A stretch of DNA of 64,000 nucleotides from Candidatus Pyrohabitans jungbluthii (lineage in GTDB: Archaea > Hydrothermarchaeota > Hydrothermarchaeia > Hydrothermarchaeales > BMS3B), in NCBI GenBank assembly GCA_002010065.2, contig MTMD02000007.1, positions 13,113 to 77,112 on the forward strand. The letters are read 5' to 3'. The position numbers were made by a program, and so were the translations under genes. Below, one piece after another: positions 1 to 64,000 of this stretch. Each line of letters opens with the position of its first letter. Position 1 is the first letter of the stretch. The notes under the pieces are model-generated. The model was not told the origin of the DNA. It saw only the letters and a list, made by a program, of their open reading frames with translations, and searched no databases.

Positions 1-426
1 CGCGTTACACTGGTGCACCGCCGCAGCGAGTTCCGTGCGATTGCGAGAAATGTGGAAAGGCTCCGCCAGAGCAGCGTGGAGGTGCTTCTAAACACAGAGC
101 TTGAAGAAATCGGCGGCGATGGAAAGGTAGAGTGGGTGAGGTTGCGAAGCGATGGCGAGAGCTTTACCCGCAGCGCCGAAGCAGTGGTGCTCGCCGTAGG
201 GCACGTGCCAAACACGGAGATCTTCGCCAAGCTTGGCTTGGATTGCGACAGCGATGGCAGGATTAAGACTGACGCCGCCCAGCGCACCAGCATCACTGGA
301 GTATACGCTGCTGGCGATATAGTCTCCGGCGTGGGGCATCTTGAGCTACTTGTAGTGGCGGTAGCTCAGGGAGCGGTGGCGGCGCACAACATCTATATGG
401 AGCTTTACGAGCCTTATTGGGCTTAA
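1..426 (+). CDS. Thioredoxin reductase-like FAD/NAD(P) oxidoreductase, C-terminal part (5' end outside window)
   Basis: Frame is open from base 1 (RVTLVHRR...). It contains AVGHVPNT and the second FAD motif TSITGVYAAGD, then AVAQGAVAA. Confidence 0.85.
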   Translation, partial: RVTLVHRRSEFRAIARNVERLRQSSVEVLLNTELEEIGGDGKVEWVRLRSDGESFTRSAEAVVLAVGHVPNTEIFAKLGLDCDSDGRIKTDAAQRTSITGVYAAGDIVSGVGHLELLVVAVAQGAVAAHNIYMELYEPYWA

Positions 427-514
427 AAATTGCAGGGAGAATAAGGCCCCCCTCCCCCCAATACAGGAAGGTTGGTACAGCCACTTAAGTAATTTTTCCG
501 AACATGTCAGGTGT

Positions 515-1132
515 TTAAAAATCAGGCTTTCTAATCATCTTGCTTTCAATAATCTGCAGAGTCTCGGAGAGGTAAGATTTGGAGACGTTGAGCTTCTCCG
601 CCAGCTGGGTTAAAGTTATCCTGCGGGGGTAGCTGTAGTATCCGTACTGTATAGCTTTTTTGAGAATATACTTCTGCCTCTTGGTTAAGCCATCGGAGTA
701 GGCTTCACCCGAGGCGTCCTTGTATATCCTGAATGGGTAGCCCACCTTTTTGAGGGAGTCGAGCAGAAAGTTCAGCGCTCTGGAGTTGGAGTACACCCTG
801 GCGCTGACTATGCCCCGCCTTATCACTATAGGGGTGAGCATAAGAATTTCCGCGCTGGCGAAGATGTGCACCGGGAGTACGCGAATAGCGTGGATTTCGA
901 ACACCACCGCATTGCGGCTCTTTGAGTATATGGAAATGCTCTTTGTGGAACTGCTCTTCTCCACATCGCGGAGAAATTCCTGTGTATCGTCGCCATCTGC
1001 CTTTACCAGGGCGATATAGCGCCTGTAGCCCACCCAGGCGAAGCTTATTATTGTGGCGGTTACGTTGTAGCTCCGGGTTAAATCCGTCCAGCACCCCTCC
1101 GGTGTGGGAAACTGAAAGGTGTACAGGGGCAT
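515..1132 (-). CDS. HTH_10 (bacterio-opsin activator-type) transcriptional regulator
   Basis: C-terminal LTKRQKYILKKAIQYGYYSYPRRITLTQLAEKLNVSKSYLSETLQIIESK is the typical archaeal HTH_10 domain. Confidence 0.85.
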   Translation of the reverse strand: MPLYTFQFPTPEGCWTDLTRSYNVTATIISFAWVGYRRYIALVKADGDDTQEFLRDVEKSSSTKSISIYSKSRNAVVFEIHAIRVLPVHIFASAEILMLTPIVIRRGIVSARVYSNSRALNFLLDSLKKVGYPFRIYKDASGEAYSDGLTKRQKYILKKAIQYGYYSYPRRITLTQLAEKLNVSKSYLSETLQIIESKMIRKPDF

Positions 1133-1495
1133 GGGAGATACTATAAATTTTTGGTCATATTTATACCAAGCGGATGTGTCAGAGACTTAATGAAAACCCT
1201 GCCATGCTGGTTGCCTTACTATCGTTGAGAGGATATTTAGTGATTAACTAAAAAATATATCAACGTAGCACAACTAATTAAACTACCTATTATCCATAAT
1301 TTTTCTACTACTGAAACTATAAAGAAATTAATAATAAAATACCGCAGAAAAAAACAAGAGCTGCACTGAGATGTAGTAGAGACAAGTGTAAATTTAATTC
1401 TTGATAACACAGAAACCACACATTAGGGAAAAGTTTTTATAGGAGGATGTGAAGAAAAATAAGGAATAACTAGATATGGAAGGGGGTTTCGGGGA

Positions 1496-4400
1496 ATGAG
1501 CTCAAGAAAGGGGGTACTCTCTCTAATTACCTTTGGTCTGGTAATGACCATGTTGTGGGGCGCGGTAAGCGCCTACCATCTAACCGCCTCTACGAGCAAG
1601 ATTCTGTACGAGAAGGCGGATTCACTGGTGATAAGTGGCACAGTGGAAACCAGTAGTTCAGTTACAGTTTACGTGGAAGTTTACAACTCCTCGGACAATC
1701 TTGTAGAAAGTGGGAATACTACAAGCGTTGCCGCGGGCAATATCTCCACTTTCTCGGTGTCCATACCTCTGGCAAACTTCTCACCGGGCAGCTATTATGC
1801 ACTGGTTTACCACACACCTGGCGACAGCGTCAGGCTTGAGTTCGATGTTGTGGAGAAGATAGTGCTCTTCAAGATCCGTCTTATCAACTCTTCTGATAGC
1901 GTCGTGATGGTTAACACCAGCACCGTAGTGACTGATGCCGGCTACCTAGGCGGTAACTTCTCCGATTTCCTTGCGGCTGGCTACGAGGTGCACTACGGCA
2001 ACCGTAACGTGCTCGAAGGCGGCAAGCTTGCCCACTTTGTACTTGTGAATGAGAGTGCCCCCGATGTATTCGATACCGTATACGTGGACGACGACCCGCG
2101 ATTTGAGCTGTACAATTCTCTTGAGGACAACTCCTCTTCACCAATGGTTGAAACCCCCCTGAAGAAGGGCGATTCCGTTGGGGATTATATCGTCGCTGAT
2201 ATTGAGTTCACTTCCGGCAACAAGGTGCTCCTCGCCAAGCCGCGCTCCTCACCGATTTATACAGGCGGCGAAAAGGTGTACTTCATGGTGGTGGCGAGGG
2301 ATAAGGTGGGCAACATCCTCAGCGGCGAGAGCATTAAGGTTGACCTGCGCTACTCCAACGGCACGATTATCTCCTCCACCTCCGGCGTAATTCAGAACGG
2401 CTACTTCGTCGGGAACTTCACAGCTCCCGACCTCGCCGGGACGTATTTAATAACTGTAAACAACACCCTTGGGATGGAGGTCTTCAGTGTAGAAGCCTTC
2501 AAGCTCTTCGGGAAGATTACTGATATAAACGACAATCCAACGGCGGTTTTTGCTCCCAATCCTGTAGTGAAGCTTACCGCCATAGCCAAGGACTTAAACG
2601 GCAACCTGCTCACCCTGAACAGCGCCCAGGCAAGAGTGGTGTATCCCAACGGTACGCAGACTACAGTGCAGCTCAGCCAGACTGAGCAGGGGCTATATTC
2701 GGGAGAACTAGACCTTAAGGGTGCGCCTACAGGCGACTACGGCGTAACCTTCCGCGGAAGCTATGGCTCTACCACTCAGGAGGTCTCCCTTGGCTTCACC
2801 ATCGCAGAGAGCAGGGCGGAGCTTTACGCGGTGAATGTGGAGTTCTTAGACCAGGTGGATGAAGGTGGCATATTCGTGAGCGCCTTCCACCCGCAGAAAG
2901 ACGTAACCCTGCTTGCGATTCTCAGCGATGTTACGAAGGGCGGGCTAATGGCTTCTGGTCCTGAAGGGGCGGGTATCATAGACATAGACGACCCCTCAAC
3001 ATCAGAGGACGAGTGCAACACCAGCGTTGAGCTGATAGAGCTTAAGGACGACCGTGAGGTTTCATACCTGGGCAACGTCACTGTGCAGATAATGAACCTC
3101 TCCAACTTTATGAACTACCTCGCACAGTCGGGAGTTCAGCCTGGTGACGAAGGCCCGCCTAAGGAGATGCTGAGCCAGTGTATGGTGGTTATTAGCAACC
3201 TCTCCAAGCAGGGCGCCTACAGGGCTAAGGTGAGGATTACCCACAACAGCGAAAGCAGCGTCGCCGGCACGACCTTCGGGGTGCAGGAGCTCTACGCCTA
3301 CGGCTCCACCGTAGATTTCAAGGGCGAAGAGTTTGGATTTAACACTCCAAACTCAACAATAAGGGTAAAGCTCCACGTGCAGGACCTGCTCACTAGAGAG
3401 TTCCTCCCGCCCGAGAGCATCATAAGCGCCAATATAGTAAGTTTAAGGCGGGAGTTCCCGAGCTTCCAAGATGTGCCAGTGAGCGATATTGCAACCACTG
3501 TTGAGGTCAACGGGGGTGTACTCTCATTTAAGGCGCCCAACATGGAGGGCTTCTTCTCCATGAAGTTCAGGTTCAAGGCGAATGTGAGCAACAAAATTAA
3601 GGAGGGCGTGGGCAGCGCCTTCTTCATGCTCAAGAAGTACATCATCTGGGCGGAGCCCCAGTGCACAGGCGGCGGCTTTGGACCGTGTGTGTTCTCCGGC
3701 AAGGGCAACGTATCCCTCAAGGTGTACATCGCAGACAGCAGCAAAGGTTCGCTCCTCGACAGAGGCGCTACCTCCTCTGCGCTGTGCTCCACCTGCGACG
3801 GCTTGGCGGTAAAAATAAGCATGCTCAGAAACGACCAGCTGGGTAAGGAAATTCCATCCTCGGAGTTTACAATCTACGGCGGCAGCGTTACCAACGGTAC
3901 GGCAACGCTCAACATAAGCTCCACCACCGGAGGTCTCACCTCCGGGTGGTACGGTGCCGACATAGAGGTGTACAATCCCGCCGATCCCAACGAGAGCTAC
4001 TTCGGCTTCGGCTGGTTTGAGGTGCGAAACTTCTTCGTTGAGGTTATGCCTGTCAGCGTGGACAAAGCGACGGGCAACCTCACCGCCAGTTGGGGCTGGG
4101 AAGGCAACACCTACGCGGTTAACCAGTCGATAGCCTTTGCGGTGATACCGCGCGACCCCTTCAACTGGGGTATCCTGCCCATTCAGAATGTGACCATCGC
4201 CAGCGTGCAGCGCGTTGATATGTGGCCGCCGGTGGAGGCGAATTACAAGCTTGTGGACATCTCCAATAAGCTGGTTTATATTGACATGGGCGGGTTTAAA
4301 CAGGGTGTGAATGTGACGGTAGTAAACATCACCGGCATTGAAAAGGAGGGCTCCTACAGGGTCAACGTCAAGGTGACCACCGCAAATGGCTCCGACATAG

Positions 4401-7327
4401 GCACCATGTGGTTCGACGTGGCGAGCTTTCAGGTTAATGTCTACTACCGCGGCATGTATGAGTGGCCGCCCACCTTCGGAAGCAATGAGAACCTGACGGT
4501 GAATGTCACCGCATTTGAATTTGATGGCTCACCTCACGAGCTTAATCAGAATGAGACGCGCTTAGCCGGCTTCTTCGACATAAAGCGCGGACGCCCGCTG
4601 AAACGCAACTATACCACAGTCTGCTCAGCAAATTCGTGCAACATCAGCATAGACCTCTCTGGCTTGGAGAGCGGCGAGTACGAGGCGAGGTTGAAGATCG
4701 TCGATACGAAAGGTGCTGAGAAGGAAACGGGCGTGTGGTTCATGGTGCGCAACCTGATAATAGCAGTGCCCAGCATCGAAGAAGCATGGCTGTGGCAGAG
4801 CGATACCGCGAAGAAGGAGATAAGGCTGGACGAGTTCATAGACACAAATATATTTGGTGAACTTGTGCCACCACCGGGCAACCACTCCAGCAACTACTCG
4901 GGCTGCGTTGACAACATGATAGAAGACCCAGGATTCTTCTGGGAGCTGAACATTTCCCAGCGCCAGATGTGCTTCTTCCACAACACCACCCACCTTTGGG
5001 TTAGCTTAAATGCGAACTTCTCCAACGCGAGCGGCTCCGCGCCGGTGGGTGGGATAATAACCGACCCGTATGGTGGCAAGTGGAAGGTGGATAACCTGAA
5101 CAAGGAGAAGGTCACTCTGCGCGGCATCAATGTGCTCGCAAAGACGGGTGCATGGCTCAACGCCTCACTCTCCAAGAGCGGAATAATAAAGCTGGGCAGG
5201 ATGGAGGAGCAGTGGCTGGGAGGCTGGGATCCCAGCACGGGAATGCCGCGTGGGCTCGACCTGAATGGCGATGGCTACACTAATGGCACTGCCTACATAG
5301 CGATTGCAGACTCGGTCACAGCCGGAATCTACGACACCCTGTTCTTCTCCTTCGATGGCAACTTCACCAGCTACGGCTCCGTGAATGACGCTCCTGCTCA
5401 GCGAACCTTCGCCAACGGCAAATTTACACTCCTCAGCATAGACCCGCGCGCCGACAGGGTGAGGATATACACCAGAAGCAAGGGCGACTGGGCAGAGCTG
5501 GGTGACGTCCGTCTTGGCGATGTGGTAAACGTACCGGTGATGGTGACACAACCTGATGGCACTCCTGTGGAGGTGAACGTCACCATAAGGCATGTGAGGA
5601 AGGAGAGCCTCACGGGTCCGCCACAGTTCATAACCCTCTCTTCTCCTGAGACTACCAGCATAAATGGCACCGGCGAGGTGCAGTTCAACCTAAGCAAGCA
5701 CAACCTGGGTTCTGGCATATATGCCTTTGAGATAGAGGTGCAGGTTGGCGATACTGTGGAGATACTCGAGGAGTGGATGTGGCCTCGGGTAACTGTGCGC
5801 GCCTTCCTGGTGAGTAGTGACCAGGGCGCTGCCGCATACGTGGGCGAGTTCAAGCCTCTGCCAACCTACGCCTTCGACTGGAGAACCTACGGAGGAGACA
5901 TACCTCAGCTGTTTGAGGTGACAGGTGGGGTCAACTTCTCCATGGTGATGGACCATTTCTATGGCTTAGGATCTCCTTTGAGCGGTTGCACAGAGCCAAG
6001 TGATGCAGGAAGCGGTACCAACTACACCATAGAAAGCCAGTTCCTGAGAGACACCAACTCCGGCTACTACTACTATCTGACCACCGCCAACGCCAGCACG
6101 CTCTGGATAAAGAAGGGCAACTGCAACTTTACCAGCGGCGCTACCGTGAAGAGCGTGAATGAGTCCATAAACATAACCCTGAACGGCAGAACCTACATGA
6201 TGAGTGTGCTCGCCGCTGACGCCAACGCGGGCGGTCAGGCGCTCGTGGTAATAGGCGTGAGGGAGGACAACCTCAATCCGAATATCCTCAACAATCCGCT
6301 GACGCAGGATGGCGGCAAGCGCTGGAACATTGTGTCCTTCAATATAGGCGGCACGACGTACAACGCAATCCTCGCGAATGCGAGCGTGGACTATCCAATG
6401 TGCGACATCTGGTGGATACCCGACTGCGCAAAGGCGGCATACTTCACCACCGATGGCAACTACTCCGCATCGCAAGAAACGCTGATAGGCGAGGAGATAA
6501 TGCCGGGCAGCGAACTCTACCTCGCCAGGATAGGAGCTTCGCCATGGGACGGCATAGTTATTGCAAACTCGTCGCAGGTTGGAGTCATGCCTGGACTCGA
6601 CATAATCGTGGAAGACAACTACAATGCGACGTTCGCAGCGTTAAACGAGAGCCAGCTCAGTGTTGACCTGAACCTAGACAACGACACCAGCGATGTGTTC
6701 TACGCCGTAACCTTCGACGACTATCCGGATGGAACCGCCAAGGCGACCAGCATACTTGTAGACGATGACCTCAACATCACCCAGGACTGGTGGGGAGAGG
6801 GCTGGAATGGGTCCCTGATAATCAACCCCAAGGACTTCTACGGCAATGAGAGCGGAACCGCGGAGGTCAGGGGCAACATGCCCACCGCAATGTGGGGAGG
6901 TTCCCTAGGATTTGCACCCTGGAACGACTTCATGCCGTATGAGGAACAGCCGTGGTGGGACATAAAGATGTACAACGGCACCCACATGCTGCTGATGAAG
7001 AACAAGTGGTCCATCAAGCCAGAGGAAAACATGACCTTTGTAATCCGTGCATACGACTTCGATCAGAAGCCTATTGTGAGTGCAAACCTCACCGTTGATA
7101 AGGTTGTGATGTTCACACCTCTGGGTCCGAAAGTGCTGGAAGAGGGCACCCACTACGTCCTCAACAAAGTGCAGGATACCACAGATGCGAATGGCTATGG
7201 AATAATCACAATCGCTCCCAAAGACGGCACCTGGGAATACGGTGACTACATGGTGACCATCACCGTTACCAAGAGCGGAGGCAGCGAGAGGGTTGATATG
7301 TGGTTCCAGGTAGGAGGTGGGTGGTAA
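1496..7327 (+). CDS. Very large secreted/cell-surface glycoprotein (1943 aa) with repeated Ig/macroglobulin-like beta domains
   Basis: N-terminal signal peptide (MSSRKGVLSLITFGLVMTMLWGAVSA), dozens of N-x-S/T sequons, recurring domain ends (GWFEV, MWFDV, VWFMV, MWFQV), and no C-terminal TM anchor. Confidence 0.8.
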   Translation: MSSRKGVLSLITFGLVMTMLWGAVSAYHLTASTSKILYEKADSLVISGTVETSSSVTVYVEVYNSSDNLVESGNTTSVAAGNISTFSVSIPLANFSPGSYYALVYHTPGDSVRLEFDVVEKIVLFKIRLINSSDSVVMVNTSTVVTDAGYLGGNFSDFLAAGYEVHYGNRNVLEGGKLAHFVLVNESAPDVFDTVYVDDDPRFELYNSLEDNSSSPMVETPLKKGDSVGDYIVADIEFTSGNKVLLAKPRSSPIYTGGEKVYFMVVARDKVGNILSGESIKVDLRYSNGTIISSTSGVIQNGYFVGNFTAPDLAGTYLITVNNTLGMEVFSVEAFKLFGKITDINDNPTAVFAPNPVVKLTAIAKDLNGNLLTLNSAQARVVYPNGTQTTVQLSQTEQGLYSGELDLKGAPTGDYGVTFRGSYGSTTQEVSLGFTIAESRAELYAVNVEFLDQVDEGGIFVSAFHPQKDVTLLAILSDVTKGGLMASGPEGAGIIDIDDPSTSEDECNTSVELIELKDDREVSYLGNVTVQIMNLSNFMNYLAQSGVQPGDEGPPKEMLSQCMVVISNLSKQGAYRAKVRITHNSESSVAGTTFGVQELYAYGSTVDFKGEEFGFNTPNSTIRVKLHVQDLLTREFLPPESIISANIVSLRREFPSFQDVPVSDIATTVEVNGGVLSFKAPNMEGFFSMKFRFKANVSNKIKEGVGSAFFMLKKYIIWAEPQCTGGGFGPCVFSGKGNVSLKVYIADSSKGSLLDRGATSSALCSTCDGLAVKISMLRNDQLGKEIPSSEFTIYGGSVTNGTATLNISSTTGGLTSGWYGADIEVYNPADPNESYFGFGWFEVRNFFVEVMPVSVDKATGNLTASWGWEGNTYAVNQSIAFAVIPRDPFNWGILPIQNVTIASVQRVDMWPPVEANYKLVDISNKLVYIDMGGFKQGVNVTVVNITGIEKEGSYRVNVKVTTANGSDIGTMWFDVASFQVNVYYRGMYEWPPTFGSNENLTVNVTAFEFDGSPHELNQNETRLAGFFDIKRGRPLKRNYTTVCSANSCNISIDLSGLESGEYEARLKIVDTKGAEKETGVWFMVRNLIIAVPSIEEAWLWQSDTAKKEIRLDEFIDTNIFGELVPPPGNHSSNYSGCVDNMIEDPGFFWELNISQRQMCFFHNTTHLWVSLNANFSNASGSAPVGGIITDPYGGKWKVDNLNKEKVTLRGINVLAKTGAWLNASLSKSGIIKLGRMEEQWLGGWDPSTGMPRGLDLNGDGYTNGTAYIAIADSVTAGIYDTLFFSFDGNFTSYGSVNDAPAQRTFANGKFTLLSIDPRADRVRIYTRSKGDWAELGDVRLGDVVNVPVMVTQPDGTPVEVNVTIRHVRKESLTGPPQFITLSSPETTSINGTGEVQFNLSKHNLGSGIYAFEIEVQVGDTVEILEEWMWPRVTVRAFLVSSDQGAAAYVGEFKPLPTYAFDWRTYGGDIPQLFEVTGGVNFSMVMDHFYGLGSPLSGCTEPSDAGSGTNYTIESQFLRDTNSGYYYYLTTANASTLWIKKGNCNFTSGATVKSVNESINITLNGRTYMMSVLAADANAGGQALVVIGVREDNLNPNILNNPLTQDGGKRWNIVSFNIGGTTYNAILANASVDYPMCDIWWIPDCAKAAYFTTDGNYSASQETLIGEEIMPGSELYLARIGASPWDGIVIANSSQVGVMPGLDIIVEDNYNATFAALNESQLSVDLNLDNDTSDVFYAVTFDDYPDGTAKATSILVDDDLNITQDWWGEGWNGSLIINPKDFYGNESGTAEVRGNMPTAMWGGSLGFAPWNDFMPYEEQPWWDIKMYNGTHMLLMKNKWSIKPEENMTFVIRAYDFDQKPIVSANLTVDKVVMFTPLGPKVLEEGTHYVLNKVQDTTDANGYGIITIAPKDGTWEYGDYMVTITVTKSGGSERVDMWFQVGGGW

Positions 7328-7329
7328 AG

Positions 7330-8781
7330 ATGAGGCTTATAACATTTGCAGCGCTCCTGCTGGCGATTCTCACCATTCCCGGTGTATACGCGGCTACTGT
7401 TACGGTGTCCCAGTCAGGTGCAGACCCGGGAACAGTGATGAAGGGGAGGTACTTCACAATTACCGTTTCCGGTTTGAGCGGTAGCGGCACAGTCTCCTTG
7501 ATAAACCTGCCCTCCGGTATAAGCGTGGAGGAGGGCACCACAAAGTCCTTCAGCTCAGGCACGAGTAGTGTTTCGTGGACCACCGCAATAGCAAGCCAGA
7601 CACTCACCGGGCAGAAGATACAGGTTAGCATAAGCACCACGGGTTCGCCCACAACCGCTGAGTCGGATGCCTTCGACATAGTGCTTCCCCCTTCGCTGGA
7701 GGCGAGCGTTACTCCCACTTCTTTCTCAGATCCAAGCGGTGATAAGAGCCTGCAGCTAACCATAAAGAACTGGGGCGAAACCACAGCTCGAGACGTGGTG
7801 GTGGCAATCTCACTGCCCTCGGGGGTGACCATTAAATCTGGAAGCGCAAGTCAGGTAATCTCAACGATACTCGGCGGCACAGGTGGAAGCGGTGAGAGCA
7901 AGGGCGTATCCTGGACTCTCAGCTTCAGCAGCAGCGTTACCAACAGCAGCATAAACATCTCCATAACGCCGTCAAATGCCGATGCCAAGAGTGTCAGCAT
8001 ACCTATAACTGTTACCACAACTACGACAATTACAACCCCAACAACTACTACAGGAGGAGGCGGTCCATCTGAGAAACCGAACATTAAGGAAATACCAAAG
8101 CTACTCACCGGCAAGTCCTACCTTGTGGTATTCGATGAGAAGTACGTGCCAGACATTGCAAGCATAGAGATATTCGCATCCCGAGACCAGTTTTACACCA
8201 CTATTTCGGTTGACACGTATCAAGAGAAACCAAACTGGGTGGTATTCGACGACGCCCCGGGCAAAATCTACCGCTACTTCAGGATAAAGTACAGCAAGCC
8301 CAACACCTACATCGAAAAGGCTAAGATAGCCTTCAAATTAAACATCACCTGGCTCAAGGTTAACGACATAGACCCCTCGACGGTGGTCATGTACCGCCTC
8401 AGCGACACCAAAGAGTGGGAGAAGCTTCCAACCACGCCGGAGAAGGCTGAAGGCGGTTATATATACTACACCGCAGAGACTCCAGGCTTCAGCTGGTTTG
8501 CGGTGTCAGCGCAGGAGAAGAGTGGCTTCAGGGACATATTCGCAGAGGCGGACGGTGTCAAACCCGAGCCAACGCCAGCGCCCACACCTGAGCCCGAGGA
8601 GAAGCCCGTTGTGACGCTTCCGCCGGTAGAGACCAAGCCGCCTGTGACAACGCCGAAGCCCAAGCCCACGCCAAAGGTGGAAGAGAAGAAGCCAGAGAAA
8701 AAGGGTATCTGCGGTCCCACTCTGGTTGCGGTTATAGCGGCACTTCCTGTGTTTCTGGGGAGGGGAAGGTTAAGAAATTAG
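7330..8781 (+). CDS. PGF-pre-PGF domain surface protein with CGP-CTERM sorting signal
   Basis: Signal peptide, Thr-rich linker, YTAETPGFSWFAV (PGF-pre-PGF), Pro/Thr/Lys stalk, and C-terminal KKGICGPTLVAVIAALPVFLGRGRLRN. ATG at 7330 follows GGAGGTGG. Confidence 0.85.
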   Translation: MRLITFAALLLAILTIPGVYAATVTVSQSGADPGTVMKGRYFTITVSGLSGSGTVSLINLPSGISVEEGTTKSFSSGTSSVSWTTAIASQTLTGQKIQVSISTTGSPTTAESDAFDIVLPPSLEASVTPTSFSDPSGDKSLQLTIKNWGETTARDVVVAISLPSGVTIKSGSASQVISTILGGTGGSGESKGVSWTLSFSSSVTNSSINISITPSNADAKSVSIPITVTTTTTITTPTTTTGGGGPSEKPNIKEIPKLLTGKSYLVVFDEKYVPDIASIEIFASRDQFYTTISVDTYQEKPNWVVFDDAPGKIYRYFRIKYSKPNTYIEKAKIAFKLNITWLKVNDIDPSTVVMYRLSDTKEWEKLPTTPEKAEGGYIYYTAETPGFSWFAVSAQEKSGFRDIFAEADGVKPEPTPAPTPEPEEKPVVTLPPVETKPPVTTPKPKPTPKVEEKKPEKKGICGPTLVAVIAALPVFLGRGRLRN

Positions 8782-8812
8782 GCCGCCCGCCCCCTTCCCA
8801 TTTTTCAGGTAT

Positions 8813-9958
8813 CTAAGTTTTCTCCTCACCCAGCCAAACCACCTTCGCCTTACTCGCCATCTCCTCTGCAAGCGCGTCAACATTAAGCCCTGCCTCAGCT
8901 TTTTCTGCCCTCTCTACCGTCGCCTTTGTCACAGGCTTTAGAGGAGGACCCAGGCAGCAGTTGGCAGGGCGAATTGAAATTTCGTAGGTGCCTATTTTCT
9001 TAGCCAGAGAGATTATCTCATCCTTATCCATTCCTATCAGGGGGCGCAGCACTGGCATGGTAGCAGCCCTGGAAATCGACGCGAGGTTGGCAAGCGTCTG
9101 CGATGCCACCTGTCCAAGGCTCTCACCGGTTACCAGAGCCAGAGCCTTCTCCTGCCTTGCTACCTTCTCCGCCACACGGTACATCATGCGCTTGCACAGC
9201 ACACAACCCATGCGGTAGTCTTCCACCTTCAAAAGCTGGATGAGCACGTCGCCGTAGGGTACGAGGTATGTCTTTATCGGCTCCCCCACCCAGGTGGAAA
9301 GAGCCTTAATTGAGTCAACCGCTCGCCTTGGGGTGCGCTCATCCACGAGAGGCGTGGGGTCCATGAACAGAGCTACCACTTCAGCGCCGCGGCGCATCAT
9401 CAGCCAGGCAGCGACAGGTGAATCAATACCCCCGCTAACCAGCGCGAGCACTTTACCCTGGGTCGCGTACGGTAAGCCGCCCACTCCAGCGATTACCTCG
9501 TCGAAGAGGTAGGCACGGTCGCCGCGAATTTCGATGAAAATCTCCTTCTCCGGTGCCTTGAGGTCCACCTTAGCGCCAGTCGCCTCAACTATCTGCCTGC
9601 CGAGCTCCCTTGCCACGTCGATGCTCCTGTATGCGTGCTTCCCTTCCCTGCGCACGCGAAGGGCGAAGGTGTCTTCGCTTGAGATTCGCCTCAGCGCGTA
9701 CTCCACCCCTGCCTTCATCAGCTCATCAAAATCTGCGCTCGCTACCTCAGCGAGAGAGGTTGAAGCCACGCCAAAGACGCGACTCGCCTTTACCGCGTCT
9801 TCGCGAGAGTCTGAGTGGATGAAGATTCGTCCCCACTCCCGGGTTATCTTCACCTCGCCGAGCACGCGCTTCAGATGAGCAATAAGGGCGCGCTCCATCT
9901 CCATGCGCACAGGCTTCGATTTTAACCCTATCTCGCTGTACCTGACTATTATCACCAT
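8813..9958 (-). CDS. thiI: tRNA 4-thiouridine synthase ThiI
   Basis: THUMP domain, PP-loop SGGIDSPVA, TGESLGQVASQT, RPLIGMDKDEI. Has CxxC plus distal Cys and no rhodanese domain. Confidence 0.95.
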   Translation of the reverse strand: MVIIVRYSEIGLKSKPVRMEMERALIAHLKRVLGEVKITREWGRIFIHSDSREDAVKASRVFGVASTSLAEVASADFDELMKAGVEYALRRISSEDTFALRVRREGKHAYRSIDVARELGRQIVEATGAKVDLKAPEKEIFIEIRGDRAYLFDEVIAGVGGLPYATQGKVLALVSGGIDSPVAAWLMMRRGAEVVALFMDPTPLVDERTPRRAVDSIKALSTWVGEPIKTYLVPYGDVLIQLLKVEDYRMGCVLCKRMMYRVAEKVARQEKALALVTGESLGQVASQTLANLASISRAATMPVLRPLIGMDKDEIISLAKKIGTYEISIRPANCCLGPPLKPVTKATVERAEKAEAGLNVDALAEEMASKAKVVWLGEEKT

Positions 9959-10003
9959 AACCCCAGCCGAAAGCTCAACGTTTATAAAATATGCTCCTCG
10001 CAG

Positions 10004-10594
10004 CTATCGCTCTTCCTTTGTTGCAAGTGCAACCTGCCGCTTGTAGCTTTTTAAGCATATTGGACAGCAGAAGTAGCGCTCCACATTTCTAAACTTGTAC
10101 ACATGGGGCTTGGAGATTGCGCTTCCGCAGTACTCGCATGTAAGCTCAGCTTTAATCATCTCCACAGGGGGCTCGCTCTCTTTCAGAACCCCAGTCACCA
10201 CTTCCGCCTCTAGTGACTCTGCCACGCCGCGAAGTGTGTTGACAAGCCTGCCCACGTCGTCGATGTCCTTAACCAGAGCCTTGCAGAATAAGTTCTTCTC
10301 TCCGGTTAGGGAGTAAACCTCCACCACCTCAGGCAGATCCCTGAGAAGCTCAACCGCCTCCTCGCCTGCCTTCATCCTCAACAAAACAACCACAGGCTTC
10401 TCCAGCGCATCCCTGCTTATCTCCACAGTAAATCTGCTTATCACCCCGCTCTCCTTCAGCTTGTCTATCCTCGCCTTTACCGTGGGTCTACTGAGCCTTA
10501 GAAGCTTTGCAATCTCAGCCACAGGCATGCGCGCATCTTCCTGAAGCAGGCGGAGTATCTTCACATCGATAGCATCGAGTTTCAAAACCATCAC
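10004..10594 (-). CDS. Lrp/AsnC regulator with C-terminal TRASH metal-binding domain (CopR/CopT-like)
   Basis: Lrp HTH at the N-terminus and CEYCG...YFCCPICLKSY TRASH motif. Adjacent to YHS protein and CopA. Confidence 0.88.
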   Translation of the reverse strand: MMVLKLDAIDVKILRLLQEDARMPVAEIAKLLRLSRPTVKARIDKLKESGVISRFTVEISRDALEKPVVVLLRMKAGEEAVELLRDLPEVVEVYSLTGEKNLFCKALVKDIDDVGRLVNTLRGVAESLEAEVVTGVLKESEPPVEMIKAELTCEYCGSAISKPHVYKFRNVERYFCCPICLKSYKRQVALATKEER

Positions 10595-10635
10595 CCTTTA
10601 CATTATCAAATTTAAAAATCACAAGATAAATTAAT

Positions 10636-10665
10636 TTTACAAAATGAAAACAAAAAAGTATATCT
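10636..10665 (+). promoter_or_regulatory. Putative CopR operator plus BRE/TATA of the YHS gene
   Basis: TTTACAAAATGAAAACAAAAAAGTATATCT. The first 15 nt fit the semi-palindrome TTNNCAWWWTGNNAA, and the block matches the element upstream of the copA operon. Confidence 0.65.
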
Positions 10666-10697
10666 GTTTTGCCATAGATTGTTATGCGGTGGTAAAC

Positions 10698-10862
10698 ATG
10701 GCAATAGACCCTGTGTGTAAAATGGAAGTGGACGAGGCGAGCGCGAAGTGGAAGACCGAGTACAAGGGAAAGACATACTACTTCTGCGCTCCCGGATGCA
10801 AGACCGCATTCGAATCTGACCCAGAGAAGTACCTGAGTGGTGGCGGCGAGCCCCACCACTAG
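10698..10862 (+). CDS. YHS/TRASH domain copper chaperone-like protein
   Basis: MAIDPVCKMEV...YKGKTYYFCAPGCKTAFESDPEKY; ATG 10698 after GGTGG. Confidence 0.9.
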   Translation: MAIDPVCKMEVDEASAKWKTEYKGKTYYFCAPGCKTAFESDPEKYLSGGGEPHH

Positions 10863-10873
10863 TCTTTTATTTT

Positions 10874-11197
10874 TTACACAAGCTTCTCTATCGCCTCTAT
10901 GAACTCCTCCCGTGAGGGAAGCGCGTCTAGCCTCTCAACTTCTTTACCAGCCTTGAAAAATACAAAAGTGGGGACGCTGGTAATTTTGGATCTCTCCACG
11001 AGCGCTGGATTCTCCTCCACATTTACGCGGAAGAAGTTGATTTTCCCGGCGTACTCCCTTGCAATCTCCTCAGCGAGGGGCTCAATCTTCTTGCACGGCG
11101 GGCAGGTAGGCAGAGAGAACCATACCATCGCAGGCTTAGCTGAGCGGAGCACCGCTTCGTCGAACTCTTCCTTGCGTATGAATCTGAACATGCTCAT
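10874..11197 (-). CDS. Thioredoxin family protein
   Basis: CPPC active site and cis-Pro motif SVPTFVFFK. Confidence 0.85.
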   Translation of the reverse strand: MSMFRFIRKEEFDEAVLRSAKPAMVWFSLPTCPPCKKIEPLAEEIAREYAGKINFFRVNVEENPALVERSKITSVPTFVFFKAGKEVERLDALPSREEFIEAIEKLV

Positions 11198-11312
11198 GCT
11201 CTCAGCCTCTTGGTACGGATGGGTTTATAACCGCCACTCAGCTTACGCTGAGTAGCTGGGCGGGGTTACCCGTCTCACGCGTTAGCGTGATAAGGTGACG
11301 AAGAAGGCGCCC

Positions 11313-13766
11313 TTATTTTGCAACCCTCTTAATCTCTGGCACGTAGTTCTTCATCAGCAGGGAGTTGCTAACCACCGAAACGGAGCTCAGCGCCATCGCC
11401 GCAGCCGCCCACTCCGGACGGAAGACTATGCCGAAAAGAATGTAGCCCAGACCAGCGGCGAAGGGGATGAGTATGCTGTTGTAAAACAGCGCCCAGAATA
11501 TATTCTGCTTTATCTTGTTCAGTGTCTTCTCGCTAAGCTGAATCGCGGCAACGACGTCGCGCAGGTCGTCTTTAATGAGCACTATCTCACCGCTCTCTAT
11601 GGCAACGTCAGTACCCGAGCCTATGGCTATGCCCACATCAGCCTGCGCAAGCGCGGGAGCGTCATTTATCCCGTCGCCCACGAAGGCTACTACTTCTCCA
11701 GCCTGCTGGAGGCGTTTAACCTCATTGGCCTTGTCCTGGGGCAAAACCTCAGCCATAACCACATCGATACCCAGCTTCTTTGCTATAGCCTCTGCCGTAC
11801 GCCGATTATCGCCAGTGATCATCGCCACCTTCTTGCCCATGCGATGGAGGTATTCAATCGTTTCGAGGGCGTGCTCCTTTATCTTATCTGCCACTGCGAT
11901 TATGCCTGCTAACGTGCCGTCAATCGCAGCCAGCATCGCTGTCTTTGCCTCGCCCTCAAGCTTTTGGAGCTGCTCTTCTACCTCGGCGCTAATATCTACC
12001 CCGTGCTCCTTCATCAGCGTGCGATTGCCTATAAGCACCTCTCTGCCAGCGACCTTCGCCACGACTCCCTTTCCTGTTATAACCTCAAACTTCTCAGCCT
12101 CGAGAAGCTCCACATTCGCTTCTTTGGCATAGTTTACAATAGCCTGAGCAAGGGGATGCTCCGAGTTCTTCTCTGCACTTGCGACTATGCTCAAAAACTC
12201 CTTCTCGGGCATGCCGAAGGTTAGCACGTCGGTAACCTCTGGCTTGCCCTTCGTGAGTGTGCCCGTCTTGTCGAAGATTACAGTGGTAACCTTTCTTGCC
12301 AGCTCCAGCGCTTCGCCATTGCGTATGAGTATGCCCTGCTCCGCTCCGCGTCCCATGCCGACGGTTAAAGCGGTCGGCGTCGCTAAGCCAAAGGCGCAGG
12401 GGCACGCGATTACCAGCACTGAAATGAGAGATATAAAGGCGAATAGCTCAGGTGGCATTATGCTTACGTTTCCAAAGAACCGCCAGTATATGTAGGAGGC
12501 TATGGCTATTGTAAGCACCACCGGTATGAAATAAGCGACGATTTTGTCGGCAAGGTGCTGTATTGGGGGCTTGCTCGCCTGCGCCTCTTCCACCATCTTT
12601 ATAATCTGCGCCAGAAGCGTGTCCTTGCCCACCTTTGTTGCCCTAAATTTGAGCACACCGTTCTGGTTGAGCGTTGCACCCACCACCTCGTCTCCGGGTT
12701 TTTTCAGGTTGGGGATGGGCTCGCCGGTTATCATGGACTCGTCCACGTAGCTCTCTCCCTCTATCACCACGCCGTCGACGGGTATCTTCTCCCCTGGTTT
12801 CACCACCACGAGGTCGCCAACCTCTACCTCTTCAACCGGCACCTGCATCTCCTTTCCGTCTCTAATCACCGTTGCCGTCTTCGCTTGCAGGCCTATAAGC
12901 TTCTTTATCGCCTCGCTTGTCCTACCCTTCGCTATTGTCTCAAGAAGCCTGCCCAGCATAAGGAAGCTTGCGAGGAGTACCGCCGCCTCGTAGAAAACAT
13001 AACCGCTGGGGAGAAAGCCAAAGGTGGCAAATAAGCTGGATATGTAGGCAGCACCTATACCCATGGCATACATCACATCCATATTTAGTGTGCCATGGGT
13101 TAGTGAGCGATAAGCAGCTACGAATATAGGCTTTGCCACATAGTACATCACCGGCGTGGCAATTATGAACTGAAGCCAGAGAAGGTTGGGAATTTTATCA
13201 AGAGGCAGGCCCAAAAGGTCGCCATAGATAAGCAACAGCAGCACCGCACCCGCGCCGAAGCCTACGAAAACGCGCCTCTTGAGCTCCGCTATGTACTTTT
13301 CTCTGGCCTCGCGCTCAGTGTCACGGGTTTCCTCCTCGGCTAAACCGAGGTATTTGTAGCCCGTCTCCTCTATCGCGTGCCTTATGTCCTCAAGACTTAG
13401 TAAGCCGGCATCGTAGACAACGCGTGCGCTTTCTGTGCCTAGGTTGACGCTCACCTCTTTAACGCCCTCAAGCTTCTTGAGCGCCTTCTCTATCGTGGCG
13501 ACGCACATGGCGCAGGTCATGCCGCCTATCCTTATAATCGCCTCCTTTGTCTCCCTCACCACTCCGTAACCAGTGTCCTCTATCGCCTTGATTATCTGCT
13601 CCAGGGACACCTTCTCAGGGTCATACTTAACCGTCGCGGTCTCTGTGCCAAGGTTCACCGCCGCCTCCTCAACGCCCTCGAGCTTCTTGAGCGCCTTCTC
13701 TATCGTGGCAACGCACATGGCGCAGGTCATGCCCGTGACCTTTATACTAGCCTCCTTAGTAGCCAT
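11313..13766 (-). CDS. copA: Cu(I)-translocating P1B-type ATPase with two HMA domains
   Basis: Two GMTCAMC HMA motifs, [24 protein letters not shown]...P and MALSS. Confidence 0.95.
13461..13733. repeat. Intragenic near-identical repeat encoding the two HMA motifs of CopA
   Basis: 13461-13523 and 13671-13733 differ at only 2 of 63 nt (offset 210). Confidence 0.85.
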
Positions 13767-13917
13767 CTTTTATCCTCCATTTTCCGCTGCGAAGCGCAGT
13801 TTCAATCTCCCATATCTGCGTGCGAGTGAGCCCATACTTCTGTATAATCTCATCTTCCTGCACAACCCCAGTGATAAGCTCCACCAGGTCGCGCAGCTTT
13901 AATGTAATTCTCACCAT
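13756..13917 (-). CDS. Small hypothetical protein (53 aa), first gene of copA operon
   Basis: [56 protein letters not shown] is just downstream of the TATA element and the stop overlaps the copA start by 11 nt. Confidence 0.55.
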
Positions 13918-13941
13918 GAAAAAATATGGCGCAGCGTTCAT

Positions 13942-13971
13942 AGATAAACCTTTTTGTTTTCAAAAAGTTAA
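13942..13971 (-). promoter_or_regulatory. Putative CopR operator plus BRE/TATA of the copA operon
   Basis: Minus strand TTAACTTTTTGAAAACAAAAAGGTTTATCT has the same architecture and spacing as 10636-10665. Confidence 0.65.
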
Positions 13972-14127
13972 TCTGCCTCGACGATTTATTATTCATATGA
14001 AACTTGTGGCTTAGACATCTCACAAAATAAAAATTCTGCAAAGCGACCTTTTCAAATTGAAGCGTAGTAAAGTGCGGCAAGTATTAACGAGGTGAAGCTT
14101 CAAGGTTACAATCCCCGAGGTGGTGTT

Positions 14128-14547
14128 ATGGCTGAGCTGAGCGACGAGGAGATAAAGGAGTTGCTTCAAAATGCTAAGACCATAGCTGTGGTGGGTTTTT
14201 CAACCAATCCTGAAAAAGACGCGCATCAGGTGCCTAAAAAGCTTATGGAGCTGGGCTACCGTGTAATCCCCGTGAATCCCTTTGCTGAGGAGATTCTCGG
14301 CGAGCGGTGCTACCCCTCGCTTCGCGAGATTCCGCGCGATGTAAATGTGGATATAGTGGACGTCTTCCGCCCGGCAGAAGAAGTACCGGAGATAGTGGAG
14401 CAGGCGATAGAGATTGGAGCTAAGGCGATATGGCTCCAGCTGGGCATCTCCCACGACGAAGCGGCAAAGCGCGCGAGAGAGGCTGGGCTCAAGGTAATCC
14501 AGAACAGGTGCATAAAGATGGAGCACCTTCGCCTGCTCGGGGAGTAA
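14128..14547 (+). CDS. CoA-binding protein (YccU family)
   Basis: KTIAVVGFSTNPEK, VIPVNP, VDIVDVFRP, WLQLGI, NRCIKMEH. Confidence 0.92.
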   Translation: MAELSDEEIKELLQNAKTIAVVGFSTNPEKDAHQVPKKLMELGYRVIPVNPFAEEILGERCYPSLREIPRDVNVDIVDVFRPAEEVPEIVEQAIEIGAKAIWLQLGISHDEAAKRAREAGLKVIQNRCIKMEHLRLLGE

Positions 14548-14588
14548 ATTGGGTAAAATATTTAATCCACGCAGGAAAAATTGCATCA

Positions 14589-15761
14589 ATGAGCGAAATA
14601 CGTGGAGCAAAGAGTCGAAGACTCTGGGATAAACGCATCGCCCTGTGCGTAACCGGGAGCGCCGCCGCAATCGAGGCACCCCGCCTTGCTCGAGAGCTTC
14701 AGAGGCATGGGGCGAGGGTTAAGGCTTACATGAGTGAGGCAGCTACCAAGATTATTCATCCCTACGCCATGGAGTTCGCCACAGGGAAAAAACCCGTAAC
14801 CGAGATTACAGGTGCCCTTGAGCACCTTGCAGAGTACGATTTAATCCTTATCGCGCCGGCCTCTGCTAATACAATTGCAAAGCTTGCTCACGGTATAGGT
14901 GATACTCCGCCCACGCTTCTCTGCCTATCCTCGCAGGCGAAGCTTCTTCTCGCACCAGCGATGCACCTGGCAATGCATCGCAACCAGGCTGTTAAGGAAA
15001 ATCTTGAGACGCTCAAAAATCGTGGCATAGCCATCGTAGAGCCTATGATTGAAGAGGGTGCCGCCAAGATGGCGCCCATCGCTGAAATCGCTGACTACGC
15101 CATACGTGCGCTCAGCAGCGGGGAGCTTTCTGGTAAGCACGTTGTCGTTACCGCGGGTGCAACCGAGGAAGCAATCGACGCGGTGAGGGTTATAACAAAC
15201 CGCAGCTCGGGTAAAATGGGGCTCGCCTTGGCGAAGGAAGCCTTCTACCGCGGCGCAGATGTGACACTTATCGCGGGAAGGCTGAACGTGGCTCCGCCAA
15301 GATATATCCGTACAGTTAAGGCATTGAGCATAAGCGAGATGCGCGAAGCTGTGGTTGAGGCTGTAAGGGATGCGCACATCTTCATCTCAGCCGCTGCAAT
15401 TGGCGACTTTGTGGTTTCAGACGAGTTTAAAGGCAAGCTGGACTCCACGCGAGAGGTCACGCTTCGCTTAAAGCCAGCGCCCAAGGTGTTAAGAGCGCTT
15501 AGAGAGGAAGGGTTATTCAAAGTCGGCTTTAAGGCGGTTTACGGCGCAACAGAGCAGGAGATGTTAAATGCGGCAAGGCAGATTCTAAAAGAGGCGAACC
15601 TCGACCTCGTCGTGGCCAACGACATTTCCCGTGGCGTATTCGGCTCTGAGGAGAATGAGGTTGTGATAGTAGCTCGTAATGGCGAAGTTGCACTGCCCCG
15701 AATGTCCAAGAGTGAGGTGGCTCAGTACATCTTTGACGAAATTGTAAAGAGGCTTAAATAA
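14589..15761 (+). CDS. coaBC: Phosphopantothenoylcysteine decarboxylase/ligase
   Basis: VTGSAAA, APASANTIAKLAHG, APAMH, TAGATEEAIDAVRVITNRSSGKMG, VGFKA, VVAND. Confidence 0.93.
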   Translation: MSEIRGAKSRRLWDKRIALCVTGSAAAIEAPRLARELQRHGARVKAYMSEAATKIIHPYAMEFATGKKPVTEITGALEHLAEYDLILIAPASANTIAKLAHGIGDTPPTLLCLSSQAKLLLAPAMHLAMHRNQAVKENLETLKNRGIAIVEPMIEEGAAKMAPIAEIADYAIRALSSGELSGKHVVVTAGATEEAIDAVRVITNRSSGKMGLALAKEAFYRGADVTLIAGRLNVAPPRYIRTVKALSISEMREAVVEAVRDAHIFISAAAIGDFVVSDEFKGKLDSTREVTLRLKPAPKVLRALREEGLFKVGFKAVYGATEQEMLNAARQILKEANLDLVVANDISRGVFGSEENEVVIVARNGEVALPRMSKSEVAQYIFDEIVKRLK

Positions 15762-16633
15762 TGCGAGCGAGAGCCTTTGCTCCAGCCCACATCACCGGCT
15801 TTTTTGAGGTTTTCCTCACCGGCGATGCCCTTACCTCGGGCTCCCGGGGCGCGGGCGTGGTGCTGAGCGAGGGCGTGGTAACAGAGGTTGAAGTCACCCC
15901 TGCAAGGGAGAGCAGGATTCACGTAGAGATTAGCGACAGAGCGTGCGAGTGTGAGGTCAGTACACATGTCGCCAGAGCTTTGCTTGGCAGATGCTCAGGT
16001 AATTACGAGGTTCGCATTACACATAAAATCAGCGTACCCCAAAGGCAGGGCTTTGGTACAAGTGGCGCGGGAGCGCTGAGCACAGCGATAGCTCTGAACG
16101 AGGCGCTCAATCTCGAGCTCAGCGCAACAGCACTTGCACAGGTGGCGCATCGCGCTGAGGTGGAGTGTCGCACAGGTTTGGGCGACATAATAGCCCAGTT
16201 TACCGGCGGGCTGGTGGTGCGCACCCGCGCTGGCGCTCCCGGCATAGGTGAGGTTGAGAAGTTTTACTCCAACGCCCGCGTGGCTGTTTTTCTTGTGGGC
16301 AAAGGTATAGAAACAAAGAAAGTGCTCTCGTCTCCTGAGGCTTTATCCAGGATAAACCGCGCGGGCAGAGAATGCGTGGAAGAGCTTCTTAGAGATCCAA
16401 GCCTGCAGCGCTTCGTCTCTCTTTCAAAAAAATTCGCCCTTGCAACGGGGCTCGCGAAGGGGAAGGTCGCGAAAGCAATACTTGAGCTTGAGGAGCATGG
16501 CATCGACGCTGGTATGGCAATGCTGGGCGAGGCGGTCTTTGTTATTTCTGAAAAACCAGAGGAGGTCGTTAACCTTCTGGATTACCCCTGTATAACTGCA
16601 AGAGTAGACAACTGCGGGGCGAGGCTGCTATGA
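15761..16633 (+). CDS. pok: Pantoate kinase (GHMP family)
   Basis: AFAPAHITGFF, GSRGAG, GFGTSGAGAL, AHRAEV...TGLGD, GAPG. Confidence 0.92.
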   Translation: MRARAFAPAHITGFFEVFLTGDALTSGSRGAGVVLSEGVVTEVEVTPARESRIHVEISDRACECEVSTHVARALLGRCSGNYEVRITHKISVPQRQGFGTSGAGALSTAIALNEALNLELSATALAQVAHRAEVECRTGLGDIIAQFTGGLVVRTRAGAPGIGEVEKFYSNARVAVFLVGKGIETKKVLSSPEALSRINRAGRECVEELLRDPSLQRFVSLSKKFALATGLAKGKVAKAILELEEHGIDAGMAMLGEAVFVISEKPEEVVNLLDYPCITARVDNCGARLL

Positions 16634-17217
16634 AGCTGCTCCAGAGCATAAGGAACACATTTCTGGCAGGACTCATTGTATTCATACCGCTCGTTGCCAC
16701 GGTGTATGTGCTGTGGTTTGGGTTTGATTTCTTGGACAGCCTTCTCCGCCCCGTGCTGAAACGCGTACTCGGCGTATATCTCCCAGGCTTCGGCCTGGTT
16801 GCGACGCTGCTCTTAATCTTTGCTCTCGGCGCATTGGCAAGGCTCACCCTGGGAAAGCGCGTAGTCGCGGCGCTTGAACAGGCGATAATGCGTATCCCTC
16901 TGGTAAAGACGGTGTACGCCACGGTGAAGCATGCGAGCGAGGCGCTGATAGACAACAAGGCGAGCGGCTTCAAGGGTGTAGTGCTGGTGGAGTACCCGAG
17001 GCGGGGATGCTACGTAATCGGCTTTACCACGGGCGCGAACATAGAGGAAGTGCAGGAGAAGATAAAGGAAAAGGTGATCAATGTGTTCATTCCCACCGCG
17101 CCTAACCCCACCTCGGGCATGGTGATAATAGTGCCAGAAGATGAGGTGATACCCCTGAAGATGACCGTGGAGGAGGGACTCAAGCTGATAGTCTCTGGAG
17201 GTTTTGTGAGAAAATGA
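16630..17217 (+). CDS. DUF502 membrane protein
   Basis: FLAGL..PL..T, RIPLVKTVY, VEYPRRG, VFIPTAPNPTSG, MTVEEGLKLIVSGG. Confidence 0.9.
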   Translation: MKLLQSIRNTFLAGLIVFIPLVATVYVLWFGFDFLDSLLRPVLKRVLGVYLPGFGLVATLLLIFALGALARLTLGKRVVAALEQAIMRIPLVKTVYATVKHASEALIDNKASGFKGVVLVEYPRRGCYVIGFTTGANIEEVQEKIKEKVINVFIPTAPNPTSGMVIIVPEDEVIPLKMTVEEGLKLIVSGGFVRK

Positions 17218-17960
17218 GCGTACCTCGCGACCATCCGCGCTACCATTCGCTTATGCAGCGGGAGAAGCTTGCAAGGGGATATGAGCAGGGGATTACTGTA
17301 ATAGAGGGGCTTATCGCTCATGGCAGGGGCGAAGCCTTCGACTACCTCATAGGCGAAGCCACCGCTGAGCCAGCTAAAAGAGCGATTCGCGCAGCCGCGG
17401 CAACGCTGCTACTCGCCTCTATGCCAGTGATTTCAGTGAACGGCAACACCGCTGCGCTTTGCCCCGCGCAGCTTGTTCACCTCGCGAGGGTAGCGAATGC
17501 AAAGCTGGAGGTGAACCTCTTCTACCGCTCTCGCGAGAGGGCGCGCAGAATCGCTGCTGTGCTTAAGCAAGCGGGCGCTGAGGAAGTGCTTGGGGTGGAG
17601 CCTGAGGCAGAGATTCCAAACCTGAGCAGTGAGCGCAGGCTGGTGGCGAAGCGGGGCATCTACTCAGCGGACGTTGTGCTTCTCGCAATAGAGGATGGTG
17701 ACCGTACCGAGGCTCTGGTTGAGATGGGGAAGAGGGTTATAGCCATAGATTTAAATCCCCTCTCCAGAACGGCGCAGCGTGCAAGCATAACCATAGTGGA
17801 CGAGGTTACGCGTGCACTTCCATTGCTTACCCAGGAGGTGGAGAAGCTGCGCGGTCTCAGCAAGGCGCAACTCGAGGAACTCGCAAGCTTTGACAACCGC
17901 GCTAACTTAAAGGCTATGCTTAGACACATTACCCAGCGCCTCTCTGAGCTTGAGCCGTAG
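17214..17960 (+). CDS. pps: 4-phosphopantoate--beta-alanine ligase (phosphopantothenate synthetase)
   Basis: HPRYHSL, GLIAHGRGEAFDYLIGE, ISVNGN, EVNLFY, EDGDR, IDLNPLSRT. Confidence 0.93.
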   Translation: MSVPRDHPRYHSLMQREKLARGYEQGITVIEGLIAHGRGEAFDYLIGEATAEPAKRAIRAAAATLLLASMPVISVNGNTAALCPAQLVHLARVANAKLEVNLFYRSRERARRIAAVLKQAGAEEVLGVEPEAEIPNLSSERRLVAKRGIYSADVVLLAIEDGDRTEALVEMGKRVIAIDLNPLSRTAQRASITIVDEVTRALPLLTQEVEKLRGLSKAQLEELASFDNRANLKAMLRHITQRLSELEP

Positions 17961-18002
17961 CATGATGTCTTTTATAAACGTTATCTATCTTGCAAAGAAA
18001 AA

Positions 18003-19580
18003 ATGGATGAGCTTCTCGCACTCGCAGCTAAGGGCGAGGGAGGCAATGTAGAGTTTAAAGAGTACCTCTCGCGCAAAGTGCACCTCTCCCGAGATAGGAG
18101 GCAGAGCTTGGCCTCGCAGCTGAAGTACCGCGCAAATAACGGCTCGGGTAGGGCGGTTTACCTTCTCGGGGTGAGCGACTCAGGCGAAGTTGTGGGGCTT
18201 ACGCAGGAGAGGCTGGAGGAGAGCCTTGAGGTGCTCGAATGCATAGCACGAGACGTTGGCTTCGCCATAACAGAGAAGAAGATTTACAGCATGGACTCCC
18301 GCTACGCTGCGATGCTCACCCTGGAGCGGGCTCGTCTGGAGAAGGAGCACCTGCTTATAGCCACTGCCGGACATGTGGACCATGGGAAGTCCACCCTGGT
18401 GGGTACCCTCGTTTCTGGTGAGCACGATGACGGCTCCGGCAGGACGAGGCGCTATCTGGATACGCAGAAGCACGAGATTGAGCGCGGCTTAAGCGCAGAT
18501 TTAAGCTACGCCGTCTATGGGTTTACCAGCGGAGGCGAGGTTATTCGCCTCAGAAACCCGCTGAGCAGAGAGGAGCGCGCAGGCGTGGTTGCGCGAGCTT
18601 CCAAGCTTGTGAGCTTTGTCGACACCGTTGGACATGAGCCCTGGCTGCGCACTACAATAAGAGGCATAGTGGGGCAGAAGTTGGATTACGGCCTGCTGGT
18701 TATCGCCGCTGACGACGGCATAACCCACATAACCAAGGAGCACCTAGGCATAATGCTGGCGATGGATTTGCCGGTGATCATCGCCATAACCAAGGCAGAC
18801 AGGGCGAAAAACTTGGGAAAGCTTCAGAGCGATATCTCTTCGCTCCTCGCTCTCGTAGGGAGGGTTGCAAAGTTTATCTCCTCACCTCGGGACATAGCCG
18901 AGCTGGGCAACTTCTGGCAAAGCAAGGTACTCGTGCCCGTGGTGGTTACCTCTGCGAAGACCGGAGAGGGACTGGAAATTCTTGACAGGCTTTTCTACTA
19001 CCTTCCCAAGAGGGCTTCTCAGCGAGAGCGCGAGGCGGAGTTCATGATGTACATAGACAAAATTTACAGCGTCGCGGGCGTGGGCACAGTGGTGAGCGGG
19101 AGTGTGAAGCGCGGTATGGTCACGCGCGGGCAGACTCTGTATTTAGGTCCTGACGAAAAAGGGGAGTTTCACAGGGTGAAGGGTTCTTCAATTGAGATAC
19201 ATCATCTCAGCGTCGAAAGCGCAGAGGTTGGCGAGGTGGTGGGTATTGCGATAAAGGGCACCAAGATTAAACCGCGACGCGGCATGGTCTTAACCTCACG
19301 CAAGGATTTGTACGCAGTCAAGAGCTTCCTCGCAGACGTGGTGGTGCTGAACCACCCCACCAGGATAGCTCACGGATATGAGCCTGTGATTCACCTTGAG
19401 ACGATTTCAGAGGCGGTGGTACTCGAGCCTCTGGAGCGGGAGTTCCTCGCCGCAGGGGATAGAGGAAAGGTTAAGGTGACATTTAAATATGCGCCGCACT
19501 TCGTGGAACGGGGGCAGCGCTTTGTTTTCCGCGAAGGGAGAAGCAAGGGCATCGGTGTGGTGACTGAAATTGTGGCGTAG
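18003..19580 (+). CDS. Archaeal GTPBP1-like translational GTPase with N-terminal AlbA-like domain
   Basis: NVEFKE N-domain, GHVDHGKST, HEIERGLS, DTVGHEPWLRTT, TKAD, C-terminal FREGRSKGIG. Confidence 0.88.
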   Translation: MDELLALAAKGEGGNVEFKEYLSRKVHLSRDRRQSLASQLKYRANNGSGRAVYLLGVSDSGEVVGLTQERLEESLEVLECIARDVGFAITEKKIYSMDSRYAAMLTLERARLEKEHLLIATAGHVDHGKSTLVGTLVSGEHDDGSGRTRRYLDTQKHEIERGLSADLSYAVYGFTSGGEVIRLRNPLSREERAGVVARASKLVSFVDTVGHEPWLRTTIRGIVGQKLDYGLLVIAADDGITHITKEHLGIMLAMDLPVIIAITKADRAKNLGKLQSDISSLLALVGRVAKFISSPRDIAELGNFWQSKVLVPVVVTSAKTGEGLEILDRLFYYLPKRASQREREAEFMMYIDKIYSVAGVGTVVSGSVKRGMVTRGQTLYLGPDEKGEFHRVKGSSIEIHHLSVESAEVGEVVGIAIKGTKIKPRRGMVLTSRKDLYAVKSFLADVVVLNHPTRIAHGYEPVIHLETISEAVVLEPLEREFLAAGDRGKVKVTFKYAPHFVERGQRFVFREGRSKGIGVVTEIVA

Positions 19581-19582
19581 GG

Positions 19583-20092
19583 ATGAGGATGAGGCTTATC
19601 GTATACCACGCTAAGCAATGCTCGCCAAAGAAGTGCACAGCTTTAAAGCTCTCCCGTTTTGCGCTGGTCAAGCTGGTGCACAGCGCAAAGGCAATCCCAC
19701 GAAATGCGATTGTGCTCAACCCCTTTGCCGCTAAGCCTCTCTCGCCAGCTGAGGATGCAAATGCCACAACCTTGGTGGCGCTGGATTGCTCCTGGGAGCA
19801 TGCCAAGGAGGTTTTCCGCAGCTATCGCAGCAGAGCCAGGCATCGCTCTTTGCCCCTGCTGGTAGCCGCTAATCCCGTGAACTACGGAAAAATCGCCAAG
19901 CTAAGCACCGTCGAAGCTTTAGCTGCGGCGCTCTACATCCTGGGCGAGCGGGAGCATGCGGAGAAGCTGCTTTCAAAATTTAACTGGGGGCACAGTTTCC
20001 TTGAGCTCAACCGTAGCCTGCTGGAAGACTACGCCAGCGCTTCAAGCATGGAAGCTTTGCTTGAGGTGCAGCGGGAATACTTCGGCGTCTAA
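19583..20092 (+). CDS. tsr3: 16S rRNA aminocarboxypropyltransferase (DUF367)
   Basis: QCSPKKCTALKL, LDCSW, RSLPLLVAANPVNYGK, LSTVEALAAAL, FNWGHSFLELN. Confidence 0.93.
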   Translation: MRMRLIVYHAKQCSPKKCTALKLSRFALVKLVHSAKAIPRNAIVLNPFAAKPLSPAEDANATTLVALDCSWEHAKEVFRSYRSRARHRSLPLLVAANPVNYGKIAKLSTVEALAAALYILGEREHAEKLLSKFNWGHSFLELNRSLLEDYASASSMEALLEVQREYFGV

Positions 20093-20295
20093 GCTTCGCC
20101 GGCTAACCTCGCCTTGAAGGGTCCGGAGAATATCTTCAGGTTGAGAATCTCCTCCTCGGTTATGATTGAAGGGTCGTGAGGTAATAGATACGCTGCACGT
20201 CTTTCCAACATTATCAGAGGCGATAAAGATTGCCGCTCAATCCTTCCGAAGGGATGTAACCAAGATGAGCCGTTGTGTGGAGTGATGGGTACTTT

Positions 20296-21201
20296 TTATT
20301 TTTTCTTAACCTTTGCGGCAAGCTCTTCAATAAGCTCTTTCAAACCCTTCCCCGAGCTTATGTCGAAACCTTCGCCGTCCTTGAAGGTTGCATAGAGGTC
20401 TGTCCACGCGCCGCGCTTTCTCGCCTGGAAGGGTGGAGTTACCTCAACCTCACCTTTAACAGGGAAGTGGATTGTTACATAGCTTATCTTACCGTTAATG
20501 TCCTTGTTCAGGTAGATGCGCACATTTTGCGAGTCAACCCTTCCAAAGAAGTAGTCTATGCCCCGCTCAAAGCCAAGCTCAGAGAACACCTGGATTACTC
20601 GCGGCGGAAGGTCGCTGGTCTTGCACCCGCAAAGCGCTCCGCAGCTCTTTTCGAGAGCTTTAACTTTAGTCTCGAGCTCCTTGAAGACCTCCAGAGGCGC
20701 GCCCAAGATAACCTCGCTGTCCTTGTAGTCAGCGAACATTCTGGCGCCGCCGCACAGGAAGGTTACATTTGCCTTCCCGCTCTTAAGCGGCTCTGCAATA
20801 ACCTCACCGCACACGGCAATTTCGCCGGCGAACTTCGCTTCGATGCCGTGGAGAAGTGCCGCCGCCTCCATCACTTGGCGCGGGGTGGCTATCATCAGAA
20901 CCACATCCGGGTCTGGAATCTCCTCCACGGGCGCGATGAGCACCGCCTTGGTTTCAGCGGGCTGTATCCTCGGCTGGATGTCTATGAACATGGGCTCCTG
21001 AAAGCCCAGAGCGATCAGCGACTGGTGGCACTCCTCATCCTCGGCGCGCATGAGTATCGTCTCACCCAACGCGGCGCGCCTAACAAACTCGCAGAATTTT
21101 CCGGGCTTCGCCGGCGTGGGATAACCTTCTGGAATCTCCTTAAACAGCTTCACACCCACAAGGCGATACTTGCTACCGAAATAGGCGCGTATGCTCTCCA
21201 T
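20296..21201 (-). CDS. DUF169 family protein with C-terminal extension
   Basis: LVGVKL, FCEFVRRA, ECHQSLIALG, PDPDVV, AVCGE, FLCGGAR. An extra CGALCGC domain follows. Confidence 0.75.
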   Translation of the reverse strand: MESIRAYFGSKYRLVGVKLFKEIPEGYPTPAKPGKFCEFVRRAALGETILMRAEDEECHQSLIALGFQEPMFIDIQPRIQPAETKAVLIAPVEEIPDPDVVLMIATPRQVMEAAALLHGIEAKFAGEIAVCGEVIAEPLKSGKANVTFLCGGARMFADYKDSEVILGAPLEVFKELETKVKALEKSCGALCGCKTSDLPPRVIQVFSELGFERGIDYFFGRVDSQNVRIYLNKDINGKISYVTIHFPVKGEVEVTPPFQARKRGAWTDLYATFKDGEGFDISSGKGLKELIEELAAKVKKK

Positions 21202-21203
21202 GG

Positions 21204-21449
21204 CTAATCCTCGAAAGCGGGAATCTCTATATAAATTTCGTATGTTCTTTCTGCCACCTGCTTAACCTCTAGAACCTTGTATCCCTTGCCCTCCTGAGCC
21301 AGGCTGCGCGGTATACTCTCCACCGCCGGCGGATAGTCCACTATCACCTTGAGCTTCCCGCCGCCCGAGTAGCCTATCTCCTCAGCTTTAATCTTGGTGT
21401 ACACAAAGGTATCAGGGCACTTCTCGCCGCGAAGGTCTAAAGTCTCCAT
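21204..21449 (-). CDS. tusA: TusA/SirA-family sulfur carrier
   Basis: LDLRGEKCPDTFVYTK (CPx motif), LKVIVDYPPAVESIP. Confidence 0.88.
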   Translation of the reverse strand: METLDLRGEKCPDTFVYTKIKAEEIGYSGGGKLKVIVDYPPAVESIPRSLAQEGKGYKVLEVKQVAERTYEIYIEIPAFED

Positions 21450-22273
21450 CACTCATCACCCTCCGTCACACCGGAAGCTTCACTTCCGGGTAACACTGTG
21501 CATACATCTTCTACGGGTTTGGGAATAAAGTGCTCTCCACATGCGGTGCAGTCGTCTCGCTTCGCCACTCTAACCTTCTCAAAGCGCATCTCGTCCACAT
21601 TTATTATCAGCAGCTGATTCTTCAGTCCAATCTCCAGTCCAGCGAGGTAACGTATCGCCTCACTCGCCTGTATGGCACCGACGATGCCCACGACAGAGCC
21701 CAGAATACCTGCTTCTCTGCAGGTGGGTATCATGCCCGCGGGTGGCGGCTCGGGGAATACGCATCTAAAGCATGCGGTCTCGCCGGGGATTATGCTCATC
21801 GCCCTGCCCTCGTACATCAGCGCGGCGCCGTGAAAGAGAGGCACGCGGTTAACCACGGCGGCGTCGTTAACAGCGTAGCGCACAGCGAAGTTGTCTGTTC
21901 CGTCGACGATGGCGTCATAGCCCTTGAGCAGCTCAAAGGCATTGTCGTAGGTTACCTTCTCGTTTATCCCCTCTATCTTAATCTCCGGGTTTATCTCACT
22001 TAGCCGCTTTGCCGCCATCTCCGCCTTGGGTTTGCCAACATCCTCGGGGGTGTAGAGGAACTGCCTGTTCAGGTTGCTCATCTCTATGCGGTCAAAATCG
22101 AAGATGTGAATCTCGCCCACGCCAGCCAGAGTGAGGTAAGTCGAAACCGGGCAGCCCAGTCCACCTGCCCCGGTTACAGCTACTTTGGCCTTCTTAAGCC
22201 TAGACTGCTCCTTGGTACCGAAGTCCGGAAGGATGAGCTGCCTTGAATAGCGCTTTATCTCATTCAGATTCAT
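21449..22273 (-). CDS. ThiF/MoeB/UbaA E1-like adenylyltransferase
   Basis: RYSRQ, GAGGLG, SNLNRQ, DGTDNF, CFRC, TCREAGILG, CTAC. No rhodanese domain. Confidence 0.93.
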   Translation of the reverse strand: MNLNEIKRYSRQLILPDFGTKEQSRLKKAKVAVTGAGGLGCPVSTYLTLAGVGEIHIFDFDRIEMSNLNRQFLYTPEDVGKPKAEMAAKRLSEINPEIKIEGINEKVTYDNAFELLKGYDAIVDGTDNFAVRYAVNDAAVVNRVPLFHGAALMYEGRAMSIIPGETACFRCVFPEPPPAGMIPTCREAGILGSVVGIVGAIQASEAIRYLAGLEIGLKNQLLIINVDEMRFEKVRVAKRDDCTACGEHFIPKPVEDVCTVLPGSEASGVTEGDE

Positions 22274-22730
22274 GCTCTCGACTCTCCTTCAGGTAATCTT
22301 TAATCTCCCTGACGAACTGGTTGCCCAGCTCTTCAATGCGGAGCTCAAACTCCTCGCCCAGCGTGTCGCCCCTGCCTATGCCGGGGCACTCGTCGGCGCA
22401 GCGAAGCTTGAGTACCAGCTCGTCCGCGTAAATTATCCCATCGAACAGGAAGGGATACATCTGGCAAGAGAGGGGCTTCACCCCAAGCTCATGAAGCTCA
22501 CAGCTCAGATCCTCGCGCAGGAAGATGCATTTTCCAGCCTTGCCCTTGAGGCGGAAGAGCCCCTTCTCAGGCTTGAGCTCTGCGAACTCCTCCGGTGCTT
22601 TGCCTGTTGCACGGGAGATTCGCTCAACTCCTCGCGAGGTGACCACTCTGCCCTCAACGCAGCACTTGGCTCCGCACTCGCGGTAAACGCAGGAGAAGCG
22701 CTCCACTTTGTGCGGCGAGTATATTATCAC
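22260..22730 (-). CDS. YkgJ-family cysteine cluster protein
   Basis: C...CGAKCC, CIFL...C...KPLSCQMYPF, CPG. Confidence 0.85.
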   Translation of the reverse strand: MIIYSPHKVERFSCVYRECGAKCCVEGRVVTSRGVERISRATGKAPEEFAELKPEKGLFRLKGKAGKCIFLREDLSCELHELGVKPLSCQMYPFLFDGIIYADELVLKLRCADECPGIGRGDTLGEEFELRIEELGNQFVREIKDYLKESREHESE

Positions 22731-22733
22731 CGC

Positions 22734-23003
22734 TCAGCCTCCAGAGACCGCGGGTAAGATGCTTATAACGTCATCCTCGGCGACCTCTGTGTCTAAGCCT
22801 TTCTTGAAGCGCACATCCTCGTTGTTGTGGAAGATGTTTATAAACTGCTTTATCTCGCCGTTCTCAATTATGCGCTCCTTGAAGCCAGGCTTCGCTTTGT
22901 CTATGTTTTCTATAATCTCGCGTATCGTTTTGCCGCTCGCCTGTATTTCGGGCTTACCATCGCTGAACTTTCTAAGGGGGGTAGCAAGCCTAACTGTTAC
23001 CAT
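22734..23003 (-). CDS. Ubiquitin-like MoaD/ThiS/SAMP sulfur carrier
   Basis: Beta-grasp pattern (FINIFHNNEDVRF...LDT) ending ILPAVSGG with an exposed di-Gly C-terminus. Confidence 0.93.
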   Translation of the reverse strand: MVTVRLATPLRKFSDGKPEIQASGKTIREIIENIDKAKPGFKERIIENGEIKQFINIFHNNEDVRFKKGLDTEVAEDDVISILPAVSGG

Positions 23004-24244
23004 GCGACCACCTCCTTCTCGAGCTTCTTTTCTACTAACTCGCGAAATGCGTCGAGATCAGGCTTTATAACAGGCGGCTTTGTTAAGTAGTTCGCAAGAA
23101 CGTCCTGCGTCTTTAAGCCATTGCCTGTGATGTACGCAACAACACTCTCATCGCGGTCGATTTCTCCCGCCTCAACCAGCTTTTTAAGCGTGGCTATCAC
23201 AACACCGCCCGCGGTTTCTGTGAATATACCCTCTGTCTTTGCGAGAAGCTTTATCCCCTCGATGATCTCGGGATCGCTGGCAGCGCCGGCTGTGCCTCCG
23301 CTCTCCTTAATCACCTTTACTGCATAGTAGCCGTCCGCTGGATTGCCTATGGCAAGGCTCTTCTCTATCGTATTCGGCTTCACGGGCTTAATGGGCTCGC
23401 CGGTGCGGAACGCCGTGGTTACAGGCGAACATCCCTCGCTCTGGGCTGCGGTAATGCGCGTGTCTGCGCTGTCTATTAAGCCTAGAGTCTCAAACTCCTT
23501 CAAGCCTTTGTATATCTTTGTGAGCAGCGAACCACTGGCTACGGGGATAATCGCCCGCTCTGGAGCGCGCCACCCAAGCTGCTCCGCAACCTCGTATCCT
23601 AGGGTTTTTGAGCCCTCTGAGTAGAATGGCCTCAAGTTTATGTTCACAAAGCCCCAATTATAGTAGCCTGCGATCTCAGTGCACAGGCGATTGACATCGT
23701 CGTAGTTGCCCTCCACGCTTATAAGGTTGGGGTCGTAGGCAAGGGTCTGGATTATCTTCCCGAGGTTGAGGTTCGCTGGTATGAAGATATAGCAGTTCAG
23801 CTTCGCCTTAGCAGCGTGCGCTGCCACGCTGTTCGCCAGGTTACCTGTGGAGGCGCAGCCCACCGTATCGAAGCCAAACTCTATCGCCTTGCTCACCGCC
23901 ACGCTCACAACGCGGTCCTTGAATGAGAATGTGGGGTTAACTGAGTCGTTCTTTATGTAAAGCTCCTTTAAGCCGAGAGCTTCCGCTAAATTATCAGCGC
24001 GGTGAAGCGGTGTGAAGCCTGCCTGCAGGTCAACGATGCTCGAATCACTCTCCACAGGCAGGAGTTCGCGGTAGCGCCACAGCGTGGGTGCACGCTTCTC
24101 AATCTTCTCTTTGCTCAGCTTCTCCTTTATCGCCTCGTAGTCGTACTCTACCTCAAGCGGACCAAAGCACTCCTCGCAGATGCTTATCGCCTCTACGGGG
24201 TAGCGCTTTCCACAGTTCCTGCACTTTAGGCTAATGACCGTCAT
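22997..24244 (-). CDS. Threonine synthase-like PLP enzyme (sulfur-carrier-associated clade)
   Basis: Zn ribbon CRNC..CEEC, NPTFSFKDR (PLP Lys), CASTGNLANSVAAHAA, NLRPFYSEGSKT, TGNGLKT. Overlaps the SAMP gene. Confidence 0.9.
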   Translation of the reverse strand: MTVISLKCRNCGKRYPVEAISICEECFGPLEVEYDYEAIKEKLSKEKIEKRAPTLWRYRELLPVESDSSIVDLQAGFTPLHRADNLAEALGLKELYIKNDSVNPTFSFKDRVVSVAVSKAIEFGFDTVGCASTGNLANSVAAHAAKAKLNCYIFIPANLNLGKIIQTLAYDPNLISVEGNYDDVNRLCTEIAGYYNWGFVNINLRPFYSEGSKTLGYEVAEQLGWRAPERAIIPVASGSLLTKIYKGLKEFETLGLIDSADTRITAAQSEGCSPVTTAFRTGEPIKPVKPNTIEKSLAIGNPADGYYAVKVIKESGGTAGAASDPEIIEGIKLLAKTEGIFTETAGGVVIATLKKLVEAGEIDRDESVVAYITGNGLKTQDVLANYLTKPPVIKPDLDAFRELVEKKLEKEVVAW

Positions 24245-24286
24245 GGTATCACCTTCCAGAATACAGATATGTAACAATATATATAA

Positions 24287-24311
24287 TTTTCGGTAAAACT
24301 TATTACCAAAA
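24287..24311. promoter_or_regulatory. Inverted repeat beside the TATA box of the thrC-like operon
   Basis: tttcGGTAA-aactta-TTACCaaaa immediately upstream (minus strand) of AAAATTATATAT. The same TATA context occurs upstream of dsrA (~27405-27420). Confidence 0.45.
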
Positions 24312-24351
24312 GTAATATTAAAAAATAGAGAAAATAGAAAAGCTCCCAGCT

Positions 24352-24537
24352 TCAGCAGGAGCTATGCGAGATTGCACCCTCTGGACACGCCTCTACGCAG
24401 GCGCAGCACTCCACGCAGTCGTCGGCGTTCACCACTACGCTCTTGCCGTCGTTCAGCTCATAAACCGACGAGGGGCAGGTGTCAACACAGGTTCCACAGC
24501 CGACGCACTTTGCTTCGTCAACGCTTATGTCTACCAT
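24352..24537 (-). CDS. 2x[4Fe-4S] ferredoxin
   Basis: CVGCGTCVDTCP and CVECCACVEACP. Confidence 0.92.
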   Translation of the reverse strand: MVDISVDEAKCVGCGTCVDTCPSSVYELNDGKSVVVNADDCVECCACVEACPEGAISHSSC

Positions 24538-24709
24538 TCTCTTCAACCTCCGACTTTTCAGGGTTATCGCTGCTTATTTAAACTTTTTGGTGACCTCGCA
24601 GAGCACGAGGCACTTAAGCCCAGAGGTTTAACAAGTTAAAACTGAACATAACAAAATTTAAATATGTTAAGCTAAAGCTATGCTTGGAAAACTAAAAGGA
24701 GGCTAAGTA

Positions 24710-24916
24710 ATGGCGAACATAGAGGTTGATCTCGACGCGTGTGTGGGTTGTGGCACCTGCGAGTCTCTCTGCCCAAGCACCTTCCAGCTTCAGGACGGCA
24801 AGAGCTACGTGATTGGTGACGGCTCAGACTGCGACCTGGAAGAAGTAGTAAACAGCTGCCCGACCAGCGCAATAACTGTCGAGGGCATAGGTTCTGCTGA
24901 GAGAAAGCAGGTGTAA
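24710..24916 (+). CDS. Monocluster [4Fe-4S] ferredoxin
   Basis: CVGCGTCESLCP...SCPTSAI; AGGAGG RBS. Confidence 0.9.
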   Translation: MANIEVDLDACVGCGTCESLCPSTFQLQDGKSYVIGDGSDCDLEEVVNSCPTSAITVEGIGSAERKQV

Positions 24917-25036
24917 ATACCCCTCCACCTTTTTTAAATTTTAAAACTTACAAAATTTTATTCTGCTTTTATCAAAATTGGTTATTTAAAAAGTATCTAA
25001 ATTTTAAACACAAAAAAAGACAAAAGGGGGAGGGCT
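24917..25036. terminator. Probable bidirectional T-rich terminator region between convergent ferredoxin and dsrB
   Basis: T7 run after the ferredoxin stop on the + strand and A-runs (T on the minus strand) after the dsrB stop. Confidence 0.45.
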
Positions 25037-26149
25037 TTAGGAGAACTTCTTCATCTCCTTGCCCTTCACGCGAGCGCCGGCGTTCATGTCGCGGATGTTG
25101 AAGATGTAGTCGTCGATGTGCTTGTGGGTGAACTCCAAGCCAGTGCGTTCGAAGAACTCCGTCCAGCCGATGCGCTCTATCCACTCACCCATGCGCTCGT
25201 CCGGCTTGGCATCGCTGGCCCAGGCGTCGATTATCTTCTTAACTGTCTCCACAACCTCTGGCCAGCGTGGCGGGTTGTTGGGTATGAAAGGCACCGCGAG
25301 GCGCGAGAAGGCGGGACCTCCTCTGGTGTTGGAGATCTTGCCACCCACCCAGATTGAAACGCCGTCGTTCTTGGGGTCAGCCAGTGGTGTGCCTGGGCAG
25401 AGACCATAGCAGATACCGCAGTACATACACTTCTCGCCGTCTATGCTAATGCTCCTTATGGTGGTGCCGTCCTCCTTCTTTATCATCTTGGGCTTTATTG
25501 CATAGGTTGGGCACGCGGCGATCATGCTGGGAATCTCGCACGCCTTGCTAACCACTTCGTCAATAACCGTCGGTGGGCGGCGGTGAACGCCTAGGATAGC
25601 GATATCCGAGCAGTGCACTGCACCGCACATGTTAAGGCAGCCTGAGACAGCTATTGTGAGGCGCGTGGGAAGCTTCTCGCTCACGAAGTAGTCGTATAGC
25701 TCGTCCATGAGCACCTTCTGAAGACCTGGTGAGTCAGTTGCAGGTGTGTGGCAGTGCACCCAGCCGGTGCATGCTACGATACTGCGCACAGTCCTGCCGG
25801 TACCACCTACTGGGAATCCCAGCTCCGCAAGTTCCTTCTTCAGGGGCTCCACGTTATCTTTATTGTCCAGGATGAACTCAACGCTGTGCCTAGAGGTAAA
25901 GCGCAGGTAGCCGTTGGCATACTTGTCAGCAAGGTCGCACAGCTTGAGCACAGTCTCGCTAGCGATAAACTTGGGCTGCCCGGCGCGGACAGTGTAGGCT
26001 TCCTCACCGCTCTCGCTTACGTGCTTGTAAACCCCTGGCTCAAGCTCCTCGTGGTACTTCCACTTGCCGTAATTGCGCTGCACCACAGGGGGGAGCATCT
26101 CCTTATAATCTGGTGGACCAAAATCCAGCTCATCAAAGGAAAGCGCCAT
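25037..26149 (-). CDS. dsrB: Dissimilatory-type sulfite reductase beta subunit
   Basis: YGKWKYHE, LRFTSRH, CTGWVHCHTPATD, CLNMCGAVHCSD, CMYCGIC, NNPPRWPE, ERMGEWIERIGW. Confidence 0.96.
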   Translation of the reverse strand: MALSFDELDFGPPDYKEMLPPVVQRNYGKWKYHEELEPGVYKHVSESGEEAYTVRAGQPKFIASETVLKLCDLADKYANGYLRFTSRHSVEFILDNKDNVEPLKKELAELGFPVGGTGRTVRSIVACTGWVHCHTPATDSPGLQKVLMDELYDYFVSEKLPTRLTIAVSGCLNMCGAVHCSDIAILGVHRRPPTVIDEVVSKACEIPSMIAACPTYAIKPKMIKKEDGTTIRSISIDGEKCMYCGICYGLCPGTPLADPKNDGVSIWVGGKISNTRGGPAFSRLAVPFIPNNPPRWPEVVETVKKIIDAWASDAKPDERMGEWIERIGWTEFFERTGLEFTHKHIDDYIFNIRDMNAGARVKGKEMKKFS

Positions 26150-26162
26150 CTTCTTTCACCTC

Positions 26163-27332
26163 CTACTCCTCATCCACCTGTACTTCGCCCGGGAAGTAGA
26201 ACCAGAACGGGTTGTTCCTGGGCGCCTTCACCATCGTTGGCAGTGGGTCAAGTCCCACTTCGTGGAGGAACTTGCCAGCGCCTATGCGGTATATGGTTTC
26301 GCCGATTCTCTCCTTCGCTCTGCCGTTCTCATCCCACCAGTCGAGAAGCTTGTACATCAGCTCTTTAAGCTCAGTGTACGGAGGCTCCAGCTTCATGAAG
26401 GGTATCAGCGTCCACGCCAAGAAGGCACCGTAGCGACCTCTCGCACGTCCGCCAACGAGTATCGTGGCACCCCTGTCGTCTCCTGGGGAGAGTGCCTTGG
26501 GCATCTTCTGCAGGCAGTACATGCAGCGCACGCACTCGTCGTTGTTTATCTTGAGCTCATTACCATCCCAGCTCATCGCATTTGTGGGACAGTTTTTAAC
26601 TATGTACTCCACATCCACCTTGCCACTCTTGGCGTAGTTCCTTACTTCCTCCTGATCTATCTTGATGTCATCGCGCCAAGTACCCATTATAACGAAGTCT
26701 GCTCTGGGAACACCTGCAACGCAATCGGTGGGGCAGCCGGAGATCTTCACCTTGAACTTGTACGGGAAGCGCGGGCGGTGCATGTCGTTGAGGATCTCTT
26801 CGTCGGTCATCAGAGTGTGGTATATATCGTTGGTGTCTATGCACGCCATTTCACAGCGCGCGGGGCCGATACAGTTGCTCGCAGTACGGAAGTCGCCAGC
26901 GCTTCCTCCAATGTCCCAGTGCTCCTTCGCTGCCTCGTCGAAGAAGGGTTCAATGTTCTCAGTTGGTATGCCCACAACCTGCAGGTCTCCAGTGGCGCCG
27001 TGGAAGTTCATCAAACCAGAGCCGTACTTGTTCCACAGTTCAACAAGCTTGCGCAGCTTCTTTGTGCTGTAGAACCACCCGGCGGGCTGGATGAACCTTA
27101 TTGTGTGGGCATCTGCGAGGATGTCACGCCTGTCAGAGACCCTGCCAATAACACCAGCGTCGTAGCCGGGAACACCCACCATGCCGCCATGGGTCCAGTG
27201 GGTCATTTTGTCTTCGTAGTTCAGCTCATAGAGCTTGAGCAGCCCAGTGTAGCCCGTCTTTTTAATCTCTTTGACTATACTGGGCCATGGCCCCTTTTCA
27301 AGCTCGTCCAGAAGAGGGGTTTCCGATGCCAC
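26163..27332 (-). CDS. dsrA: Dissimilatory-type sulfite reductase alpha subunit
   Basis: TPLLDELEKGPWPS, THWTHGG, siroheme-[4Fe-4S] motifs CIGPARC...CPTDC, FPYKFK, CVRCMYC. Confidence 0.96.
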   Translation of the reverse strand: MASETPLLDELEKGPWPSIVKEIKKTGYTGLLKLYELNYEDKMTHWTHGGMVGVPGYDAGVIGRVSDRRDILADAHTIRFIQPAGWFYSTKKLRKLVELWNKYGSGLMNFHGATGDLQVVGIPTENIEPFFDEAAKEHWDIGGSAGDFRTASNCIGPARCEMACIDTNDIYHTLMTDEEILNDMHRPRFPYKFKVKISGCPTDCVAGVPRADFVIMGTWRDDIKIDQEEVRNYAKSGKVDVEYIVKNCPTNAMSWDGNELKINNDECVRCMYCLQKMPKALSPGDDRGATILVGGRARGRYGAFLAWTLIPFMKLEPPYTELKELMYKLLDWWDENGRAKERIGETIYRIGAGKFLHEVGLDPLPTMVKAPRNNPFWFYFPGEVQVDEE

Positions 27333-27506
27333 CTCATTTCACCTCCTGCCTTAGTTACAACAAAATCTACCTACGCCTAGCGAATTGAATTAAAGTTTTT
27401 TTGGTATATATAATTTTTCATTAAAGTGACCAGTCTGTGCAAAGTTGCCCACAACCGTGCACAATTTTACCTCGTTAGGCTACGCTGCGCCTATGGTTGT
27501 GGTTTT

Positions 27507-28049
27507 ATGGACAAGGAGGAATTTCTGGAGAGGTTCTACCTCGACGAGGAGGAGAGGCACAAGCGTGCGGAGCGCATAAGCAAGGGGATGGTGCGCTACG
27601 AGCGCAAGAAGAACGCCATTTTCACCTTTAAAGACAGCGTTGCCAAAATCGACCTCTGCGAGGTGTGCAGGCATCCCAAGGGCGTGACCTATACCCTGTG
27701 CGAGGTTGTGCCGAGCTTTGAAAATGTGGACGTTGGCGAGATGCTCGTCGAGGCGAGGGAGAAGGCAGAGGTGTTCTGCAAGAGCGAGGGCACCAGGGGG
27801 CAGTGCATAATCAACATAGTGATACCCCCGGAGCCTAAGATGATTATGGAGCTTGGTGAGCACCTCGACGAGATGACAAAGCTTGGAAACTTCGCTGTTA
27901 CCGTGTACGACACGAAGAGCGGGAAGATGGGAATGCTTGTGATAGATGAGAGCTTCCTTTCAGAGCTGCGCGAGGACCCCGATTACAAGGGGATGAGCGA
28001 CGCCGAGATATTCACGAATTTTATGATGAACTACGCTGAGCTACTATGA
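27507..28049 (+). CDS. Hypothetical protein (180 aa)
   Basis: Host-like codon usage, divergent from dsrA, ATGA overlap with the next gene. No family recognised. Confidence 0.7.
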   Translation: MDKEEFLERFYLDEEERHKRAERISKGMVRYERKKNAIFTFKDSVAKIDLCEVCRHPKGVTYTLCEVVPSFENVDVGEMLVEAREKAEVFCKSEGTRGQCIINIVIPPEPKMIMELGEHLDEMTKLGNFAVTVYDTKSGKMGMLVIDESFLSELREDPDYKGMSDAEIFTNFMMNYAELL

Positions 28050-29023
28050 CGCTGCTTTGCTTATCTCTGCACCACATAAAAACGAGCTATAAGAACTTCT
28101 CCCGGGTTAGGTTTTCCTCTCCCTCGAGCTTTTATGAGGCCACTCAGAGCTTTGGCGAGCGAGTGTTATTCCAGACTGGCACCAGGGTTGAGGTATACAC
28201 TACTGGCGATTCAACATCTGCGATGCTGAAGGTGCTATCACAACACAGTGGCATCGCAGAGGAGGAACTCTCAAAGCTGTTCATGGTTTACAGTGCCTCC
28301 GACGCAGCGGAGCATCTTTTCAGACTTGCGTGCTGCATTGAGTCTCGCGTGCTGGGCGAAACCTATATCCCCTGGCAGGTGGAGGCGGCGCTTGAGCAAG
28401 CTAAAGCGGCAGGTGCCGCTGGCGAGGTGCTTGAAAAGCTTTTCGGCGCATCGCTGCAGGCAAGCAGGAGGGCAATAGAGGAGACGGGCATAGCCAAAGG
28501 CGACCTCCACATCAGGGCACTGGAGGCGCTTCGTGCAGCGACAGAGCTTAAAGGAAAAAAGGTGCTCCTGTACGGCGCAGGTTTAACCGGCAGAAGGGTT
28601 GCAAAGCTGGCTAAGCAGCATGGCGCAAGCATCGCCGTACTAAACCGCAACTACGACATAGCGCAGCGATGTGCACATGAGATTGGCGCTGAGGCGCTTA
28701 ATTATGAGGAGCGCAATGACGCGCTGAGGGATGCCGACATCCTGGTATGCGCCACTCTCGCCTCGCACTACCGCGTTACCCCGGAGCTTCTCGCTAAGCT
28801 TGAGCGGGAGAAGCGCCTTGTGATTCTTGATGTCTCACCCTTCAGAAACGTCTCGCCAGAGGTGGCGAAGCTTGGCTTTGTCACCCTTGTTAACGGCGGG
28901 GTAGCGAAGGCTGCGGAGGAGAACCTCAAGGCGATGAGGGTAGAGGTTCCCAAAGTGGAGGGGATAGTGGCTGAGGAGCTGGCCAAGCTCAGGGCTGAGC
29001 TTCCTGAGCTTTTTGAGGTGTGA
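28046..29023 (+). CDS. Glutamyl-tRNA reductase (HemA)-like protein lacking the catalytic Cys and dimerisation domain
   Basis: QTGTRVEVY in place of QTCNRVEVY, HLFRLACCIESRVLGE, GAGLTG, NRNY, ENLKAMRVEVPKVEGIV. Only 325 aa. Confidence 0.8.
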   Translation: MTLLCLSLHHIKTSYKNFSRVRFSSPSSFYEATQSFGERVLFQTGTRVEVYTTGDSTSAMLKVLSQHSGIAEEELSKLFMVYSASDAAEHLFRLACCIESRVLGETYIPWQVEAALEQAKAAGAAGEVLEKLFGASLQASRRAIEETGIAKGDLHIRALEALRAATELKGKKVLLYGAGLTGRRVAKLAKQHGASIAVLNRNYDIAQRCAHEIGAEALNYEERNDALRDADILVCATLASHYRVTPELLAKLEREKRLVILDVSPFRNVSPEVAKLGFVTLVNGGVAKAAEENLKAMRVEVPKVEGIVAEELAKLRAELPELFEV

Positions 29024-29026
29024 ACC

Positions 29027-29224
29027 ATGCCCTACATAGCGCTTGAGCTTGGCGACGAGGATTTGGAGCATGCGAAGCTGGTGCTTGGCGAAGCATGCGA
29101 GAGCTGCGAGGTTAATATAGATGGCAGAGTGGAGAAAGGGATACTGCTGTCAAAGAAGACCCCTAAAAATCTTTACGCCCTCCTCGCGATATACATGCAG
29201 AACCGCGTGGACTGGAGGCGGTGA
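29027..29224 (+). CDS. Small hypothetical protein (65 aa)
   Basis: GAGGTG RBS; resembles the next ORF. Confidence 0.7.
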   Translation: MPYIALELGDEDLEHAKLVLGEACESCEVNIDGRVEKGILLSKKTPKNLYALLAIYMQNRVDWRR

Positions 29225-29225
29225 G

Positions 29226-29423
29226 ATGGGCTACGTGCTCCTCGAAGTCAGCGACGAAGCCTTCGCAGCCATAGAGGCGCTGTTAAAGGGAAGCTTCCGA
29301 AAGCTCAGCGTGGAGTGCTCCTCCTTCAAAGAAGGTGAAGAGGTTCTGGTTTTCGAGGAAAGGCTGAGCTCTGGCGACTACCACCTGCTCCAGTCGATAC
29401 TGGTGCAGGATTTGGAGTGGTAG
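29226..29423 (+). CDS. Small hypothetical protein (65 aa), probable paralog of upstream ORF
   Basis: ATG 29226 after GGCGGTGAG; MGYVLLEVSDEAF...YHLLQSILVQDLEW. Confidence 0.7.
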   Translation: MGYVLLEVSDEAFAAIEALLKGSFRKLSVECSSFKEGEEVLVFEERLSSGDYHLLQSILVQDLEW

Positions 29424-29424
29424 G

Positions 29425-30633
29425 CTAACTCACGCGTCTCGAAAAATTCGTAACCCTCAGCTCATTCAGTATTGCCTCTTTATTCACATCGGGAAGCTCA
29501 ATTCTGCCCGGCACGTAGGCGCAGTAGGGGTCCTCCGCAAGGTAGTCCCCGGTTACAGCGTAAGCGCGAGAGCGCGAGCCCCTGCATATGTCGTTGAACT
29601 CGCACACTCTGCACTTACCCTTAAGCTTCGTTGCGTCGTGGAGCTCTTTCAGCACCTCTGAGCTGGAGTATATCCCTTCCAGCGTATCCTCTCTCACGTT
29701 GCCAAGCGTTACGGGCATGAAGCTGCTCGGGTAAACTTCACCCTTGTGCGCCACGAATATTCCCTTTCCAAACACCTTCTTGTCTTTGGGCTTATAGCCG
29801 CTGCCCTTTACCTCAACCTCAGGAAGCTCAACATCGCGGGTTAGCTGCTCCAGCTTTTGCCTTAGATGCCCGTATAGCGCGCCCTGCATCAGTGCGCTTT
29901 CGTCGAGCATGCCCTCTTCAACCATGCGGCGCATAACCGCAACCCGGCGATAGGGCTCACTCCCTGCGATGGCATTCACGGTGATAAGCGGTAAACGCAT
30001 GACGTCGTAGACGAAGTTGAAGACATCCTCGTACTCCTCCGGCGAAAGCGCAAGCTCTTCCGTCGCTCTGCCTGTGGGGATGAGCATGTACAGGTACCAG
30101 CCTATTGCGCCCAGTCTCTTCGCGAGAAACATAATCTCGGGCAGCTCGCGCACATTGTGCCTGGTAACCGTCGTTAGGAGGCGGAAAGGCAAACGCAGCT
30201 CTCGCATTATCTCCGTAGCTTTAACCAGCCTTTCGAAGGTTCCCGGCACGCCTCTAAAAGCGTCGTGCTGCTCTGGTGTAGCCCCGTCGATGCTTATTGC
30301 CACTGTATCGCAGCCCGCCTCCTTGAGCTTCTCTATGTTCTTCCTGTTCAGCAGGGGCGTGGTGCTGGGCGCTATCGTAACCGTGAGCCCGACGTCTTTG
30401 GCGTAGCGTATTAGGTCAAAGATATCCTCCCGCCTCAAAGCGTTGCCACCGGTGATGCGCAGTATTGGATACGGCTTGCCAAAAGCGACAATCTGGTCAA
30501 TAAAGGCGTAGCTTTCCTCTGTAGTAAGCTCCCGCGGGTCTCGTTCTGTGCGCGCACTCGCCTTGCAGTGCTTGCAGCGCAACCCGCAGGCTATTGTAGA
30601 CTCCCACATCACAGAAACTGGCTTGAGATGCAT
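29425..30633 (-). CDS. Radical SAM/SPASM protein, NirJ/Ahb-like (TIGR04053-type)
   Basis: WESTIACGLRCKHC, ITGG, SIDGA..HDAFRG, PTGRA, CRVCEFNDICRGSRSRAYA..GD..AEDPYC. Confidence 0.85.
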   Translation of the reverse strand: MHLKPVSVMWESTIACGLRCKHCKASARTERDPRELTTEESYAFIDQIVAFGKPYPILRITGGNALRREDIFDLIRYAKDVGLTVTIAPSTTPLLNRKNIEKLKEAGCDTVAISIDGATPEQHDAFRGVPGTFERLVKATEIMRELRLPFRLLTTVTRHNVRELPEIMFLAKRLGAIGWYLYMLIPTGRATEELALSPEEYEDVFNFVYDVMRLPLITVNAIAGSEPYRRVAVMRRMVEEGMLDESALMQGALYGHLRQKLEQLTRDVELPEVEVKGSGYKPKDKKVFGKGIFVAHKGEVYPSSFMPVTLGNVREDTLEGIYSSSEVLKELHDATKLKGKCRVCEFNDICRGSRSRAYAVTGDYLAEDPYCAYVPGRIELPDVNKEAILNELRVTNFSRRVS

Positions 30634-30721
30634 CCCCCTACCACAGAAGCATAACAAGGTAAAGCAGTAGCAAGAATCAGCCGGGAAACAAAAATCAGAA
30701 GGAGAAAAAGGGAGAGAGAGT

Positions 30722-32365
30722 TTACTCCTCGTCGCCGCCGGCGCCGCCTTCGTCGCCTTTCTTGGTCTCACCGCTGGCAGCGATGACGTCGTCGATGCGG
30801 AGTATCATCACCGCAACCTCGCTGGCGCTGTCTATCGCCTGGCTCTTCACAGAGAGCGGCTCCACTATGCCCTCGCTGTACATGTCTTTCACTTCACCCT
30901 CGTACACGTCCAAGCCGAAGCGGTAGCCTTTGTCCTCCTTCTCGTGCTTGGCGCGCAGGGCGACGACCATGTCTATTGGATCAAGACCTGCGTTCTCTGC
31001 AAGCGCGCGCGGAATCACCTCAAGCGCGTCTGCGAAGGCCTCAATTGCAAGCTGCTCCCTGCCGCCGACGGTCTTGGCATAGTCGCGCAGGCGCAGGGCA
31101 AGCTCTATCTCGGGTGCACCGCCACCAGCTAAGACCTTGCCGTCGCGTATGGCAGCGGGCACAACGCCCAGGCAGTCCTCAAGGGCGCGCTCCACCTCAT
31201 CGACGATGTGCTCAGTGCCGCCGCGTATGAGTATCGTCACGCTCTTGGGATCCTTGCACTCGCGCACAAACACCATCTCATCGTCGCCTATCTTGACCTC
31301 CTCGACGATGCCCGCATAGCCAAGGTCCTTCTCGCTCAGGTCGTCGATGTTGGTCACTATGGTAGCGCCTGTAGCCTTCGCCAGCTTCTCCATGTCGCTC
31401 TTCTTCACCCTGCGTACGGCGAAGATGCCTTCCTTGGCAAGGTAGTGCTGCGCCAAGTCGTCGATACCCTTCTGGCAGAAGAGCACATTCGCCCCGCTCG
31501 CCTTAATCTTCTCCACCATCTCCTTAAGCATGCGCTCCTCTTCGTCGATGAAAGCCTTGAGCTGGTTCGGGTCGGTGATGCGTATCTCGGCGTCGAACTC
31601 GGTCTTCTCAATCTCCAGCGGGGCGTTTATCAGCGCAATCTTGGCGTCCTTCACCTTGCGCGGCATTCCTGGATGCACGCGCTCCTTGTCTATAACTATG
31701 CCGTTGATGAGCTCAGTATCCTCAACGGCGCCGCCCTCCTTCTTCTCAAGCTTTATGTCGTCGGTGTCTATGATGTACTTGCCATTCTCCTTCTCAGCCA
31801 CGGCGCGCACTGCCTTAACCACGAGGTCTGCGAGGTACTCCTTCGCCAGCTCTGCACCCTTGCCGGTCATCGATGTCATGGCTATCTTCTTCAGAAACTC
31901 GTCGTCGTTCACGTCTATGCTCTCTGCGATCTCCTGGAGAATCTCCTGGGCTTTCTCGGCTGCCATGCGGTAGCCATTGGCGATTATCGTGGGATGTACA
32001 TCCTGGTCAAGAAGCTCCTCGGCGTTCTTCAGAAGCTCGCCCGCGAGTACGACCGCCGTTGTGGTGCCGTCGCCGACCTCGTTCTCCTGAGTCTTCGCCA
32101 CCTCCACCATCATCTTCGCGGTGGGGTGCTCCACGTCCATCTCTTTAAGTATGGTGGCGCCGTCGTTGGTTACGACAACGTCGCCTATCGTATCTACCAG
32201 CATCTTATCCATGCCCTTGGGACCCAGCGTTGACTTCACCGCCTCGGCAATGACGCGCGCCACCATTATGTTGGTGCGCTGCGCGTCCCTGCCGCGGGTG
32301 CGGGTAGTTCCCTCCTTCAGTATCAACACAGGCGTACCTCCAAGCTGGGAAGGTGCTGCTGCCAT
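30722..32365 (-). CDS. ths: Thermosome (group II chaperonin) subunit
   Basis: [39 protein letters not shown]. Confidence 0.97.
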
Positions 32366-32492
32366 CTTCTTCCACCTCCTTTAAATTCTCCTCCTTATAA
32401 GCTATAACCGCGAAAATTCTTGTCAACCATTATGAGAGCGATGTTTTGCCTGGCGATTAGATTATCACCAGTTACCGTGGTAAAAAATTTTA

Positions 32493-32507
32493 GTAACTAT
32501 TGGTTAG
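32493..32507. promoter_or_regulatory. Possible heat-shock regulator operator upstream of the thermosome
   Basis: GTAAC-TATTG-GTTAG is one mismatch from the CTAAC-N5-GTTAG palindrome described for Archaeoglobus HSR1. Confidence 0.4.
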
Positions 32508-32723
32508 GAAAGTAGGGGCGCGTCCCTTTTATGAGGGGGTTTATAAGGTGGTTTATACAAGGTGAATAACCCAAACTCTGGTGGTAGGGGAAAGTACTCC
32601 ACCCGAAGCAAGGGAGCCGGAGTACCCCATTTCATCCTTTATTTTTACGCTGGGTTTATGGTCTGTGTTCGGGTGGCTCATGGGGTATGTAGCGAGCATT
32701 GCCCTCAAAGGTGATAGCTATGA

Positions 32724-32918
32724 GTGAGATTTTTGACCTTTCCTAGGTGGATTCGCCCTGCCCAAGAGGATGAGCCGGAGATTACAGCTATAGCTGAGTT
32801 CACAAAGGATTTAAAGAGCATTCAGGGCAAAGTCACAGCCTACATCTGCAAGGACTACGCCTGTAGCGAGCCCACCACTAGTGTAGAGGAGATGTTGGAG
32901 AGGCTGAGGCGTGGGTGA
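32724..32918 (+). pseudogene. C-terminal remnant of YyaL/SSP411 thioredoxin-domain protein
   Basis: IAEFTKDLKSIQGKVTAYICKDYACSEPTTSVEEM matches the family C-terminus; the rest of the gene is missing. Confidence 0.7.
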
Positions 32919-32936
32919 AATACGTTTATGTAGTGT

Positions 32937-33176
32937 TTACTTTCTCTTTTTCAGCAGCCTCTTAAATTCCTCAACAGTTAAATCGGCATCTCTGATAATA
33001 CTTTTAACCAACTTTGGGTGGAGAATTTTTCCGGAATGGTATGGTACTGTAATTCGCACACCTTTATCATTCTTGTAAATCTTATGACTCCCACTCTGCC
33101 TCACAAGGTAAAAACCTACCTTTTCGATTACCTTTATAACGTCTCTGGCGGTCACCCTCGGAAGCTTTTCACTCAT
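32937..33176 (-). CDS. hicA: HicA family toxin
   Basis: GFYLVRQSGSHKIY...ITVPYH. Confidence 0.93.
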   Translation of the reverse strand: MSEKLPRVTARDVIKVIEKVGFYLVRQSGSHKIYKNDKGVRITVPYHSGKILHPKLVKSIIRDADLTVEEFKRLLKKRK

Positions 33177-33397
33177 ACTGTAACTTCCACCGCTGCCAGG
33201 TTTATCATCTCAACTCTGGGTATCTCCTCCCCCTCTTCCAGCCTATCTTTAATATGAAGCTTTATTGCATCTTTAATGTTCTCCAAAACCTCCTCATAGG
33301 TATCCCCCTGTGTATAACACCCCTGCAACTCAGGACAATAAGCAAAGTAACCATTTTCGTCCTTCTCTATCACTACAGACACTCTATAGACAGTCAT
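33173..33397 (-). CDS. hicB: HicB family antitoxin
   Basis: YFAYCPELQGCYTQGDTYEEVLENIKDAI; overlaps hicA. Confidence 0.93.
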   Translation of the reverse strand: MTVYRVSVVIEKDENGYFAYCPELQGCYTQGDTYEEVLENIKDAIKLHIKDRLEEGEEIPRVEMINLAAVEVTV

Positions 33398-33528
33398 CCT
33401 TATTCCACCTCATTAATATCCGTCAAGCTAACATGATAAGGGTTTGGTCAGCTTCTTAGGAGAGCTTCCAAACATCAGTAACAAAACCTTTTTATCCTCT
33501 CGCCTCGAAGCTACCTGCGGTGATAGTT

Positions 33529-34794
33529 ATGGAAGGCTCACGCATTCCTGGCTTCTACAAGCTTCCGCCACAGCAGAGGCTGGAGAAGGTCAAGAGTTTC
33601 GCCTCCCTGGGCGAGGAGGAGGTTGAGGCTATCGCAAGGCACGGCTCGCTTACCATTGAACAGGCAGACCGCATGATTGAGAACGTCATAGGCACCTTTG
33701 AGCTTCCCCTTGGCATAGCTACCAACTTTCTGATAGACGGAAAGGACTACCTCATACCCATGGCTATAGAGGAGCCCAGCGTGGTAGCTGCGGCAAGCAA
33801 CGCCGCAAAAATGGCGCGCCCCGGCGGAGGCTTTGTAACCAATGCCACGCCGCCAATAATGATAGGGCAGGTGCAGCTTTGCGGTGTAGATGACCCCTAT
33901 GCCGCGAGGATGGAAATCCTCACCATTAAGGATGAGATAATAGCAAAGGCAAATGAGCAGGATCCAATACTGGTAAAGCTGGGCGGTGGATGCAAGGACA
34001 TCGAAGTTAGAGTGGTTGAGTCTAAGCAGGGGCCGATGGTTGTAACCCATCTCCTAGTGGACTGCCGCGATGCAATGGGGGCAAACGCGGTGAACACCAT
34101 GGCAGAAGCGGTGGCTCCGCTGATAGAGCGCGCCACCGGGGGCAAGGTTTACCTGCGCATAATCTCCAACCTGGCGACTTTCCGCCTGGCTCGTGCAAAG
34201 GCGGTTTTCAAGGCAGAGGCGATAGGCGGCGAAGAGGTGGTAGAAGGCGTGCTCAATGCCTACGCCTTCGCGGAGGCGGACCCCTTCCGCTGTGCCACCC
34301 ACAATAAGGGGATAATGAACGGGGTTACCGCCGTGGTGCTCGCCACGGGCAATGATACTCGCGCTGTAGAAGCTGGGGCGCATGCGTACGCTGCGCTTAG
34401 AGGCTACAAGCCCCTGACCACCTACGAGAAGAACCGCGATGGCGACCTGGTGGCGACGATTGAGCTCCCTGTGGCGGTGGGTTTGGTTGGCGGTGCTACA
34501 GCTTCGCATCCCGTTGCAAAGGCGTGCATTAAAATTCTCGGAGTTAAGAGTGCTGAAGAGCTTGCCCGTGTAATCGCCGCGGTTGGGCTGGCGCAGAACT
34601 TCGCTGCTCTGCGCGCTCTGGCAACGGAAGGGATACAGCGGGGGCACATGGAGCTTCATGCTCGCAATATTGCGGCAATGGCAGGCGCTAAAGGCGAGGA
34701 GATAGACGCCGTAGCCGAGGTGCTCGTGAGGGAGCGCAAGATACGCGTTGACCGCGCAAAGGAGGTGCTGGAGGAGATAAGGAAGAAGGGATAA
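33529..34794 (+). CDS. mvaA: HMG-CoA reductase, class II (bacterial-type)
   Basis: [46 protein letters not shown]. Confidence 0.93.
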
Positions 34795-34978
34795 CATCCC
34801 CTCGTTCCACCTCGCATAGCGAGGGTAACAGTGGAAGGGTCCCTATATTAGAATCTATAGTTGCAGGAGGTCTCGCAACTCTCGCAGAGAGTTGCTTCGG
34901 TCTCCCTCGCGAATGCTCAGGAAACAATAGGAACCCGCTGGTGGTTCCTATATGTAAAACCCCTTTTACTCGTTAGTT

Positions 34979-35518
34979 ATGGCTCAGAAAACCATGAACC
35001 TTGAAATTCTTCAGCAGAAGTGGCTTGCGACAATGGACATGCTGGTTGAGCTTAACCGCGAGAAATTCCGCTCACCGAAAGCGAGTGAGCTTTTGAGGCA
35101 TGCAAGAAGCATGATAAACGAAGCCTCGCTGAATCGCGCAGCTGACGAGAGTTTTCTGGTAAAGGTGGAGCGTTTGCTGGAAGAAGCGCAGCGTGAAATC
35201 TTTGTTGCCGCGCAACCTCTGGGCGATGAGTTTCTACTGCGCTGGAGCAGCACTTTTGACCGCATCGACGCTGGGGAGCGCTACGGGGAGTACAGTTTTG
35301 GCGTTACTCGCTTTTATCCACATCTGCCCAGGGCGAGGAAGTGGGTGAGGATTAAGCAGCCTTCTAACCTAACCCCGCGGAGGCTTCTGGAAATTTCCCA
35401 CAGCTGCGATGTGAAGATAAAGCGTCACGGGAAGGATCACCTTGTAATAGTGGGTGAAGGCGAAGCGCTCAAGCGCGCCCTCGCTGAAGTTGCACCCTAC
35501 ATCAAGGGCGAGAAGTAG
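34979..35518 (+). CDS. DUF2096-like archaeal conserved protein
   Basis: QQKWLATMDMLVEL N-terminus and C-terminal WVRIK...LVIVGEGEALKRAL pattern. Confidence 0.6.
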   Translation: MAQKTMNLEILQQKWLATMDMLVELNREKFRSPKASELLRHARSMINEASLNRAADESFLVKVERLLEEAQREIFVAAQPLGDEFLLRWSSTFDRIDAGERYGEYSFGVTRFYPHLPRARKWVRIKQPSNLTPRRLLEISHSCDVKIKRHGKDHLVIVGEGEALKRALAEVAPYIKGEK

Positions 35519-35519
35519 A

Positions 35520-36365
35520 ATGATAATCGACGCTCACACTCACTTCTCAACCGCAAAAGAGCTAAGCGCTCTTGAGAGGGAAGCGGCGAGGGAGTATCTC
35601 TTAGCCACTGGCATAGAGGTTTCCCGCTACGGCAGTGTGGAGGAGCTTCTTGAGGCGATGAAAAAGCACGGCATAGCCAAGGCTGTGCTAATGCCACTGG
35701 CAACCTCAACTTCGCTGCGTGAGGCAGAGAAGCTAAACAACTTCGTAGCCAAGGTGGCGAGGGAAAGCGAGGCTATAATCCCCTTTGCATCCGTGAATCC
35801 AAATTGCGAGGATGCAGTGGAAGAGCTAGACCGCGCCGTGGCTGAGCTTCGCTTACGAGGGGTGAAGCTTAATCCAAACCTGCAGGGCTTTACCTTTGAC
35901 CAAGATGAGGTTTGGACGCTTTTCGAAGCTATAGAACAGCTTCGCGTCCCTGCGTTTATCCACTCTGGCTTCACCGTTGGCATGGGGAAGAACAACTTTT
36001 CGCCGGAAGAAGCGAACGAGCTCATCGCAAGCTTCCCCCGCGTAACCTTCATCTTTGCCCACATGGCGAGACATAAAAGCAGGGAGGACGCGCCCAGCGT
36101 CATACCTGAGCCCAACGTTTACTTGGAGACCTCTCACGCCCCAGCGGAGGTTATCCTCAAGGCGATAGAAACCTTCGGCGTGGATAAGCTCCTCTTCGGT
36201 TCAGACTTCAAGTACAACTTCTACCCCAGCTATGAGATTGAGAAAATCGCCTCTCTGCTCATTAGCGAGGAGGAAAAGAGGAGCATATTCTACGCCAACG
36301 CAGCTAGGCTCTTCGGAGTGGAGAAAAAGAATGGCTTGCTCTCGTCTCTGCTGAAAAGGCGTTAG
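35520..36365 (+). CDS. Amidohydrolase_2 family protein
   Basis: IIDAHTH, GVKLNP, FIHSG, FAHM, YLETS, LFGSD. Confidence 0.88.
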   Translation: MIIDAHTHFSTAKELSALEREAAREYLLATGIEVSRYGSVEELLEAMKKHGIAKAVLMPLATSTSLREAEKLNNFVAKVARESEAIIPFASVNPNCEDAVEELDRAVAELRLRGVKLNPNLQGFTFDQDEVWTLFEAIEQLRVPAFIHSGFTVGMGKNNFSPEEANELIASFPRVTFIFAHMARHKSREDAPSVIPEPNVYLETSHAPAEVILKAIETFGVDKLLFGSDFKYNFYPSYEIEKIASLLISEEEKRSIFYANAARLFGVEKKNGLLSSLLKRR

Positions 36366-37387
36366 TACTTTCTCCTTATTAGGAACTCTGCCAGCACCTC
36401 TATCTTTTCTATAGCTTCGTTTTTTATCCCAGTGGCGCGAAGCTCCTTCAAAGCTTCGCTCTCGTACTTCTCTGCCATCTCTGTGGTGTACTCTCTCGCA
36501 CCTGTGCTTTCAAGAATCTCGAGCACCCTAGCTACGTCCTCCTGATTGAGCTTCTCCTTGGCGTAGGTCTCGGTAAGAATCTCCTTCTCTTCCCGCGATG
36601 CCCTCTCAAAAGCGTAGATCACAGGTAGGGTCTTCTTCTTGTTGCGGATGTCGCTCGCCTTGGGCTTGCCAGTCTTCTCCTCCCATATGCCTATGATGTC
36701 GTCTATTATCTGGAAGGCTATGCCTATCTTCCGTCCAAAGTTTTTGAAATGCTGTATAACCTCCTCATCTCGCGTTGCGAGCATAGCCCCTATGTGGGTG
36801 CTCGCTTCAATAAGCGCGGCTGTCTTTCGGGATATCATGTCCAGGTAGCTCTCCACGTCTATGTCCATGCGCTCCTCAAAGCTCATGTCCAAGTACTGCC
36901 CCTCGCACAGCTCCATTATTGTTCTATTCAGTATGGCGAGCACATCCACTATCTTTTCATCCGTAACATTGTAATCGCGCAGGCGAAGCGCGGCTAAGTT
37001 GGCAAGAACGTGCATCCCATCGCCCGCGTTTATCGCATGGGGTATGCCGAAGAGCTTCCATAGCGTGGGCCGATGCCTGCGCTCCTCGTCCATGTCCTCA
37101 ATGTCGTCGTGGATGAGGGAGAAGTTGTGTATCAGCTCAATCGCCGCCGCCGCAGGCAGCGCCTTGGTATAAACCCCTGCCAGAGCCTTATATGTGAGCA
37201 GGCACAGCGTTGGCCTGAAGCGCTTCCCGCGGTACTGCTTCGCAGGTTTCAGCGACTCGTCCAGCCAGCCCAGGTGGTATTCCATCATCTCGTAAAGCCT
37301 GCGAGGCTCGCTGCGCTGGAGAAAAACCGCCCTTATCTCATTGTCAATCATCTCAATGTGCTCGGCAAGAATATCTTCTGCGCGCAT
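36362..37387 (-). CDS. idsA: Polyprenyl (GGPP) diphosphate synthase
   Basis: GKRFRP, FSLIHDDIED..RR, GQYLD, KTA, FQIIDD, KKT. Confidence 0.92.
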   Translation of the reverse strand: MRAEDILAEHIEMIDNEIRAVFLQRSEPRRLYEMMEYHLGWLDESLKPAKQYRGKRFRPTLCLLTYKALAGVYTKALPAAAAIELIHNFSLIHDDIEDMDEERRHRPTLWKLFGIPHAINAGDGMHVLANLAALRLRDYNVTDEKIVDVLAILNRTIMELCEGQYLDMSFEERMDIDVESYLDMISRKTAALIEASTHIGAMLATRDEEVIQHFKNFGRKIGIAFQIIDDIIGIWEEKTGKPKASDIRNKKKTLPVIYAFERASREEKEILTETYAKEKLNQEDVARVLEILESTGAREYTTEMAEKYESEALKELRATGIKNEAIEKIEVLAEFLIRRKY

Positions 37388-37462
37388 TGCCACACCTTCA
37401 AAAGCTTGCTTAGCTTTGGTCTTGGAGAATAAAAATGTTTCTATATAGGGGCGCCGCACCCG

Positions 37463-37558
37463 CCCCTATCACCCCATCCTCACCAAATAGGACACCTTCC
37501 CCGCTTCGTCACCCGGAACAGAACGTTCCGGGCAACCCCTATTACCCCACTCTCACCA
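37463..37558. repeat. 23-nt imperfect direct repeat pair flanking an 8-bp inverted repeat upstream of cdc6
   Basis: cccctatcaccccatcctcacca (37463-37485) vs cccctattaccccactctcacca (37536-37558), 20/23 identical; cccggaac-agaac-gttccggg lies between them. Confidence 0.7.
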
Positions 37559-37698
37559 TAGCAAGAGCAACTCAGCTAACTGATTTCACTTTTCCGGTGC
37601 TCTCGGAAAAGGGAGATAAGGGTAGGAGGAAGAGGTAATACCACCCTTACCCCCCAGGTGAAAACCTTTATACCCGCTGAAAGGGAAAATAAAAGGAG

Positions 37699-38832
37699 AT
37701 GTGCCCGAGAAGCTTTAAGGACCTGCTCTCCGCTGAGGAAAGCCTCTTCCGCAGTCCGGAGGTATTCGACCCGGATTACGTGCCGGAGGAGTACCTCCAC
37801 CGTGGGGAGCAGATGCAGAGCATAGCTCAGTGCATAAAGCCAGCGCTACGTGGAGAGCGCCCTCTCAATGCGCTGATTTACGGCCCGCCTGCGACGGGCA
37901 AAACCACTGCGATGCGCAAGCTCTTTGAAGAGCTTGAGGACATACCCGAAGCAACGCGAATCGCAAGGGTGCATATAAACTGCCAGATAAACGCGACGAA
38001 GTTTGGCATCTTTTCTCTAATCCACAAAGCGGTGGTGGGACATCTCCCCCCCGAGACAGGGGTGCCCTTCTCAAGGGTTTACGAAGCTATTTTTAGAAAA
38101 TTGCGCCGTGAGAATAAGGTTCTGCTTGTGGTGCTGGACGACATGGACCACTTATTCTACGACCGCTACGCAAACGAGATACTCTACGACATACTGCGCG
38201 CCCATGAAGTTTTTCCGGGAGCTAAGACTGGGATATTCAGCATCGTTAGCAGCACCGAGTTTCTTTACAAGCTCGACGACCGCGTGCGCTCAATGTTCCG
38301 CCCGCAGGAGATATACTTCCCGCCCTACAGCGCAGGCGAGATGTATGACATACTTAAGCGCAGAGCTGAGCTGGGCTTCTTCGCAGGGGTTATAAGCGAC
38401 GAGCTCGTGGAGAAAATTGCAACCTATGCGTATGAGCACGGGGATTTGAGGCTCGGTATAGAGCTTCTCAGAGTGAGTGCCCATATAGCAGAGTACCACG
38501 CCTCGCGGAAGATTACAGAAGAGCATGTTGAGGAGGCGTATGCAAAGTCTCGCGTAGCCACGCTTCGCTCTCTGGTGGAGCCCCTCTCGAAGGAGGATAA
38601 GCTGCTTTTGAAGCTTCTGTGCGAGGCGGAGCAGGGTATAACCTCCGGCAAGTTGTACGAGCGCTTTTCCAAAGCTTCCGGGCTGAGCTACACCAAGTTC
38701 TACCGCATTCTCACGAAGCTGGAGGAGCTTCGCCTGGTAGACACAAAGGTTGCGAGCGGTGATAAGCGCGGGCGAAGCAGGGAGATATTCCTGCGCCATC
38801 CACGGGAGGAGCTTTTGAAGGTGCTCCCATGA
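37699..38832 (+). CDS. cdc6: ORC1/Cdc6 replication initiator
   Basis: FDPDYVPE, Walker [30 protein letters not shown], winged-helix ending RGRSR. Confidence 0.93.
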
Positions 38833-39362
38833 GGGTAGTGGTTCTGCGCCTGGGACACAGGCAGGAACGCGATAAGCGCGTGACCACCCACGTGGGCTTA
38901 GTGGCGAGAGCCTTTGGGGCGGACGGGATGATACTCACCACACAGGATGAGAAGGTGGTGGAGAGTATATGCAAGGTTGTGGAGAACTGGGGGGGCGATT
39001 TCTTCGTTGAGGTAGAGCAAGAATGGCGCAGGTTCATCAAAGAATGGAAGGGCATAACGGTGCACCTCACCATGTACGGTGAGCACGTCGATGACAGAAT
39101 CGCTGAGATTCGCTCATCGGGTAAGGACGTTCTCGTGGTGGTGGGCGCTGAAAAGGTGCCGGCAGAGGTCTTCAAGCTGGTGGACTACAACATAGCTATA
39201 GGGCACCAGCCCCACAGCGAGGTGGCAGCGCTTGCGGTATTCCTCGACAGGTACTTCTCTGGCAGAGAGCTTCACAGGGAGTTTCAAGGTAAGCTGAAGG
39301 TGGTGCCCTCACGGCGAGGGAAGCGCGTTGTCGAGCAGGTTTCCGGTTCTGCGGAGCAATAG
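38829..39362 (+). CDS. trm56: tRNA (cytidine56-2'-O)-methyltransferase
   Basis: [53 protein letters not shown]. Confidence 0.95.
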
Positions 39363-40506
39363 GGAAACGAAGGGTGAGCGCCTTCTTATCGTGGGAGTGC
39401 ACACCCGCCCTGCGGTAGCCTCGGCGAAGCGCTCAGGCTACGGCGTCGCAAGCGCAGATTATTTTGGCGATATTGATTTAAAGAGGCTGGCGGATGAGTC
39501 TCGCTCCATAGTTAAGCAGAAGCCCTACTGCTCCAACGGCAGGCTGGCTGAGAACTACTCCGACGAGAAGCTTCTTGCCCTTGCGCAACGCTTGGAAGGC
39601 GACAGGATAATTCTGACCTCCACGCTACCTTTGCGAAGCAGAAAGATCGCCGGAATCTCTGGCGTAAGGGCAAAGAAGCTTAAAGACAAGGCGTACCAGC
39701 TTAAAAAGGTGAAAAAGCTCAACATAGCACTGCCAGAGACGAGGGTGGTTGAGAGCAGGGAAGAGGCGGTGCAGGCGGCGGAAGAGATTGGTTTTCCCGT
39801 GGTGGTTAAACCAGCGCTCGGCGCAGGAGGCGAGGGGGTTGTGCTGGCGCGTTCTCCGCGTGAGATTCCAGAAATTTACGAGCGCTTCCTGGTGCAGGAG
39901 TACATTCAAGGCAGGGCGATAAGCGTCTCAACCCTTTCTTACCGCAATGAAAGCGTGGCTATCTCCACCAGCGTTCAGATTCTTGGCTCCAGACTAGCGA
40001 AAGCCAGAGGTTTCAGATACTGCGGAAGCCTTGCGCCTTACTCAAGCGATGATCGCCTCTTAAGCATTGCCGAGGAGATTTCCTGCCTCTTTAACCTTCG
40101 TGGCTGGAACGGTATAGACTTTGTGGAGGCAAAGGGTGAGTACTACTTCATTGAACTCAACCCGCGCTTTCAAGGCACTCTCGACGTTGTGGAGCGTGCA
40201 TATGGATTGGCCATAGTGGAGGCCCACCTTGCAGCTTGCGATGGCGAGCTACCCGGGCAGCGTCCTGAGGCGAATAGCTTTGCCGCGAGGCTAACGCTTT
40301 TCGCTAGCGAGAAGTGCATAGTGAGGGGCAACCTTCTGAAGCTGTGCAGCGACGTGCCCGCGAGAAATGCGATAATCGAGGCGGGCGAGCCTGTAACCAC
40401 GGTGCTGAGCTCTGGCAAAAGCAGGAGCGAGGCGCTGCAGAGGGTTAAGAAGAAGGCGAGGCAGGTGTACTCCCGCTACCTCTTTAGCGTGCCCGAAGCT
40501 TTTTAA
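39328..40506 (+). CDS. ATP-grasp domain protein (start uncertain)
   Basis: [38 protein letters not shown]. Confidence 0.85.
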
Positions 40507-40524
40507 ACCACTGCCGCAAAAGCT

Positions 40525-41598
40525 ATGCGTAGAATGAGCGACCTGGCGGAGATGAGGAAGGAGATAGACGAAATAGACGCCCAGCTTCTAGAGTTACTCA
40601 GGCGCAGGATTCGGGTTGCAGAGCAGGTTGGCAAGTACAAGCTCGCCAAGGGGATGCGCATCGAAGACCCGGAGCGGGAGAAGCAGGTGCTCTCGCGAGC
40701 ACTTGCAAACGCCGGTGAGCTTAGCCGCGAGTTTGTGCGCGACATCTTTGAGCGGATTATCCTGGAGAGCAAGCGTGCCCAGCGGCAGGGCAAAATAGCC
40801 ATACTCGGACCGAGAGGTACATTCTCCGAGGAAGCGGCGCTCAGGTTCATGAAGTCCCCGCATTTAGTGCTCGCCCGCGACATCGAGGAGATATTCGATC
40901 TTGTTGAAAGGGGAGAGGTGGAGTTTGGTGTCTTACCTGTGGAGAACTCCCTCGAGGGCAGCGTCGCCCTCGCCATGGAACTGCTCGTCAAGAGGAATGC
41001 TAAGGTTTATGCGGAGGTGATTCTGGACATAAACCACCACCTGCTCGCGTTGCCGGGGGTTAAACTGGGTGAGATACGCAAGATAATCTCCCATCCTCAG
41101 GCACTGGCGCAGTGCAAAGGCTTCATCTCGAGCTTAGCGGTGGCTACAGCCAACTATCCGAGCACTGCCGACGCTGCACGGGAAATTAAAGAGAAGCAGC
41201 TTCGCGACGTGGCTGCTATCGCTCCGCTGGCAGCGGCAAAGCTCTACGGCTTAGAGGTGCTCAAGGAGAAGATTCAGGATATAGACCACAACCAGACGCG
41301 CTTCTTCATCCTTGCCAAGAAGGACCACGCGCCCACGGGCAGGGACAAAACCTCTATTATCCTCAGCCTTAAGGACAAGCCGGGCGCCCTGTATGAGATA
41401 CTTGAGGCCTTTGCCAAGGCGAAGGTGAACCTCACAAAGATAGAGTCTCGCCCCTCTCGTCGCGCTCTTGGCGATTATATATTCTTTATAGACTTTGAAG
41501 GGCATCGCAGCGAGGAGAGAATAAAACGTGTGCTTGAGGAGATAGAGAAACGGGCGTCCTTCCTGAAGATACTGGGGAGTTATCCTTCGGGAGGTTAG
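40525..41598 (+). CDS. pheA: Chorismate mutase/prephenate dehydratase
   Basis: RKEIDEID, LGPRGTFSE, PVENSLEG, SHPQALAQC, NQTRF, ESRPS, LGSY. Confidence 0.95.
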   Translation: MRRMSDLAEMRKEIDEIDAQLLELLRRRIRVAEQVGKYKLAKGMRIEDPEREKQVLSRALANAGELSREFVRDIFERIILESKRAQRQGKIAILGPRGTFSEEAALRFMKSPHLVLARDIEEIFDLVERGEVEFGVLPVENSLEGSVALAMELLVKRNAKVYAEVILDINHHLLALPGVKLGEIRKIISHPQALAQCKGFISSLAVATANYPSTADAAREIKEKQLRDVAAIAPLAAAKLYGLEVLKEKIQDIDHNQTRFFILAKKDHAPTGRDKTSIILSLKDKPGALYEILEAFAKAKVNLTKIESRPSRRALGDYIFFIDFEGHRSEERIKRVLEEIEKRASFLKILGSYPSGG

Positions 41599-41628
41599 GG
41601 ATGCCGTGCGCTCGCCGTAGGTGAGGAG

Positions 41629-42588
41629 ATGAGCTTTCTGGGCATGGACCACGGCACGCGGGAGGTGCGCTTCTACATCCTTCCCGAGAATGTGGGCTTT
41701 TCTGTACCCCGCAGCAAAGCTGCGCGCGAGGGCGTGCTACGCGAGATTGAGCGCAGGGTTGAGCTGGCGAAGATAGAGCTTGCGGCGATAACCTACTCCA
41801 TGGGCGATGCGCTAACGGCGATCACCCGCATAGATAAGGTTGAGAACCGCGGAGTGCTCCCAGGAGGCGGCGCTGGCGAGCATGTTGGCGGGGGCACCCG
41901 CGCCTACGATGAGCTTGCGGCGAGCGGGATTAAGGCGGTGGTTATACCCGGGCTCCACCGCGGCTTAGCCAGCTTAGACGAGCGCATGCGCGCGCTTTAC
42001 TCCCACATGGCGAGCGCGGAGAAGGTGAGCATAGCCTACGATGCCTATCTGAGGGTAAAGCGCGAGCTTGGCGCGGAGAACTTTATTGTGAGCGACATAA
42101 GCTCCAATACTGTGAGCGTGGCTGTGAAGTCTGGGAGGATAGTCGGTGCTATTGACGCCTGCCTAGGTGCGATAGGCATGTTCCACGGTCCCCTTGACTT
42201 AGAGGCGATCCGCCGCATTGATAAAGGTGAGGTTACCGCAGGCGAAGCCTTTTCCCGCGCGGGTGTTGTGAAGATATACCCCTTTTCAGATCTCAGGGAG
42301 ATTCTTGAACCCAAAAACGAAAGAGCGAGGCTCGCCTTGAATGCTCTCGTGCTGAGCGTGGAGATGGAGATTCGCTCCCTCACGGCGCTGGTGGAGCCTC
42401 AGGCGATAGTAATAACCGGCGGTGCAGGTGTTCACGAGGCGGTGTTTTCGAGGCTCGCGGAGAGGCTGCGCAAACTCGCGCCGGTGCTGCGCATAGACGA
42501 GTATAGTGCAGCAAGGGGGAGTGCCGAGATTGCAAGGGCGGTTTACGAAGGCGAGAGGGAGATTCTGGGTATAGGGGTGGAGGTTTGA
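41629..42588 (+). CDS. Methanogenesis marker 12-like protein (UPF0285)
   Basis: GMDHGT, YSMGD, GAGEHVGGGT, IPGLHR, SHMASAEK, SDISSNTV, GAIDAC, HGPLD. Confidence 0.85.
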   Translation: MSFLGMDHGTREVRFYILPENVGFSVPRSKAAREGVLREIERRVELAKIELAAITYSMGDALTAITRIDKVENRGVLPGGGAGEHVGGGTRAYDELAASGIKAVVIPGLHRGLASLDERMRALYSHMASAEKVSIAYDAYLRVKRELGAENFIVSDISSNTVSVAVKSGRIVGAIDACLGAIGMFHGPLDLEAIRRIDKGEVTAGEAFSRAGVVKIYPFSDLREILEPKNERARLALNALVLSVEMEIRSLTALVEPQAIVITGGAGVHEAVFSRLAERLRKLAPVLRIDEYSAARGSAEIARAVYEGEREILGIGVEV

Positions 42589-42635
42589 GTAAGCAGCAGG
42601 TAGTTTTTTAAGCTTTGAATAGCATTTGCACTCTT

Positions 42636-42833
42636 GTGAGCAGATTCAGAATTTTCAAAACAGAAGAATTCGACAAGGACTATGCTAAACTGGACAAATC
42701 AGAACAAAAACGCGTGGATAAGATTCTCAAGCAGTTGATGGAGAGGGGCGACGAAGTAGGTAAACCTTTAGCAGGACTCTCATTTTTCAGGGAAAAGAAG
42801 TTTAATGGTAAGCGCTTATATTACTTAGTATAC
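42636..42833 (+). pseudogene. Truncated RelE/ParE-like toxin
   Basis: FRIFKTEEFDKDYAKLDKSEQKRVDK...GKPL..FFREKKFNGKRLYYLVY, then the frame runs into unrelated antisense sequence. Confidence 0.6.
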
Positions 42834-42949
42834 CACTCACTAATCCTTCCCTGCTTTATGTCTTCAAGGCTTCTTTTTATCTTCTCTACGAGCTCCCAGT
42901 CTATCTCTGTCCTCTCTTTAAGTTCCTCATATTCCTTCTTTGTTTGCAT
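42821..42949 (-). CDS. Small RelB-like antitoxin or remnant (42 aa)
   Basis: MQTKKEYEELKERTEIDWELVEKIKRSLEDIKQGRISEWYTK; below the ORF-track cutoff, read manually. Confidence 0.55.
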   Translation of the reverse strand: MQTKKEYEELKERTEIDWELVEKIKRSLEDIKQGRISEWYTK

Positions 42950-42957
42950 GCCCACAG

Positions 42958-43344
42958 CTACCAGCTTCTCACCTTAAGCCCTTTAATTCTGCTGAAGTGC
43001 TTCACATTTCTTGTAATCAGCGTGAGGTCATACGTTGCCACCGTCGCTGCAATCATCACATCCCTCACATCTAGGCTGAGCCCCTCCTTCTTCAGGGTTG
43101 CAAAGATTTCCCCCGCCCTCTCAGCGCAGGCATCGTCGAAGGTGAGGATGTGAAACTTGGACAGCAGATTTTTAGCCTCTCTGACGGCTCTCCCGCCGGT
43201 GTAATATGCGCCGGCGTAGAGCTCGAAGGCATTTATGACGGTGGTGAACCTCACCCTCTCCCTGTCCAGCTCCTCAATCACCGGCACAGCACTCTTATCC
43301 CCCCTGAGCACCGCCACGAGGAAGTCGGTATCCACGCACTTCAA
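42958..43344 (-). CDS. vapC: VapC PIN-domain toxin
   Basis: VDTDFLV, FELY, DVMIAAT, LITRNVKHFSRI. Confidence 0.92.
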   Translation of the reverse strand: MKCVDTDFLVAVLRGDKSAVPVIEELDRERVRFTTVINAFELYAGAYYTGGRAVREAKNLLSKFHILTFDDACAERAGEIFATLKKEGLSLDVRDVMIAATVATYDLTLITRNVKHFSRIKGLKVRSW

Positions 43345-43547
43345 GGCATAGCCTCCGTGTACTTCTTCCAGGCTTTCCTGAGGTCTTTCATAACCTCCTC
43401 ATCTATACTGCACCTGCCAAAGCTGTCCATAATCCTGCCCTCCTTTGCAACAAGCCGCTTGATGACGTCGGAGAAACTCTCGTCTCTCCTCTTCACACTC
43501 TTCAGGAGGTTGTAGCTCTCCTCCGTAATAGTAATGGTCTTTGCCAT
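43341..43547 (-). CDS. vapB: VapB-type antitoxin
   Basis: KTITITEESYNLLKSVKRRDESFSDVIKRL; overlaps vapC. Confidence 0.9.
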   Translation of the reverse strand: MAKTITITEESYNLLKSVKRRDESFSDVIKRLVAKEGRIMDSFGRCSIDEEVMKDLRKAWKKYTEAMP

Positions 43548-43633
43548 GTATGTTTAAACTTATGTTCACATCTTAAAACTCGAAACCCCACAAACTTTTT
43601 TATTCTACACCCTGAATTTAGCATGGTGGTGTG

Positions 43634-44776
43634 ATGTACAAAATCGCTGTGATACCCGGTGATGGAGTCGGGCCTGAGGTGATGCAGGAAGGTATAAAGG
43701 TTCTTGAGGCGGCTGGAGAAGTGGCTAATATAGACTTCGAGTGGGTTCGCTACCCCTTCGGCGCGGAGCATTACCTTGCCACTGGAGAGATTCTCGGCGA
43801 GGATGCGCTGAAGGAAATCTCCGGCTGCGATGCAATTTACCTCGCGGCCGTGGGTGACCCGCGCGTTAAGCCGGGCATCCTGGAGCAGGGCATCCTGCTG
43901 AAGCTGCGCTTCTACTTCGACCAGTATGTGAACCTGCGCCCCGTGAAGCTTTACCCCGGCATCCCTACGCCGCTGAAGGATAAGAAGCCCGAGGACATAA
44001 ACTTCTTTGTGGTGAGGGAGAACACAGAAGACTTCTACGTTGGCGTGGGTGCGAGGGTGACTTCGCCAAAGCAAAGGGAAGAGCTTGAAGTTAAGCGCGA
44101 GCTGTACGAACTCAAATTTGGGGTGGATATAACAAAGGAGAGAAGCGAGGAGGTAGCCTTTCAGATAGGCGTGATCTCCCGCGAGGGTGCGGAGCGCGTG
44201 ATTCGCTACGCCTTCGAGCTGGCGAAGCGTCAGGGCATGCACAGGGTGACAAGCGTGGACAAGGCGAATGTGCTCACCCACGTTTACTCCCTGTGGCGGG
44301 AGGTGTTTGAAGAGGTGGCGAAAGGTTACGCTGAGATGGAAACGGAGTTTAACTACGTGGATGCGATAACCATGTACTTCCTCACTATGCCGGAGCATTT
44401 TCAGGTTATCGTGACCCCCAACATGTTCGGGGACATAATCACCGATCTGGGTGCGCAGATTCAGGGGGGCATAGGCCTAGCACCCAGCGGGAATATAAAT
44501 CCTGACGGAGTGAGCATGTTTGAGCCGGTGCACGGCTCTGCGCCCAATCTGAAGGGCAAAGGGTTAGCGAACCCTGTGGCTCAGATACTTGCAGGAGCGC
44601 TCATGCTCCAGGAACTCGGCGAGGCTGAGGCTTCACGCCTGGTTGAGCAGGCGGTGGCAGAGACGCTGCGCTCAGGCGTGCGCACACCCGACATAGGTGG
44701 CAGCGCCTCAACAGCGCAGGTGGGCTCGGCGATAGCGGCGAAGGTGAAAGAGCTGGCTGAGAATGGAGGAGATTGA
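43634..44776 (+). CDS. Isopropylmalate/isocitrate/tartrate dehydrogenase family (LeuB-like)
   Basis: [46 protein letters not shown]. Confidence 0.9.
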
Positions 44777-45674
44777 GAAGCGAGTGGTGGAGTTTCTCAG
44801 GCAGCATGGCGTAGCCCTAGGAAAGGAGCTTTACGAGAGCCTGGGCATAGACTCCTTTCTGCTGTGGCGCACCTGCATGCTGAGCAGACGCATAGTAACC
44901 AGGCGAGTGGGAAGGCGCTACCTCCGCCTGGATAGGCGCGTCGAGGGCTACGCTAGGCTTTCGCCTTCGATTCAGCGGGAATTTCTTACCTACACCGTCG
45001 TCGGACTAAAGGAGCAGGAGCGCGAGGTAGCGGCGAGGGCAGCGCAGCTTGAGAGGGAAATCGCGGAGATAAGCGCGCAGAAGCTAAGGTTAGCGAAGCG
45101 TGTGGTTGAGGAGGCGATTGAGAGACTTGGCAGCGAGAGAGTGGCGCTTCTCAGCAAAGCGTGCTTTGTAATAGGAGGCGACGTGCCCTTGGGAATGGCG
45201 CACGCAGACCCTCGCCCGGAACGCAGCACCGGTGAGCTTGTGGCGGGCTCCGACTTAGACCTGGTGGTCATCCTCGGCGATGAGGTTAGCCATGAGATTG
45301 AGGAAAAGCTGGACAGCGCGCTCTTTGAGATAAAGCACCGCCTGCTTGCGATGCCCCGCAAGGAGGAGCTTGACTACCTGATTAAAAGGTGGAGCAGGGT
45401 GAAGGAGCAGCTCAGCTTCGCAAGCTTCGAGGATATGGTGGCGTGCAAGATACTCGACGAGGCGAAGCTTCTCGCGGGTAGCAAAGAAATGCTCTCAAGG
45501 CTCAGGGAGGAAATGCGCCAGCGTAGTGTGGTTGCGAAGCTTCGCGAACTCGAGAGGCGAGCACAGGAGTATCGCAGATGGAGCGAGGAGGTGCTCCTCG
45601 CAACGCCTCAGCCAGAGGAAGAGCTTCTGCTGCGCACCTTCACCACTACCATAGAGGCGAGTGAGATTTTCTAG
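44763..45674 (+). CDS. Hypothetical protein with nucleotidyltransferase-like GSDLD motif
   Basis: N-terminal wHTH-like segment, GSDLDLVVI and a distal D (ELDY). Overlaps the leuB-like gene. Confidence 0.6.
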   Translation: MEEIEKRVVEFLRQHGVALGKELYESLGIDSFLLWRTCMLSRRIVTRRVGRRYLRLDRRVEGYARLSPSIQREFLTYTVVGLKEQEREVAARAAQLEREIAEISAQKLRLAKRVVEEAIERLGSERVALLSKACFVIGGDVPLGMAHADPRPERSTGELVAGSDLDLVVILGDEVSHEIEEKLDSALFEIKHRLLAMPRKEELDYLIKRWSRVKEQLSFASFEDMVACKILDEAKLLAGSKEMLSRLREEMRQRSVVAKLRELERRAQEYRRWSEEVLLATPQPEEELLLRTFTTTIEASEIF

Positions 45675-45710
45675 GCGAACCCTTTTATTGCCAGAATCCT
45701 AACTAAAAAC

Positions 45711-47408
45711 ATGCCTAAAATCCGCGTGCTCAGCGAGAGCATTGCAAGCAAAATCGCCGCTGGGGAGGTGGTGGAGCGTCCCGCAAGCGTTGTCAAGGAG
45801 CTGGTGGAGAACAGCCTGGACGCGAGCGCTACCCGCATAGCTGTGGAGATTCGCGATGGAGGCAAGAGCTACATCCGCGTTAGCGACGACGGCTTTGGGA
45901 TGAGTCGCGAGGATGCGCGCCTAGCCTTCGAAAGGCATGCGACGAGCAAAATTTCCAGCTTCGAAGACCTCTACGCCGTTCGTAGCCTGGGCTTCCGTGG
46001 CGAGGCGTTGCCCAGCATAGCGAGCGTGGCAAAGGTTACTATGGAGACCAGGGAGAAGCACAGCCTCGAGGGTACCCGCGTAGTGGTTGAAGGCGGGAAG
46101 GTGCTCAGCCTTGAAGCCTGGGGCTGTCCCCCAGGCACGAGTGTTGTGGTGGAGAGACTATTCTTCAACACTCCGGCGAGGCGAAAGTTTCTCAAAAGCG
46201 ATGCCACAGAGGCGAGAGAGATTGTCGCGGTGCTTACGCGCTACGTGCTCGCCTTTCCGGAGGTACACTTCGAGTTTTTCAAAGACGGAAGGCGCAGTTT
46301 AGTTGCGCCTAAGGGTAGCCTTAGAGACAGGCTGGCGCTGCTCTTTGGTAAAGAGGCAGTGATGCAGATGCGGGAGGTGGAGGCTGAGAAAGACGGCTAC
46401 CGCATCTCTGGTTTTGTATCGCTGCCTTCGCTGAGCAGAGCCTCGCGGGGGGAGCAGTACCTCTTCGTCAACCGCCGCTTCGTCAAAAGCAGGCTGCTCA
46501 ACATTGCCCTGGATGAAGCATACCATACCCTTCTGCCCAGGCATCGCTATCCCCTCGCCTTCATCTTCCTCGAGCTTGACCCTGCGCAGGTGGACGTGAA
46601 TGTGCACCCTGCAAAAATCGAGGTGAAGTTTAAAGAGGAGGAGAAGCTTCGCCAGCTCTTAGTGGAGGCGATTCGTGAGGCGCTGCTCACACCTGCGAAG
46701 GCACAGGTGATGCCCCAGAGGCAGCTCAGCCTCCAAGTTGAGCGCGCTCCCGCGGAAAGCGTGGTGAGGGAGGCGAAGGCTGATTACGCCTTGCAGCTTC
46801 ATCAAAGCGAGCCAAACTACACCCTTTTTTTCAGGCAGCTTAAACCCCTCGCCCAGCTCCACAACACCTACATCCTCGCGGAAAGCAGCGAGGGTTTAGT
46901 GCTAATAGACCAGCATGCGGCTCATGAGCGGGTGCTCTTTGAGAGGTTCAGGGCACAGCTTGAAGAGGCAAAGCTGGAGAAGCAGGAGCTACTCTCGCCG
47001 GCGCTTATTGAGCTTTCCCCCCGCGAGGCTGCGATACTCGAGGAAAACCTCGAGCTGATCTCGGAGCTGGGCTTCGAAATTGAGAGCTTCGGGGAGAGGA
47101 GCTACCTTGTTAAGGCGGTACCCCTTTTCCTGGGCAGGGCGGTGGAGAAGGAGGAGATTTACGAGATAATCCACTCACTGATAGAGGCGGGGAGCATAAG
47201 GCAGCGGGAGCAGCGCAGGGAGGAGATGATATACCGCGTTGCCTGCAAGAAGGCTGTGAAGGCCGGAGATTACCTGACAATGGATGATATGCTCGCGCTA
47301 CTTGCCCACCTCAGCAGAACTTCTCAACCCACCACCTGCCCCCATGGAAGGCCGACAATGATCACCCTGGACTTAAAGGAGATTGAGAGGAGGTTTAAGC
47401 GGAGCTAG
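45711..47408 (+). CDS. mutL: DNA mismatch repair endonuclease MutL
   Basis: IAAGEVVERP, KELVENSLDA, GFRGEAL, DVNVHPAK, DQHAAHER, ACK, CPHGRP. Confidence 0.96.
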   Translation: MPKIRVLSESIASKIAAGEVVERPASVVKELVENSLDASATRIAVEIRDGGKSYIRVSDDGFGMSREDARLAFERHATSKISSFEDLYAVRSLGFRGEALPSIASVAKVTMETREKHSLEGTRVVVEGGKVLSLEAWGCPPGTSVVVERLFFNTPARRKFLKSDATEAREIVAVLTRYVLAFPEVHFEFFKDGRRSLVAPKGSLRDRLALLFGKEAVMQMREVEAEKDGYRISGFVSLPSLSRASRGEQYLFVNRRFVKSRLLNIALDEAYHTLLPRHRYPLAFIFLELDPAQVDVNVHPAKIEVKFKEEEKLRQLLVEAIREALLTPAKAQVMPQRQLSLQVERAPAESVVREAKADYALQLHQSEPNYTLFFRQLKPLAQLHNTYILAESSEGLVLIDQHAAHERVLFERFRAQLEEAKLEKQELLSPALIELSPREAAILEENLELISELGFEIESFGERSYLVKAVPLFLGRAVEKEEIYEIIHSLIEAGSIRQREQRREEMIYRVACKKAVKAGDYLTMDDMLALLAHLSRTSQPTTCPHGRPTMITLDLKEIERRFKRS

Positions 47409-47414
47409 TAATAC

Positions 47415-47560
47415 TTTTATTTAGTGTGCTCCGGGTCTTGGTAGCTGTTCCCGGGAGAAGGATTTCAAGCTCATCTCCCTTTTCATCCAGATCAAACACC
47501 ATGTTCTCTGCCACCAGCTCATATTTTTCCACCCTTTCGCAGGCGCAGGTAGAGGGCGCC
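47415..47560 (-). pseudogene. Frameshifted DUF2283-like remnant
   Basis: ALYLRLRKG, then in a shifted frame VEKYELVAENMVFDLDEKGDELEIL. Confidence 0.5.
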
Positions 47561-47761
47561 TATCTTCTTGACCTTGGCTACCCAAAACTTTTAATAACAT
47601 CTGGCAGAGATAATACTTAATGAAGCTAAGAATAGGAACCTCTGGCGAAATGGCTCACAATGTTGGCTACATACCTCTCATTTTATCTGTAGCAGAGAGT
47701 TTGGAGAAGTTTCCGGGTAACGCAAGGGTTTTCGAGGTAAAGAAGGAGTACACATGGAGGA

Positions 47762-48004
47762 TTATGAGTATAGAGGGGGACTACAGATATTTGACGGCTT
47801 TCCAGCTCCAGAATAGCAACCTACGGCGGAAAAATGCTTTTCCTCTTCTTCGCTGTAGACCATTTTCGTCTCTTCATCCTCGTCTTTCAGTATCTCTTCG
47901 AGCACAAAGTTCACAAATTCCTCCACTGAAGCAAATTCTTTGCTGTCTTCAACACGTTTCTTTATCTCTCCATATATCTTATCTTTTATCTCGATTTTCA
48001 CCAC
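47762..48004 (-). pseudogene. CopG/RHH-like small protein with disrupted C-terminus
   Basis: FASVEEFVNFVLEEIL...VYSEEEEK, then unrelated sequence where relatives typically end ...ERLRALGY. Confidence 0.55.
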
Positions 48005-48139
48005 TTTACCACCTCAAATTATTTATCCTTTTTCAACTTTACTTCTTAACTTCGCATTTTCATAGCCTCTATTTGAAGCCAGATATATAAAGAATGATTT
48101 AATCAAATACTATTAGCTGTGTTTGATCGGAATTAATGA

Positions 48140-49504
48140 CTATAAACTTATCTTGATTATGATGCTCTTTATCTCTTTCTTTATCTTCTTCATCAGCTCC
48201 CTGTCATAGTCATCTATTTCTAGTATTTCTTTAAATATAATTCTTATACCCTCCCTTCTTATATATTTATATCTAAGTAAGAATCCGATAAGGCCGTTTA
48301 TAATGAAAGCTAATGCGAATCCATATAAACCGCCGAGTAATATTAAAATGATACCTAAAAGAAGGAAAGTCATCGTACTTATGGCATATATTATGAAGAG
48401 ATACTTTTGTGCTCTTAGACCAAAAAACAATGGGCGCATAGTCAAATTAAGTGCGTAAACTAAAGAAATGAAAATCAATATCTGAAATATCCTTGCTGAT
48501 TCTGAATAAGAACTGCCAAAGAATATATTGAATGCAAAAGGAGAAAGTATTATGGAGAGTGTAATAATTGGTAGAGAAAACCATATTGAATATTTAATGC
48601 TTTTGTTAATTATCTTGTTTATTCTTTCAATATTTTTAATCTCTTTGGAGATAACAGGCATCAGTACATTCTCAAGAGGAGAAAATAAAAAAATTGTATA
48701 CCTAACTGCTTTTCTAGCAACGTTAAATATCGCAACTGCTTCAACACCAAGGAAAAACTGGATTAACCATGGTTGGATGTTATCGGTTAATTTTTTAAGT
48801 GGCCGTATCCCAATTGCCCATTTCCCATGAGATGTCACAGTTTTCAAGAAAAAGTTTTCTTTTGGTCTTGAAATTGAAAAATAACCTTTTATTATTCTGA
48901 GATAATTAGGAAAAATTAAAAGAAGAGAGGTAAATGATGAGAGAGGATACGCAAGCATTACACCATAGAGACCAAGTTCTAAGTGATAGCCAAATAATAT
49001 AACATAGATAAGTTTAAAGAAACTTTCTCCCACATTTAAAGAAAAAATAGACTTAAAATCAAGATGAGAATTGAAAGTAGTTAGGAATATATTCTTCCCA
49101 GCAGTTGTGATTATTAAAAATGCAGATATCTTGACTAGTTCGCTAACTATCTCTGAGTATCTCTGCTCGAAATATGTATTTGACAAAAATATGATCACGA
49201 ATAAGAAAAAACCAGAAAAAATCTCAACTTGAGAATAGTGGTAAAGAAGTGATTTTACCTTATCATAGCGCTTGGCTCCCCTTTCCCTTGATGCATCTGC
49301 TGTTATAACCCCTCCTATACCAGGGTCAAGTAAAGTGCCTGCAATGCTTATAGCGGAAGAAGCGAGGACTATCAGGCCATATTCAAATCTTCCAAGTATC
49401 CTGACAATTACTATGAAACTCAGAAGACCAAAAATTCCTGTAATTATATTTGCTAGGCTTATTAGTGCTGTTCCTTCTGCAATTTTACGAGCTAAGGATG
49501 TCAT
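48140..49504 (-). CDS. Oligosaccharide flippase (Wzx/MOP family)
   Basis: Multi-TM protein, VRILGRFEYG, FLGVEAVAIFNVA, FGSSYSESA. Confidence 0.85.
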   Translation of the reverse strand: MTSLARKIAEGTALISLANIITGIFGLLSFIVIVRILGRFEYGLIVLASSAISIAGTLLDPGIGGVITADASRERGAKRYDKVKSLLYHYSQVEIFSGFFLFVIIFLSNTYFEQRYSEIVSELVKISAFLIITTAGKNIFLTTFNSHLDFKSIFSLNVGESFFKLIYVILFGYHLELGLYGVMLAYPLSSFTSLLLIFPNYLRIIKGYFSISRPKENFFLKTVTSHGKWAIGIRPLKKLTDNIQPWLIQFFLGVEAVAIFNVARKAVRYTIFLFSPLENVLMPVISKEIKNIERINKIINKSIKYSIWFSLPIITLSIILSPFAFNIFFGSSYSESARIFQILIFISLVYALNLTMRPLFFGLRAQKYLFIIYAISTMTFLLLGIILILLGGLYGFALAFIINGLIGFLLRYKYIRREGIRIIFKEILEIDDYDRELMKKIKKEIKSIIIKISL

Positions 49505-49567
49505 GATTTTTGATTAGAAAGTATAGATATTAAAATCTATTCTTAGGTAGCCCCCTAGCTACTCTTT

Positions 49568-51145
49568 TTACTTTTTGTTTAATTTTTCCAATGTTTTTAA
49601 TTCTCTAATTTTTCGCCTGATTCTTTCTTTTTCAGTATATTCTTGATATTTTATTGGCATTTTAGCATATTTGCTATCCCCATTAAAAATATCCTTTAAT
49701 ACTCTTCCGTCCATGTCCTTTGGGATAGGTATGTCGAATAAATGTAAAACTGTTGGAGCAATATCTGTAATTTCAATTTCTCCTAATTTCTTTCCCTTTT
49801 TAATATCATGACCATAGGCGATAAAAATACCTTCTCTTGCTTTTTCGTGACGCCCTATGATTTTAGTTTCCTTTCTTTTATTAAATATGTTTTTGGATAA
49901 GGAAGTGGTAGTATTAAAATATTCTGAGGCTAAATATACAATATCTGGAATATGAGAAATATATCTTCCATCAAACACTTCTTCTCTTTTCCATACATTT
50001 TCTAAAACTCTTTTTCCATCTTTGTTAAGATGCTTTAGTTTACTAATTATCTCTTCTCTTATCTTTTCATAATCCTGATCTTGACGCAGATTCTTTTTAA
50101 TTATCTTTATTCCCAATGGATTAGCGCCGTAAGCTATTGCTATTGTATCGTTATGATTTACACCCCATGGAAAATATATATTTTCTTTTTTTTGAGTTAA
50201 ACTCTTTTCATACCAATTATCTAAAATTAATTTATTAACCAATTTATTTATATTATATTTTAGAGATTTAAAATGCTTCAATAAAATCCTTCCGACACGA
50301 TATTTTGCAAATGAATAGGCTTTATATGTTAACCACTGTCGAAGTCTATTTCCTTTTAATTTAAGGTATCCCTGATCCAATAACCATGAATTAACATTAA
50401 ACTCATATATTGCAGGTCCATGGAATCCATGATCAGATATTATGAAAATCTCCATATTTTGGAAGTTTTTAATGATGTCACTTAAAATTTTATCGACTTC
50501 TTTAAAAAAATCCAAAATAATATCTTTATAATTCCAATACCAATGTTGAATCGAATCTGTTTCTTCAATCCAGTATATTATGAAATCATATTTACGTTCC
50601 TTTGTAAGATTTTTGAATATCTTATATCTTCGCCACATTCTTTGAACATAAAGGGAAAATAACCTTTCATCAAAAATTTTTTCTTTCCATAATTTTTTAA
50701 GCTCTTCGTTCTCTAAATGAAACCCTTTAACTTTATTTTTTAAATCCGGTGGATATGTGTATTCACTATCTTCAGAAGGCGGCAATCCAGAAATCATAAT
50801 TCCATTTATTTTTTTAGGCGGATATGTCATTCGCAAGTTAATAATCATCGATTTATATCCATATTCACCTAGTATATCCCAAATAGCTGGCTCTTTTATA
50901 TCATTGTAACTTACCAGAGATCCATCAGGTTTTATAAAGTCGAAAAATCCAAGTTTAGCTGGATTTTTACCAGTAAAAAAAGATGGTATTGCAGGTGAGC
51001 TCAGACATGGAATAGTGCTTTTTAATATCCCCCAAGTTCCATCTTCTATTAACTTTTTAAATGTGGGTAAATATCCTCCATCTATCCAAGGTTTAATAAC
51101 TTTCCAAGTGGTACCATCTAAGCCTATTATTAGTACTTTACTCAT
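49568..51145 (-). CDS. Alkaline phosphatase superfamily (phosphodiesterase/sulfatase-like) protein
   Basis: IIGLDG, STIP...TGKNP, DSIQH, ISDHGF, DIAPTVL, MDGRVL. Confidence 0.88.
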   Translation of the reverse strand: MSKVLIIGLDGTTWKVIKPWIDGGYLPTFKKLIEDGTWGILKSTIPCLSSPAIPSFFTGKNPAKLGFFDFIKPDGSLVSYNDIKEPAIWDILGEYGYKSMIINLRMTYPPKKINGIMISGLPPSEDSEYTYPPDLKNKVKGFHLENEELKKLWKEKIFDERLFSLYVQRMWRRYKIFKNLTKERKYDFIIYWIEETDSIQHWYWNYKDIILDFFKEVDKILSDIIKNFQNMEIFIISDHGFHGPAIYEFNVNSWLLDQGYLKLKGNRLRQWLTYKAYSFAKYRVGRILLKHFKSLKYNINKLVNKLILDNWYEKSLTQKKENIYFPWGVNHNDTIAIAYGANPLGIKIIKKNLRQDQDYEKIREEIISKLKHLNKDGKRVLENVWKREEVFDGRYISHIPDIVYLASEYFNTTTSLSKNIFNKRKETKIIGRHEKAREGIFIAYGHDIKKGKKLGEIEITDIAPTVLHLFDIPIPKDMDGRVLKDIFNGDSKYAKMPIKYQEYTEKERIRRKIRELKTLEKLNKK

Positions 51146-51149
51146 AGGA

Positions 51150-52057
51150 TCACCGCTTAGCAAGTATCAAGTAAAACATATATCCTTTCCCCTTGAACAT
51201 TTTAGCAAGGAGGAAATTCAATAGAAAACAGACCATATCTTTCTTAGGGTCAATCTTCCCTAAGTGGTTATAAGTTCTTATTTCTAAAACACTTAAATCT
51301 AGAAGTTGAGATACAATCTTTTCTGGAATAAAACCTTTATTTTTATTAGGTGTTCCAGAGGCTGTTGGTGAATGAATATCTACCAAACTTTGAATTTCCC
51401 TTTGAGATAAAGGTTCTGCAATCACTCCTTCATTTATCAGTCTTCGATTGACCCTTTCGAATAATTCAGTTTCATCTATTCTTCGCTTTTTGTTTTTTAT
51501 AAATTTAGACTTAAAGTTTAGGTATAGTTGGCATATACGGTTTATCTTTGAAAGCAAACTTTTGTAAAACAATTTATTTGGTTCGTGCATAATGAATAAA
51601 ATTCCTTCATTAGAGAGTATCCGATTAATTTCATCCAGCAATTTACTATAATTTGGGATATGATGTAATGTAGAGTTAATAGTGATGATATTTATACTAT
51701 TTTTTTTTTAAATGGTAAGTTCACAGCATCACAAACTACAAATTCAAAACGATTTTTTGAATTATACGACTTCATCTTAGCTGTCTGTAACATTTGTTTG
51801 GATATGTCAGTGCAAATAATTAAACCTCCTTCTAAATAATTATTAACAATAGAAGGTACAAAACCTGTTCCAGTTCCTATATTTAAAACTATAAGATTCT
51901 TATATGTATTTGGCAAATATTTACTAAGAACATAATTCCAATTTTCTCTCTCCTTTTCTATTTCTGGATGTCTTTTATCATATAATTTCGCCTCTTCATC
52001 GTGAAAGATTCTATTTATCTCTTTCACTAACTTATCAGAAACTTCTATTCTTTTCAT
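51150..52057 (-). pseudogene. Class I SAM methyltransferase split by a frameshift in an A10 tract
   Basis: 5' part has LNIGTGTG...DISKQML...CDAVNLPF. After A10 (51700-51709) the -1 frame continues NSINIITINSTLHHIPNYSKLLDEINRIL into ORF 51150-51641. Confidence 0.8.
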
Positions 52058-52323
52058 TAAAAAACCTTCCCTTATATTGAATTATCCTATTATAATGTTT
52101 TTGTTATGACAATCCTTAACTCTTTTTCTATTTTTAACCATATTAATTTGCAACAAACAGGGCATCAAGATAATATATACGACTATTCTTCATTTTTTAT
52201 CTGAATCTCTCTTAACAAACGTCTCTTTTTTGCTTTCTCCACTGGTGTGAAGTCAGAGTAGGTTCGTGTCTCATCAAACCAAAACAACCTCGTATTTCTA
52301 CAACTACTAAAATCTTATTATTT

Positions 52324-53466
52324 TCATCCTGATAGAACCTTATCATAAACATCAATAATTTTTTTGCCTAAAATTTTCCAATCATACGTATCTACAACAT
52401 ATTTTCGAGCATTTTTCCCAAGCTTTTTTCTTAACTGTTCATCTTGGATTAGAGTTGAGATAGTATCAGCAAGAGATTTTATTCTATCTTTGGGCAGTGT
52501 TAATGGTGCGTTATAATCTGAATAATCACGATCAAATAATTTAACCAAAAGCCCCCTTTCATTGTCACCTAACAAGTCCTTATACGCCCTAAGAGAACTG
52601 GCGACAATTGCTTTCTCCATTGCCATCGCCTCCAAACAAGCAAGGCTGGTCGACTCTGCACTTGAAGGAAATACAACTATATCAGCAATATCATAGTAAT
52701 ATTTTGTTTTGTCATGTGGAATTTCACCAATAAATTTGACATACTTTTCTATATTAAGTTCCTTAACTCTTTCCCTCAGATAATGTTCCAATTTTTTTCT
52801 TCCAGCAATCCAAAACTCAATTTCATTACCAATCTCTTTGATTAAATAGGGTATGGCTTCTATAAGGTACTGTACACCATTTTTTGGATTTAATCTGCGC
52901 ATACTTAGAATTATTATCTTATATTTTTTGGAATTTTGAATTGAAGATGGTTTAAAATAATCTGTATCCACACCATTGGGTATCATATAAATTTTTTCCT
53001 TTTTTACAAATCTTTTTGCCACTTCTGCCATTTCACTACTCGTTGCGATAATGGCGTCAGCAAATTTAAATGATATTAAACGATAAGCTTTCATTCGAGG
53101 TGAATTGCCTACTGATGAGTCTAATGTACCTAAACCATGAAGAGTCACCACATTTGGTTTTCTCAGCATCTTTGCCAAAGGGCAAGTTAAGAAAGACAAA
53201 TAAAAAGTATAATGACAGTGGGCAATATCAATTTCTTTTATAAAATTTCGTAAATTTAGCATATCAGTTATCATATTTAGGGGAGTATTTTTTTTTGTAT
53301 GGTTTCTAATAACCTTAAACCCATCTACGTCCCATTCTCCTTCTGTATTTGTAAATATTTTAACGTTATGTCCCAAATCTCGAAGTGTCCTACTTAAACG
53401 ATAAACATGAATCTCTGCACCTCCAATTTGCGGCAAAAAAGTATCGGATATCATTCCAATTTTCAT
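52324..53466 (-). CDS. GT4 glycosyltransferase
   Basis: PQIGGAE, VTLHG, IPNGVD, ESTSLACLEAMA. Confidence 0.9.
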   Translation of the reverse strand: MKIGMISDTFLPQIGGAEIHVYRLSRTLRDLGHNVKIFTNTEGEWDVDGFKVIRNHTKKNTPLNMITDMLNLRNFIKEIDIAHCHYTFYLSFLTCPLAKMLRKPNVVTLHGLGTLDSSVGNSPRMKAYRLISFKFADAIIATSSEMAEVAKRFVKKEKIYMIPNGVDTDYFKPSSIQNSKKYKIIILSMRRLNPKNGVQYLIEAIPYLIKEIGNEIEFWIAGRKKLEHYLRERVKELNIEKYVKFIGEIPHDKTKYYYDIADIVVFPSSAESTSLACLEAMAMEKAIVASSLRAYKDLLGDNERGLLVKLFDRDYSDYNAPLTLPKDRIKSLADTISTLIQDEQLRKKLGKNARKYVVDTYDWKILGKKIIDVYDKVLSG

Positions 53467-54284
53467 TTTTTCACCTCTATTACATACGTTGTCCCATATC
53501 CAAAATAGTTTAACACTTTCCTATCTTTAAATCTATCTATAAACTTGAAAATTTCAATGGTTTTTGGGAAAATATAAGAAATATATGGCGAACATAACGA
53601 ACTTGCCTCAACGTGTAGTATCTTAAATCCATTATCTTCCAAAATTCTTCTAAATTTCCAAGGATAAAACCAAAGATGAGGGAACTCATTCTTTCCCGCA
53701 TATTTTTCTATCACTCCTTCTCTATTAATATTTTTTATCACCCTCAGAAAGCCAAAAAGAAATGCAAAAGGCGACTTCCTCGTAATGGTCCAAGGTGAAT
53801 CGCCACCCAAAATAGAAAAGCTACTTAAACCTAGACACGTAGGAACTGCGATTATTGCTTTATTTGCTACCCTTTTTATTTCTCTTAAGCTTTTTTCAAT
53901 ATTAGGTAAATGTTCTAAAACATGAGATGCAACAACTAGATCAAAACTTTTATCTTCAAATGGTAAATTCTCTCCATCCCCAATTATGAAATCTATTTTT
54001 AGATCTCTCTTTTTAATTATTTCCTTTGCTGCTATTATATTAGGGATAGAAATATCCATTCCAATTACATTGAATCCTCTCTCCCCAATTAAAACAGATA
54101 AAACACCCTCTCCACATCCATAATCAAGTATTAATTTTGGAGGTGGATTCATTTTTTCTATATATTTTAAAATAGTATTGTATTGTGCCCTATGGAGGTA
54201 TCTCCTTATTAAAAAAGGAGAATTAAATCTCTTTTCCCAAATTCTATCTGCATGCTTCGTGTATTCTTCTTTGGTATTGTTCAT
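53463..54284 (-). CDS. Class I SAM-dependent methyltransferase
   Basis: LDYGCGEG, GDGENLPFEDKSFD, HVLEH. Confidence 0.9.
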   Translation of the reverse strand: MNNTKEEYTKHADRIWEKRFNSPFLIRRYLHRAQYNTILKYIEKMNPPPKLILDYGCGEGVLSVLIGERGFNVIGMDISIPNIIAAKEIIKKRDLKIDFIIGDGENLPFEDKSFDLVVASHVLEHLPNIEKSLREIKRVANKAIIAVPTCLGLSSFSILGGDSPWTITRKSPFAFLFGFLRVIKNINREGVIEKYAGKNEFPHLWFYPWKFRRILEDNGFKILHVEASSLCSPYISYIFPKTIEIFKFIDRFKDRKVLNYFGYGTTYVIEVKK

Positions 54285-54730
54285 ATTTTATCACCGCAAT
54301 GTTTTTGCCTTTTTTTATTTGTTGTAAAAATTCAAATATCACCCAAAAAAGTTGCCAGAATTTATAATATAAATATAAAAATGTTTGATTCCCAGTAGCG
54401 TTTATAGGCCCTTTCATAAGAGAGAGTCTAGAAGTATGCCTATCTGAAAAAGACAGAAGTCCTGCAAGGAGAAATAAAGACACGAAAATCTTCTACACTT
54501 GCTTACAATGGAGAAGCTGAATAAGGAGATGAAGTAAAAAGCTAAATCTTCTCTTCAGGATAATTTGTTCTACTTATTGGTAATAGAACTTAATGGTCCT
54601 TTAACATAAATGCTGAGTTTATTTTTCTTTAATATAGTAGGAAAGTACTTTTAGTGGCACAATTAATGAAACACTTTCCATATAATCGCCCACTCACCAA
54701 TCAACCTGTAATGAAGCCGGTTCCTCATTT

Positions 54731-55777
54731 TCACTCTTGTTCATTGTCTAATTGCCCTTCCGGTTTGCGAAATGCATGTATCAGCGACCTTAGGGATATG
54801 TGAGGAACTCCAAATCGAACAAGACCTGCCCAGAAGCCGATTCCCCAACTTAGGTGAATAGTTGCAAAAACAAATGGAAGTAATGGTAGATATTGCCAAC
54901 CACGGTGTTGTGCAGCCCAAAAAGAAGCAACCAGATTAGCAATAACATAGAAGCTTGGGATGATAATTCCTACCATCCAAAAAATATGGAGGAATATTAT
55001 AGACGCAATTAGGGAAAAAACGAACACAGGGGGAACTAACTGCCGCCAGCGTAATGAATCTGGGTGGGCTTTGAGTGTTTTCACCTTCCAGAGGCCGTAG
55101 CGGAAGTACTGATAAGCCAAAGCCTTAAGTGATCCGCGTACATAGTACTTGCAGCGAATATTGGGGGAAAGCAAGACCTTGCCACCTGCCTTGCGCAAGC
55201 GGTGGTTGAGTTCATAGTCTTCATTAACCACCCATTCCTCATTGAAGCCGCCTAAGGCTTCTAAGGTTCGCTTATACCAAGCGCCAAGGTAGACTGTATC
55301 TACCCACTTTTCCCGATTGGAGTAGCGGAACTGGGCATCTCCTGCTCCAAATGGTGAAGTAGTGGCAATGGCAATGGCATTGCTGATGTATCCTGTTCCT
55401 ACAGCGTATTGTACTCCTCCCACATTAGTAGCGCCTGTGGTTTGAAGCAAAGTGACGCACTGGCGGATATAGTCTGAGGCGTAGGTAGTATGTGCGTCCA
55501 TTCGGATAATGACATCCCCTTTCGCCTCATGGATTCCAATATTCAGTGCAGAAGATTGAATACGCTTTGGATTGTTCAAAAGCCGAATGAAGGGGTAGCG
55601 TCTAGCGTATTCTTGAACGATCTTTTGAGAGCGATCAGTGCTCATACCATCGATAACTAATACCTCCAACCGGTCTTTTGGATAGTCATTAGCAAGAATA
55701 GAGTCGAGGCACTGAGCAATGTAGCGTTCCTCGTTACGTATGGGGACAATAATTGTGACCCGAGGCATTTGCGTCAT
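54731..55777 (-). CDS. GT2 glycosyltransferase (ExoA-like)
   Basis: PIRNEE, DGMSTD, RMDAH, NEDYELN; C-terminal TMs. Confidence 0.9.
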   Translation of the reverse strand: MTQMPRVTIIVPIRNEERYIAQCLDSILANDYPKDRLEVLVIDGMSTDRSQKIVQEYARRYPFIRLLNNPKRIQSSALNIGIHEAKGDVIIRMDAHTTYASDYIRQCVTLLQTTGATNVGGVQYAVGTGYISNAIAIATTSPFGAGDAQFRYSNREKWVDTVYLGAWYKRTLEALGGFNEEWVVNEDYELNHRLRKAGGKVLLSPNIRCKYYVRGSLKALAYQYFRYGLWKVKTLKAHPDSLRWRQLVPPVFVFSLIASIIFLHIFWMVGIIIPSFYVIANLVASFWAAQHRGWQYLPLLPFVFATIHLSWGIGFWAGLVRFGVPHISLRSLIHAFRKPEGQLDNEQE

Positions 55778-57051
55778 GTTGCCCCCCTATTTTCACCTTG
55801 AGACCAAATAAGTGCTGCGACAAGCCATGGAAAAGGATTATACATAAGAGAAAATGATAGAAACATGAATAGTGTAAGCAACCAAACATGGAGCCAAGGC
55901 AAAAGCCCTGCACGCTGCGAAAGTGAGGCGATACCTCGCATTGTTGTAAATATAGCAAATAAAGTCCATAATGCAAAGCCAATGAGCCCCGTTTCAAACA
56001 GCAAATCTAGGTAGGAATTATGGGAGTAACCCCCTAATTCTTCCTCCGCAGCGCGCAGACCAGCTCCGAAGACTAGGAAGGCGGGGTTAGACAGTTTGGT
56101 CACAATGGATTCCCAGTAAACAAACCGTGGTGAAGAGCCGATCATAGCGAATCGAAATGCTAAACTTTCTAGGGGGTCTACACCCATAGACCGAACGGAA
56201 AGAAGGCCAATTACTAGAATTATGCTCAATATAGTTAGTGGCCTAACATACCTCCACACAAGTGATAATCTCCTAAGGAAAAACAAAATGCTCCATAAAA
56301 TTATGGTTGATATCACAAAAAAGATAAGAAAACTGCGGGACAAAGTTAATAGTAATGACAGAGAAATTATAGATAAACCCAAAATTTTAATTAGTCTGCT
56401 CACACTTGTCACATTAAAACCGCAGAACAGCGAAAGTGCCATCCAGAGGGAATAAAAGTTTGGGTCTCTTGCAAATCCTATAAGGCGTGGTATGTGACCT
56501 TCATCTACCATAAGAATAATTCCTCCATAAGGTCTTCGGATATTACTAATCATGGAAAAATTCCTAAGCGCGTCAACAAACAGAATGACCGCCAAGGTTG
56601 AAATTACTATTCCAATAAAAAATACAGCTTTATTGACCCTATCTAGGTCTACTAATCGATTTGCCATAGTTGAAATCATCAGAAAGATCATTATGTTTCG
56701 AAGCAGTAGCAAAAACATTGTTAATCCACGGATCGGTTGAGGGGATTTGAATACTTGAAGGCCTATCCATATAGTGAACGGAACTATCAAAGTGAAACCC
56801 ATAACAAGATGCCGACTAACCTTTAGCCGGACAAGTGCTATATACGAGAACCAGAGCAGGAAAATTAATACTGTTGCAATATCCCAAAGTGCGATGTCAA
56901 TATGACCAGCTACGATAAAAACTTTAATGCCACTTAGGTTGATAGATAGAAGTAGAAGAACAATGAACACCAATGCCAGCGTTTGGGCTGAAGTTGAAAT
57001 AGAAAGTGGTCGCAATTTTTTGATTGCTGCATTACCCTCTCTCAGTACCAT
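55774..57051 (-). CDS. O-antigen ligase/polymerase (Wzy_C) family membrane protein
   Basis: Multi-TM, DPNFY, TLSRS, FGAG, SHNSYLDLLFETGLIG. Confidence 0.82.
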   Translation of the reverse strand: MVLREGNAAIKKLRPLSISTSAQTLALVFIVLLLLSINLSGIKVFIVAGHIDIALWDIATVLIFLLWFSYIALVRLKVSRHLVMGFTLIVPFTIWIGLQVFKSPQPIRGLTMFLLLLRNIMIFLMISTMANRLVDLDRVNKAVFFIGIVISTLAVILFVDALRNFSMISNIRRPYGGIILMVDEGHIPRLIGFARDPNFYSLWMALSLFCGFNVTSVSRLIKILGLSIISLSLLLTLSRSFLIFFVISTIILWSILFFLRRLSLVWRYVRPLTILSIILVIGLLSVRSMGVDPLESLAFRFAMIGSSPRFVYWESIVTKLSNPAFLVFGAGLRAAEEELGGYSHNSYLDLLFETGLIGFALWTLFAIFTTMRGIASLSQRAGLLPWLHVWLLTLFMFLSFSLMYNPFPWLVAALIWSQGENRGAT

Positions 57052-57971
57052 AACCTCCCAAAATTGGTTTTCAGGTAAGTAAGCGTCTGTTTTGTCAACG
57101 CTGAGCGTCTTTGCCCCTTCAACTCAGCAATAGCTGTCCAAATACCCCGAAAGAATTCAGGCAATCTATTGTTTCTAATAGCTGTCGCACCATAATATCC
57201 CAGCCAAATCAAAAGGTGAATCAATAAATACGGGAATGGCAAATATTTATATGCGAACCAGATCCTGTTGCGAACTGTAAAATAAAGTTCTTTGTCACTT
57301 TTTTTATCTAAGACAGAGCATTGTGGCATGTGGTGGACAATAACATCTGGTGTATAAAGCAAATGAAATCCCTTTTGAATCATCCGATAAGCCAAGTCAA
57401 GCTCCTCTCCATAAAACATGTAATTATCTTGATACAACCCACATTGCTGGATTATTTCTTTCCGTAGTGCATGCCCAGCCCCAATGTAATAGGAGCAAAG
57501 ACGTGTTTGGCTTGTAAGATTAGGCCATTTTCTGCGTGCATGGCGAGAGAAAGGAACCTGTAAATCCTTGCGATATCCATCGTATACAATGATTTTAAAA
57601 GCAATCGCGCCCAAGCAAGGATCTTGCGAAAAATGATTTACAATCTTCTCGAGACATCGCTCGTTGTCAAACCACGCATCATCATCAAGAAAAACGAGGA
57701 TTTCTCCATTCGCACGCTTTATTAAAAAATTTCGTCCCCCGGCTACACCCAGCTGCGTTTCGCTGCGGAAACATTTGACTCTACCATCACTTACATACTT
57801 GTTAACTATATAACATATGTTATGTTTTTCTGAATAATCATCTAATACCAAAATTTCAAATTCTGGGTAGGTCTGGCTTAAAACACTATCTAGGCAGCGG
57901 AGCAGGGATTCAGGACGGTCACGTGTTCCTATCAGCACGGAAACCAGTGGTTCTTTTCTGTTGGTTTTCAT
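57042..57971 (-). CDS. GT2 glycosyltransferase
   Basis: LDDYS, GVAGGRN, FLDDD, YGEELD. Confidence 0.9.
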   Translation of the reverse strand: MKTNRKEPLVSVLIGTRDRPESLLRCLDSVLSQTYPEFEILVLDDYSEKHNICYIVNKYVSDGRVKCFRSETQLGVAGGRNFLIKRANGEILVFLDDDAWFDNERCLEKIVNHFSQDPCLGAIAFKIIVYDGYRKDLQVPFSRHARRKWPNLTSQTRLCSYYIGAGHALRKEIIQQCGLYQDNYMFYGEELDLAYRMIQKGFHLLYTPDVIVHHMPQCSVLDKKSDKELYFTVRNRIWFAYKYLPFPYLLIHLLIWLGYYGATAIRNNRLPEFFRGIWTAIAELKGQRRSALTKQTLTYLKTNFGRLWY

Positions 57972-59149
57972 AACAATCTCTCCAAAAGGGAGATATACGC
58001 TTGGGCGCTTGCATCTACTGAGAAACGAATGGCACTCTTTACTCCTTCTTCAACTAATTGTTTTGACTTTTTTGGATTACGAAGCAATTCCACTATCGCA
58101 TTGGCCATAGCTTCCGCATCTCCTACTGGAACTAAGATACCAGCTTTTCCATTGAGCAGGATTTCTTTGGGTCCGTGTGGACAATCCGTTGCTATTGCTG
58201 GAACCCCCAGTGCCAAAGCTTCGACAAGGGAGTGCACAAGGCCTTCCCATCTAGAAGAAAGCACAAAGACAGAAGCCAACGCCATGTACTTGTAAGGATT
58301 GTCCACAAAACCTGGCATATATACATCTTCAGAGACCCCAAGGTCTTTTGCTAACCTCTCTAGTTTAGGCCTATCTTCTCCTTCCCCAAGAATAACCAGT
58401 CTAGCAGGAAGCTCTTTCCGTACTAAAGCAAAAGCTTTGATTAGAGTCTCGAAATCCTTTTGTCTTGTTAGACGACCTACACCTAAAATCACTGGAGGTT
58501 CTCCTGGTTTAAACCAATTAAATTTCACAGGTTCTTTCGCTTTTTTAAAAATTGATGCATATATGACAGGATCGGGAATAATAAAAATCTTTTTCTCAGG
58601 AACATTTGCGATTTGTCTCACAATTTCTATTAAATTTTCTGAGGGTACGGTAATCGCGTCTGCCTTTGAAAATAATAAACGCCAAAGAAACTTGCGAAGG
58701 AGAGATGTGCGTGGCCAACCCCCCATGCTAATTATCATTTTGGTCTCCGAATTACTAACTAGTTTTGCTAAGAGAGCTACACTTGGCAACATACGTACAA
58801 TTAACGTGTCAGGACAGTCATAATGGAGGTAATGAATAAGGCTAGGTAGGATTGATACCCCTCCCAAAAAAACACGAATCCGAAAGGCTAACCATTTAGG
58901 CAACCATGCTAATCGGGGCAGAATTGGCCTAAAGACTTTTCCTTTCAGACTGATAATTTCAACATTTTTAATATTATATTTTTTATCTTTCAAGTAGTGC
59001 CATTCTTGCCAAGCTTCAAGTAAATCGACCTGCCATCCTTTTTGAGCGAAACACTTTGCTAATTCAGGAATTGATCGAGTTTCGCCTATATGCTCCAAAT
59101 GTGGTGAGAAAAATGCAACTTTATGGTTTTTTGTTCTGTTCATCTTCAA
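57968..59149 (-). CDS. GT4 glycosyltransferase
   Basis: GVGRLTRQKDF, SSRWEG, EALALG, TDCPHGP. Confidence 0.9.
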   Translation of the reverse strand: MKMNRTKNHKVAFFSPHLEHIGETRSIPELAKCFAQKGWQVDLLEAWQEWHYLKDKKYNIKNVEIISLKGKVFRPILPRLAWLPKWLAFRIRVFLGGVSILPSLIHYLHYDCPDTLIVRMLPSVALLAKLVSNSETKMIISMGGWPRTSLLRKFLWRLLFSKADAITVPSENLIEIVRQIANVPEKKIFIIPDPVIYASIFKKAKEPVKFNWFKPGEPPVILGVGRLTRQKDFETLIKAFALVRKELPARLVILGEGEDRPKLERLAKDLGVSEDVYMPGFVDNPYKYMALASVFVLSSRWEGLVHSLVEALALGVPAIATDCPHGPKEILLNGKAGILVPVGDAEAMANAIVELLRNPKKSKQLVEEGVKSAIRFSVDASAQAYISLLERLL

Positions 59150-60242
59150 TCAACCTCAAGTATGCCTTATAACACGTTTCAGGTTTAAATCTGTCGAGGT
59201 GTTCTCGAGCAAACTGGAGTAGTGATTGAGCGAAGGATTTATCGCGCAAGAGCTTCAGTATGGCAGTTGCCATTTTCTCTGCATTTCCTACAGGAACCAG
59301 AAGCCCTCCTTTACCGTTCATCAGTATCTCTCTGGGTCCTGAAGGACAATCGGTGGAGACTACTGGCGTTCCGCATGCCAGCGCTTCGATTAGCACATTA
59401 GGTAAACCCTCATAACGAGAAGACAGCACAAAGAGCGAGGCCCGCGCCATATATTTATAAGGGTTGTCCACAAAGCCAGGCAGGTCTACATCCTCTCCTA
59501 TTCCCAACTCCTTCGCAAGTGCTTCTAGCTTTGGCCGCTCCTCGCCCTCTCCTAAAATTACCAGTCGACATTCAAGCTCCTTCCGCACTATCGCAAAGGC
59601 TCGTATAAGTGTTGCAAAATCCTTCTGATGGGTTAATCGCCCTACGCCCAATATAACCGGTGGTTCTCCAGGCTGAAACCAGGGGTGATTCAGAGGTTCC
59701 TGAGATTTTTCCAAAATAGAGTCGTCATAAGTCGGATTGTATATGACATGTATTCGTTGACGCATCCAGCCTAAAATACAGGCCAGATCTTCTGCGCCCC
59801 CCTCAGAGTTGGCCACTACAGCTTCAGCTTTCTGATAAAACCAACGTATTAATAGAGGTAGAACATATTCTCGAAAATTTCGTTTATTTGCAAATGCTTC
59901 TGATAACGCCAAGCGCTCTGTTATGATCAATTTTGTTTTAGCCCTTGAGAGCATACAAGCCCATATGCTTACAATGTTTGCATAGTGCTGAGCTGATATA
60001 AGGGCAGTTGGCTGTTCTTTTCGAAGATATGTGATCAACTTCGGAATAGCAGTAAGAGTGCGACGAGTATGCAAATTAACGACTCGTATCTCTGAAGGCA
60101 TTTGTTTAAGGAACGGTCCCCAAGGTTTTAACGTTATTATATCTACCGAATGCCCATCTTTTATGAACATCTGGCTTAAAATGAGTGTGGTGCGCTCAAC
60201 ACCGCCGTCTCCGAAATATGGGATGAAGAAGGCCACCTTCAT
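59121..60242 (-). CDS. GT4 glycosyltransferase
   Basis: GGVER, GRLTHQKDF, EGLPNVLIEA, TDCPSGP. Confidence 0.9.
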   Translation of the reverse strand: MKVAFFIPYFGDGGVERTTLILSQMFIKDGHSVDIITLKPWGPFLKQMPSEIRVVNLHTRRTLTAIPKLITYLRKEQPTALISAQHYANIVSIWACMLSRAKTKLIITERLALSEAFANKRNFREYVLPLLIRWFYQKAEAVVANSEGGAEDLACILGWMRQRIHVIYNPTYDDSILEKSQEPLNHPWFQPGEPPVILGVGRLTHQKDFATLIRAFAIVRKELECRLVILGEGEERPKLEALAKELGIGEDVDLPGFVDNPYKYMARASLFVLSSRYEGLPNVLIEALACGTPVVSTDCPSGPREILMNGKGGLLVPVGNAEKMATAILKLLRDKSFAQSLLQFAREHLDRFKPETCYKAYLRLIEDEQNKKP

Positions 60243-60844
60243 AATCTCTTTCCTTCTACAAGCATGATATACTTGCTAACACACGTTTCAGGTTTAAATC
60301 TGTCGAGGTGTTCTCGAGCAAACTGGAGTAGTGATTGAGCGAAGGATTTATCGCGCAAGAGCTTCAGTATGGCAGTTGCCATTTTCTCTGCATTTCCTAC
60401 AGGAACCAGAAGCCCTCCTTTACCGTTCATCAGTATCTCTCTGGGTCCTGAAGGACAATCGGTGGAGACTACTGGCGTTCCGCATGCCAGCGCTTCGATT
60501 AGCACATTAGGTAAACCCTCATAACGAGAAGACAGCACAAAGAGCGAGGCCCGCGCCATATATTTATAAGGGTTGTCCACAAAGCCAGGCAGGTCTACAT
60601 CCTCTCCTATTCCCAACTCCTTCGCAAGTGCTTCTAGCTTTGGCCGCTCCTCGCCCTCTCCTAAAATTACCAGTCGACATTCAAGCTCCTTCCGCACTAT
60701 CGCAAAGGCTCGTATAAGTGTTGCAAAATCCTTCTGATGGGTTAATCGCCCTACGCCCAATATAACCGGTGGTTCTCCAGGCTGAAACCAGGGGTGATTC
60801 AGAGGTTCCTGAGATTTTTCCAAAATAGAGTCGTCATAAGTCGG
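59172..60844. repeat. 564-bp apparently identical direct repeat (59172-59735 and 60281-60844)
   Basis: Same nucleotide text at offset 1109, encoding the identical C-terminal halves of two GT4 proteins. Confidence 0.92.
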
Positions 60845-61399
60845 GTTATAGATAATGTGGATCTTCTGGACGGGCAGGTGGAGAATTCGTGCTAGGTCCT
60901 GTGCAGCTCCTTTTGAATTGGCTACAATGACATCCGCCCTTGGGTAGCTTAATCGCTTCAATAGGGGCACCAGTTTGGCAAGCAGACGCTTATCCTCAGC
61001 GATGGCTTTAGAAGGAGTGTTACTCTCTCGAACGATCAGGCGAGTTGTGGAACGGGCGAGCTTTTGAGCCCACACAGCGACGACGCTGGATTGAAATGAA
61101 ATTAACACTTCCGGCTGGGCCTGCCTTAAATAAGCGCTGAGTTTCGGGAGAGTGGTTAAAGAGATGCTCACGCGTGGGGGGACTAAACCCTTTAGACTGG
61201 GCATGCGCCGAGCCGAGCGTAAACTAATAATACGAACCGTTTCTGGCACCTGTTTCAGAAATTCATCCCGCGCATAAGCAAACAGAAGGTCCACACAATA
61301 GCCCTGCGTAACGAATGCTTTGAGCAGATTAACCAACGTACGTTCCACACCACCGCGCTCTAAGGAAGGGATAAAGAATGCTATACGCTTGCTCTTCAT
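60239..61399 (-). CDS. GT4 glycosyltransferase
   Basis: GGVER, ESN, C-terminal domain identical to the downstream GT. Confidence 0.9.
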   Translation of the reverse strand: MKSKRIAFFIPSLERGGVERTLVNLLKAFVTQGYCVDLLFAYARDEFLKQVPETVRIISLRSARRMPSLKGLVPPRVSISLTTLPKLSAYLRQAQPEVLISFQSSVVAVWAQKLARSTTRLIVRESNTPSKAIAEDKRLLAKLVPLLKRLSYPRADVIVANSKGAAQDLARILHLPVQKIHIIYNPTYDDSILEKSQEPLNHPWFQPGEPPVILGVGRLTHQKDFATLIRAFAIVRKELECRLVILGEGEERPKLEALAKELGIGEDVDLPGFVDNPYKYMARASLFVLSSRYEGLPNVLIEALACGTPVVSTDCPSGPREILMNGKGGLLVPVGNAEKMATAILKLLRDKSFAQSLLQFAREHLDRFKPETCVSKYIMLVEGKRL

Positions 61400-62574
61400 A
61401 GCTTTTCCTCATTCAACTTTTCTAAAATCTTTTGCGCTCGCTGCTCCCATGTCCACTCATGTACCTGTTCAAAAGCTGCGTCAGCGAGTCGCTGAGACAA
61501 TTGAGGGTCATCCAAAAGACGCTGGATAGCCTGAGCTAAGGCAACAGGATCACCAGGCGGCACAAGGAGAGCGTTTCGTTCATGTTCTAACACTTCTCGT
61601 AGAGCTGGTAAATCTGAAGCCACTATTGGTCGCCTTGCTGCCATATATTCAAATAGCTTTAAAGGTGAAGAATGTTTAAAATGCTGGGCATCAACTCCTA
61701 ACTGCGGATGTGCAAGGACATCCGCCGCCTGCTGAAACACTGGCACTTCAGATGGGGGTACATGTCCCCAAAGCAAGACTTGTTCAAGTTGTTGTTCCTG
61801 AATAAAACTTCTCATTTGCAACTGCTCTTGTGGGCTCCCACCAACTAAGATCACTAAGGCGTTAGACAAATAGCGGCTACTCTCCGCTAAAACATAAACT
61901 CCTCTGCTGTGAAATAAACTTCCAGTATATACAATGAGAGGAACATCCTGCGGCAAGCCCAACAGCCTCCGAGCTTCTGCTTTTGTTAACGGCTTTTCAT
62001 AACTGCGCATATCTACTGCATCGGGGAGAACAATGATCTTTTGCTTGGGCACACCGGCTTTAAGTAAATCATACTTAAGCCCATGGGAGATCGTAACAAT
62101 TAATCTTAAAGCTGAAGCATGATTGAACGCACTTATAATACGACGTGATAGGGCTCCTACCCATTGATGGACTTCTAAAATCGTTGGATAACCTCTCCGA
62201 ATGAGTTGCCAAGCGACCATATATTCTCTGGTATAGTAAAGATCCGCTTTTGACCGAGAAGCTTGCATAGCGGCTGTTAAACCAAAAATAAAATTACTTA
62301 ATGTATAAAATGGACGAAATAAGTTTCTTCCTAAATAAGGCCCTAAAGGAAACAGGTCGAGATATGGCACCCTGCGAATCTCAAAGGGAGTTTGTATACC
62401 AAAGAATTCAAACGCATCCCTATGGTGAAGGTCTGGGTTGCTCTGAAACCTATAAGGATAGAAAAGGATTACATGGTTTCCAAGCCTAGCAAAAGCTTCG
62501 CACATTCGCATCACTTGGAGCCCATGGGCCCTTTCTGTTGGCATCCTCATGTTGGCGATATAGGCGATCTTCAT
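61396..62574 (-). CDS. GT4 glycosyltransferase
   Basis: AHGLQVMRMCEAF, YTGSL, SPLKLFEYMAA. Confidence 0.9.
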   Translation of the reverse strand: MKIAYIANMRMPTERAHGLQVMRMCEAFARLGNHVILFYPYRFQSNPDLHHRDAFEFFGIQTPFEIRRVPYLDLFPLGPYLGRNLFRPFYTLSNFIFGLTAAMQASRSKADLYYTREYMVAWQLIRRGYPTILEVHQWVGALSRRIISAFNHASALRLIVTISHGLKYDLLKAGVPKQKIIVLPDAVDMRSYEKPLTKAEARRLLGLPQDVPLIVYTGSLFHSRGVYVLAESSRYLSNALVILVGGSPQEQLQMRSFIQEQQLEQVLLWGHVPPSEVPVFQQAADVLAHPQLGVDAQHFKHSSPLKLFEYMAARRPIVASDLPALREVLEHERNALLVPPGDPVALAQAIQRLLDDPQLSQRLADAAFEQVHEWTWEQRAQKILEKLNEEKL

Positions 62575-62909
62575 AGCGCTTTCACCTTACACCGAACCAC
62601 ATAACCTGCAACCCCCAGTAGGGTTACAGTGGCAAAGGACCGGTCCTCAAAAGGCAATGGCAGTTGTGTCACATCAAGTGTGTAGGCTTCTATTCCTAGT
62701 TGCCTTGCTTTTTCTATGGCAACAGGAGATATGTCTACGACAATAATATTACGAAAACCATGAGCTTGAAGATTGGCAAAAATGCCATCACCTCCTCCAA
62801 TATCTAAAACAGGATCTTTTTTAACCATTTTCATCGCTTCTATGTGCCACCTTTGAATTCCAATGGGATGTTCTAACCATTTTTTGTTTTCAAAGTCACG
62901 AACTTGCAT
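62571..62909 (-). pseudogene. Truncated class I SAM methyltransferase (N-terminal half)
   Basis: LDIGGGDG, VDIS, LPFEDRSFATVTLLGV, then ends without the LEH..P segment. Confidence 0.65.
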
Positions 62910-63299
62910 AGCTATACCTACCTCTTATTCAACTAATCAGAACATCAAATTTAAGCCCTACTTTTCCATTTTAGGAAATAACTATTAAATAACTATTTTT
63001 TTAACTTAGACCTTTTAAGCACATCTTGTCGATTTTATAGGGGTCTCAAAATAGCAGATAGTATAATATCACGATTCAATAAAATTGCTATAATGACTTT
63101 TGAAAAGACCATAACCAAAGCAAGTAAATAGAGAAAGACGATGTATTGAAAATAGAAAAATAAAAGTGTCAAAATAAATGTCATGTCTTTTTTGCGATGC
63201 AAAGATAACCTAAAGCATATATTTCAGCAAGATTACTCCTACTAATCTTATTCATTGTTTTATCGTACAGTATGAAAATATATACAAATATGGCAAATA

Positions 63300-63800
63300 T
63301 AATTCTTGTAATAACACTCATATAAAAAATTTTAGATATTAAAGATAATGAGGCTGTAAATGGGCCAAATCCTAGCGGTATTATAGTTATCTCCGAAAAT
63401 CCTGAACTATTTAATAAGCTATTTTAATTCTTTAATAATCACTCAATTTTTAATATAAATGTTTATGCCTTGATTACAATTCTCTTGTGGAAATGGAGTA
63501 TTTCCTCACAGCCTTGATGAACGCCGCTTTTTGAGAGTTCCTTGAGTATAAACCTCTAATAGCTATTTTGTCCATCTAGAATACCAAATTTTGGAGGATA
63601 CAGTGGAGACTCTTTCCAGTTTGACACTCTTGAAAAATACAGAGTGAAATATTTCATTGTACGCTTACCATACCTCTTTGTCTCCTACTACTTATACTAA
63701 AGTTAAATTTAGGGGCTATCTTTAGCGAATAGCACTAAGGAGGGAAATCTGGCACTTTACTATAACATATTACAATCTAATATAAAAGTTCGCAATAATT
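63300..63800 (-). pseudogene. Degraded gene remnant, possibly a methyltransferase
   Basis: Short in-frame fragments (e.g. NSSGFSEITIIPLGFGPFTAS) interrupted by stops. Boundaries approximate. Confidence 0.3.
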
Positions 63801-63915
63801 TCCAATGAAGCCCTAAGCAAAATCTTGTATCACCAATTGGTCAATGATATTAATACTAATGCCAGTAATTTTTATTGTGACAGAATTTTCCTAAGAGAGA
63901 ACTGTAAAAAATATC

Positions 63916-64000
63916 TTAAACTCTTTTAGCAACTAATAAATTCCTAAACCACTCAATGGTTTTTACAAGACCCTCGTCGAGGTTGTATTTTGGGTTATAG
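63916..64000 (-). CDS. C-terminus of NAD-dependent epimerase/dehydratase (rest outside window)
   Basis: YNPKYNLDEGLVKTIEWFRNLLVAKRV* is the typical extended-SDR tail. Confidence 0.7.
   Translation of the reverse strand, partial: YNPKYNLDEGLVKTIEWFRNLLVAKRV

Follow-up and report, generated by a model that had tools for sequence, protein, structure and literature searches.

Gene content of the dsrAB region

The window analysed here, a 64,000-nt stretch of DNA (assembly GCA_002010065.2; contig MTMD02000007.1, positions 13,113-77,112, forward strand), derives from Candidatus Pyrohabitans jungbluthii, a deep-subsurface archaeon of the Hydrothermarchaeota with a 1.99-Mb genome that is 99.95% complete. 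Ten genes described previously at positions 20296-27332 were all confirmed in place by frame coordinates and profile searches. Their adjacency is not an assembly artefact, as an independent study yielded one 52.9-kb contig that covers the same region with 73 differences. The dsrA (26163-27332, minus strand; GTG start; 389 aa) and dsrB (25037-26149, minus strand; 370 aa) genes encode the alpha and beta subunits of a dissimilatory sulfite reductase, and both products exceed the equivalog cut-offs (TIGR02064: 478.5 bits, cut-off 392.85; TIGR02066: 485.6 bits, cut-off 341.5). The closest solved structure to the dsrA product is Archaeoglobus fulgidus DsrA (3mm5_A; 468 bits). Divergent from dsrA are a hemA-like gene for glutamyl-tRNA reductase, the enzyme of the first step towards siroheme (GlutR_N: 90 bits; Shikimate_DH: 70.7 bits), and a gene for a 207-aa protein for which profile searches gave no family (27426-29023, plus strand).

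Two ferredoxin genes are located between dsrAB and a six-gene operon. Their presence was confirmed, but the small single-cluster-type ferredoxin (24710-24916; Fer4_13: 42.9 bits) is encoded on the plus strand, convergent with dsrB. This gene accompanies dsrAB, as it is found beside dsrAB in three related genomes (G007, G008 and G009), while relatives sharing 51-53% identity adjoin dsrA in two more (G013 and G001). The second gene (24352-24546, minus strand; Fer4: 53.2 bits) encodes a 2x[4Fe-4S] ferredoxin and accompanies the operon within the family of the window, lying immediately upstream of its first gene in G007, G008, G004 and G005. A hairpin with a T-run (24341-24363) follows its stop codon.

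The six genes of the operon, all on the minus strand, overlap or are separated by gaps of 2-3 nt, in agreement with the tight coupling described earlier. The first (22997-24244) encodes a 415-aa ThrC-like pyridoxal phosphate (PLP) enzyme with an N-terminal zinc ribbon (PALP: 235 bits; TIGR00260: 306 bits), a proposed MetM-type homocysteine synthase; the longest frame extends from 22997 to 24277, and the ATG at 24244 is the likely true start. It is followed by a gene (22734-23003) for an 89-aa ubiquitin-like sulfur carrier of SAMP/MoaD-like type ending in GG (ThiS family: 50.8 bits), proposed to be MetO-like, which scores just below the cut-off of the SAMP1 model (58.2 bits; cut-off 60) and whose C-terminal SGG does not vary among 21 sequences. 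The 156-aa YkgJ/CxxCxxCC protein (22260-22730; PF03692: 30.8 bits) retains eight invariant cysteines in 19 sequences and is probably metal-binding; a structure search gave no solved relative. Next is a 274-aa ThiF/MoeB/UbaA-type E1 adenylyltransferase lacking a rhodanese domain (21449-22273; ThiF: 280 bits), with two invariant CxxC pairs and a Cys185 conservation of 0.96, which is the only ThiF match above the cut-off in a genome encoding five ThiS-family carriers. The last two genes code for an 82-aa TusA-type sulfurtransferase (21204-21452; PF01206: 57.1 bits), in which Cys12-Pro13 is invariant across 22 sequences, and a two-part, cysteine-rich DUF169 protein of 301 aa (20296-21201; PF02596: 112 bits) with seven invariant cysteines in 18 sequences. 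The AlphaFold2 model of the latter has a mean pLDDT of 85.5, and a search of solved structures with its N-terminal part gave no match.

Promoters of dsrAB and the operon

The BRE/TATA-like core promoter of the operon, GAAAATTATATATA (24278-24291, minus strand), recurs with one mismatch at 27405-27418 (minus strand), a recurrence for which the expectation in shuffled sequences was none. The latter site is the BRE/TATA-like core promoter of dsrAB, AAAAATTATATATA, and is conserved in two loci of the same genus (L013 and L015). The 13-mer AAAATTATATATA occurs five times in the genome, and near-identical A-rich/TATATATA boxes lie upstream of the ThrC-like gene even where dsrAB is located elsewhere. 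The promoter word previously noted as common to both genes is real, but represents the archaeal BRE/TATA core rather than a special site; a shared regulatory site was rejected, as only this core is common and the rest differs. A palindrome, ATTACTTTTGGTAAT (24302-24316, minus strand), located just upstream of the operon TATA box, represents a candidate operator. The pattern TTACT-N3-(A/G)GTAA is present in the ThrC-like promoters of the phylum without mismatch in 10/18 cases and with at most one mismatch in 16/18, while in six of seven dsrA promoters the best match has three mismatches. The combination of ATTACTTTTGGTAAT and TATA box occurs once in its own genome.

Additional dsr genes in the genome

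The dsrC, dsrK and dsrM genes are absent from the window, as stated in the preliminary description, which had proposed DsrAB as a candidate assimilatory enzyme acting without DsrC and DsrMK. This was not borne out at the level of the genome, where the dsr genes are spread over three contigs. A two-cysteine DsrC with both redox cysteines present (C-terminus ...ACKIAGLPKPTGCV) is encoded at C8:310943, and a cluster at C11:54644-59071 comprises DsrH/E-like genes, DsrM (143 bits, under the cut-off yet the top match), DsrK (553 bits; cut-off 400), a thioredoxin and a lipoprotein in which CxxCH occurs five times. No match to DsrD was found, and control genomes likewise gave none. Profile searches of the genome returned no sat, and no aprA above the cut-off (best match: 50.5 bits; cut-off 642), suggesting that DsrAB reduces sulfite and not sulfate. 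DsrAB would be the catalytic centre of an ordinary dissimilatory Dsr system, working with the DsrC and DsrMK encoded elsewhere. The Hydrothermarchaeota are already counted among the archaea with a Dsr pathway, and a minimal archaeal DsrAB-DsrC-DsrMK system has been described (Neukirchen et al. 2023, PMC10504309; Carr et al. 2019, PMC6775978). Equivalog-level DsrA and DsrB, a two-cysteine DsrC and DsrMK are shared with this system, from which the present genome differs in the distribution of its dsr genes over three contigs, the lack of sat and aprA, and the location of dsrAB beside an amino acid biosynthesis operon.

Conservation of the locus in the Hydrothermarchaeota

Comparison of 38 Hydrothermarchaeota genomes (25 dsrA+ and 13 dsrA-) revealed that dsrA tracks dsrK, which is present in 22/25 dsrA+ and 2/13 dsrA- genomes. 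The operon does not track dsrA, as an ortholog of the ThrC-like protein (at least 66% identity) is found in 21/25 dsrA+ and 10/13 dsrA- genomes. The gene order ThrC-like-SAMP-YkgJ-E1-TusA-DUF169 is retained in most of the loci retrieved from the phylum, although in one family E1-TusA-DUF169 is detached from ThrC-like-SAMP (25 kb apart in G029; also in G031). Adjacency of dsrAB and the operon is restricted to the genus of the window (G000, G007 and G008) plus one independent contig. The two are not adjacent in twelve dsrA+ genomes, in one of which (G013) they lie 160 kb apart on a single contig, and this pattern, with DsrC and DsrMK encoded elsewhere, is the one that the preliminary description had itself named as contradicting its reading. 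In two genomes about 2 kb intervenes between them, and in G007 two unrelated genes are inserted between the two ferredoxins, one coding for a membrane protein and the other for a secreted protein of 371 aa. Thus dsrAB and the operon probably represent two separate modules that happen to abut in one genus, and since they are neighbours in this genus only, a role of the reductase dedicated to biosynthesis is improbable. In a sister genus dsrC lies two genes upstream of the operon, and in another family a pair of small sulfite reductase (SiR) genes and a TusE-like gene are located upstream of it; this recurrence of Dsr-family genes beside such operons may speak against mere chance adjacency.

A putative protein-thiocarboxylate route to homocysteine

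The ThrC-like protein shares 44% identity with the other ThrC of the genome, 69-91% with its phylum orthologs and 57-65% with its closest non-archaeal relatives, a set of 77 loci. A carrier homolog is located downstream in 71 of these 77 loci, and in 74/80 of all loci, many bacterial phyla among them, while the YkgJ gene is limited to archaeal loci (2/80). A SAM riboswitch lies immediately upstream in six of the 27 bacterial loci scanned. A SiR-like reading frame is found in 7/80 loci, including one archaeal locus (L041), and six bacterial versions have SiR and TusA beside them, as separate genes or fused, one of these clusters (L107) lying behind a SAM riboswitch.

A canonical thrC, which the preliminary description had suggested looking for, is present at C14 (TIGR00260: 377.5 bits, against 306 bits for the operon enzyme; cut-off 167), and an adjoining gene passes the cut-off of a proposed homoserine kinase model. 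The genome searches revealed neither DUF39/HcyBio nor a real Cys_Met_Meta_PP enzyme of the MetY/B/C type (best match: 34.7 bits, partial), and none of the six PALP genes encodes CysK/M. SepRS (749.5 bits) provides for cysteine, and a cysteate synthase is present by family assignment. Together with the bacterial ThrC-carrier pairs as nearest relatives, some with SAM riboswitches, the canonical thrC and the lack of DUF39 and MetY/B/C enzymes suggest that the operon most likely encodes a MetM/MetO-type protein-thiocarboxylate route to homocysteine. Of the earlier proposal, which named homocysteine or cysteine as product, a thiocarboxylate route to homocysteine is supported, and the dedicated supply of sulfur by DsrAB is not. 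Counting against homocysteine are an Rfam scan of the window, which found neither a SAM riboswitch nor another element, the location of the genome's one JAMM/Mec-type gene outside the operon, and the lack of matches to MetE-type (PF01717) and MetH-type (PF02574) methionine synthases in the genome, although a Methanosarcina control matched neither.

In Streptomyces albulus, MetM and MetO reportedly act with MoeZ and Mec in a route to homocysteine. As in this system, the archaeal operon pairs a ThrC-family PLP enzyme directly with a GG-ended ThiS/MoaD-like carrier and includes an E1-type activating enzyme, while a housekeeping ThrC is kept elsewhere. It differs in its archaeal host, an E1 without the rhodanese domain of MoeZ, the lack of Mec/JAMM, the addition of TusA, DUF169, YkgJ and, in the family of the window, a ferredoxin, and a palindromic candidate operator in place of a riboswitch. 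MetM of Streptomyces is listed as a MetO-thiocarboxylate-dependent homocysteine synthase (GapMind 2026 Table 2, PMC13759103), and homologs are described across the cyanobacteria, including a Microcystis ThrC 51.6% identical to MetM and encoded beside a metO-like gene (PMC12172450). The relatedness of the archaeal enzyme to MetM rests on a chain through these cyanobacterial homologs and on gene context, not on a direct MetM alignment. The SAM riboswitches of its close bacterial relatives parallel that reported for S. albulus metM (PMC12172450).

Comparable routes combine these elements differently. The Wolinella succinogenes HcyS/HcyF/HcyD/MetY system, said to operate with the sulfite reductase Sir, likewise uses protein-thiocarboxylate sulfur for homocysteine and has a sulfite reductase gene nearby, but its enzyme is a MetY-type O-acetylhomoserine sulfhydrylase, and its reductase is an assimilatory Sir rather than DsrAB. 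The CysO/CysM/MoeZ/Mec proteins of Mycobacterium tuberculosis form a cysteine route in which CysM, a member of the cysteine synthase family, acts on O-phosphoserine; a carrier thiocarboxylate, a phosphorylated hydroxy-amino acid and a fold-type-II PLP enzyme are common to both, whereas the archaeal enzyme belongs to the ThrC family. In Haloferax volcanii several ubiquitin-like carriers depend on one rhodanese-less E1, UbaA, for sulfur mobilisation. The single rhodanese-less E1 and several carriers are shared with this system, although both equivalog cut-offs are missed (UbaA: 255 bits, cut-off 450; SAMP1 as above) and the E1 is co-operonic with TusA and DUF169, for which we know of no role in the Haloferax system.

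Alternative interpretations

A mainly biosynthetic DsrAB, driven by ferredoxin and passing sulfite-derived sulfur via TusA to the carrier activated by E1 for homocysteine synthesis by the ThrC-like enzyme, would accommodate the adjacency in three genomes and the independent contig, the two intervening ferredoxins, the lack of sat and aprA and hence of sulfate respiration, and the dsrC close to the operon in the sister genus. The SiR and TusA genes linked to bacterial ThrC-like, carrier and E1 genes, one such cluster behind a SAM riboswitch, lend comparative support to a flow from sulfite reductase through TusA to the carrier, but the enzymes concerned are small non-DsrAB reductases of other organisms. 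For DsrAB itself we regard such a role as quite unlikely, given the canonical DsrC and DsrMK, the association of dsrA with dsrK, the dsrA- genomes that contain the operon, one of which (G021, 93% complete) also lacks small SiR, and the dsrA+ genomes in which dsrAB lies apart. In addition, dsrAB and the operon are separate transcription units, divided by a convergent gene and sharing only the TATA core, and several Aminotran_5 (cysteine desulfurase family) genes in the genome represent candidate alternative TusA loaders.

The single E1 alongside five carriers, its detachment with TusA and DUF169 in one family and the SAMP1 score are also consistent with a general archaeal SAMP/UbaA unit for molybdenum cofactor synthesis, tRNA thiolation and sampylation, in which the ThrC-like enzyme, passing the thrC cut-off, would be another genuine threonine synthase riding along. 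This appears unlikely in view of the translational overlap of the ThrC-like and carrier genes and the retention of this pair across many bacterial phyla, the SAM riboswitches, which point to methionine rather than threonine, the better ThrC with its homoserine kinase-like neighbor, and the lack of other homocysteine routes in the genome searches. Synthesis of cysteine from O-phosphoserine, as by CysM and CysO, would fit a genome without CysK/CysM in which O-phosphoserine is at hand, being used by SepRS and cysteate synthase; the latter is another ThrC paralog acting on this substrate. It is nevertheless very unlikely, as SepRS supplies a tRNA-dependent cysteine route, the enzyme belongs to the ThrC and not the CysM family, and the otherwise missing pathway is that for homocysteine. 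Furthermore, its characterised relative MetM is reported to use O-phosphohomoserine (PMC13759103; PMC12172450).

Proposed functions of the two modules

We consider it reasonably probable that dsrAB represents a normal sulfite-reducing Dsr core and the ferredoxin and six-gene operon a MetM/MetO-type homocysteine module, which happen to adjoin in this genus. The first module would comprise dsrAB, flanked by the convergent ferredoxin on one side and the tetrapyrrole (hemA) genes on the other, and the second would serve protein-thiocarboxylate-dependent homocysteine synthesis, in steps predicted throughout from homology. E1 would adenylate the GG carrier at its C-terminal glycine, and sulfur would be brought as a persulfide on Cys12 of TusA, with DUF169, YkgJ and the ferredoxin probably assisting its delivery and reductive release to yield the carrier thiocarboxylate. 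The ThrC-like PLP enzyme would then condense this carrier with O-phosphohomoserine, provided by the homoserine kinase-like gene product encoded beside the canonical ThrC, and homocysteine would be freed, possibly after a cleavage step carried out by the JAMM protein, whose gene lies outside the operon. As the genome encodes a single E1, E1-TusA-DUF169 probably also serves the other four ThiS/MoaD-like carriers, as a general system for forming their thiocarboxylates.

Gene organization of the dsrAB region and the adjacent operon

The dsrA (26163-27332) and dsrB (25037-26149) genes are located on the minus strand of the window, and their translated products exceed the cut-offs of the corresponding NCBIfam equivalog models (TIGR02064: 478.5 bits, cut-off 392.85; TIGR02066: 485.6 bits, cut-off 341.5). 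The solved relative closest to the DsrA protein is the DsrA of A. fulgidus. The upstream flank of dsrA carries, in divergent orientation, an unassigned gene coding for a 207 amino acid product and a glutamyl-tRNA reductase gene, after which comes a radical-SAM/SPASM gene. A ferredoxin gene on the plus strand (24710-24916) is convergent with dsrB, and is followed by a 2x[4Fe-4S] ferredoxin gene on the minus strand (24352-24546) and by an operon of six closely packed minus-strand genes (20296-24244). The first of these encodes a ThrC-like enzyme (22997-24244), followed in order by genes for a GG-ended ThiS/MoaD/SAMP-like carrier, a YkgJ/CxxCxxCC protein, a ThiF-type E1, TusA and a DUF169 protein. 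The gene set given in the preliminary description, comprising dsrAB, two ferredoxins and the six-gene operon, is confirmed, with the second ferredoxin gene placed on the plus strand. The arrangement is real, as an independent 52.9-kb contig covers the entire stretch.

Elsewhere in the window, the region between 48000 and 62600 has a GC content of 29-43%, as against about 54%, and harbors a surface-glycan locus encoding a flippase, a Wzy-like polymerase, seven glycosyltransferases, a methyltransferase and a phosphodiesterase/sulfatase-like protein. This low-GC locus was probably acquired horizontally.

Respiratory partners of DsrAB

DsrAB had been proposed to operate without DsrC or DsrMK, supplying sulfur through TusA to the E1-activated carrier for assimilation. 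This is not supported by the remainder of the genome (1.99 Mb in 15 contigs; completeness 99.95%). A DsrC protein is encoded on contig C8 (C8:310943; PF04358: 165.9 bits), with both conserved redox cysteines in its C-terminus, ACKIAGLPKPTGCV; its gene is surrounded by housekeeping genes, with hisB adjacent, and lies on a different contig from dsrAB. A dsrMK cluster is found on contig C11 (C11:54644-59071; L039). The DsrK product scores 552.9 bits against NF045796 (cut-off 400), while the adjoining gene codes for a DsrM-like cytochrome b, which is the best hit at 142.6 bits on NF038037 but stays under the cut-off of 300. Three small DsrH/DsrE-like genes precede dsrMK, which is followed by genes for a thioredoxin and a 178 amino acid lipoprotein with five CxxCH haem motifs; these neighbors differ from the usual DsrJOP set. 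A search for DsrD (PF08679) gave no match in this genome and was likewise silent in the control genomes.

No match to the sat model (TIGR00339) was obtained in the genome, and the top match to the aprA model (TIGR02061) reached 50.5 bits, far short of the 641.75 required. Sulfite rather than sulfate would therefore be the substrate of the system. In published studies (PMC10504309, PMC6775978, PMC10591310), Hydrothermarchaeota are already treated as Dsr-pathway archaea with dsrMK, and DsrABCMK is named as the minimal dissimilatory set.

A further sulfite-reductase-family locus is present on contig C15 (C15:85143-86862; L004), where tandem small Dsr-like genes, coding for 275 and 299 amino acids and sharing 35% identity with each other, are located beside ilvE. 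Relatives of these genes, paired or single, are widespread in the phylum and are found also in genomes that lack dsrAB.

Distribution of dsrAB and the operon in the Hydrothermarchaeota

All 38 Hydrothermarchaeota genomes of the comparative set were searched, and relatedness of the ThrC and DsrAB proteins was judged by amino acid identities and family cut-offs. Orthologs of dsrA are present in 25/38 genomes, DsrC-family genes in 27/38 and dsrK above its cut-off in 24/38, while DUF169 occurs in 28/38 and an ortholog of the ThrC-like gene (at least 66% identity) in 31/38. The dsrK gene is found in 22/25 dsrA+ genomes but in just 2/13 dsrA- genomes, while the corresponding figures for the ThrC-like gene are 21/25 and 10/13. 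As dsrK tracks dsrA and the ThrC-like gene does not, dsrAB goes with its respiratory partners and the operon is independent of it.

The gene order from the ThrC-like gene to DUF169 is kept in most of the fetched loci and in most families; a few loci lack YkgJ or DUF169, and in one family the operon is split into a ThrC-like-SAMP-YkgJ and an E1-TusA-DUF169 part. Synteny of the operon with dsrAB, by contrast, is confined to the genus of the window: the two are adjacent in P. jungbluthii, G007 and G008, and in G009 the contigs break. In twelve other dsrA+ genomes (G001, G003, G004, G005, G013, G014, G015, G018, G022, G023, G025 and G036), dsrAB is absent from the upstream flank of the operon or, in G013, lies 160 kb away on the same contig. 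A link between DsrAB and the operon is not supported beyond this genus-level neighborhood.

The module boundary falls between the two ferredoxin genes. In G007 (L124:8950-11110; G007:C32), and probably in G009 (L015:4786-7203; G009:C3), these are separated by about 2.1-2.4 kb; the intervening stretch of G007 encodes a membrane protein and a secreted protein of 371 amino acids. Next to dsrAB is the plus-strand ferredoxin gene or one related to it, while the minus-strand ferredoxin gene stays with the operon in the family of the window.

Another member of the genus, G010 (93% complete), lacks dsrA, the ThrC-like gene, DUF169 and the sole E1, while retaining DsrC, DsrK and four ThiS-family carriers. 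The missing block is probably unassembled rather than truly absent.

Promoters and transcription units

A promoter word common to dsrA and the ThrC-like gene had been described and is indeed present in both promoters. It corresponds to the BRE/TATA core and was on that account rejected as a sign of co-regulation; the shared 13-mer occurs in five copies in the genome, and similar boxes are found upstream of the operon also where dsrAB is located elsewhere. A palindrome, TTACT-N3-(A/G)GTAA, precedes the TATA box of the operon by about 26-29 nt across the phylum; in the window it occupies 24302-24316 on the minus strand. It is perfect in 10/18 promoters of ThrC-like genes in the phylum and has at most one mismatch in 16/18, including those of L013, L023, L024, L026, L027, L041, L126, L129 and L130, while the best match in 6/7 dsrA promoters has three mismatches. 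The composite of palindrome and TATA box occurs once in the P. jungbluthii genome. The palindrome is a candidate operator, the regulator of which is perhaps methionine-responsive. A hairpin with a T-run is located 3′ of the operon-side ferredoxin gene and, together with the promoter differences, this leads us to read four transcription units rather than one.

A probable thiocarboxylate route to homocysteine

Six fold-type-II PLP (PALP) proteins are encoded in the genome, namely IlvA, a ThrC on contig C14, the ThrC-like enzyme of the window, TrpB, a TrpB-like protein and cysteate synthase; there is no CysM/CysK-family enzyme among them. The cysteate synthase (548 bits) is encoded beside a fused sulfopyruvate decarboxylase (C8:177230-179607; L009), these being genes of coenzyme-M-type biosynthesis, with a second sulfite-consuming ThrC paralog, in a non-methanogen. 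The second canonical thrC sought in the whole genome is that on C14: its product scores 377.5 bits against the thrC model, as compared with 305.9 bits for the ThrC-like enzyme, and its gene adjoins one passing the "proposed homoserine kinase" model. The C14 ThrC is the housekeeping enzyme. The ThrC-like enzyme shares 44% amino acid identity with the C14 ThrC, 69-91% with its orthologs in the phylum and 57-65% with the products of 77 bacterial loci, in taxa including Chloroflexota, Aquificaceae, Elusimicrobiota, Planctomycetia, Omnitrophota, Nitrospirae, Brocadia and many cyanobacteria.

Of the 80 loci retrieved, 74 encode a carrier homolog downstream of the ThrC-like gene and in the same orientation, with its start within 700 nt in 71. 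In the window, the carrier gene overlaps the stop codon of the ThrC-like gene and its product terminates in SGG. A SAM riboswitch is located directly upstream in 6/27 bacterial loci scanned, while an Rfam scan of the window found none. Alternative routes to homocysteine, for which metY, metB and DUF39 were searched, were not found in the genome. The best match to the MetY/MetB/MetC family (PF01053) reached 34.7 bits over only 108/381 positions, and DUF39 (HcyBio; PF01837) gave no match, while controls matched in three genomes. SepRS covers the supply of cysteine. Methionine synthases of the MetE (PF01717) and MetH (PF02574) types were not found; judging by the controls, these models would overlook methionine synthases of other types.

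MetM, MetO, MoeZ and Mec are listed with experimental evidence in GapMind 2026 (PMC13759103). PMC12172450 describes MetM of Streptomyces as converting O-phosphohomoserine to homocysteine, a SAM riboswitch on metM, the distribution of MetM homologs among cyanobacteria, and a Microcystis "ThrC", 51.6% identical to MetM, that adjoins a metO-like gene. The link of the archaeal enzyme to MetM (A0A059WBP2) is indirect, through 57-60% identity to cyanobacterial ThrC-carrier pairs, to which that Microcystis protein belongs. Price et al. 2018 (PMC5764234) described Aquifex as lacking every known homocysteine route, and the close relatives of the ThrC-like locus include Aquificaceae. The pairing with a GG carrier, the presence of a second ThrC, the missing MetY and DUF39 routes and the riboswitch-led relatives support the thiocarboxylate reading of the operon and match the MetM/MetO route of Streptomyces, where the ThrC-like enzyme draws on a carrier thiocarboxylate. 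The operon would represent a new archaeal variant of this homocysteine pathway, published in 2024.

E1, TusA and the partner proteins

The operon E1 (ThiF: 280 bits) lacks the rhodanese domain that is present in MoeZ, and scores 251.5 bits against the MoeZ model (cut-off 647). It is the sole ThiF-family gene above the cut-off in the genome, which encodes five ThiS-family carriers, and must therefore serve more than the homocysteine pathway. The Cys-Pro motif is kept in TusA, while seven cysteines are invariant in DUF169 and eight in YkgJ. Genes for DUF169 and YkgJ were observed in 1/80 and 2/80 ThrC-like loci, respectively, all of them archaeal, and sequence searches returned no solved relative for either protein. 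The AlphaFold2 model of DUF169 has a pLDDT of 85.5 and only its C-terminal third resembles known folds; the match of these approximately 110 residues to a T3SS-chaperone/YbjN-like fold (TM about 0.5 by target length) is not read as functional. Matches in the ESM Atlas were solely to other DUF169 clusters (score 0.77), and prediction of a DUF169-TusA complex, with both proteins supplied as alignments, scored 0.11 against a mark of 0.32. DUF169/COG2043 receives passing mentions in published work, as an occasional SepRS neighbor and in a YedE co-occurrence list.

From this gene content, we infer that E1, TusA and DUF169, together with YkgJ and the ferredoxin, may form a thiocarboxylate-forming unit. 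TusA could be loaded by several cysteine-desulfurase-family proteins encoded in the genome. No Mec/JAMM gene is located inside the operon, and release of the product may proceed via a JAMM protein encoded outside it, a Prok-JAB gene (75.3 bits) being present at C8:100872.

Sulfite reductases adjacent to the operon

Dsr-family genes beside the operon recur more often than we had anticipated. In the sister genus (G004 and G005), the order is rpiA-dsrC-aIF5A-agmatinase-ferredoxin-ThrC-like, with a full-length dsrC two genes upstream of the ferredoxin (L122:3852-6586, G004:C5; L121:780-2776, G005:C151). In a family lacking dsrAB, two small NIR_SIR genes and genes for an FrhB-like protein, a one-cysteine DsrC/TusE-like protein and a PP-loop ATPase precede the operon, which here also contains Thi4 (ThrC-like-SAMP-Thi4-YkgJ-E1-TusA-DUF169; L041:2431-11173, a Hydrothermarchaeota MAG, with the same arrangement in G019:C54 and G020:C61). 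Among the bacterial loci, genes for a small sulfite reductase and TusA are located upstream of the ThrC-like, carrier and E1 genes in L051, L056, L063 and L107; a SAM riboswitch precedes the L107 cluster, while L056 also contains genes for an ATP sulfurylase and a ThiS-PALP fusion. Two MAGs, of Elusimicrobiota (L045:3267-5717; 817 amino acids) and Omnitrophota (L054:2288-4678; 797 amino acids), encode fusion proteins with a siroheme sulfite/nitrite-reductase module and a C-terminal TusA domain, directly upstream of the ThrC-like, carrier and E1 genes. Sulfite-reductase-like ORFs occur in 7/80 loci in all, the archaeal L041 included.

These loci support a general scheme in which sulfur passes from a sulfite reductase via TusA to the carrier, so that the original proposal survives in a weaker form. 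Taken further, the neighborhood would not be due to chance, and in Hydrothermarchaeota and several bacterial phyla the carrier route would draw its sulfur, under physiological conditions, from sulfite. Siroheme sulfite reductases, be they small enzymes, the TusA fusions or an Fsr-like pair with a TusE-like protein, would pass reduced sulfur to TusA as a protein persulfide without free sulfide; in the genus of the window DsrAB would do so via DsrC and DsrE/H-like proteins, with TusA then delivering sulfur to the E1-bound carrier. The respiratory DsrAB of this genus would in that case serve both respiration and biosynthesis. We consider this reading unlikely as a whole. An assimilatory role of DsrAB here is not restored by these neighborhoods, and against it stands G021 (93% complete), where the operon is present with neither dsrA nor a small sulfite reductase.

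Implications for sulfur metabolism in the Hydrothermarchaeota

The doubt cast on dsrAB as a marker of respiration is not borne out, as DsrC and DsrMK still accompany it and there is no reason to drop the dissimilatory reading; in this lineage, dsrAB without sat and aprA marks the reduction of sulfite, not of sulfate. The fusion proteins near the bacterial versions of the operon raise the hypothesis that assimilatory sulfite reduction feeds a persulfide relay from which sulfide is not released. In P. jungbluthii, the MetM/MetO chemistry described in 2024 would be joined to the only E1 of the cell and to TusA, DUF169 and YkgJ, three as yet uncharacterised proteins that are candidates for the sulfur donor of archaeal carrier-protein thiocarboxylation. 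The operon would thereby supply the homocysteine step that is otherwise missing throughout this archaeal phylum.
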